The notes: generated by a model not told the origin, from the sequence alone. A DNA stretch of 64,000 nt from Hypanus sabinus (GCF_030144855.1 NC_082720.1:65596001-65660000), one strand, 5' to 3'; positions 1 to 64,000 are shown, counted from the stretch's first letter. Numbers and translations are program-made.

Positions 1-1344
1 TTTTGTTAATTTATAGTAAATCTATGTCTTTGAACCATCTTGCTGCAATGAAACAATCAACTTTACATCCTATAAGTCTGACATGAATTCTGAGTCCAAA
101 TTTTTGATTATTTCATTTAATCTACATGGTTTGACTCACAGTATTTCTCAAAATTCTGAATAGTTTTACCTTGAATATTTCATTGTTGATGGTTTATAAG
201 TTCTTGAAAATGCATTCAAAACATTGGGAAGCCTTAACTTGGGCACATCTGATATCTTGCACCTCCCCAGATTCCGCAATGTCACTTTGATCAGATTGGA
301 ACGATCTTGGAGATTACATGGGATGTCATTTCTTGCAACCTCTTGCACATTCTTTTAATCTCAGCCAAATAAGAGCAGATATTATTTAGTGTAAGCACAG
401 CAATGAGAAACAAGTCGAATGCTGATGTGTGTAGATTCAGGTTCAGATTTATTTATCACTGGTACATTGAAACATTCAATGAAATATATCATTTACATTA
501 ACAAGTAACACAACCTGAGGATGTGCTGGTGGCAGCCCGCAAGTGTCACCTACAATTCAGGCCTCTACTGCCTGCTCAAAGACAAGTGACTTGGACAGGT
601 AATGAAGGAAACACACAGATTTCATGCTGTCCATAGTCAGTGTGTCCTGGGATCAGATGACTGTATGAGCAGGAGGCATGAGAAGGTAGGAGCACAGCTT
701 AGTTGGCATGCCTTGAGTTTGGGGTTCCATCAATGTCTAGTCTGGATATCGATACCAAAGGTTGGAGCCTGAAGGTGAAATGAAAGTTCAGAATCTGAAG
801 CCCGACAGCTGGAGGCTGGAGTGTGATTGGGTGGGAGGGAGGGATGGGGTGTGTATTGCTGTTGTTGTTTTCTTCCATGTTATTCTCTGTGTTGTTCTGC
901 CAAGCAGTGTGGGCAGGGTACGTTGAACTGGAAAATGTGGTGAAATCAGTGGATTTTCTTCGTCATCCATCCCAGTCAACTGTTCATGTTGCTGGACATC
1001 AAATGTGGAACACAGAATGCAGAGTGGTGTTCTGGCCTCTAACCCCTCCATGTCATAGTCCCTAAAACTAATCTGATCCCTAACTTCCCCATATCACTAT
1101 TCCCAAACCATAACCTGACCTTTAACTCCCCTTTCTGTCCCCAAAACCAGCTTTCTGAACTTAAAAAGAGAACAACTAGTAACAGGAAATCATTTTAGCT
1201 GGTATTTTCAGTTACTTGTCTCAATCCAGTCCTGCTGGGCACAATGAGAATAACATTACATCAGGATTCCCTCAGACTCATTCCACTGTCCTTCTGTCCT
1301 CGGCCCCCCCCCCCACCCCGCCACAACTTTGATTTATTTTCTCA

Positions 1345-3675
1345 TGCGGTGAAATCATGTGTCAGAACGTGATTGGACAGAGTTCGGAGCACGTGCAGAA
1401 ATGATAGAATGATCGAGAAGCATGGCAATGTAAAACATGGTTTTGTTTTTGCTGTAAATAAAAGTACTAGTTCAATTCTTCCAGAATATGGTTTGTTATT
1501 AGTAACCCAGGGTACATATAAAGAACACAACATGGTCTCAGAAGTTGGACTGGAAGAATAATACATTTACTAGCACGGGAGAATCGAAGGTAATCAAAGA
1601 AAAAAAAGAGCACAAACTGTTTTGGTACTTGCTAACTGTTTTACAAATGGAAGGACTGCAACCTCCACTGTCACTTCATTTATCTAGGAATGTAGCTGAG
1701 AACTGGAGGAAATTCAAACAGCGTTTTGAAATATCACATATTTATCAGTGATCGGAGCACATAAAAGATGGGAGAAAACAAAAGCTGCGATTCTACTCCA
1801 CGTAATTGAGGTATATAACCATTTTATTTTTGAAAATGGAGATAATTTGAATTTAAAAGTGATAATGGACAAATTTGAAGCATTTTATATACCAAAGCGT
1901 AATGTAACGTATGAGTGATACAATTTTTTCATGTATACGCAGAGCGCTGATGGTATTATGATCAATTTGTTACAGACTTGAGACACCGCAGTAAAACATG
2001 CGAGTTTGGATAACTGACGGAATCTGTCATTAAAAACAGAATTGTTTGTGGCATTCTGGATGATGGTCTGAGAGAGAGACTGGAAGAGAACAAGATTTAG
2101 ATTTGGAATAAGCTTTCTTCCGCCGCAAAACTTCGGAAACTGTGACGCCGCAGGCTAACAAGCTTTTTATTGAGAAGTGCAACGTACACACTGTGCACAA
2201 ACATATTAGAAAAAATAATGAAGTGACAATGAAACTGACAGAAAGCAAGAATTCATCTGAGAGAAAAAATACTTGTGATTACTGTGGGCTGGAGCACCGA
2301 CCAAAACAGTGTCCAGAGGATTGGAAAATGTGCAACAACTGCGGTAGAGTAAATATTTTTCATGCTGTTGCAGAAGTAGAAAGAAAGTTTAAAAAGTAAA
2401 TGCAGTGCTTGAAAATGAACGAGGAGTTTCGTATAGATGTGCTTTGTGAAAACGAAGTAAGAATGACCGGACTATGCCATTGCAAGTGAACCAAAACAGT
2501 ATATTGTTTAAACTTGATAGTGGAGCACATGTAAATGTTCTTGCTGAATCTGCGTTGAATGCATTAAAGCCAAGACCAAAGTTATATCAGACAAATATAA
2601 AAGTGACCGTGTATTCAGGTGCAGACACTCCAGTTAAAGGAACATGTGTGGCAAAAGTATCACACAAAAATATGGTGCACACACTTTCATTTGTGGTGGT
2701 GCCAAAAAATGTACAGTCAATATTGGGTTTATCTGCCTGAGAGGGACTGAATTTGGTGAAAAGTGTATTAGGCCTGGATAGTGACACAGATTCAGAATGC
2801 AGTGACTTGATGAAAGGGCAAGACAGAACAGAATTTGATTCCAACACAGAAAAAGTAAAAGAAGTCATAAAGAAAGCTCCCAGACCCATCCCTTTGTTAT
2901 CAGCATCAGAGAACACATTGCCACCAAAACCAGGAGTTACAATATTGCCCTCTGGAAGTAATGCACATGTATCAATGGGCCATGCATTCCATCACAATCT
3001 CACCTCTTCAGGAGGATGGAGGCCAAACTTGCCAGTACAGTTCAATGCTGATCTGAACCCAAAAAGTGAAAAGAATCACAATCCAACTGAAGAAATAAAA
3101 GCACAAGTGAAGGAATTGAGAAGTTTTATTGAAATGATGAAGTCTCAGCATAAGAAAAGATATTGCACTGTCAACGAATGAATTATATGAAGAAAAGAAG
3201 TGGGAGGAATTAAGAAAGCTACAGTACTTGAAGAGGTACAACCCTCCAAACAGAGGAGGGAGCAGTGTTAAGAAATAGCAAAGACTTTAAGAAAGAGCCA
3301 GCTTCTGAGTTTCAGTTAACTGACACAGACCTGACTAAACATAGAAATAACAACGAAACACAAGATCTGTGTGAACCACAGAAAAGATCAACTCGTGTTC
3401 GTAAACCCCCAGAGAGACTGATAGAGACATGTTAAATTATGGATTTGCTCTTAACAATGTTGCTAATTGTTTTTCTTTTTATGGAAAGGAAGATGTGGTG
3501 ATATCACGTGTCAGAACATGATTGGACAGAGTTTGGAGAATGCGCAAAAATAATAGAATGATCGAGAAGCATGGCAGTGTAAAACATAGTTTTGTTGCTG
3601 TAATAAATAAAAGTTCAATTCTTCCAGAATATGGTTTGTTATTAGTAACCCACGGTACGTATAAAGAACACAAAA
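1345..3675 (+). mobile_element. Internally deleted Gypsy/Ty3 (Mag-like) LTR retrotransposon with both LTRs
   Basis: Related LTRs at 1345-1532 and 3494-3675. PBS TGGTCTCAGAAGTTGGAC (tRNA-Leu-like) at 1533 and PPT GGAAAGGAAGA before the 3' LTR. Flanks TCTCA/CCTCA form an imperfect 5-bp TSD. Gag motif NVAENWRKFKQRFE, Cys/His knuckle CDYCGLEH..C, protease FKLDSGA, and integrase tail RSTRVRKPPERLIE. No RT or RNase H. Confidence 0.93.
2816..3200 (+). pseudogene. SH3KBP1: Captured host coding fragment resembling the SH3KBP1 (CIN85) C-terminus, inside the Gypsy element
   Basis: Translates to ..KKAPRPIPLLSASENTLPPKPG..TEEIKAQVKELRSFIEMMKSQHKK, then after a 1-nt shift DIALSTNELYEEKK. This matches the recalled vertebrate CIN85 C-terminus ([45 protein letters not shown]). 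Confidence 0.72.
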
Positions 3676-4399
3676 CCTCAACACTGAACAGTGCATGTAT
3701 TTATTTACTGAGATACAGTGCAGTGTAGGAGTTTCCATTCCTTCGAGCCATGCTGCCCAGTAACATTACCCCCAACAACACCACCAATTTAACCCCAGCC
3801 TAGTCTCAAGACCATCCTGAACTACAAGAACTTTTGGCACTGAGGGTCTACCCCATCAGTGAGCTGCTTGCTGGTGGAGGTGCAGATTGTGTTGCTGCCT
3901 GCTACAGGGAGACATTGAAAGTATTGGAGTTCATTTGAAAAGGCAGTGTGCAGTGTAACAGTGGGTGATTGTCTTTGATGTTTCTCTTGTTAACATTGAG
4001 ATTCCGCAGGCCTATTTCCCTATTTATTGGTGAAACAGCTGGGGGGAAATTACATGGCTTCAGTTGCAGCGAAGTCCAGGCCCGAAGCTGTGGGGTTGTC
4101 CGCTGTTGTAGTACAGGAGAGGAGACAGTGGAGGAGATGTATCACAGCATCCATGTTGGGTTGGGGGCTGGTCTCTCCCCTCACTACTGCCCTCTAGTGC
4201 TCAGTTGGTGGAATGGAAAGCTGGATTGCTTGTGTGTGTAGTTTGTCTGCAGACTGCCAGGAAGTGCACCATCAGTTTGTGTTTTGTGCTGTGTATGTTT
4301 TGCACCTAGGCCCTGACGAACGCTGTTTCATTTGACTGTATTCATGTAATGTTGAATGATGTCTAACTTAAACTTGAATTGCTGTTACTTTCCTATCAA

Positions 4400-4745
4400 C
4401 TTGAACCATTCTCCTCTAAATTCTCTCATTAATAAGGCATTTTCACCCACAAAACAGTGACTCACCGGATGTTTTTCTTATTTTTTTCAGCATTCTCTGT
4501 CAACTCTAGAGACGGGTTTTGTGTGAAAATCACAGGAGATCTGCAGTTTTTGAAATACTCAAATGACCCCATCTGGTTCCAACATGATTCCATGGTGAAA
4601 GTCACTTAGATCACATTTCTTCCTCATTCTGATGTTTGCTCTGAACAATAACTGAACCTCTTGACCATGTCTGCATGCCTTTATTCATTGAGTTGCTACC
4701 ACAATTGACTGATCAGATTTTTGCATGAATGAGCAGATATACAGG
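4400..4745. mobile_element. Tc1/mariner-like non-autonomous DNA transposon remnant
   Basis: Shares blocks (GCATTTTCACCCAC, AAGTCACTTAG, TGCATGC..TTGAG.TGC..CCACA, TACAGGT) with the copy at about 26440-26950. Family assignment is from recalled sequence. Confidence 0.5.
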
Positions 4746-6481
4746 TAAGTTCAAAGTTCAACATTCAGGGTAAATTTATTATCAAAGTACATATATGAAA
4801 CCATATGCAACCCTGAGATTAGTTTTCTTGTGGACATACTCATTAAATCTAAGAAACTCAATAGAATCAATGATCCAGGAAGGTGTTGTTCTGTTCAGCA
4901 TTAAGAATCTGAGCTGAGCTCAGTGTAGAACTCTGGGAATCTGAGCCACAAGAGTGACTGGCACTCCCCTGTTTACATCCAGGACCAGAGATCAAGGATC
5001 TATCTGAGGATCAGGCATAGAGCTAAACTGTGGTACTCGCAGGGTCAGTGATATGTTGACATTTAAATGTGATGAAGGTCACCGTCAGATGAACTGAGTC
5101 AAAATATACTTGAGCCCTGAACTACTAGGACTATACACAACTCCACAGGCACTGGACCCAAGTAGCTGAGGTGAGACTCTATTGTATCAAAGTGAGTACA
5201 CCACAACAAAACGTCAGTTAAGTTACATAGTCTGCAAATTAATTTTTTCTGGTCATTTTCCAAGAGTCAAGGTGGGCTCCTTGAGAGCTGTTCCTCAATA
5301 AGACTCAATGATTGGACCTTGCTCTGGTAAATTTTAGTTCATCACAAATTCTGGGACTGTAAAGTCATTTGATGTAGATTTTTGTGCTCAAGCTTCCAGT
5401 ATATTTATCAGGTTTACTTACCGAAGTGTGCTGGCACATTTAGGACAAAGTGACTTTTCCAGCAATGTGTTTGCTGTACTTCCAGCAGACCATCCTTTAG
5501 TGGGATTCCATCGCTTCCCCACGGTCACCACTGTGCTTGAAAACAAAGAGCTTTCTTTTCTGTTCACATGCAGTCAGTATTTTCCCAGTGTCACATTGTG
5601 GGTATTCAGAGTTCCTGAGATTGTTCACATTTTATGTCTAATTGTTTGTCTTTGGACTTGCTCTGGGTTTTCATTTTGTGTTGCAGGTGTCTTTGGGGTC
5701 ATGGGATTGTTAGTCTCTCTTTGTATTTATCACTTTTATTCAATTTGGGATAATTTAATTGGCACGGGATTTTCAATGTCTTGTATTGTTGTTGTTGGCT
5801 TTGGGGATTATTGCTTTGTCTGGACACAAGTCATCTGATTGCTCTGGAATTATTATGTGCTGCAGGGTATATTTCAGAGGGTATGCCAAACTCTCTCTGT
5901 TGGGCCGTTGTGATTCCTTGTCAGGTGATTCTCAGACCAAGTTTTTCAGCGTATCATGAGTGATTTCTGTTTTTCAAGATTCTGTAAAGTTTGCATGAGC
6001 TCATAGATTTTTTTATCCTGGTTAATTTCTGTAATAAATTTTTAGTTTTGTTTGAATTGCTGAAGTCTCTGTGATTCCTACACTTGAGTTTGTCAGTGAC
6101 CCTCATACACACTGTGGCATCGACAGACACAAACACTCTCCAAACTGTATCCCCCTAAGTCACTGGGGTTCCCAGCCTGGGGTCCACAGACCTCTTGCTT
6201 AATAGTATTGGTCCATGGTAATAACATTTTGAGAAATTCTGTCCAAAAATGAACACTGATGCTCCAGTGGGTTGAAAGGTAAGGTCATTATTTCTGCTCT
6301 GTCTCACTGACCTGGGTGAAGTCACATCACAAATTGTTGCTGCTACTGTGTAGTTCTATGTTTTTTATGCAAATTGCCATATGCCTGACTCAATAAGTGA
6401 GTGAGGTCCAAATGCTGATAATGGGCCCATCCTAAGCTCAGTTTGAACCCGATCATTGGAGTGTACATGTCCCAACTCACC

Positions 6482-6690
6482 CTGAATCTCACTGGTCTGT
6501 CTCTCATAGCAGAACAGGAAGAACACTGATCAGATCTACTTGAATAACACGGTCTATCTGATGGTCCAACATGTTACAGTGGAGGATGGGAAGTTGTATC
6601 GGTGTCAAGTGCGGGAAAACAGAAACGTTGTTGGAACAAGCAAAGCAACTTTTACTGTGGCTGAGAGAAAATGTCAAGAAATATTAAAGT
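6482..6690 (+). pseudogene. Decayed paralogous Ig C2 (D2) exon: acceptor plus 3' half only
   Basis: 6510-6660 encodes QNRKNTDQIYLNNTVYLMVQHVTVEDGKLYRCQVRENRNVVGTSKATFTV versus D2 QNRRNTDQIQLNNTIYLMVRHVTLEDGKLYQCEVRESGNIVLTNKANFTV. The upstream acceptor region matches 41950-41977. About 113 nt of the exon 5' half and the GT donor are lost. Confidence 0.88.
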
Positions 6691-7084
6691 AATTAAGTGT
6701 GGTTAGATATTAATGAGGCTCTTGTGTCATTTGGTGGCTCAAGTGATAGTGCGATGGGCGAACAGGGAAGACTAGTACAATGTTGTAATGGTGCACCAAT
6801 ACTGGAGATGCAAATTACTCTGAATCAGAACCATGGCTGGGATATCGTCTGATCCATTTTCCCTTTGTTGGGTACAATATTCTCAGTGAACTCTTCCTAT
6901 CAAGTGTTTGAATGATAACTTGTAAGTTAAACTAACCGAACTATTTATCTAATGAAGGACCTTGGACACAGATATTTCTGCATCATGTGTGTATCACATG
7001 GAGACAAGCAGGAAGCTGTTCCACAGTGGACTGTAGACTGTGGCCAAGTGTCCTCATGTATAAATTTTGGCAATGCTCAAAAGG

Positions 7085-7640
7085 AAAAACACACACAAAA
7101 TGCTGGAAAAACGCAGCGGGTCAGACTGCTTCTATGGAGGGAAATAAACAGTTGACATTTTGGGCAGGATTGGAAAAGAAAGGAAAGAAGCCAGTATAAG
7201 GTGGTGTGGAGAGTTGTTAGAAGTACAGTCTGACAGGTGATAGGTGAGATCTGGTGGGGGAGGAAGATGGATGGGTGAGGGATGGGAGATGAAATAAGAA
7301 GATGCAAGTTGATCGTTGGAAGAAGACAAAGGATGAAGAAGAAGTAATGTGACAAGAAAGAATAGTGGACCATGGAAGAAAGGGAAAGAGATGGGGTACT
7401 AGAGAGAGGTGATGGGTTATGAGGGGTGAATGAGATGGTAAGCAGAATGGGGAATAGGAAAAGAAAAAAAGTGGGGGTGGGGGAGAAATTACAAAAGTTA
7501 GAGAAATGGACGCTCATGCCATGAAGTTGGAGTCTAATCAGATGGAAAAACTGCTGGGGAAAGAATAACCTAAACAAAAGGGACAGTATGCACATGAATC
7601 CAAGAAGGACCAATATTCTTGTGAGCAGGTTTGTTAGAGC
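7085..7640 (-). mobile_element. Penelope-like element 3' remnant
   Basis: AAACACACACAAAATGCTGG..GCAG..GGTCAG terminal motif plus purine-rich tract. Reverse-complement-like to the 43150-43480 region. Confidence 0.5.
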
Positions 7641-7699
7641 CATTGGATAGAGTTTAAGCTAATTTAGCAGGGAGATGGGAAAAAAGCAAAGATAGTGCG

Positions 7700-9540
7700 G
7701 GGGTCAAGGGCAAGCAGATGACGGAACAAAATTGCAGTCAACAGGATCAGTATCAGTACATTAGAGATGCAGAACCAAAAAGGTTAGCAAATATAGTATT
7801 CAGGGTGTTGTATGACAATGCACAGAGTATAAGAAATAAGGTGGATGATCTTGTTGCACTTTTACAGATTGTTGGTTATGCTGTTGTGGCCATCATTGAA
7901 TTGTGGGTGAAGGATGGTTGTAGTTGGGGGCCAAATGTTCAAGGTTACACATTATATTGGAGAGATAGGAAGGTAGGCAAAGGGGGTGGCAAGGCTCTGC
8001 TGCTAAGCAATGGCATCAAGTCATGAGAAAGAGGTGACTAAGGATTGGAAGATGTTGTAACATTGTGGGTTGAGTTAAGAAACCGCAAGGGTAGAAAGAT
8101 CCTGGTGGCAGATATCTACAAACCTCCAAACAGTAGCTGGGATGTGAACTACAAATTACAACAGGCAATAGAAAAAAGCATGTCAAAAGGGCAATGTTAT
8201 GATAGTCATGAGAGATTTAACATGCAGGGAATTGGGAAAATCATGTTGGTATTGGATCTCAAGGGAGTGTATTTGTGGAATGCCTATGCAATGGCTTTAT
8301 GCGATTGTTATTGAGCCTACTAGGGGATCAGCTATACTAGGTTGGGTCTTATGTAATAAACATTTTACATTCAATGATTAGGGAGCTATCTCCTAAGAGT
8401 CCTTCTACATTCTAATCACTGAATGTAAAAGAACCCGTGGGAGACAGTGATCATAATATGATTGAACTCAACATGAAATTTGAAAGGAAGAAAGTAAAGT
8501 CTAGCACAGCAGTATTTCAGTGGAGTAAAGGAAATTACAATGGTATTATTGTAGGAGATGCTGGTACAGATGACAGCAGAGCAGCAATGGCTTGAGTTTC
8601 TGGGAATAAATGAGAAATGTTCAGGATAGATGTTTTCCAAAAACAAAGAACTACTCAAATGGCAAAACAGTACAACTGCGGCTGACAAGGAAAATTAAAG
8701 TTAATATAAAAGCAAAAGAGAGAGCATACAACAAAACAAAAATTAACTGGAAGATAGAGGATTGAGAAGCTTTTAAAAACCTACAGAAAGCAACCAAAAG
8801 AATTATTAGGAGGGAAAAGATGAAGTAAGAAAGTATGCTAGCTAACAATATCAAGTTCGCTTAATTGATAAAGAAAAAAGTTTTTACAAGTACATAAAGG
8901 TTAATTTTCAAGTTTACTCATTGTTGAGGAAAGCAAATGCAATGTTAGCATTTGTTTCAAGAAGACTAGAATATAATAGAAAGGATATAAGGCTTCACTT
9001 GGACGTGAGCAGTTTTGGGTCCTTTATTGAAGAAAGAATGTGCTGACATTGGGAAGTGTTCTATTGGATTTCACAAGAGTGATGCTGCAAATGAAAGGCT
9101 TATTGTATGAGGAGTGAGTGATACCCCTGGGCCTTTGCTCACTGTAATTTAGGACAGTGAGGGGAGAGGATCTCATTGAAACTTATTGAATGTAGAAAGG
9201 ATTAGATAGAGTGGATGTGTAGAGGATGTTTCCTCTGGTGGGGGGGTTTAAGACCAGAAAGCACAGCCTCAGAATTGAGTGGCATCCATTTAGAACAGAG
9301 ATAAGGAGGAATTTCTTTAGCCAGAGGGTGGAATTCCTTGCCACTGGTGGCAATGGAAGCAAGATAATTGGGTGTACTTAAGGCAGAGGTAGATAGGTTC
9401 TTGATTAGTCCAAGTATGAAAGATTACAGGCAAAATGTAAGAGACTAGTATTGAGAGGGAAATGGATCCATCGTGATGAAGTGACACAACAGCTTCAATG
9501 GGCCAAAAGGCCAGATTCTGCTTCGAATGTCATAGGACCT
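7700..9540 (+). mobile_element. CR1-type LINE fragments (APE endonuclease region and RT C-terminus/3' end)
   Basis: VLYDNAQSIRNKVDDLVALLQ..VVAIIELW and LWVELRNRKGRKILV..YKPPNS endonuclease motifs, with many stops and frameshifts. Confidence 0.85.
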
Positions 9541-11569
9541 CTGGTCTTAGGGAACTTCATCCTTGGTAATGGACATCAACTTCTTACCAGCCACATGAAG
9601 TCAGGTCAACTGGCCTGCAAGATACTCTTTTTGTCTCCCTCACTATTTAAAGAATGCAGTGACATTTGCAATTTCCCAATCCTCCAGAACCATTCCAGAA
9701 TCTAGTGATTTTTGAACGATCACTACTACTGCCTTATTTGCTTTCTGTTGGTTTTAAAAACTTCCCAATCCTCCATATTCCCACTATTTTTGCTATATCA
9801 AATGCCCATTCGTTTGCTTTTAAGATAGATACCACAGTTTATTTTGTAATCTGATTGTAACTACATTGAGAAGTGTGTCATATTCTAATTCATGTGTATT
9901 CTCAAGTTAACTTTGTGGGTAGAGAGAGATCTAGCAGTCGGGAGTTCGAACTGGCTTTTGTTTTGTTTTCTGGTAGCTATCTTTTTTTTGTAAATATTGT
10001 CAGTTTTCTTTACACAATTTTCACTAATTGTTTTTCAGTTTGATACTTTGATGCACCGACTAAACATCCTTGCAAGAAAATTCGAAGCAACTCCAACCCA
10101 TAACCAACGTATCATAATACACACCTACAGCAATGTGGTTGCCTTTTATGAGCCCCTTGAAGTGCCTTGATCCTCCACTCTGTTTGGAATTAGTTGGGGA
10201 TAGGCACTAAATGCTGGCTTTGTAGCAGCCTCCACAGCCCTGGATTGAAAACTAAATATTTCCAATCAGGTTTGTCAGACTGCAATTGAATATATGTTAC
10301 AAGTGAAGATTTTTCAGTGGGGCTGTACTAGGAGTAGATGTCAGGGAAGCAAAGAAAAATGCATCAGGAAATCAGATCATTATGACAAGTATGACAGGAA
10401 GTTCTAATCTTAAGTGAAGTTGGCAGGACTGGGGCTAATAGCGCATAATTTCACAAACTGCTCTTAACTCAACAGCTTTCCACAAATCCCAAAGCATGTC
10501 CCAAACTATCACAATCAGAAGAGTTTTACATTCCCTTGAAGATGTGAATGGACTTCTCAAGTGGCCAGGCAGCATGTATGAACATCTAGGGTTGATATCT
10601 GTCATGGCATCTGTTAATCCAATATTGAGCGTGAGTTTACAGTTGACCAAGAACGTCACAGTTTTCGAGAACAAATGGTGATCTTCTTTGATCCAATGCC
10701 AATTAGATTTAATGTGCGTTTGTAAAGTAATTTTCATTTATTTAAGGTCTGGTTACTCCCAAATAAATCAAATCTTATTTAAAAATGTTAATTCACTCAG
10801 GGAAGCCAAATTTCTTTTTAAGATGTGTTAATGGAACTACATAATTCTTACTTAAAAATAAATGAAAAAATATCTTGAATGTATGAATAATGCTATTAAA
10901 ATTGGAAGCCTAAAGCTGTTTAAGGGTGTTCAGGGTGTTGATCGGCTAAAGTTTGAAATCTATTCTGAGCACTTCTTGAACTACAGCTGTGAAACATTGT
11001 TGTCTATCCATAAAGCCCTAAGACATAGGAGCAGAATTAGACCATTTGATCCATCGTGTCTGCTCTGCTATTCCATCACAGCTGATTTATTATCTCTCTC
11101 AACTCTATTCTTCTGTCTTCTCCCAGTATCCTTTGACACCCTTACTCATCAAAAACATATCCAAGTTCACTTTAAATATACCTATTGACCTGGCTGACAC
11201 AATGGAGTGATATTCTGCACCCTGCTGATCTGCTTGTAGTCAATTTCCACTGTTGCCAAAGACACTGTAACGCATAGATATCTCCACTGTCTAGTCCATG
11301 TCCATCTGACCACTGAGTTTATCTTTGTCATCACAAAATGTTAATTTTCCATTTGATCAGACCTTTCCAGTGAATAAAATGAGGAAATAGGCAATGAAGC
11401 TTGTTCCTCATTTTATATTGTCTCAGTTGCAATTGCCCAACAGATGTAGATCAAACTGCTAAATATTCACAGTTACATATTGTTTCCTCCAAGTCATTGT
11501 TCTGTATTTTCTATCATTTTGGCTAAAGAGCAAAGATCCAGCGATTAGGACAACAGAGGTGGTCGTGGG

Positions 11570-13447
11570 AGGCAGAGAAGCAGCTACGGAATTGCTACAT
11601 GTCAGTGGACAGGCCCGTGTTCAAGGACTCATCTATGGATCTGTCATGATTGTCACGGACTTTATTAAAACAGTTATAGATGAGTGTGTCCCCCAGAAAA
11701 TCATTCAGAGTCTTCCCCAGAAATTTCCTATAGTCTAAGTACAATCTCTGTGAAGCCAGCTCAAGGGCAAAGTGGCAATTCCAGACCAAACTTATATCAA
11801 CGGTGGATGCTTAACAGTTGTGACAGGGTCTGAATATTATCATCTCTTGTAAAGTTAAATCAAGCGACATAGGTGACAACTAGCAGGCTGAAATATTCAC
11901 TGAGATCTTCACCCTCTCACTTTGGAAGTTTTAGATGTCCACCTGCTTCAAAGCAGGCTTCAGTTACATGGGTGCCCAAGAAAAACGTGGTAAGCTACCT
12001 CAATGACTATCATCTAATAGCACTTACATTCATAGTGATGAAGTGTTTTGAGAGGTTGATGATGAAACATATCAACTCCTACCTGAGAAGCAACTTAGGT
12101 CTGTTCCAATTTGCCACCTGAAGCAACACAGCAGATGCCATCTCATTGGCTTTTCACTCAATCCTGGAACATCTGGACAGTAATGATGTGTACATTGCAG
12201 TGCTCTTTATAGAATACAGCATTCAAAATTCAAAATCATCATCCCTGAAAATCTAATCAATGAGTTCCTGGTCCTTGGCCTCAACAGTTTCTTGTGCAAT
12301 TGGTTCCTTAATTTCCTCACATAAGACACTGGTTAGTTCAGACTGGCAACAAACTCTCCTCTATGATCTCCATCAACAGAGGTGCACCACAAGGCTGTGT
12401 GATTAACCCCCTACTCAACTCACCGTACACTTAGGACTGTGAGAATGAGCACAGCTTCAAGGCCATATTCAAGTCATCAATCTGTTATTGTGTCACCACT
12501 GTTGTAGACCAAATCAAAAGTGATGAAGAATCAGCATATAGCAGGGAGATTGAAAATTTGTCTGAGTGTTCCCATAGCAACAACCTCTAGTCAATGTCAG
12601 CAAGACCAAGGAGCTGATTATTAGCTTCAGGAGGAGAAAACCAGAAGCCCATTAGCTAATCCTTATCAGAGGTAAAGAGGGTCAGCAACTTTAAATTTCT
12701 CAGTGCTTGTATTTCAGAGGACCTAACTTAGGCCCAGCATGTAAGTGCAATTAAGAAGAAAGCATGACAGTGCCTCTATTTTCTGTGGATTTTGCAAAGA
12801 TTCAGCGTGACACTAAAACCTTGACACACTTCTATAAATGTGTGGTGGAGAGTATATTGACTGGCTGTTTTACAGCCTGGAATGAAAATCCTCCAAAAAG
12901 TAATGGATCTAGCCCAATACATCATGGATAAAGTCCTCCCCTCCATTAAGCATATCTACATGAAGTGTTGCTGCAGGAAAGTGGCATCCATCATCAGGGA
13001 CTCCCACAACTCAGGTCTTGCTGTCCTCTCACTGTTGCCAAGAAGAAGATGGTGCAGCAGCCTTGGGATTCACACCACCAGGTTCCGGATCATTTACCCC
13101 TCTAACATCAGCCTCTTTAACAAAAGAAGATGACAATTCAACTTAATGTTCCCCATCATTGAAATATTCCCACAACCAATGGATTCCCTTTCAAGTAGTC
13201 TTCATCTCATGTTCTCGATAATTATTGTTTATTTCTATTATTTATTTATTTATTTTTGAATTTTGCACAGTTTATTGTCTTTTGCACACTGGTTGAATGC
13301 TCAAGTTAGTGAGGTCTTTCATTGATTCTATTATGCTATTACATATTCAGTGATGGATTTATTGAGTGTGGCTGCAAGAAGATGAATCTCTGGGATGTAT
13401 ATGCTGACATATATGTACTTTGATAATAAATTTACTTTGAACTTCGA
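11570..13447 (+). mobile_element. Rex1/Babar-like LINE, 5'-truncated and decayed
   Basis: PKKNVVSYLNDYHLIALTFIVMKCFERL RT motif, and a 3' end TTTGATAATAAATTTACTTTGAACTT shared with other copies. Confidence 0.85.
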
Positions 13448-13499
13448 ACACTGTGTGGAAAACTTGCTCCTCAAGTCCCTTTTAATTCCCTTTCAAGTC

Positions 13500-14262
13500 C
13501 CTTTTAGGTCAAATATGATGGCAGAATATAATATTAATGGTGACTCTTGGCAGTGTGGAGGATCAGAAGGATCTTGGGGTCCAAGTCGCTTGGGCGCTCA
13601 AAGTAGCAGTGCAGGTTGACTCTGTGGTTAAGAAGGCATACAGTGTATTGGCCTTCATCAATCATGAAATTCAATTTAGGAGCTGAGAGGTAACATTGCA
13701 GTTATATAGAACCTTGGTCACACCCCTCTTGGAGTACTGTGCTCAGTTCTGGTCGCCTCACTACAGGAAGGATGTGAAAACCATAGAAATTGTGCAAAGG
13801 AGATTTACAGGGATGTTGCCTGGATTGGGGAGCATGCCTTATGAAAACAGGTTGAGTGAACTCGGCCTTTTCTCCTTGGAGCGCTGAAGGATGAGTGGTG
13901 ACCTGATAGAGGTGTACAAGATGATGAGAGGCATTGATTGTGTGGATAGTCAGAGGCTTCTTCCCAGGGCTGAAATGGCTGCCACAAGATGGCACAGGTT
14001 TAAGGTGCTTTAGAGCAGGTACAAAGGAGATGTCAGGGTTAAGTTTTTTACACAGAGAGTGGTGAGCGCGTGGAATGGGCTGCCGACAACAGTGGTGGAG
14101 GTGGATATGATAGGGTCTTTTAACAGACTTTTGGATAAGTACATGGAGCTTAGAAAAATAAAGGGCCATGGGTAAGCCTAGTAATTTCTAATGTAGGGAC
14201 ATGTTTGGCACAAGTTTGCGAGCTGAAGGGCCTGTATTGTGCTGTAGGTTTTCTATGTTTCT
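13500..14262 (+). mobile_element. CR1 LINE 3' fragment
   Basis: LYRTLVTPLLEYCAQFWSPHYRKDV..VQRRFTGMLPGL..YENRLSELGLFSLER is the typical CR1 ORF2 C-terminus, followed by a TTTCTATG tail. Confidence 0.92.
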
Positions 14263-14320
14263 GTGTTCAGTAACTTCCCATTTTTGGATTGTCCAACTTA
14301 GCTATGTCATTCTGAGTTTT

Positions 14321-14511
14321 CATTGGCTCAAGCACATTTAACACCAGTGATGTTTGAACCCGGAGCTGAAGAGAGAGAGGAAGCTGCCCTGCCCTGTGGT
14401 TTTACGCGAAATGCTGTCTCATACAGCATAGAGTCTGTGTGTGTCACTGCGCCCAGAGTTTCTATTCTCAGCAACTGGATTCTGTTACCACCACCTTCCT
14501 CAAAGGTAGGC
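14321..14511 (+). promoter_or_regulatory. Possible promoter and non-coding first exon of the Ig gene
   Basis: Non-repeat stretch with ATTGG (CCAAT) at 14322, GAGGAAG (ETS-like) at about 14377, TGTGGTT (RUNX) at 14395 and a donor AAAG|GTAGGC at 14505/6. The ATG exon at 27112 has an acceptor, so an upstream exon is expected. Motifs only. Confidence 0.25.
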
Positions 14512-15019
14512 GACCTTACCGCAATCTCAATTCAAGGAAAGGAGAGGTTTAAATGGGGTCAGACAATGAACTCAATTTTAATTATCTTGTAGTGTTTAAT
14601 ACTTCGCTCCTTCAATCAGTCCTATTGTTGCAGTCTGTCTCATTGTCCGTTAAACAAGTGCATTAAAACATTATTTATTTGTTCTTCTTCTTGGTTTTCT
14701 CTCAATTGCAATGATGCAGGGTTCTCATAGATCAATTAACAGCATCCCATATTATCAAGGTTTTAAACTTTCCTTCTTGTTGTCTGGACAATAAAACTCT
14801 TTCAATGTCAAAATGGATTTAATTTTTCCTGTTTCCCTGCCAAAGCTCTGGGTGTGTTTGAAGTTCGCTTCTCGCTCACAGTTCTGCTGCCTGTTCAGTT
14901 CATGACCTGAGTAGTGAGGTCAAACTCAGTTGAAGCCATGTTGCTGAGAAGGGTGTATTTGAATATGACAGAGAAATTAAACAGGCAGCTCCTTAATGTG
15001 AAATGAATGGCGCAACAAA

Positions 15020-15660
15020 GGATGAGAAATGTCTTGATAGAAGTGTGGAAGATGATGAGAGGCATTCATTGTGTGGATAGCCAGAGGCTTTTTCCCAGGG
15101 CTGAAATGGTGAATATGAAAGGGCATAGTTTTAAAGTGATTCAGACTGACATATTTTATTGATCCCGAGGGATCAATAGGGTCTTTCAGGAGACTCTTAG
15201 AAAGGTACATGGAGCTTAGAAAAATAGAGGGCTATGTAGTAGGGAAATTCTAAGCATTTTCTAGAGTAGGTTACATGGTCGGTACAACGTTGTGGACTGA
15301 TGGGCCTGTTATGTAGATTTCTATGTTCTATGAAAACATAGATCAATAGCCGTAACTCCAGAATTTCTTCAGTCAGAGGTTTTGTGAGTGTGGTACAAGC
15401 TGCCAGCAAAAATGGTAGTGGACAACAAGGAAGACCATCAACACTTGCAGTGGGATCGAAACCAACTGAAAAAAATAGATTGACAGATGGCAGATGGGAT
15501 TTAAAGCAGACAAGTTGAGGTGTTGCACTTTGGGAGGACAAACAAGGCTCGGCCTTATACAGTGACCAGCAGGGTCCTGAGGAATGTGGCAGAAGAAAGG
15601 TAATCTGGTTATACAGATTTATTATCCGAAAAAGTGTCATCACAGGTAGCTAGCGTGCTG
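15020..15660 (+). mobile_element. CR1 LINE fragments
   Basis: GATAGCCAGAGGCTTTTTCCCAGGGCTGAAATGG and CTTAGAAAAATAGAGGGC blocks shared with other CR1 3' ends. Confidence 0.8.
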
Positions 15661-16027
15661 CACAGTTGTGGATACATTGATCTTCATAAATCAGTATATT
15701 GGGACATAGCTGACACCAAATTTTGAGTATTGGGTGCAGTTTCAATCACCTACGTACAGGAAAGTATCCAAATCAGAATCAGATTTAATATCACCAGTGT
15801 ATCTTGTGAAATTTGTTAACTTTACAGCTGCAGTACAATGAAATATATGATAAATAAATATGGAGATAAAAACTGATTTACATTATATGTCTATTAAATG
15901 GTTAGATTAAAATAAGCCATGCAAAAATAACAGAAATAAAGAAGCAGTGACTTAGTGCTTCTGGGTTCAACGTCCATTTAGTGAATGCCTTCAGGCTTCT
16001 GTACCTCCTTCCCGATGGTCACCATAT

Positions 16028-16311
16028 TGTTACGTACCCCATAACTGGGTGTCTGACCAGCAGCGAAAGAAGAATCCGTTGGAGTCTGGTGGTACCAAAC
16101 TAAAGGTGTTTATTAGTAAACTACACAATACAATATCAAAAATGCAAATATACATATAAAACAAGTTAGCAGTAATAAACCTAAAAGTGTAGGAATAATA
16201 ATGCAATAATAAACAAGCTCTATTGATGTCTAGGGGTAAATGAATTGTCATAGAAAAGTATAGAGTTCAGTTCATAAATGCTGAAGTAATTATGGTTGTT
16301 GTATTGAAATC

Positions 16312-16386
<75 letters not shown>

Positions 16387-17003
16387 GTAACAGCTACAGC
16401 AGCCAAACTTTCCTTTGCTTTCTTAATCCGTCGTATCATTGTGGTCATTCAGTTATGACCCCTCTGGTCTTCAGCTGGACCATTCTTCTGTGGTGGACTC
16501 GTCACTCTAGCATGAATGGACACACACACAAGTCCCCACCGGCCCTGCTGTAACACTGTGAGCTTTACTGACTGATCTCCTGGTTCGGTCTTTGAAGCCC
16601 CCACCTTTCTGTGGGTTCCCAACACTTAGTCAGTGTCCATGGGTGTGTCTGAAGGGTGTCTCTCCAGACCTGTCTTTTTATCCCCACTCACGGGGTCTCA
16701 GCTATCCATCAACTCTGAATGACCGTGTTCATCAAATCAGGCCACTCCTGCTGTCTCCTGAGGAATGTTAATGAGCAAAGTACAGTCCTTGTAGTGGAAG
16801 GTAAATAATCCAGGAAGAGTCATAATACAGTAAATCAACTGTCTCTCTCCCCCTCTTATCTGTAGCAGATGTTCTTGCCTGGGCTTTATCTCTCTCTCAT
16901 GAGCAGCATAACAAAAGCAATAGTTCGTAGTCCTCAGGAGGGGGGTTGGGAATGGTTAACTCTGCACCCCATTGTCCATCAGGTCTGTCCATCACTCATA
17001 ACA
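16028..17003. mobile_element. Solo LTR (976 bp) with 4-bp TSD
   Basis: Termini TGTTA...TAACA, with ATAT at both 16024-16027 and 17004-17007. Confidence 0.88.
16315..16380. repeat. (GA)n microsatellite
   Basis: Perfect GA dinucleotide run of about 65 bp inside the solo LTR. Confidence 0.99.
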
Positions 17004-17859
17004 ATATGAAGAGGGCATAGTGTGGCTCCTTAATAATGGATGCCACATTCCTAAGGCACAGCTTCTTGAAGATATCTGGAATACTATGGAGGCTGGTACC
17101 CATGATGGAGCTGACTAATTTTACAAGTTTCTGCAATTTATTTCAATCTTGTGCAGTAGCCCCCACCCACCACCTCAATTTCAGACAGTGATACAGCCAG
17201 TCAGAATGTTCTCAGCAATACATTTGTAAAAGTTTTTGAGTGTTTTGGTTGCCAAAACAAATCTTCTCAAATTCCTAATGAAATATAGCCACTGTCCTGC
17301 CTATTTTAATGGCTATTTACAACTGCATCAATATTTTGCACCCAGGTTGGTTCCTCAGCGATATTGACACCCAGGAATTTGAAATTGTTCACTCTCTCCA
17401 CTTTGGATCCCTCTATGAAAGTTCATTTGTGTTCCCTCATCTTACCCTCCCTGAAGTCCACAATCAGCTCTTCGATCTTATTAACGTTTTCTGCAAGGTT
17501 GTTGCTGTGACACCACTCAACTAAATGGTATGTCTCACTCTTGTACACCCTTTCACCACCATCTGAAATTCTGCCAACAATGATCGTGTCATCAGCAAAT
17601 TTCTTAGTGCTGTTTGAGCTAAGCCTAGCCACACATCATGGGTGTAGAGAGAGTAGAACAGTGGGCTAAGCACACATTCTTGTGGAGCATCAATGTTAAT
17701 TGTCAATGAGGTGGAGATGTTATTTTCAAATTGTACAGATGGTGGTCTTCCAGTTTGGAAGCCAAGGATCCAGTTGCAGAAGTCTAGGTCTGTAGCTTTT
17801 CGATCAGCACTATAGGAATGATGGCATTAAATGCTGAGCCCTAGTCAATAAACAAATAT

Positions 17860-18350
17860 CAATAAGTTAGAAAAAATTCAGAGAAAATTTACAATGATGT
17901 TGCTGGGACTCGTGGGCATAAGATATAAGGAAAGGTTGAATAGGTTAGGACTTTATTTCCTGTGGTGTAGGAGAATGAGGAGTGATTTAATAGAGTTAGA
18001 CTAATTATGGGGGGTATAGGTAGGGCAAATGCAAGCAGACTTTTTCCAGTGACGTTTGGTGAGATTAGAACTAGAGGTCATAGGTTCAGAGTGAAAAGTA
18101 AATAAATTAAGGGAAAAGTAACAGAGAACTTCTTCAGAGTGTGGAATGAGGTGTCACCAGAAGTGGGGAATGTGGGTTTAATTGCAGCTCTTAAGAGAGA
18201 CTTGGATAAATACATGGATGGGAAGGATATGGAGGGTTTTGGTCCAGGTGTAGGTCGCTGGGACTAAGCAGAATAATAGTTTGTCATGGACCGGATGGAG
18301 TGCTGTTCCTGTTTCTGTGCTGTAGTGCTCTGTGACTCTATGACTCTATG
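17860..18350 (+). mobile_element. CR1 LINE 3' end
   Basis: CR1 ORF2 C-terminal sequence with an (CTATGACT)-like tail. Confidence 0.8.
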
Positions 18351-18439
18351 TTAGTTTAATTGCAACATTTTAGTGAAGTCAGCAGAGTACATAGATGTAA
18401 GAGGTAAATGGAGGACCATGGTCTGAGTGCAGATAGAAG

Positions 18440-19000
18440 TGTAACATGCTCTGGGGTTTCACGGCTGTGTAACATGGTGTAAGGTTTCTCTGATAACGTA
18501 ATGGTTTCTCAGTAGCAGCAATGTTTGGGTTACAACTTGAGATAACAGGGTTTGGAATGCTGATGTTCTTGTGAGTCTGGAAGAGAGATTTTCACAGTCT
18601 TTTGCTGGGGTGAGATGAGGAGAGAAGACGCGAATGGAGAGAGTTGGTAGACTGCTGGATGGAGTGGACTTGGAGCAAGATTCTGAAGGGCAGCAATGAT
18701 CGGAGGAGGTCAATACTGGACGATTGGCTTATCAGTGAGCTCCGACATTGCACAACAGACTGTTTAATAAGATTGGGCCCTTTTTTTTCTTTTTTTGTTT
18801 CTTTACTAACAATATAGTCAAAGTAAGAATTATAAAGCTTAATTGTTTAATCATATATTGTGTACCGTTAATTATTTTGAATTACTGATTTGTAACAGGG
18901 ACACATTGCACAGCATCCACCCAAACAAGAATTCTTAAGTTTGACCGGGTTAGCGGCTATCATCCCCTATATTAAGCCACCAGCTGAAGTGAGAGTTACA
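18440..19000. mobile_element. Probable solo LTR abutting the ERV 3' end
   Basis: TGTAAC...GTTACA termini and no coding content. No TSD recognisable. Confidence 0.6.
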
Positions 19001-19049
19001 TTTGTAGGGGCAATTATGGGGGCGAGAGTTACAATTGTGAGGTTGTTGT

Positions 19050-20369
19050 CATTCAAACAAACTTTCAAAATCCCTCCTGTATGCTGATTGTCAGGGCAAA
19101 TCAAATAACATGCTGATTCAAATAATGATATTGTCAGGGAATCCAGAACAACACGTGGACCCAGACTCTGACAAAGGCAGGAAACAAGGGAAGGTCCTAG
19201 GCACAGCAGGAGCCCTACTACCAGGTTTATTAGAAGAAGCCTTAACACATATTGTGCTAGCATGGCCCTCTATCCCTCCAAAAGGTCTCCCAATCCCTTT
19301 GGGGTTGTAATCATGAAATTCTTTTCCCATTTTTTGAATTTGTTCTACACTTTTCTGTATATAGTCCACTAAAAGGGAAATATATTTGGATTCATTGGTG
19401 ATGTAGGTGACCCATAATGGTGGGCAATCCCCCCTTCTCAGCTAATATAAAATCAAGGGCCACCCTATTCTGCAGGGTGACTTTTCATATCACTATTACC
19501 TCAGCCATAAGTTCCCTGATTTGTTGCTGTGTTTCCTCTAAGGCTGAGGTGACATCATTAGCTATTTTCTCTAGGGTGTTGGTTAATTTTATAACTTCTG
19601 AGGATATCCACCCTGTTCCCCAAGGGAGAAATATAAATATCCAAAATTGTTCAGCCTCAAAGATAGCCCTCTTCATCTGTTTGGGAAATTCCATTCATCG
19701 TGGTGGTCCTCATGCTTGACAAGAGGGGCAGATAGGGGTAGTAGAAAGCCCCCCCATTCCCATGTGAGCCAAGAGAATGCCTGATCAACACACATAAGTC
19801 CCCTTTAGAGTCCATAGGATCCCCATGGAAGAATTGGTCCCATCAGCTCAATAGGTGCTCTGTTGAGCACATTTACTTCAGCCCATAAAACTGCTTCCAT
19901 TTTCCTAACAGCAACAATCGCCAACCTTCTGCAGGATTACTTGTAACATCGGGGGTGCAGGATTAATCAAATTATAGAGGAGATACCACCATCCTTTAAA
20001 CTGATTGTCTCAGGGTTGCATTACTGGGTCCTTATAGGTAATGTGGGGATACTAGAGGGTGATAGTATGCCCCAACCCCGATATATTCCCAAAGCACCAG
20101 GATCCAAAATACCCTTTCATAAAGGGTCAATAGTCTATGGTCTCATTTTGATTAAATGGGTTGGATACTAATGGTACCTCAGAACCAGAGTTGGTGGGTA
20201 TGGCTATGCAGATCCAGCAAATTGATATGTTCTTGCAAGGTGCGTATTCATAAGTCATACGCATAAAATAATTAGGTAGCGGGTGTGCTATTCCCTGTTC
20301 CCCTGCTCCTCCTGCAACCCTCCCCCACATCCCTTTTAATGCTATCAGTATCAGCAGGAGGATACTCAA
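19050..20369 (-). pseudogene. env: ERV env remnant
   Basis: Signal peptide MSILLLILIALKGMWG, CWIC motif, cleavage site QMKR|AIFEAEQFWIFIFLPWG, heptad, ISD LQNRVALDFILAEKGG (19475-19428) and TM AQYVLRLLLINLVVGLLLCLG. Stops and frameshifts present. Confidence 0.92.
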
Positions 20370-23300
20370 CTGATGGGTTTTTTGACTTGCTTTCGGTTAC
20401 CATCAATCCATTCAGCTCTTCCTTCAAGTTTGAGTGCTGTCCTGGTGACCAGCAACACTTGGAATGACCCTTTTCATCTAGGAGGAAGAATCCTTTTACA
20501 TTGTTTTTGCATACACCATGTTGTCTGGCTTAAAAGGATGAGTGTTTCCTCATCCAGCTGAGGTAGGGCTTCTTCCACTTGTTTTTGGTTCTCCTTGACA
20601 AGTCTTTACTATTTCTAAAGTTTTCTCATCATTCCAGATCCAGGGAGTATTTTCTCCTCCTATTGGGAGGGCAGGAACCTGCAGGCATGGGTGGCCCCAT
20701 TAGGACTTCAAATGGTGTTAATTTAGTGGTCCTGCTGACATTTATTAGTGACATAATTTAGTGGTTCTGCAAGGTAGGGAAGACTACCGACAAGGCCTCA
20801 TTTTAGTCAGTGTCCTGATAAACGGGGAAGAATCTCTGACATGAGGGCCTTGACTACAATCCTTTTATCATTTTTGCGAGTCAAGAAGGTTTCTACCCAT
20901 TTAGAAAACATGTAAGTGTTTAGACCCTCCACTAGTTGGCCTGTGCACAAATTGATCTGTAGTCTAGAAAAGGTGGTCTCCGCAGGGGGTAAGTGGTCAA
21001 ACTTATCTGGTGTTTTCCCTCTGTTTGTCTGATATATCTCATAGCTCTGAACAACACATCAGGCCATGATAGTTACTCCATTGTTGTAATATTTTGTGTA
21101 TAATGCCACTTTTTCCAACATATCCTTTCCCATGATACAAGCTGACAAGGATATGTAGGAGATTCTGGTGATAAGCAAGTCACTCCTCTGAGTGGCAGCA
21201 AATGCCCTGGGGATCGGGGGCACATTGGGCTTTGGCCCACCTCTCTCTTTCTCTCTGGTGCCTGCCGCTGAGCGGTGGCCATTTCCTGGAGTGAAATGGT
21301 GGTGGATGGAGAGGCATGAGCCACAGCCTGCAGGGAAACCTCTTTGGTGGTCATGTGTTGGGCAGTTCCATCCACAGCTCTAGCGTCAAGGGCAATAGTG
21401 TCTGTTGAGTTGGTATGAATTTTGTGCTTGAATATTGCTAATCTTCATGCCATCTGTACTGCCTGGAAAAGATTTGTGATTAGGTGGGCATGTTTAATGG
21501 GTTTACCCAAAGATGTTATGAAGCCCCATCACTTCTACAGAGTACTGAAATCATGGACCACACCAAAAACATAGCTGGAGTTAATGTAGATGTTAGCGAT
21601 TTTACAGGTTCGGGTTAGGGCAAACAATTCGGCTGCCTTTCCTGGTGTTCAAGTCAAGTCAAGTTACTTTTTATTGTCATTTTGACCATAACTGCTGGTA
21701 CAGTGCACAATAAAAATGAGACAACATTTTTCAGGACTATGGTGCTACATGAAACAGTACAAAAGCTACACTGAACTACGTAAAAAATACACTGACTACA
21801 GACCTGCCCAGGACTGCATAAAGTGCACAAAACAGTACAGGCATTACAATAAATAATAAAGAAGACAATAGGCACTGTAGAGGGTAGTAAGTTGGTTCCT
21901 GGAGAAAGGAATGCAGTTTCTAGCATCTCGAGGGGGATTCTACTGCATATCTGCCAGAATGGTTATTAGGCTTATGAGTGGACCCATCTGTAAAAAGGAT
22001 CAGGTCTGGGTTGTCTAATAGGGTGGAGTGGAGGTCTGGTCAGGGTGAGGTTACTGTCTCAACTACCTCCAAACAACTAGGAAGCTCAGTTGGTTCGGGA
22101 TAGGGTGCCAGGGTAAAAGGGTTAAGTGCTTGAAACACTTAAATGCGAGATTGAGTTTACTAAGGAGAATGACCTCGTAGCCCGTCCAGCAGACTGTGGT
22201 GAAATGTTGGATGGCCACTGAATTGGGAAGTAGCAACACCACTTGGGGTGCCAAGACCATGCAGGAGTGTTCAAGTATTAACAAAGTTGTCTTCTCAACC
22301 ATCAGTGCCTTGGCGGCCACTGTTTGCAGGCAAACCAGCATTCCACAAACGATGGCGGGGGGGGGGGGGAGAAGCGGAGAGTCGAGTAGTAGGCAATGGG
22401 TCATCAAAGTCCTCTATGTTCTTGGACAGCATTGGTGAAACCCTGGTGTAATCTGTCGGACCAAGAGTGGGGACTTGCAGCAGGGATTGGCGTAGTGTGG
22501 CGAAAGCAGCCTCCCTTTCCTCGGTCCACTGAATAGTGTCTGGCACATTCTGGGCTTGCGTCAGAGGGCTCTATACTCTGGGACCCACTGACGACAGTAG
22601 TTGGTGATGCCCAGGAAGGTTATTAGCTGTTTCGTTGTCGTGGTCCTAGGTACTTGGGCGATAACAGCTGTGCGCTCCAGCCCAAGTCTTCTGAAGTCTC
22701 CCAGCAGCGCATATCCTTGGTATGTAGCAATTGATTGGCAGTACTAATGTTTTGATAGAGAAGTACGGTGATCTCTTGCAGCTAGGTGACTCAGAATGAT
22801 GACCGAGTCCTGTCTGCAAACGGGCAGATTCATGGAAGCCAGCAACAGGTCGTCAGTGTACTATAACAACGCCATTTCTTCCTAGTGGGGCAAATCAGCC
22901 AGATCATCACAAACTGTTGAACTTTGTATCCTTGGGGAAGACGTGTCCAGCTGTACTGATGGCTGTTGTAGGTAAAGGCAAATAGATATTGGCTATCCTC
23001 GTGAAAGGGGATGGAGAAGAAGGCAGAACACGAGTCAACCACCATGTACCAACGACTCTACAAGTGAATAGAGGTCAGCATAACATTGACATCTGGCACC
23101 ACCGGCTCATTAGGTTGTAGTATCTGGTTAATGGCCCGCAGATCTTGAACGAAGTGCCACTCTTCAGTTTGCCCCAGATGAATGGGTATTGCACGGGCTT
23201 TGTATTAGTCAGAGAACCCTTGCTGGAGTTGAGTCTCCACCATTGGTTTGACTCTTAACAAGGCTTCTAGCGACATGCGGTACTAACGGTTGGAAGACAG

Positions 23301-24250
23301 GTGGAAGTTCCGCTTCAGGACTAGTTGGTGAGGGGCCACGGTCTTGACTAGTCCCTCCTGATGTTTGCTTTTTGCCCAAAGTTTCGGATCTTCTCAACTA
23401 AGTTCTGCTGGCTCCATCCACTGGCCAGGGGTTGCGAGCTGACGGCGCGAGAATATTCCTTCCCTCCCCTCCCTAAAGTTGTCACTGTGATTCCAGAATC
23501 CGGAGTGAGGAAATGGATTCCTGGACGTAAAGCGTTAGCTAGGCGCCAAGTCGGCTCGCACTCTTTCACCATGGGCCCCAGGTCTTTGGGTTTCAAGTCG
23601 AGGGACGCATGCAAGCTTGAGATCTCTGCCTCAAGAAACAACTGGGTTTGAGCGTGTTCAAAGCCAGTGTCCAAGCCAACATCTACGACCAGCCCTTTCT
23701 GACCGAAGGCTACAATTCCACCCGAGCTCAATGGCCAGTGAAAGGCGGCGGTACAGTGCAACATAGTAGCGGCACGGCAAGTATTTACGAATTCCTCAAC
23801 ATACCCTTTCCCTTTTATTTGTGTTAATATGTCCTGTCACGGCCAATTACCCCATGGGAGACCTTCCACATGCCAGGCGTATAATGCCGCCTGAGTAGCA
23901 GGGGACCCCACTCTTTGGTACATCATAGTGCGAAGCTCAGTAACCTTCTTCAGGAAACTTAAGAAACAAGCCTTCGAGGGTGCAGTGGATAATGGCGTTC
24001 TATTTACAAAGTGGTCGGCCTAACAGATTTACAGGTGAATTATTAGCTGCCTCCCTATTATCCTAACTTCCACGGAATCAGAAACCGAGTCGACCATGGA
24101 AACTCTGGCTATCCCACAGACCACTTCGGAACTTTTAGGAAGTGCCACAGGAGGGCTTACAGATGACAAGGTGGCACCCGAATCAACCAGGCCAGATACT
24201 CTTTTGTCTGCTACTTCAATTTCCAGGAGAGGGCCCTCTCTTGTATTTTC
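20370..24250 (-). pseudogene. pol: ERV pro-pol remnant (protease, 2H-like insert, RT, RNase H, integrase)
   Basis: LVDSGAT at about 24180, HCT/HAS segment at 23348-23764, RT motifs at 22830-23045, connection region WTGYEVILLS, and GPY/F-like integrase end at about 20400-20470. Confidence 0.92.
21648..21898 (-). mobile_element. Short LINE 3'-end insertion within ERV pol
   Basis: Begins with a (CAAGT)n tail complement followed by TTTATTGTCATT, as in other Rex-like 3' ends. It interrupts the retroviral sequence. Confidence 0.7.
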
Positions 24251-24261
24251 TGACATCATGG

Positions 24262-25250
24262 TCAGACGTCCTCCCCTCCTGGCTGCCTTTCTGTGGTCCG
24301 AAGGATTGGGGAGGGTAAAAGGGGTTTTTTGTCGAGTAATTTTGAGACCTGGACCCTCTTCCTCGCCCCTATTGTCTTTCTCTGTGTTGCAGGGCGGCAG
24401 TCCCCGGCCCAGTGTCCCCTCTTTCCACACTTTCTGCAAACCCATTTTCTACAGTCCTTAGCTCGGTGTCCTCTTCGCCCGCACTGATCCTGCGATCCGT
24501 TTGAGGTTTTCGGTCGGGACCCAAACTCCGACGCCTGATTAACCGGTTCTCTGCGCATGGTCTCTTTTTTTTCATAGTCCATTTAAAGAGTCAATTGCGC
24601 TACATATTAATCAGAATTTGAGTCACCTCAGGTCGCATCTGAAATTTCCAGTTGGTGGAGGATTTCCCTCCACGCCACTCTGTCTCGACAGTTGTTAACG
24701 TCATTTGTTTGGTTTTTTTATTGAGACTGACATATTGGGAAATCATGTATTGGCAGGTTACAGTAGTGGTTTGCCTTTGCCTTTTGCCGGGTGGGTTTAA
24801 AGAGATCACCACTTCTCTTCTTGGTGGATCAGATTTAAATGAGTGGGCAATCCCGGCTCTGGGGTGTGGGGGCGGGTGTTTAGAAAAGTTTGCGTGGCCA
24901 GCTGGCCATTCTGATACTTGGGAATCCGATGCAGGCATTGGACTCCCAAGTATCCTTAAAACGAGCAATGAAGTCCGCACGGGATTCTCCTTTATTTTTC
25001 GGTAGACATTGGATAACCTCTCCAAAATCCCCGAGTTGTCGGGCTGTCATTAAATTGGATTCCCTTCATTTAGCGACTCACTGCTCAGTGGCTTGTCTTA
25101 CATCGCCCCCCCCCCCCCCACCTAGCGGGCGATCCCGGGGTATCAGCAGCTCACCCGGCCATTTCTTTGTCTTCTTGTACTTCTCGATATTCTTCATCGT
25201 GGTGTCGTTTTGCGGTACATGTATTTTATTTTTAAGAACACTTGGGCATC
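24262..25250 (-). pseudogene. gag: ERV gag remnant
   Basis: QCGRRGHRAKDC and CRKCGKRGHWAGDC knuckles directly upstream of the protease. The 5' part is frameshifted and its start is uncertain. Confidence 0.85.
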
Positions 25251-26439
25251 GCTGGTGAGGTTTACCTTATAGACATGACCGCCAAATTTACCACGACGAT
25301 TACCCATCTTTTTCAGTTTTAAATCTTACCTAACATATGTTAATATATTGCCGCGCCCCAGTGGACCCCTTGTATAATCAGCTGATTATGACAGCGAACA
25401 TCTGGAACCCAAAAAGGATCAATTTTATTCTAATGCAATTTTAAATTTCAAAAGAAGGGTTCTCTGCCCCTTCTCCAAGTTTCCGTCTTGTTCTTACCCA
25501 AACTCAGGAACGCTGGTCACCGGCCGGTAAGGGGGAACCTTGTCTGACAGTCCCAGTCCCCGGTCTTGAATTCTGTCTTTCAGGGTTATCTGACGGCGAG
25601 CTTGCCTCGTACAATCCCGATCTCCAATCCCGTATTTTTTTTAGGGTTATTCCCTTTCGAGCGGCCAATTTATCGGCCAGGGATACCCTGTATCCCGTAT
25701 GAAGGGATCCCAACCCCGTCGCTAATAACGTCAGGGCAAATCAAATAACATTTAGACTGAAATATTGGCTGTAGAATAATTCAAAACAACACTCAGACAC
25801 AGATATTCGATTGTCTTTTATTTCCGTGGCCACGTGAGAATCGTCTCTCAGAGAGCGGCGATTCTGAACTATATAGTCCATAATGCTCCGTTTTAAGACA
25901 GCTACAGACTTCAAGTCAAGGTTTCCTGATAAGGTAAAAAGATGTAACAACCCAAGCATTTGTGAGACTGAATAAAAGTAGCTTTTCACAACAAGCCATG
26001 CCGCTGAGGAAGGATGGTTAGCAATTAGCGACTTGCTGGTATGTTTTAATAATACTTGGTTTTCCACACTCCCTTTTATTTTATCGACATTGTCTATTGC
26101 CTTCTACTAGAACATTCAGCAGTCACACGTTATCATTAACCCTCTCAGTTCCCTCACACTCATTCATCATCAACTTTGATATGGTCCATATCAGCAAACT
26201 GGTATATGGTATTGGAGCTGTCACAGGTGTAAAGCGAGTGGAGTCGGGGGCAAATAGTTGTTATTGGTGATTGTGAAACTTTTTGTTCTTGCAAAAACTA
26301 CTCAGGTTCATTATATATTCACACTCAGCCTTGACTATGTACTGTATGATTCACAGTAACGTGACTAATACCGAAGTGGACTCGCATTCAATTCGAACAA
26401 TTCAGGGTGGGCATCAAATACGACCTCATCAGTGACACC

Positions 26440-26955
26440 CGTAAACACTCAGTATCAGTGTGGCCTTCTGCGGCTTTAGCCCATCCACTTCAAGTTCCAA
26501 TTTATTGTACATTCAGAGAAGCTCTTCTACCCATCACTGTTGTAACACGTGGCTATTACTGTCGCCTTCCAGTCAGCTTCAACCAGTCTGGCTGTTTTCC
26601 GCAGACTTCTCGCACTATCAAGGCATTTTCACCCACGGTACTGCTTCTCATTGGATTTTTTTTTTGTTTTTCACACCATTCCTTATATATTATAGAGGCT
26701 GCAATGCATGAATATGTCAGGATATCAGCAGTTTATCAGATACTCAATCTGCCAGATCTGGCAGCAACAATTATTTCACTGTCAAAGTCACTTAGTTCCT
26801 GCTTCTCAATCCAAAGCTGTGCTTCTTCCCCATTCTGGCGTTTGATCTGAACATCTTTACCAGGTCTGCATGCATTGAGCTGCTGCCACATGACTGGCTG
26901 ATTAGATATTTCCACTAATGAGCTGGTGTACAGGTGTACCTAAGTAGACACTGGG
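26440..26955. mobile_element. Tc1/mariner-like non-autonomous DNA transposon
   Basis: Homologous to 4400-4745, with CACTCAGT.. and ..ACACTGGGTG terminal-like sequences. Confidence 0.5.
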
Positions 26956-27123
26956 TGCATAAACAACGCACTTAAATTCAGGAATAATTTGCTAAGCTGC
27001 GTAACTCACATGAAGATTTCTAGAGTGAAACTCAGTGGGCTGACTTGTTCTGGCTGTGGGTTTGGCTCGGTTCCTGCTGCTCCGTCTAAAGCTGCATTTC
27101 ATTTCTTACAGGAAACCCACAAA

Positions 27124-27211
27124 ATGTGGCTGAGGTTTCACTGCAGAAGTTTCCCAGCGGCTTCGATGTTTAATATCTTTGTTTTACTTCTTAATCCTGT
27201 TTCCACTCAAA
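27124..27211 (+). CDS. Ig-superfamily (CD4/LAG-3-like) gene, signal-peptide exon
   Basis: Acceptor TTTCTTACAG|G at 27111/2, ATG at 27124, MWLRFHCRSFPAASMFNIFVLLLNPVSTQ plus 1 nt, then a perfect donor A|GTAAGT. Phase 1 fits the next exon. Confidence 0.8.
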
Positions 27212-27818
27212 GTAAGTGATTTTTCTTTGCCGATCACAATCACATTGTTTTATTATTGTCAATGTAAACTCGCTAACCCGTGTCAAATTCACATTCCTCT
27301 CTTGAGTGCCTGAACGTGCTGCTGTCTCACAATCCATCTTATTATTAACGGAGCTCCATTTCTGAGCTCCTCCCACCAGGACTCTTCTCTTCTGCACCAA
27401 CACAATTCCTACCACAGTTAGAAATGTCATCCAGTGGACATGTTGCAGGGGGAAACTCTTCACCTTTATCCTGCCCAAACTGTCTGCAGCCTTTAATATA
27501 GTTGGCAGCAATATCTCCCAACAACTCTCCACCACAGTCCAGCCGGGTGGAACTGCTCTCATCTTGCCAATCCATTTGCACCTTGAGACTCACCCATAAT
27601 TTCTTCACTTTACCTCCCGTACAGTTTCCCCTGGCTCCCTCTGAATACCAATCCTGGTACCCTCCTATTTTCCACCCTCTTTGATGACATGAACAGAAAA
27701 CTGATTCTTGCTTCCACTAGTCAACTGTTGACACCACCTCAATATCACCAAACCCTACCTCAAATCAGCGACTGTCTCCACATTGCATGTGGGGTGCCCA
27801 ATATTGGATAAGCAAATA

Positions 27819-27821
27819 ATA

Positions 27822-27898
<77 letters not shown>
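27819..27898. repeat. (CA)n microsatellite
   Basis: About 80-bp CA run. Confidence 0.99.
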
Positions 27899-27900
<2 letters not shown>

Positions 27901-29269
27901 CAACATAATGATAACTGAAACCATTGTTTTCAGCCACACCACAAAGTCGGGGGTGGGGGTGTGGTGGGCATTGGGGGAGCATGTAGAGAACTGCATTCAC
28001 AACTATAAATGGTCAATCGGTTATAGATATGGAGAGGACTGAATTTGGGGCAAATTGCTAAATCAGTGAAATATTAATTAGAGCAGCATTATGCAGGAGC
28101 TGGAGAAAGTTACTTGGGAGCAGCAGTTATTGGGTAAGTCCATATCAGACATGTCAGAAGTGGTTAAAGACCAACGTCTTATGTTTTTGTGAGAGAAAAA
28201 AAGTTGAGGAAGGCTAGGTTAGGAAATATTAGGTGACAAGATATTTCAAATTTAGACATAAAAAGAAAGTAAGAATATGTGAGCTGAAATTAGACTGGGC
28301 CTTTAAGGGATATAAAGGAAGCAGTAGTGGACTTAAACAGGAAAGCAAAAAGGCCAAATGACTCCATGAAATGCCCTTTGTATATGGGATTATAGAGAAT
28401 TGCAAGGACTTTTACACCAACACTAAAATCAATAGAGTTACTGGAAGGAAAGTACCACCATTCAGCGACAAAGAAGGAAACATTTACCTGGAGCCTTTGG
28501 AAATGTACTTTACTTGGAGTACAGAATGGCATTTTGGTCTGTAACAAAATGGAACCAGTATTGTACCAGAGTGCTTTGGTAATTGTGTTTGTGCAACATT
28601 CTGCTAAAGAACAATGAGTATTTGACAAATTGCAGAAAGGCAAGCAGATGTATTATTGGAAGAATGCCAAGTAAACTGATTAAGCAGACGTACAGATTTG
28701 AACTCTTCCTGGAAAAGATGTACAGTTGCTAACACTTATGTATAAAGAAGTGACTATGCTGTCTGTTTTTCTTAAAGCTATTATCGGCTCTTGTGAAGTC
28801 CAAGTCTTCCCTTGCTGCAAATATAATAAATGCACTTATGATTGATCAACTCTGAACATTGTATCAGTATTCACGGTGGAGAAGGATTGAAGGAAACTGA
28901 GATCAGGGAAGAATTTGCTGATATTCACAGGCAAGACAGGTTCAGTTCCTTCTGGAGCTTTAAGGTAGATGATGCCCCTGGACCTGCTGGGTTCTTTCCC
29001 AAGTTATTGAAGGAGGCAAAAAAGCAGATTTTTGGATCCTTGATTAAGATCTCATTACCCTTGTTAGCTGCACAAAGTCATAGAAATTCTGGTAAGCTGA
29101 CTGCACATTCCTATGCAGTAGTCCCTCAAAGGCCAAGTAAAGGATTTTTTTAATATTTGAAACGCGTGTATTTTTATTATCAAAAGACTATACTGAACTT
29201 CAAGACTTCTTCAATTAGTGTTCAAAATCACCTTCATTCTCTCATTGTTGCAGCAAGAGGTTACCATCT

Positions 29270-32200
29270 GCTTGAAAAGAGTAACAATCATATCAATGTC
29301 CAAGAAGAGCAGGGTGAGAGGCCTCAGTGATTATCACCCTGTGGTACTCTCATCTACTGTGATGAAGTGCTTTGAGAGGTTGGTCAACTTCTGTGTCCAT
29401 CACAATCATGTCCTCAGTTCTAACCGTCAATTTCCAAAACTTGGTATTCTGTATCTTCTTCTGCAAGTGGATCCTTGATTTCCTCAGTGGGGGACGACTG
29501 TCTATAGAGATCAGAAATAATAACTCCTCTTCACTGACAATCAACACTGGAGTACCTCAAGGATGTGTATTTAATGAACTGCTCTACTCTCTCTACACCC
29601 ATGATTGTGTGGCAAGGCACAGGTGAAACTCTATATCTAAACTTGCCAATGACAAAGCAATTGTAGGCAGAACTTCATATGGTAATGAGGAGGTTTAATG
29701 GAATGAGATACGTCAATTGGCTGCAGCTACAACCTTGCACTCAACATCAGTAAGCTCAAGAAATTTATTGTGGATGTCAGGAAGGAGAAGTTAATGGAAC
29801 ACATACCAGCCCTCATCGAGGAATCTGCAATGGAAAATGTGGACTGTTTCAAGTTCCTGGGTGTCAGCATCTCTGAGGATTTATCCGGGGTCCAACGTAT
29901 TGATGCAATTACAAAGAAGGCATAACAGTGGCAATATTTCATTCAGAGTTTGAAGGGAATTGGTATGTCACCAAAGACACTCCAGTTTAAGATGGCACTG
30001 GTGTATCTCTGCGACTTCTGGCTGGTGACTTACGAAGAAATGAAAGTAACTAACTACTTTGTTAACCATTCTTTTTCTGTCAAATGATCATCACACAGCA
30101 GCAACTCCACTTTCTAAGAAGATTGAGGGAAGCAAGGCTCTCACCTCACCCCATCCCATTTTAACTGCATTTTACAGCACTATTGAGAGTGTCCTGACAA
30201 GCTACATCTCGATCTGGTATAGGACCAGTCAAGAATTGGACCTGAAGTCCCTGCAAAGGACTGTGAGTTCAGCTGAGAGGATCATATGGGTCTACCTACA
30301 TTATCGGAGAGCTGCATACGCAGGACTTTTATTATTATTAGGATCCACTATCCTCATTGACTTTCTACCATCAGGGAGGAGACTATGATGCATAAAAACA
30401 AGAACTATCACTATGTTTGTTCACCCAGGCCATCCAGCTTCTGAACTCCTGGCTGCATCACAGTCGATGTGTTACTGGTTAATCTGTTCTATTTAACATG
30501 AATGCACTTTAGTTTGTTATTTTGATTCATCTGTAGATTTCATTTCTACCTTCATAAGTTGTCGTGTGTTATGTGCTTTACACCTTGGTTCAAAGAAAAT
30601 TCCTATTTCTATATACATTATATACGTTATATACATGTATGTAGTTAAATGACAATAAACTTCACTTGACTTGAACTTACGTTTGGACTTGGTGGCAAAG
30701 TGATGTAGCAGATCTGAGGCAAGATGAGTCGGTGGGTCCATCACTGAGATCGTGGAAGAGCATGAGAGACCAGGCACAGGCTGAATCGAAGCTGTGGGGT
30801 CCAGGCTCCATACTCGAGTGAGTACAATGTACAGATGGAGATTCACAGGCTGAATTGAACCAGCAAAGTCCAGTGTATCCAAATGGCAAAACCTGTTGTT
30901 CGGATGGATGTTTAAGCACTGGGCCAGATTGGAAAGGGCAAGGTGTCGAGGCCCAAGGTGAGGTTCGCTTCAGGTCGCTGCTCAAAGTGGCAAAACCTGA
31001 CGTTCGATTGGAGAGTTAAGCACCAGGCCAGATTGCAAAGGTCAGGATGTCGGGGCCTGAGGCCAGGCATGGTCAATTAAGTTCACTGCTCCATAACGTT
31101 TACCTGGCTCTGCGCTGAATAATGGGACTGTCTTGTGGACTTCAGTTCAGAAACACTATTTGCTTGTGGTTATTGTTTGTATGATGTTTCTTTTTCATTG
31201 CACATTGTGTGTTCGACAGTCCTCTTATGGGATATTTTATTCTTTTATTTTCTTATGGACATAATGTGTTTTTATTCTCTGCATATTGGGTGTTAGACAG
31301 TCTTTTTTTCATATAAATGAGGCTTGGTTTTGGGTTTCTTTGTTTCATAACTGCCTGTTAGGAGACGAATCGCTAGGTTGTATAACTTATACATACTTTG
31401 ATAATAAATGTAGTTTGAAGTTTGAACTTTTGAACACTCACAAAATTTATGTAGATGTATGATGGAGAGCATTCTAAAGAGTCATGTCACTGCCTGGTAT
31501 GGGGCGGCCAGTGCTCTGGATAGGAAAAAGCTGCGGAATGTTGTAAACTCATACCACTGCCCAAGAAGAGCAGGGTGAGCTGCCTCAACAACTATTGCCC
31601 ACTGGCACTCTCATCTACTGTGATGAAGCACTTTGAGAGATTGTTCATTGCTACAATCAATCTTGGTGTTCAACATAATCATATCCTCAGTACTAATCAG
31701 CAATCTGCAAAACGTGGGCTTCTAGACCTCCCTCTGCAACTGGATTCTTGACTTCCTCACCAGGGGGACCACAGTCGGAACTAACATTTTCTCCTGACTG
31801 ACAATTAACACTGGCACACCTCAAGGAAGCATGCTTTTCCCAATGCTCTACTCTCTCTATACCCATAATTGTATGACTAGGCACAATTCAACACCATCTC
31901 TAAATTTGCCAATGACACAACTATTGTTGGCAGAATTTCAGATGTTGACGAGGATACGTACAGGAGTGAGATAGAGGTTGAGTTGTGTTACTGCAAAAAG
32001 CCTTGCATTCAATATTAGTAAGACCAAGGAACTGATTTTGGACTTCAAGAAGGGGAAGTCGGAGAAATCTGCAGTGGGAAGACTGCTTTGCTTCAATTTA
32101 CGGGCTGTCAACATCCCTGAGGATTTATCCTGGGCACAAAATATTGATGAATTTACAAAGAAGTCACAACAGTGGCTATATTTTGTGAGAAGTTTGAGGA

Positions 32201-32700
32201 GATTTGGTCTGTCACCAAATACACTCACCAATATCTACAAATGTACTGTGGACAGCATTCTGACTGATGGCATCAACGTCTAGTATGGATGGGCCACAGC
32301 AAAGGATCAGAAAAAGCGGCAAAATGTTGTGAAATCGGTCACCTCCATCATGGCCACTAGTCTCCCCAGCGTCCAAGACACCTTGAAAAGGCAATGCCTC
32401 AGGAAAGTAGCACTCATCATTAAGGACCCCATCACTCAGAAGGTGCTCTCTTCTCATTGTTACCACCATGGAGGAGGTACAGGAGCCTGATGACACACAT
32501 TGTTTCGGTAACAGCTTTTTCCCCTCTGCCATCATATTCCTGAATGGACAATGAACCCATGAACACTACCTCAGTATTTTCCATCTGTGTCTGCATGACT
32601 TGTTTAATTTAATTTTATATATACCTATTGTAATTTATTGTTTTTATTATTATGTATTGCAATGTACTGCAGCCACAACATATGCCAGTGATATTAAACC
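29270..32700 (+). mobile_element. Cluster of Rex1/Babar-like LINE fragments
   Basis: Repeated motifs DYHPVVLSSTVMKCFERL, INTGVPQGCV, NISKTKELILDF and QQWLYFVRSLRRFG, with several 3' tails. Confidence 0.85.
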
Positions 32701-33313
32701 TGATTTTGATTCTGAATACATACACAAAATGTCACTCTAAAGACTCTTTGGTGTACTGATTAATAGAAGGATGCAAGTCCATATCTTCTTTGAAGTGCAG
32801 CACATGTAGATAGGAATGGTAATAAAGCCAGACAGCATGATTGCCTGGGATATTCAGTATAAAAGATAGCAGGTCAGCTGTATAGCTCTTTGTTTGGGCC
32901 ACATTTGGAGTATCGTGAGCACTTCTGGTGACCACATTCCAGGAAGGATAAAGGAGCAAGTTATTCTGTCTCAGGTCTTTCCTAACAAGGTTTAGAGATA
33001 CAGTGTGTACAGTATCTGCCTGATCCCCACACGTCTCCAGAAATCCTGTCACAGGACAGAGCAGGTGGAGACCCAGCACAACCACCTCCCACCTCAGTCT
33101 GTCTTCCACTCACTCCTCTCCTGTCATGAAATATCTCAGGATTCAGCTAGGTTGTTTCAGACAGACATTTTCACAGTCTGTGTCTGCCTCACTAAAGACT
33201 CTGCAGAAGTTAAAAAAAGAATGGAAATAATGAACTTCAACATTAATGACCTACATGGGATGAAGGAAATGTGCCTTAAATATTCTTTCACCTGTTGTTT
33301 CTCTTTCCAACAG

Positions 33314-33655
33314 AAAACAGAAATCAGAATTATTTCTTGGATCAGAGAGACAATATTCTGTTGAAAGGACCAGACAATCCTGGGAATGGCACTGTTGTCT
33401 GGGAATGGAAACCACACTCTGGGCAGCACACCCACCAGCTGGGGAATTTCACCAGAGAAAATTCAGGAAAGTGGACTGAATATTGGAATAACGACAGGAT
33501 AAGCAGAGACTTGTACCAGAAACTGAGACTGGGTTCTGGTAATGTTAATCTGATAATTCAAAGACCCAATATTAAATTTGCGGGATTTTTCACCTTAACC
33601 CGAATACAGCCGACAAAGCAAATCCTGAAACAATATGAATTATTTGGAATCAAAG
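33314..33655 (+). CDS. Ig-superfamily gene exon D1 (V-like, lacks canonical cysteines)
   Basis: CCAACAG| acceptor and G|GTGAG donor, 342 nt, phase 1-1, open. Sequence NYFLDQRDNILLKGPDNPGNGTVVWEWK..GNVNLIIQRPNIKFAGFFTL..YELFGIK. Confidence 0.88.
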
Positions 33656-33849
33656 GTGAGTGGATCAGACAAGGATCTCCATTAGTCTGAAAATATTTTT
33701 CAGTAAGATGAAGGATTGTGAAAATTGAGAGATTTCATTCATCCAGTGAAGAGTGAATCTTCCATTAAAAAATAGATAGGGGGAAGATTCTTGACTCAAG
33801 CAAATAGTGTTTGATTATTTTACCAGAAAAAGCAAGGAAAGGAAGCAAC

Positions 33850-34170
33850 AAACACAAATTGCTGGAGAAACTCATCAAGTTGGGCAGCATCTAGAAAAAG
33901 AAATGAACTGTTTATGTTCCAGACCGAGACCCTTCACAAGAACTGGAAAGGGAAAGGGCAGATGCCAGAATAAAAGAGATGGGTAGAGGGAGGAGCAACA
34001 GCTGGTGGATGTTAAGTGACTCCATGTGAAGGAGGACAATAGGTATGTGAGGGAGGGAGGGAATGATTTGAGAAGCTGGACTGTGATAGGTGGAAGGTGC
34101 AAAGGGCTGAAGTAGATGGAAGCTGAGAGGAGAGGACTATGAAGCATGGAATAAGAGGGAGGATATGAGA
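33850..34170 (-). mobile_element. Penelope-like element remnant
   Basis: CACAAATTGCTGGAGAAACTCA..GCAGCATCT terminal motif and purine-rich tract, as at 7085-7640. Confidence 0.5.
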
Positions 34171-34211
34171 AATGAGCGAAAAAAGTGTGTGGAATGTGCA
34201 TTTTGGAGAGG

Positions 34212-34498
34212 CTGTTGAGGGTAAAGAGACTGGGAAGGGCCCTGTTGTCTGGGAATGGAAACCAACTCATGGCAGGACATCTGGAAGCTGGGGCCTTTCC
34301 AAAGAACAGACAGGGCCTGGTAGAACAAGGTGTCACACTAGAGAAGCAGACACTTGTACCAGCAGATGGATCTGGATTCAGGCACCATTAATCTGAGAAT
34401 TAGAAAACACCCACTTGAACTTGCAGGATTGTCCACTTTGATTCAAACACAGCTGAGGAAACAAATTCAGAAATAATACGAAAACCTTGAGAGTAAAA
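34212..34498 (+). pseudogene. Decayed tandem copy of the D1 exon
   Basis: CTGTTGTCTGGGAATGGAAACCA is identical to D1. Encodes GPVVWEWKP, then frameshifted HLYQQMDLDSGTINLRIRKHPLELAGLSTLIQTQLRKQIQK* (TAA at 34474). Donor GTGAGT at 34499. Confidence 0.88.
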
Positions 34499-34708
34499 GT
34501 GAGTGCGCCAGACAGGGATCAATAACATGTTTCTATGCAAATAATTAGAGTAAATCTCCCATAAAAACAACTGAGAGAAAAAGCATTTGTTCTAACATAA
34601 AATGGTTTGACAACTTTCTGCAAGAACAGGAAGCCAAGGAATCTACCCCACTGTGAGTAACAGGGTCTGTTTGCTGGACATAAGATAGACTGAACTGTGT
34701 TATGAAAC

Positions 34709-37700
34709 TGTTAGGAGACACACCCAACTATGCCAGCTTCTGGGTTTAGACTCTTTAACTCCATAGAGAATGGAGAGCTGGTCTGGCTCCTTTATGGGTT
34801 CAAGAGCATCCCGCTAATAAGCAATCATGTTTTGGGTGCCAAGAATTGGGTTCAGAAGAATTCATGGCCACCATGAGGAAGGTGTTCTATCAGTCTGCCA
34901 GATGCAGCTGAGCCTTTGACCACCCAATGAAGATTCAACAGGGTGAATGGTCAGGCAAATTACACGATTGGATTTCGGACTTTGGCCCAGGAAAGTAGTT
35001 GGAATAGGGAGACTTTGACTATGCTATACTGCCACAGGCTACAAGATGAACTGAAGGATGCCCTTGCTTTGGGAGAGTGAACAGAGTGCTTAGAGGTTTT
35101 GGCCAACCAGTCCTTTCATCTTGATAATCGCCTGGTAGAACAACACTGGGACAACTTCAGGAGGTTGAAGAGTGCCAGTCCAAGCCTGGTCCTAATGCAT
35201 CACTATTCCACTATCCAAACTCGGACTATGACCAGCCCGTCTCCTGCTCAAGATCCTGCTGAGCCCATGCAGGTCAGCTGCACTAGACTCTCTGCAGATG
35301 AGAGGTCCCAGCTTCGGAATCAAGGTAGCTGCTTTCACCACGGGGAAGAAGGTCACTTGCAGACTGAGTGTCCCAGGCTGCAGGAGAACTGCTAAGACCA
35401 TACATTGTTGGGAGGACTGTGACAATGGCAGCACTGTGCCAAATCCCATGGATTCTGGTTTCATGCTGAAGGTTGAGTTCAACTGGGGTAAGAGCTCGAA
35501 TGCTTTTATAGACTCTAGGGCAGCGGATAATTTTCTGGACTTAGAACCACCTGTTGGCATGGCATACTGCTGTAAGAGTTGAGCCACTCCATGCCCACAA
35601 CTGTCTTGGATTGCCACCTGCTAAGTTTCAGGCTAATCCAGCAGCAGATTGTGGTCTTGCAGATGAGGATAGGGGATCATGTAGAATACAATGGTTTTTA
35701 CATTATTGACACTTCAATCACATCCCTGATCTCCGATACCCTTGGTTATCCCAACAGAACACATCCATGGACTGGAGGGAGGGAGAATCATTTCATAATC
35801 CAGTAAATGTAAGAGTGCTTGTTTGCGGTGTAGTGTTCCGACCCCCAGATGGTTTGAAATCAGCAACCAACAAGGCGGCAGCCTTCAGTTCATGGTAACC
35901 TGACGCCTTCTGGAGATCTAGACCTGTCCTGCCCTGTCTAGTCAGGGACACACAAGAACTAGAGACAGGGAATCTCCTGTTCAGTGGAAGACCAAGGAGA
36001 TGCCCAGGCAGTCTGAAAAACTTGTAGCTATATCAGCCACCAGGTCTTGGGGAAAGGAAAGACTTCTCTACGCAGATCCTTGAAGCTTATTCCCAGCCTT
36101 GCTGTCATTCCCTGAGGATACAGATGGGGATTTGGACTCTGATTTGGCCAGTGTTTCTATGAATGACTTTTGTGAACCAATGTTGGGAACTCTGAGGTCT
36201 GTACCTCTTAAGAAGCCTCAGGAGTCATCCTCGAAGGCAGGTCGGGAGGATATTGCAACACCCATGCTGGTTGAAATCCCTTCCATCTATAAGGACTTTG
36301 ATGGTGTCTTCAGCAAGGAAAAGGCCTACAACCTTCTACTGCACCAACCATATGACTGTGCTATGGACCAACTGCACAGTACTTATCCTCCGCAGGGTGG
36401 ATTGTATGTGCTCTCTGTCCCAGAGAGATGTACAATGTTAGAGTATATAAAGGAGGCTCTTTCTATGGGCTTCATTTGGCCTTCCAGCTGACCAGCTGGT
36501 GCAGGCTTCTTCTTCTTACAAAAAAAAAGTTGGGTGTCTGTGGCCATGCATTGATTAAAGGGAGTTAAATTGCATAATGGCCAAGAATCATTACTCCTTC
36601 CCCTCATGAATCTGGCTTTCAAGATGCTCCAAGGGGCAAGAGTATTCATGAAGCTAGACCTGCAGAGTGCAGACAATCTGGTTCCCATTAAGGAGGGTGA
36701 ATGAATCAAAAACCACATTCAATGCACTGATGGGGACCATAAGTACCTGGTTATTCTCTTGAGTCTCCTACAGTACTTCAGGCATATATCAATGACATAC
36801 TCCAGGATACTCTCCATCAGAATGCCTTCATCCTCTTGGATGAACATAGAGCATAGAACACAGAGATCTACTACACATTACAGGCCTTTTGGCCCACAAT
36901 ATTGTGCAGACCCTGTAACCTACTCTAGAAAGTGCCTAGATTTCCCTCGCACATAGCCCTCTATTTTCCTATGTCCCTATCTCAGAGGTGTCTTAAAAGA
37001 CCCTATTGTATTCACTTCCACCACCTCTGCTGGCAATGCATTCCATGCACCCGCCATCTGTGTGATAAACCTACCCCTGACATTCCCATCGGTACCTATT
37101 TCCAAGCACCTCAAAACTATATCCCCTCGTGGTAGCCATTTCAGCTCTGGGAAAAAGCCTCTGGCTATCCACATGATCAATCCTCCTCATCATCTTATAC
37201 ACCTCTATCAGGCCACCTCTCATCCTCTGTCGCTCCAAGAAATAAAGGCCAAGTTCACTCAACCTGTTCTCATAAGGTATGTCCTCAGATCCAGGGAACA
37301 TCATTGTAACTCTCCTCTGCACTCTATAGTATCCACTATAGGTGATATCCTAAGCTTCTTAAAGTCCATGGAGGGGCACGTTGCTCATGTCATAGATATC
37401 TTAAGAAGCTTTCAGACCATGGAATTTATGTTAAGCTAGAGAAGTTCAAATTTCAGGCCATTTCATTTTTTGATTTCATCATCTCCAATGGTAATCTGAA
37501 AATGGACGCTTGCAAGACCCAGACAGTCTGAGGCTGGCCACAATCATCTAGTATCAAACAAGTCCAATGTTTCCTGCTGTTTGGAAACTTTTACCAGAAG
37601 TTCATCAGGAACTTCAGCTCAGTGGCAGTTCCGCTGATGGCACAAAGAAATCCATGGGCCCTTTTGTCTGGACTACAGCTGTTCACATCAGCTCCCATCA

Positions 37701-50899: not shown

Positions 50900-52900
50900 T
50901 CCTAAGTCCAGTGACTGTAATGTGTCTGTCTTGTTCGATGCAATCGAATCAGGTGTGATGTTTAGTTGAGCATTCAGTATCTGGTCCACATGATGTCTCC
51001 ATGATTGATCTCGAACATCCACTGTGTGAAGCAATGGTCCAGTTCTTGTAGCTACCCTACTGAGTATCTACTTATTTTCTTGGTAATTATGCCCTAGGGC
51101 TTCCTGTCCTATCTTAAAGCTGATTCACCTGGTAACTGGTTGAACTGTTTAGTGGAAGATGTGATAAATTGTCAGCATTGCTGTTTTGTTTGGTACCCTT
51201 GATCTCTATGCTGTAAGAGTGGGCTCCTAGTAACAGTGCCCAACATTGTACCCAGGTAGGAATCATCACTAGAATTCCTTTCCTGTATTGTGAAAATGGA
51301 CACAAAGGGCTGGTGATCTGCCACGAGTGTAAATTTTTGCCCATAGAGGTAGTGGTAGAACTGCTTTATTCCCCATACTAGGCTAAGGGCCTCTCAGGTG
51401 ATCTAGGTGTAGTTGTGTTCTGTGCTCATCTGGATGCAAACACGATCAGGCATTTAAATCCATCTTTCATAATGTGTGACAAAGCGGCCCCCATGCCATA
51501 AGGGGATACAATGAACACTAGTCTGAGGGACAAAGATGGGTCATAATGGGTGAGAAATTCATTTGATTTATTAGTCTGTTTTTTTCCTTGAATGCTTTCT
51601 TATCTTTCTGCCTGTTCCTACTTTGCTCCTGTCTGTAACAGTGCGCTTAATGGATGCAGCACTGTAGCAATGTTTGGGAGAAACCAGAGGTAGAAGTACG
51701 AGCTGAGTAGTGGTACATTTCCTGTTTGGGTGCTTGTAGCACTGCTTCAGTCTTTTCTTGTGACTTACATAAGCCACGCTTGTCAATGACATCTTCATAA
51801 TATGAGATTTCATTCTTCAAAACAAAAACTCACATTTCTCTCTTTGCTCGCAGACCGTACTCACTCAGCCTGGAAAGCACCTTACCAAGGTTCTGTAGAT
51901 GCTCTTCATCATTCTTGCCAATCACAATGATGTCACCAAGGTAACATTGTCTTCCTGGGATATCTTGGAGCACTTGGTCCATTGCTCTTTGCCAAATTGC
52001 TGGAGCTGTTGTGATGCCAGTTATATTGGAACAGTCCTTTTTGAGTGTTGATAATGAGGAAATTCCTGCTTAACTCCTCAATCTCTATTTGTGGATAGGC
52101 TTGTGACAAGTCAATCTTTGAAAACCTCTCTGAGTCTGCAAAAGATGCAAAACTGTCTTCTATTCATGGCAGGGGATACTGCGCAGTATGCAGCCCTGGG
52201 TTGATGCTCACTTTGAAATCCACACTTATGAGAATGGCTCTGGTCTTTCCCTTTCTTGATCACCAGGACAATGGGTATAGCTCAATCAATCCACTCAATG
52301 GTGGAGAGAATTCCAGGTGCTTCCAAGCTCTGAAGTTCAGCATCCACTTTATGGATCTATCATGTAAGGCACTGGATGTGCTTTATGGAATCTTGGTGTT
52401 GTTGCTTCATCCAGTTCAATTCTGGCCTTTATGTCATTGAGCTCAGCAAACTCCTTCTCAAACACCTTCTCATTAGCATTAAACAGCTGCACCAGTCTCT
52501 GGTCAGTGCAACCATTCGGGTGCCATTGCCTGTTGATGTCACACTGAGAGCTTTGATTGAGTGCCAGTCTAGTTGGATTTTTCTCAACCATTCACATCTG
52601 AAAAGCACTGGCTCTCCTCTTGTCAATATATGAAGCTGTAATTGCTGCGTTTGGCCTCCATAAGTCATGTACACTTTCAATTTGCCTTTGGGAGATACTT
52701 TTCTACCTGTGTAGGTCTGGAACATCACTGAGGTCTTCTCTAATGGCAGCATTGGAAACAGTCTGTTGTAGTCAGGCTCTGGAATAATGTACAGGCAAAG
52801 CTGACCCTGCATCCAGCTCCATTTTCAATTTTACAACAGACACATCTGTTGTGATCCATATGATTTGTGATCTGCTTCAGACAATGTTACCCTGACCTGT
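50900..52900 (-). mobile_element. Gypsy pol fragment (protease, RT, RNase H), decayed
   Basis: ARIELDEATTPRFHKAHPVPY, LFRCEWLRKIQLDW and GTKQNSNADNLSHLPL motifs. Confidence 0.82.
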
Positions 52901-52917
52901 TCTGTGTCTGAGATCAT

Positions 52918-53133
52918 TGATGCACCATCAATAACTCACTCTGAGACTTAAGGTGAGATATCGGCTTTTATTGTCTGGAAGAAGGAACAAGCAGTGAGTG
53001 ACCACCATACTACATCCTGGAGACTGAGAGGCCGGGCTCAGGCCTTGATCGCCTTTATACAGGGGTCTGTGGGAGGAGCCACAGGAGCAGTCAGCAGGGG
53101 GTGTTTCCAGACAGGTATATGTAGTTCACCACA
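52918..53133 (-). mobile_element. Solo LTR of the same family as 46701-46894, opposite orientation
   Basis: Reverse complement resembles 46701-46894. Flanks ATCAT/ATCAG form a 4/5 TSD. Confidence 0.88.
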
Positions 53134-53879
53134 ATCAGTGAATCAATGAGAATGGTTTGGATCTTCAGTGATGGTGAAATTGTGGATGAGAAATTATTCA
53201 TAGAACGGAAGAATGAAGGTGACTCTTTGCAGCTGATTATTCCAAAAGACAATAAAGTCTGAAGAAAATGGACATGTGTTTTGTTTAATCAAAACAGACC
53301 CAAGGTTTTTATTCAATATCGTCTTCAGGTAAGCAGTACGAGGCTTAGCTTCGAGACTTTGAGATCGCTACAGGAAACTCATGATATTTTAATGATATTT
53401 CTTTTTATATCTTGCAACATTACATGTCCTACTGCAATTAGAGATTTCTTTCAAATATTGGACATTTCTTTCATATCTCTGGGTCCATCTTATGCTTGTA
53501 AAGTTACCTCTATTGTAGCTAATCCAGGTCTCAGATGAAGGGTAGGGATCACTGCTGGCTGGTTGACCACTTACCAAAAGCTATGCTGGTACGAAGAAAG
53601 CAGTCATGAATTTCTTCAACAAGGTCTGTCCTAGCTGAGAGGTGACTTCTGAGATTTGGCAAGTGATCTGTGTTTTCTCAGGTATCATTATAAACCTTTA
53701 TTATCTATGGACAGTGTTATACAATGGGGTTGGTATTGGATGATCCTTGTTTAGTCGTTGGGTGGGACCATCCTTTCAAAGTAAAATTCCAAGGCAGTCT
53801 CAGCAAAATGCATCAAATAGATCAGATTTCTTTGCCACATGCATATCAACACACAGTGAATTGCATCTTTTGCATCACC

Positions 53880-55560
53880 AGCCAAAATTAGAACATAGGA
53901 CATAGAGCATAGACATCTAAAGCACCATCCAGACTCTATTTTTCTAAGCTCCATGTACGTATCTAAGAGTCTCTTAAATGACCCTTTTGTACTCGCCTCC
54001 ACCACCGTCACCAGCAATGCATTCCACACACCCACCACACTGTATGGAATAAAACTTACCCCTGACATTTCCTCTGTATGTACATCAAGCACCTTAAAAC
54101 TATGCCCCCTCATGTTAACCACTTCAGCCTTGGGGAAAAAAGCCTCTGGCTAATCACATGCCTCTCATCAACTTATACATCTCTATCAGGTCACCTCTCA
54201 TTTTCTGTCACTCTGTCGTTCATTTCCAGCTATCTGCAGACCTTGTATCTCAGCACATAAAACCTGATCTCCCACTTATTCACAATCATTAGAGAACTCC
54301 TCTCTCAGTGAGGCAACTAATCACTCCTAAAAGTGCAAAATTAACATGACTAACATGTTAGTCCTTCACCACTAGGAATAATTACGCTTTCATCTCTGAA
54401 AATCAGGTCATATAAGGGCCTAGCATATTCCTGATATGGAGGAAGTCAAGTTCAAGTTTGCATTTATTGTAACTAGCATACATGTATAGGGTAACACTGC
54501 TATAAAATACCCTTTTTCTTAATGTCTATACACTCAAGCATTTCATTCCGCTGTATGTCATCCCCATAATTACCGATGTCTATTTCCCTTGCAAACTCTG
54601 GTGAATACTGAAGCAAAGTATTCATTATGTACCTTTTCTACCTCCTCTGACTCCATAGGCATGTTTCCACTATCACACCTGATTGGTCCTATTCTCAAAC
54701 GGCTCACCCTCTTGCTCTTAACATTTTTGTAGAATGCCATGCGATTTTACTTAATCCTGCTTGACAAGGCCTTCTCATGGCCCCTTCTAGCTCTCCTAAT
54801 TTCATTCATAAGCTCCTTCCTAACAAACTTGTATTTTTCTAGAGCTCTATCAGTACCTAGTTTCTTGAACCTATTATAAAATTTTCTTTTCTTCTCAACT
54901 CGATTTTCTACATCCTTTGTACATCATGGTTCTTTCACCCTACCATTCTTTCCCTTGCCTTAATGGAACATACCTGTGTAGAACGCCATGCAAATGTTCC
55001 CTGAATATTTGCCACATTCTGCCAAGCATTTCCTTGAGAACATCTGCTCCCACTTTATGCCCCAAGTTCCTGCCTAATAGTATCATATTTCCCCCTACAC
55101 CAATTAAATGTTTTCCCAAATTGTCTGTTCCTGTCCTTCTCCTTTGTTATGATAAAGGAGATAGAGTTGTGATTACTACCTCCAAAATGCTGTCCCACCG
55201 AGTGATCTGACACCTGACCAGGTTCATTTCACAATACCAGATCAAGAACAGTCTCCGCTCTAATTGGATTATATATATATACAGCATCAGGAAACCTTCC
55301 TGAGCACATCTAACAAACTCCACCATCTAAACCCCTTGCTCTAAGGAGATGCCAGTCAATATTAAGAAAGTTAAAATCTCCCATCACAACATTATTATTA
55401 TTATTGCACATCCTCAGAATATGTCTTCCTATCTGCTCCTCGATAACCCTATTACTACTGGGTGGCCCCCTTTCCTCTTTCTAACTTCCACCCACACTGA
55501 CTCAGTAGATTATCCCTCCATGACTTCCTCCCCTTCTGCACCTGTGAAACTAATTGATTG
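53880..55560 (-). mobile_element. CR1 LINE fragments
   Basis: CR1 3' end at 53890-54210 and endonuclease-region fragments. Confidence 0.78.
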
Positions 55561-55599
55561 GCCTTATTTATTTCTTACATCCTTCACATACATGAGGTG

Positions 55600-57100
55600 T
55601 AAAAATCTTTATGTTACGTCTCTGTCTAAATATGCAATGTACAATCATAGTAACTTAAAATAATTTATAATAAAATAGAACAGTCAATGTAACATAAAAG
55701 TGCACTCAAATCAGGGTGAGTTAATCAGGCTGATGGCCTGGTGGAAGAAGCTGTCCCGGAGCCTGTTGGTCCTGGCTTTTGTGCTGCGGTACTGTTTTCC
55801 AGATGGTAGCAGCTGGAATAGATTGTGGTTGTGTCCCCAATGATCCTACGGGCTCTTTTTACACACCTGACCACAAAAGTACAACTGCAGATGCTATGGA
55901 TCAAAGAATACGTACACAACGCTGGAAGAACTCAGCAGGTCAGTCAGCATCCATGAGAAAAGAGTAGCCAACATTTTGGGCTGAGATGCATTGTTTCCTG
56001 ATGAAGGTTCTCGGCCCAAAATGTTGGCTACACTTTTCTCACGGATGCTGCCTGACCTGCTGAGTTTTTCCAGTGTTGTGTACGTATTCTTTTACACACC
56101 TGTCTTTGTAAATGTCCCGAAACATAGGAAATTCACAACTATAGATGCATTGGGGTGTCCGCACCACTCTGCAGAGTCCTGCGATTAAGGGAGGTACAGT
56201 TCCCATACCAGGCAGTGATGCAGCCAGTCAGGATGCTCTCAATTGTGCCTCTATAGAAAGTCCTTTGATTTGGAGGCCCATACCAAATTTCCTCAGCCGT
56301 CAGAGATGATCCACGTTGTGCCTTTATAACCACACAACTGGTGTGTACAGACTACGTGAGGTCCTTACATGTGGATGCCAAGGAATTTAAAGTCTCTCAA
56401 CTCCAGATCCATTGATGTCAATAGGGGTTAACCAATCACCAATCCTCCTTTAGTCTACAACCAGCTCCTTTGTTTTTGCAACATTGAAGGAGAGATTGTT
56501 TTCTTGACACTACTGTGTCAGAGAGATGACTTCTGCCCTGTAGGCCACTTCGTTATTGTTTGAGATTAGCCCAATCAATGTAGTGTCCTTGGCAAATTTA
56601 ATTAGCAGATTAGAGCTGTGGGAAGCAACACAGTCATGGGTATACAGGGAGTAAAGGAGGGCACTTAGTACACAGCTCTGAGGGGCTCCTGTATTGAGAG
56701 TCAGAGGGTTGGAGGTGAGGGGGCCCATTCTTACCACCTGCCAGCGATCTGACAGGAAGTCCAGCATCCAGCTGCACAAGGCAGGGTCAAGGCTGAAATC
56801 TCTGAGCTTCTTGTCGAGCCTGAATGGAACACTAATGCTGAATCATAGTCCAAGAACAGCATTCTGACATAAGCATCCTTCTTCTCTAGATGTGTAAGGA
56901 CAGTATGTAGAGCAGTGGCCATGGAGTCGTCTGTCAATCTATGATGTCAGTAGGTGAATTGTAGGGAGCCCAGTTTGGGTGGACACAAGCTGCAGATGTA
57001 ATCCTTGACTAGCTTCTCAAAGCATTTGCTTATTATTGAGGTGAGTGCATCAGGACATCAGTCGTTCAGGCATGTTACCTTGGTCTTTTATAGTATAGGG
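55600..57100 (-). mobile_element. Rex1/Babar-like LINE (same family as 43520-44990)
   Basis: [36 protein letters not shown] and FYRGTIESILTGCITAWYGNC. Confidence 0.92.
55870..56089. mobile_element. Foldback (palindromic) insertion with 13-bp TSD
   Basis: Inverted arms at about 55903-55985 and 56006-56092. TTTTACACACCTG occurs at 55857-55869 and 56090-56102. Confidence 0.85.
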
Positions 57101-58320
57101 ATAATGGTGGATAATTTTGTCTCCCTCCCTGTCCTTTTTGAAATATCAAAAGCCTGGCAAACTCAGCAGCCATTCCTTTCCCTGAGACATCCATGTCTGT
57201 GTAATGACCAAAACATCAGAGTTCCATGTTTTGATCCACTCTTTAAGTTCATTTGCCTTGTTTATAATACTCCTTGCTTTAAAATAGTCACATCTCAAAC
57301 TATCAGGTTGAATGCATCTTTGCTCTAACATCTGCCTACCCTTCTTCACAAACTCCCTACAAGCTTCTTTTGCTCCAACCTCCGCCCCCCCATCTGCCTC
57401 TTCATTTCAGTTCCCACCTTCCTGTAAATCTAGTCTAAACCCTCCCCAACAGCAATATCAAACCACCCCGCCAGGATATTGGTCCTTCTTGTACAGGTCA
57501 CAAATGCCCCCCAAGAGGCCCCAGTGATCCAGGAATCTGAATCCCTGCCCGCTGATCCAATCCTTCAGCCATGCTTTTATCTGCCACTTCATTCTATTCT
57601 TAGACTCACTGTGGCGTGGCACGGGCAGCAATTACGAGATTACTACCCTTGAGGTCTTGCTTCTGAGCTTCCTTCCTAACTCCCTGTATTTTGATTTCAG
57701 AACCTTCTACCTATGTCATTGGTATCAATATGTACCATGATCTCTGGCTGTTCACCCTCCCATTTAACAATATTGTGGATGCATTCAGAAACATCATGGA
57801 CCCTGGCACCTGGAGGCAAGCTACCATCCATGCCTCCTTTTTCATCTTCGCTTATCTGTCCCTCTAACTATAGAGTCCCCTAATACTCTTTGCCATCCTC
57901 TTTGGTTCACCTTTCTGAGCCACAGGGCCAGACTCAGTGCCAGAGGCACAGCCACACAACCCAGGTAGGTTGTCCCCAGCAACATTACTCAACATGGAGT
58001 ACTTATTGTAAAGGCGAATGGTCACAGGGGTGCTCTCCACTACCTGATGCTTTCTCTTCCCTCTCTTCACCTATTTATCTGTCTCCTGTGGCCCCAGTCT
58101 GTCTACCTGCCTGTAGCTCCTATCGATCACCTCCTCACTTCCCCTATCAAGCTGAAGGTCATCGAGCTGCAGCTCCATTCCTTAACTTTATCTCTAAAGA
58201 GCTGCAGCTTGATGCACCTGGTGCAGATGTAGCCATCAGAGAGGCTGGAAGTCTCCCGGAAATCCAACAGCTGACCCTTAGAGCAGAAAACTGGCCTTGC
58301 AGTCATACCCAATATTCTTA
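57100..58320 (-). mobile_element. CR1 LINE 5' part (ORF1 and start of ORF2)
   Basis: TARPVFCSKGQLLDFRETSSLSDGYICTRCIKLQL (ORF1 N-terminus) and WNSDVLVITQTW (APE). Confidence 0.82.
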
Positions 58321-58859
58321 AGTCAGAGGAAAAAATGCTCCTTTCAAATCAATAAAAAGATTGATAAAGAAGTAAAAAGAAAAATGAATGTAACTTATTT
58401 CCTTACTTTGCCTAGGACCGTCCTTATTGAAGCCCCAATGAACCAAAGCCCTGTTAACCTGTCTCACACTACTCTGTCAACTGTTCCTTCGACAACCCCT
58501 CTGCTAGGCAGTGTCTCCCTTTTATCCTGGAAACTTTTCATCTGCCTTGTGTGATGGCAAGATACAGCATTTGCACTCTTCTCCCAAATGAATCTCACAC
58601 TGAAACTGCTTGTATTTTAATCTTCTTAGTGACCTTGCACGATGATGAGCTTTTGCATCTCAAGATTCAGCTGAGGGTAACCCACAAGTGTTGCCATGCT
58701 TCCTCCACCAATATAGAATGCTCACAACTTACTAACTTTTACAATCCCACTAAGCCTTGAGTTACACTCTGTAGGGCTGCCCACATTGATCATGCATCTG
58801 ACACCATCTGAAACAGACACTGTCTGCTGAGCTTCATGAGGGGAAGAGGGTTCCAAGTG

Positions 58860-60760
58860 GACAGAGAGATTGATTGAAATCTGTGTTTAAATATTCCTTG
58901 AGAAGATTTAATTTACCCTTGGCATCACAGTCCATTACAGGCAAAGCCTTTGCACCATTGAGCACATTACAAGGAGCACTGCCACTAAAAAGCAGCAGCT
59001 ATCATCAAGTATCCCACTGTACAGGCCATGGTCTCTTCTTCTTGCTGTCATCAGGCAGGAGGTACAGGAGCCATAGGTCCTACACCACCAGGTTCAGGGA
59101 CAGTTATTACTCTACAGCTATCAGTCTTCTGAACCAGGCTGAATAACTTCAATCACCTGAGCACTGAACAGATTCCACAGTCTATGGACTGACTATCAAG
59201 GACTCTGTAACTCATGTTGTCCATATTATTTATTTATTATTATTTACAGTTTCTTGTTTTTTTTTGTAGTTTTTCATTGATACAATTGTATTTCTCTGTT
59301 CTACTGCAAACACCAGCAAGGTAATGAATCTCAAGGTAATATGTGGTGATATACGTACTTAGATAATAAATTTACTTTGATCCTTGTACTGTGTACTCTC
59401 GGGACTCTCTGGCCCATGGCTTCTCAAGGTGGAGAAAGTTGAGAACCTCAGTTCCCTGTGCTGGCAGCAAACAGAAGCTCTGCCTAAGCAATGGAATGGT
59501 TATAACTCCTCAGAGACTACTTGCTGACCACTGCGTCAGGTAGCTCATAACACGTCTGCCAAAGAGTCTGTGGTTTCTGCAGTGGCCTCCTTAGTCACAT
59601 CAAGTCCTGGAGTGGAATAAAGTCTTTCTCTATTCCATGGCATTGGTTAAAGAACATAAAATCTCTGGATTTAAAATGTCAGAGTCAGAAGCATGTTGTG
59701 CCAGACCTTGATAATAAGTGTGATATATTTGTTCGCAAATTAGATTTTACTTATTTCTACTGCACAGAATAACCACTGCAATTAGTCCAATAACCAGTCA
59801 ATGGCCAATTGCAAAACTTGTGGGAATTGTTTTTAAACCTAATTTGAACAGCTTTGTCCCTTTTTGATCCCTACAACATCAGCAGGACTGTGCGATTGGA
59901 AATGTGAGTGATGGATATTGATTTGAGTAGACTGTCCAGGGCAGTCACAATAACTTCACCAAAGGCCACTACAAATGGGAAAACTTGTGCCTTCGCTGTG
60001 TCTGACCACACACCTTTGCTCCAGTAATACCAGCCGTCCATTCACACATCGGCAGTAAGGACCCCTCAAGCACCTGTGATCCACATCAGGATGAGTGAAA
60101 TTCAATTATAAGGAAAACATGTACCATTCTCCCTTTAAAATAATTGGCCAAAGTATAATTGGAGAGGCAGATTGCTTTGGGAATGATTGGATGTTTTATC
60201 TCATCAACTTATTAGCTTCATGCAAAGTCAGATCAGAATTTGATTAGAATGAGTTTTATCATCTCTGAATAATATAAAGTTCATTGCTTTATTGCAATAC
60301 AGTGCAATACATAAAATAGTTTTTTAAGTTACAATAAGGAATTCTATGAAATTAATGAGTAATGCAAAGAAGAGGAAAATAGTGAGTTGGTGTTCATGGG
60401 TTTATGGACTGTTCAGAAATCTGATGGCAGAGGGTAAGGAGCTGGTTCTAAAACATTGCGTGTCTTCAGGCTCCTGAACTTCCTCCCTGATGTGACTAAT
60501 GAGAAGAGGGTGTGTCCTGGATGGTGAGGTTCCTGAATTATGGATGCTGTCTTCTAGAGGAATGACTTTTGAAGATGTACTCTGGTCAGGAGATGAATGC
60601 TCATGATGGAGCTGGCTAAGTCATCAACTCTCTGCAGCTTTTAAGGATTCTGTGCATTGGTTCCCCATACCAGATAATGATGAAACCAGTCAAAATGCTC
60701 TCCATGGTATATTTTGTAGCAATTTTCTGGACTCTTTGATACCTGGATTTGAAATATCTT
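58860..60760. mobile_element. Rex1/Babar-like LINE 3' fragments (+ at 58860-59390, - at 60240-60760)
   Basis: SGRRYRSHRSYTTRFRDSY and MESILTGFIIIWYG motifs. Confidence 0.75.
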
Positions 60761-60849
60761 ATCTGACTTGCAGAGAAATTTGCAGTGGTTTGTGGGGTAG
60801 GGGGAGGTAATAGTTCCAGTTGCAATGCCCACATGGGTATCAACAACAT

Positions 60850-62900
60850 AGACAGAATGAGTAAAGAGGTTCTGCTGAGGGAATTTGAGCAGCTAAAGAC
60901 TCAATTAAAAAGCAGAACCAAAAAAGAGGTAATCTCTGGATTACTACCTAAACCATGTGCAATTTGGCATAGGGTTATGAAGATTAGAATTAAATGTATG
61001 GGTGAAGATTGGTGTGGGAGAAGTGCATTTGAATTCATGGGAAACTGGCACCAGTATTGGAGAAGATGGGAGCTGTTCCATTGGGACGGTCTCCACATGA
61101 ACCATGATGGTTACCTGCATCCTGACAAATCACATAACTAGGGTTGCAAATAACAGGGGGGTGGGTTCAAAAGATTGGAAATGTATGGATAAAGTAAAAG
61201 AGAAAAGTCTATATAAAGATAAAGTAATAGCAAAAGTTAAAAAAAAAGTAAAGGTGGAGTGCAGAAAAGTCAAGCGCGTAAGAGACAAAGATCATTAGAT
61301 TTTCAAGGCTCAGTGAGTGTAAGGGCACTTTATCTGAATGCCTGTAATATTCATAACAATGTCAGTGAACTTGTGGCATAAATCATTATCAAGGAGTATG
61401 ATTTAGTGGCCATTACAGAAACATGGTTGCAGGGTGGAGAAGACTGAAAATTAAGTATACAAGGATACCAAAGGAAAGGGAGGCGGGGTAGCACTTTTAG
61501 TTAAGGATGAGATCAGGGGGATAGTGTGAGATGCTTTAAGATCTAAGTAACAGAATGTTGAATCCATTTGGGTAGAGATTAAGAACAGGAAAGGGACAAA
61601 GGAAAGGTTAACTTGCAGGTTGTGTTGGTGGTGAGGAAGGCAAATGCCATGTTAGCATTCATTTCTAGAGGTCTAGAATACAAGAGCAAGGGTGTGATGC
61701 TGAGGCTTTATAATGCACTGGTGATGCCTCGCCTTGAATATTGGGAACAGTTTTGGGCCCCTCATTTTAGAAAAGATATACTGGCATTGCAGAGGGTCCA
61801 GAGGAGGTTCACAAGGATGATTCCAGGAATGAAAGGTTTATCATACAAGGAAGGTTTGATGACTCTGGGACTTTAATCTCTGGAATTCAAAGGATGAGTG
61901 GGGATCAAACTGAAGCTTTTTGAATATTGAAATGCCTAGACAGAGTAGATGTGGAAAGGATGTTTCCCATGGTGAGAGAGTCTAGGACAAGAGGGCACAG
62001 CCTCAGGATAGAGGAATTTTTTTAGCCAAAGAGTGGTGAATTTGTGTTATCTGTTGCCACATGCAGCTATGGAGGCTAGGTTGTTGGATGTATTTAAGGC
62101 AGAAATTTATAGGTTCTTGATTGGAGATGGCATCAAAAGTTACAGGGAGAAGGCCTGGAACTGGGGTTGAGGAAGAGATTAAAAAAAAGTATCCGCCATA
62201 ATTGAATGGCAGAGCAGTCTCGATGAGCCAGATGGCTGAATTCTGCTCTATGTCTTATGGTCTTGTGGTTTAAAATCACTGGTGGTAGTTGTCTATTAGC
62301 CACCAAATAATAGCATTACAGTGGCACAGGCATTAAACTGAGAAATATTTGAGGCATGTAAGAATGGGACAGCAGTTATCAAGGGGGACTTTTTATTTGC
62401 ACATAGATTGGGTGAATCAAGTTGGTCAAGGCAGTCTTGAGGAGAACTTCATAGAATTCATATGTGATAGCTTTCTTGAACAGTATATTACTGAAACTAC
62501 AAGGGAACATGCTATCTTGGCTCTGGTCCTGTGCAATGGAACAGGTAGGGATCCTCTTGGTAAGAGTGATCACAGTATGTTTGAGTTCTTCGTACAATTG
62601 GAGGGTGCAATAGTTTGAACTAAAGCCAGTATATTCTGACTAAAAAAAAAGGAGACTACAATGGGATGAGGGAAGAGTTGGATAGGATAGACTGGGAATA
62701 CAGACTATATGGTGGGACAGTTGAAGGACAGTGGAAAACTTTGAAAGAGATTTTTCATGGTTGTAGTTAAAAGTAAGGACAATAAAAGTGGGGAAAGCCT
62801 GTCTTGGATAACTAAGGAAATAAAGGAAAGCAACAAACTAAAAGCTTGTGCATAGAAAGTTGCTAAGAATAGGAGGAAATTGGAAGATTGGGAAAACTTT
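60850..62900 (+). mobile_element. CR1 LINE fragments
   Basis: ORF1 esterase WDGLHMN, and KANAMLAFISRGLEYKSK..RLEYWEQFWAPH..VQRRFTRMIPG. Confidence 0.88.
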
Positions 62901-63589
62901 TAAAAAGCACCAAAGATCCACTTCAAAGCCTTCTCATCCTTAGCCTCAACATCCCTGCTATGTGTTCCATATACAGTACTGTGGTAAAGATGCCTTTAAA
63001 AATGAGTGTTCCACAGTCCCTGTGAGAATTCTCTGGAATAGGTTTGATGTTGAACCATGACCGTTGTTTGTCTGGTACTCAGGTTTCCCCATTCTCTGAC
63101 CTATCTACGGCCTACTGTTGCCTTGTGTTGAGGTGTCCTTTAGATGCTGGAGCCATAGTGCCTGAGTAGATGGGCAGGTGTGAGGTATCAAAACACTGAT
63201 CAACCCTGAAGAAATCTGTGCACAAGCACATCAAAGCAATTGAGATTGCAATGGAACTGAATGTCCCAGTGACACTGATCTCAATGAGTGCTGGAAAGAA
63301 AAACTATGCAGATGCTGGAAATCTGAAAAAAACACAGTAATAACTGGAAATTGCAGTTTAGATTGCATCTGTGAGAAGAGAAACACAATTGTTGTTTCCA
63401 GTTGAAGAGGCTTTGATAGAATCAATATACAAACTGGAACTTTAATGCAGTTTCTCATTCTAGAGATGGTGTCTGAACTGCTGAGTGTTTTCAACAGTTG
63501 CAGTTTTAATGGTACTGTTCGGATAGATTGAAATTCTAGACCAACAATCACCCTGATGTGTGCAAGACAATGACAGCACCCTATAATTC

Positions 63590-64000
63590 AGCCATAGTTC
63601 CAATATGAACTCTGACTATGAAGGGTATTCATCATTTGTACAGTTGTAAGATACACAGCCCAATCAGATCATTTCCTGATCAATCCATAGGAGCAGAATT
63701 TGGCCCTTCAGCTCATCAAGTCTGCTCTGCCATTCCATCATGGCTTCTCCTGGATTCCACTCAACCCCATACACCTGCTTTCTACCATATCCTTTGATGC
63801 CCTGACTGATCAGGAAACAATCAACTTCCACCATAAATATACATGCGAACTTGGTCTCCACTGCAGTCTGTGGCAGAGCATTCCACAGATTCACTACTCC
63901 CTTGCTAAAAAAAAATCCTCGTTACCTCTGTTTTAACAGGTCACCCCTCAATTTTGAGGTTGTGCCCTTTTTATTCTGGATACCCCCACCATCAAAAACA
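63590..64000 (-). mobile_element. CR1 LINE 3' end
   Basis: NLWNALPQTAVE..FLISQGIKGYG motif. Confidence 0.8.

What the first reader, a model, noticed from the sequence alone, without database searches (positions are those of the whole stretch)
1345..3675. Gypsy retrotransposon that swapped its RT/RNase H/integrase core for an in-frame SH3KBP1/CIN85-like host cDNA fragment
Seen: a complete LTR-PBS-gag-protease...integrase tail-PPT-LTR element with a TSD, in which about 385 bp (2816-3200) of non-retroelement sequence replaces the pol core. The insert continues in the protease reading frame, with one TGA at 2738 between them. It encodes a Pro-rich LPPKPG motif and a coiled-coil (EEIKAQVKELRSFIEMMKSQHKK..ELYEEKK). 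Established knowledge: this resembles the C-terminal oligomerisation coiled-coil region of the adaptor CIN85/SH3KBP1 (CD2AP family). Inference: template switching onto a co-packaged host mRNA, the mechanism of retroviral oncogene transduction, produced a non-autonomous element that then integrated here. Such capture is well known in retroviruses and plant LTR elements but rarely documented for vertebrate Gypsy elements.
Basis: partly seen in the sequence, partly recalled or inferred. Interest (0 to 1): 0.85.

Follow-up and report, generated by a model that had tools for sequence, protein, structure and literature searches.

The report
Ray retrotransposon carrying captured SH3KBP1 fragment
This is an old, decayed jumping-gene copy (a Gypsy-type LTR retrotransposon in a stingray-like genome) that lost its copying enzymes and carries an intron-free, in-frame piece of the host gene SH3KBP1 instead; it is a clear new example of a known process.

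Summary
Window 1345-3676 is a 2.3-kb LTR element. It has two ~185-bp LTRs (K2P 0.126), a CTCA target-site duplication, a TGG-start primer site, a broken gag, a protease domain (Pfam), an integrase C-terminal tail and a purine tract. RT, RNase H and the integrase core are missing: about 2.3 kb, measured on an autonomous-like relative. In their place, 2814-3219 is 82% identical at DNA level to a skate SH3KBP1 mRNA (E 1e-112) and 76% identical at protein level to Hemitrygon akajei SH3KBP1 (E 6e-58). The fragment stops 13 nt before the host stop codon and has no UTR or poly(A). In a sturgeon SH3KBP1 gene the same stretch is split by at least three introns, so the source was spliced mRNA. Three annotated stingray proteins are other copies. 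P0001 has an intact 321-aa ORF that is 88% identical to the host gene, with the same 3' junction but a different 5' junction. P0012 and P0014 also carry a Rabaptin fragment. The chimera therefore spread and recombined further. The mechanism is inferred, not shown: template switching during reverse transcription, then mobilisation in trans. This matches LTR-mediated retroposition (Tan et al. 2016). It is a new member of a known kind, of moderate interest.

The parts
1341..1344 (+). 5' copy of the target-site duplication (CTCA)
   Evidence: The same 4 bases directly follow the 3' LTR. Read as 5 bp the match is 4/5.
1345..1532 (+). 5' LTR (TG...CA)
   Evidence: Direct repeat with 3494-3675, 88% identical, K2P 0.126.
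1533..1550 (+). Putative primer-binding site (starts with TGG directly after the LTR)
   Evidence: Sequence. The LTR end and PBS stretch 1524-1557 is 79% identical to L003 22-55. The tRNA was not identified.
1647..2458 (+). gag, broken: at least 3 frame changes and at least 4 in-frame stops; includes a CCHC-type knuckle
   Evidence: tblastn of Gypsy gag-PR proteins P0085, P0088 and P0096; outer bounds 1647-2839. Break counts. Knuckle ORF 2142-2396.
2459..2815 (+). Protease domain plus the linker that leads to RT in intact relatives (1-2 in-frame stops, no frame change); catalytic D-S-G motif present
   Evidence: Pfam Asp_protease_2 31.9 bits and gag-asp_proteas 28.6 bits, both above cut-off. 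83% identical to the protease of P0001. Counts.
2814..3219 (+). Captured host cDNA fragment: the C-terminal ~139 codons of SH3KBP1/CIN85 (acidic linker, Pro-rich LPPKPG stretch, coiled coil), sense strand, in the protease frame at its start. Decayed: 2 frame changes, one in-frame deletion of about 7 codons, and 2 stops in the entry frame.
   Evidence: blastn to skate SH3KBP1 mRNA L002 1857-2271, 82% identity, E 1e-112. 76% over 113 aa to H. akajei SH3KBP1, E 6e-58. PDB 2n64/5abs. Second frame piece. Counts.
3220..3435 (+). Integrase C-terminal tail up to the pol stop codon (1 frame change)
   Evidence: The window's KRSTRVRKPPERLIE matches RKSSRNVKPPERLIE of L003; both lie 2 codons before the stop, downstream of the rve domain (E 6e-5). 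P0001's KKATVLEEVQPRSYMV matches KQTHVLSEVQPRSYTI of L003. Frames.
3483..3493 (+). Polypurine tract
   Evidence: GGAAAGGAAGA directly upstream of the 3' LTR.
3494..3675 (+). 3' LTR
3677..3680 (+). 3' copy of the target-site duplication (CTCA)

Best explanation
Window 1345-3676 is a dead copy of a non-autonomous Ty3/Gypsy LTR retrotransposon from a ray (stingray-like) genome. In an ancestor of this copy, about 2.3 kb of pol (RT, RNase H, and integrase zinc finger, core and part of the C-terminal domain) was replaced by about 415 nt of spliced SH3KBP1 (CIN85) mRNA. The fragment was joined in frame between the protease linker and the integrase C-terminal tail. The most likely route (inferred) is two template switches by reverse transcriptase between element RNA and a co-packaged host mRNA, at short purine-rich microsimilarities. 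The chimera kept its LTRs, PBS, PPT, gag and protease, so it could be copied in trans by autonomous relatives. It spread, and it recombined again: one variant has a different 5' junction, and others hold a Rabaptin fragment. This copy integrated with a CTCA duplication and has since decayed. It encodes no intact protein and has no evident function here. The host fragment is a passenger.
For: Shown: LTR pair, TSD, PBS-like site and PPT. Gag and protease homology. No RT, RNase H or integrase core in the element, while relatives L003 and L004 have PR-RVT_1-RT_RNaseH-Integrase_H2C2-rve. The tail is the integrase C-terminus. The insert is SH3KBP1: PDB 2n64/5abs; 82% DNA identity to a skate mRNA, E 1e-112; 76% to H. 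akajei SH3KBP1. Identity falls with distance: rays 72-79%, shark 63%, paddlefish 36%. The insert ends 13 nt before the host stop and shows no UTR or poly(A). The sturgeon gene has introns of about 2 kb at three or more points inside the captured stretch, with GT/AG boundaries. Other copies: P0001 (H. akajei, single-exon 321-aa ORF, 88% to the host gene, E 3e-73), and P0012 and P0014 (H. sabinus, H. akajei) share the protease and the SH3KBP1 coiled-coil part; P0001 also shares the 3' junction IKKA|TVLEEVQP. One of the window copy's frame changes gives the same out-of-frame ORF ending as P0012, which points to shared ancestry after the capture. Inferred: template switching and mobilisation in trans, by analogy with PMC5131818. 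With proxy sequences, a few bases of purine-rich similarity are visible at both junctions, and 'EVI.K' is shared by Gypsy and host at P0001's 5' junction.
Against: Neither the real parents (this species' SH3KBP1 mRNA and the autonomous element of this exact family) nor the DNA of the other copies could be fetched. Junction microsimilarity is therefore judged only on proxies that are 70-82% identical. Copy number is unknown: only three other copies were found, all through annotated proteins, and a search for short ORFs found none. The intron test uses a sturgeon gene, not the ray's. The TSD is only 4 bp. In-frame junctions could be partly ascertainment, because the relatives were found as proteins.
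Confidence: 0.85

Rival explanations
1. A LINE-made processed pseudogene of SH3KBP1 inserted into a Gypsy copy, and a later deletion removed the pol core. The element never moved as a chimera.
For: LINE sequences exist in this genome (RVT_1 + ALKBH8_N fragment at 43854-44670). Nested insertions are common.
Against: The insert has no poly(A), no 3' UTR and no flanking duplication, and it stops 13 nt before the host stop codon. Both junctions are in frame. The same 3' junction, or the same coiled-coil piece, recurs in structurally different copies in two species.
Confidence: 0.04
2. The chimera arose by DNA-level recombination or end joining between a Gypsy copy and an SH3KBP1 retrocopy or cDNA, not by RT template switching. 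It then spread as a non-autonomous element.
For: The end product would look the same. The true junction microsimilarity could not be measured (one search uses proxies).
Against: It needs an extra intermediate (an intron-free SH3KBP1 copy) for which there is no evidence. Repeated re-joining in the same family (P0001's 5' junction, the Rabaptin variants) fits recurrent template switching between co-packaged RNAs, as in PMC5131818.
Confidence: 0.08
3. The SH3KBP1-like stretch is a native accessory domain of this Gypsy family, or a chance coiled-coil likeness.
For: Coiled coils give spurious matches. The first PDB hit alone was weak (E 0.008).
Against: 82% DNA identity over 387 bp to an SH3KBP1 mRNA. 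88% protein identity of P0001 to the same species' gene, including the non-coiled Pro-rich part. The lineage-specific identity gradient. Autonomous-like relatives have nothing of the kind.
Confidence: 0.01

Closest known systems
LTR-mediated retroposition / chimeric retrocopies inside LTR retrotransposons (Tan et al. 2016, PMC5131818; earlier cases cited there: maize Bs1, rice LTR elements, HERV-K/FAM8A1)
   Same: An internal part of the element's ORFs is replaced by an intron-free, truncated piece of host mRNA. There is no poly(A) and no duplication around the insert. The LTRs are retained. The locus can act as a non-autonomous element and go through further cycles. Some cases combine two parental genes.
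   Different: The host is a cartilaginous fish; I found no report for that group. The element is old (LTR K2P 0.126), not recent. Both junctions are in frame with gag-PR and with the integrase tail. The family shows at least three junction variants in two genera, including a second captured gene (Rabaptin).
Retroviral oncogene transduction (acutely transforming retroviruses)
   Same: Replication genes are replaced by spliced host coding sequence fused in frame to gag or pol. The product is replication-defective and depends on a helper.
   Different: No env and no infectious cycle is implied. The captured piece is a scaffold/coiled-coil fragment without its SH3 domains. There is no evidence of any effect on the host. 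This is an analogy of mechanism only.
Non-autonomous LTR elements (LARD/TRIM-like; mouse MaLR with MERVL, as cited in PMC5131818)
   Same: LTRs, PBS and PPT are kept, the enzymes are lost, and mobilisation in trans is presumed.
   Different: This element keeps gag and protease and carries identifiable host coding sequence.
SH3KBP1/CIN85 C-terminal coiled coil (PDB 2n64, 5abs)
   Same: The insert covers the Pro-rich stretch and the coiled-coil region of the host protein.
   Different: It is only the last ~139 codons, has no SH3 domain, lacks the last 4 codons, and is broken in the window copy.

Membership tests
Ty3/Gypsy LTR retrotransposon | Two LTRs (TG...CA) flanked by a short target-site duplication | tested here: met
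   88% identical LTRs, CTCA on both sides.
Ty3/Gypsy LTR retrotransposon | PBS next to the 5' LTR and a polypurine tract next to the 3' LTR | tested here: met
   TGG start directly after the LTR and GGAAAGGAAGA before the 3' LTR. The tRNA partner was not identified (no tRNA in the window).
Ty3/Gypsy LTR retrotransposon | gag with a CCHC knuckle and a retropepsin homologous to Gypsy gag-PR | tested here: met
   Pfam protease families above cut-off; gag-PR proteins match 1647-2839, E down to 3e-40.
Ty3/Gypsy LTR retrotransposon | Domain order PR-RT-RNase H-integrase | tested here: met
   Met in relatives L003 and L004 (RVT_1, RT_RNaseH, Integrase_H2C2, rve, in that order). In the window only PR and the integrase tail remain, in that order.
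Autonomous Ty3/Gypsy element | Own RT, RNase H and integrase core | tested here: not met
   There is no such homology between 2815 and 3220. The space is filled by SH3KBP1 sequence. The element is therefore non-autonomous.
LTR-mediated retrocopy (PMC5131818) | Host-derived insert lacks the parental introns | tested here: met
   Tested by proxy. The sturgeon SH3KBP1 gene L001 has three or more introns inside the stretch. ORFs called on other vertebrate contigs (sources unnamed) end at the same exon boundary. The ray gene itself was not testable.
LTR-mediated retrocopy (PMC5131818) | Insert replaces internal element sequence; no poly(A) or duplication around the insert; truncated mRNA | tested here: met
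   host homology covers codons 526-664 of 668 in the skate mRNA and ends 13 nt before the stop. About 2.3 kb of pol is missing, measured on L003.
LTR-mediated retrocopy (PMC5131818) | Microsimilarity between element and mRNA at the switch points | tested here: inconclusive
   Only proxies were available: a few purine-rich bases at each junction. 'EVI.K' is shared at P0001's junction. The true parents are needed.
LTR-mediated retrocopy (PMC5131818) | Chimera behaves as a non-autonomous element (several copies) | tested here: inconclusive
   Three further copies in two species share the protease and the SH3KBP1 part. Their flanks could not be read, and no more copies were found.
SH3KBP1/CIN85 (origin of the insert) | Significant, lineage-specific similarity to SH3KBP1 rather than to other proteins | tested here: met
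   Every hit that carries a gene name is SH3KBP1, apart from a few fish entries with an evidently mis-transferred UniRef label; no CD2AP came back.
SH3KBP1/CIN85 (as a functional family member) | Three SH3 domains and a complete coiled coil in an open frame | tested here: not met
   It is a fragment only, with no SH3 domain, and it is broken.

The most novel reading that the evidence does not exclude
The chimera is more than a passenger-carrying parasite. In Hemitrygon akajei a copy (P0001) keeps an uninterrupted 321-aa protease / SH3KBP1 Pro-rich / coiled-coil / integrase-tail ORF and is annotated as a gene. All known junctions, including the Rabaptin ones, are in frame. The fused oligomerising coiled coil might be selected, either because it helps the element's own polyprotein assemble or be packaged, or because the host has co-opted it. 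The family would then be a vertebrate example of serial exon shuffling by a Gypsy element under selection.
Probability: 0.08. Interest if true: 0.8.

Novelty: new member of a known kind. Interest (0 to 1): 0.5.

Why it matters
This is a clean, fully dissected case of an LTR retrotransposon picking up spliced host coding sequence in a cartilaginous fish. I found no report of this for that lineage. The family kept shuffling: three different 5' junctions and a second captured gene, Rabaptin. That makes it a natural record of RNA-level recombination and exon shuffling by retroelements in a slowly evolving vertebrate genome. In practice, such chimeras are annotated as host genes ('rab GTPase-binding effector protein 1-like', 'uncharacterized protein') and can mislead studies of gene families. 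The window copy itself is dead and has no evident function.

Tried and rejected
(1) DNA around the three stingray copies (P0001, P0012, P0014) could not be fetched because the assemblies are too large. Flanks, LTRs and TSDs of the other copies therefore remain unread.

(2) A search for short chimeric ORFs with the window's 146-aa piece found nothing.

(3) Pfam on the insert and on the tail gave nothing useful. PDB searches on the second coiled-coil frame piece and on the tail gave nothing significant. The tail was settled only by comparison with L003.

(4) Rfam and tRNA scans of the window were empty, so the PBS partner is unidentified.

(5) No autonomous Gypsy lies in the window; the only RT is a LINE fragment.

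(6) L004 gave no tail match; its family is too distant.

(7) The middle coiled-coil exon of the sturgeon gene probably lies in an assembly gap, which I left as it is.

(8) Literature searches for SH3KBP1 retrocopies or for gene capture by LTR elements in elasmobranchs found nothing specific.

(9) Considered and rejected: a native accessory domain, a chance coiled-coil match, and a LINE-type processed pseudogene (see the rival explanations).

(10) Slips, declared as required. I also reasoned about where one frame change in the captured fragment lies and how it might have arisen. All comparisons rest on sequences returned by tools.

Full report
**1. What is in the window**

Two direct repeats, 1345-1532/3 and 3494-3675/6, are 88% identical: 183 aligned positions, 15 transitions, 6 transversions, one 6-bp indel, K2P 0.126. 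Both begin with TG. The 5' copy ends in CA and is followed at once by TGG, the usual start of a primer-binding site. A purine run (GGAAAGGAAGA, 3483-3493) abuts the 3' copy. CTCA lies directly outside both ends, at 1341-1344 and 3677-3680. No other copy of the element is in the 64-kb window. This is the signature of one integrated LTR element of 2.33 kb, far too short for an autonomous one.

**2. Element-derived coding parts**

Gag-protease proteins of Gypsy elements from fish and invertebrates (P0085, P0088, P0096) match 1647-2839 with E down to 3e-40. The ORF 2474-2737 passes the Pfam cut-offs for Asp_protease_2 and gag-asp_proteas and keeps a D-S-G catalytic motif.

Gag is broken by at least three frame changes and at least four stops. 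The protease part has one or two stops and no frame change.

The last 215 bp before the purine tract (3220-3435) are the C-terminal tail of integrase. I compared them with L003, an autonomous-like relative on a public assembly contig whose ORFs carry PR, RVT_1, RT_RNaseH, Integrase_H2C2 and rve in that order. In L003 the peptide RKSSRNVKPPERLIE lies two codons before the stop, downstream of the rve domain. The window has KRSTRVRKPPERLIE, also two codons before its stop (pairwise E 6e-5). Further upstream, L003 reads ...VLSEVQPRSYTIQTEDG... Chimera P0001 reads ...TVLEEVQPRSYMV, and the window reads TVLEEVQP... and then, in another frame, TLQTEEG.... The tail therefore has one frame change.

Measured on L003, the chimera lacks roughly positions 1415-3739. 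That is about 2.3 kb holding RT, RNase H and most of integrase.

**3. The insert**

The 146-aa piece 2741-3178 found the CIN85/SH3KBP1 coiled-coil structures 2n64 and 5abs as its best PDB hits (E 0.008). A full HMMER scan of 1.8 billion representatives returned SH3KBP1 proteins of coelacanth, sturgeon, gecko and mammals. Its best hit was a 321-aa stingray protein, P0001 (E 4e-50; names).

A region search then recovered the true SH3KBP1 of Hemitrygon akajei (P0191) and of other rays and sharks.
- The window piece is 76% identical to P0191 over 113 aa (E 6e-58).
- P0001 is 88% identical to P0191 over 128 aa (E 3e-73).
- Identity of the window piece falls with phylogenetic distance: rays 72-79%, horn shark 63%, paddlefish 36%. 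The donor was therefore a ray gene.

At DNA level, window 2814-3200 and 3197-3219 align to a skate SH3KBP1 mRNA contig (L002) at 1857-2227 and 2249-2271, with 82% identity and E 1e-112. This corresponds to codons 526-664 of 668. Host homology stops 13 nt before the host stop codon, and nothing resembling a UTR or poly(A) follows.

Within the insert, the window copy has two frame changes, one in-frame deletion of about seven codons, and two stops in the entry frame.

**4. Spliced origin**

The stingray gene could not be fetched, so I used a sturgeon SH3KBP1 locus (L001) as a proxy. There the captured stretch is split as follows:
- an exon ending ...APRPIQ with a GT donor;
- a 2.1-kb intron;
- an exon from GADLKAG... 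to ...MKSQHK, again with a consensus donor;
- a further 2.2 kb that holds an assembly gap, which I left alone;
- a last exon beginning at an AG acceptor with MEVEHIKK....

ORFs called on other vertebrate contigs (sources unnamed) end at the same ...QQK boundary. The element carries all of this as one contiguous stretch. The P0001 gene is a single exon of 966 bp. The source was therefore processed mRNA.

**5. Other copies and junctions**

Three annotated proteins are relatives of this chimera.
- **P0001** (H. akajei) has the protease, then about 50 more Gypsy residues than the window copy (up to ...DRMEQLEVI, which in autonomous relatives runs on into RT). It joins the host sequence at EVIKKAP. 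The host itself reads KVKEVIKKAP, so the two parents share 'EVI.K' at that switch point.
- **The window copy** joins earlier in the element (...SDLMK) and earlier in the host (QDRTEFDSN...; host EQERTEFDSN). It therefore holds host sequence that P0001 lacks.
- **The 3' junction**: P0001 and the window copy share it (host ...GIKKA, then integrase TVLEEVQP). One capture followed by a later recombination at the 5' side, probably with an autonomous element, is simpler than two independent captures.
- **P0012** (Hypanus sabinus) and **P0014** (H. akajei) have the same knuckle and protease. After ...DSDTE they carry an in-frame Rabaptin fragment (Pfam PF03528, 134 and 145 bits against a cut-off of 26.7). 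They then re-enter the SH3KBP1 coiled coil at EVKAQVKELRSF. This is a second host gene taken up by an already chimeric element.
- P0012 and the window copy end their ORF with the same out-of-frame peptide. They therefore share one frame change, which points to common descent after the capture, though a recurrent change cannot be excluded.

No further copies were found in the protein collections. The DNA of the three loci was not retrievable, so copy number and flanks remain unknown.

**6. Mechanism**

Shown: the anatomy, the host origin, the lack of introns, the truncation at both ends, the in-frame joins, and the existence of structurally different relatives in two genera.

Inferred: the chimera arose when reverse transcriptase switched twice between element RNA and a co-packaged SH3KBP1 mRNA. 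Because it kept its LTRs, PBS, PPT, gag and protease, it was then copied in trans by autonomous relatives.

[quoted passage not shown] There, parts of the element's ORFs are replaced by truncated retrocopies without poly(A), microsimilarity (median 6 bp) marks the junctions, some loci go through further cycles, and some combine several parental genes (PMC5131818).

With proxy sequences I see only a few purine-rich bases of possible microsimilarity at each window junction. This point is open.

**7. Rivals**

- A LINE-type processed pseudogene nested in a Gypsy copy is contradicted by the missing 3' end and poly(A), and by the junctions shared between different copies.
- A DNA-level join cannot be excluded, but it needs an extra intermediate.
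- A native domain or a chance match is excluded by 82% DNA identity to the host mRNA and by the absence of any such sequence in L003 and L004.

**8. Age and state**

LTR divergence of 0.126 and the many breaks show an old, dead copy. I give no date because the neutral rate in rays was not measured here. The window copy cannot encode a protein beyond short ORFs.

**9. Novelty and score**

What is new is the host lineage (no report found), the captured gene, and a family with several in-frame junction variants and a second captured gene. One intact copy is annotated as a gene. I rate it a new member of a known kind, with interest 0.5.

The least ordinary reading still open is that the in-frame coiled coil is selected in the element or co-opted by the host. 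I put that at about 8%. The in-frame pattern is partly an ascertainment effect, because the relatives were found as proteins.

**10. Declared slips**

I also thought about the location and possible origin of one frame change.

Noticed in passing
Not in the window: proteins P0012 (Hypanus sabinus) and P0014 (Hemitrygon akajei): Sister chimeras of the same element family. They carry an in-frame Rabaptin (RABEP1-like) fragment between the protease and the distal SH3KBP1 coiled coil, which is a second host-gene capture. P0014's Pfam Rabaptin match resumes after the SH3KBP1 piece; I cannot explain this.
   Followed up: partly
Not in the window: protein P0001 (Hemitrygon akajei, XP_072897951-3): An intact single-exon 321-aa ORF that fuses protease, SH3KBP1 fragment and integrase tail, annotated as an uncharacterised gene. 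Its 5' junction differs from the window copy's and its 3' junction is the same.
   Followed up: partly
window 43854-44670 (+): Two overlapping ORFs with Pfam RVT_1 and ALKBH8_N matches. This is a LINE-type retrotransposon fragment, unrelated to the Gypsy element.
   Followed up: no
window 16316-16386 and 27821-27898: Dinucleotide microsatellites (GA)n and (AC)n.
   Followed up: no
Not in the window: Phyllobates terribilis proteins P0008, P0010, P0060-P0067: At least ten short 'SH3KBP1-like' proteins that hold only the C-terminal part of the gene, spread over several contigs of a poison-frog assembly. No transposon part is visible, so this is probably a segmental amplification of the same gene end.
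   Followed up: partly
L001 about 41400-42160 (sturgeon SH3KBP1 intron): A tandem array whose units repeat the end of the preceding exon (each unit translates to ...SQHK followed by a stop). It runs into an assembly gap.
   Followed up: no
L003 (Logan DRR477420 contig, 4397 bp): A nearly complete autonomous-like Gypsy relative, about 70% identical in DNA to the window's gag and protease. It runs from the LTR end and PBS through gag, PR, RT, RNase H and integrase. Its pol is called as more than one ORF. The source organism is unknown.
   Followed up: partly
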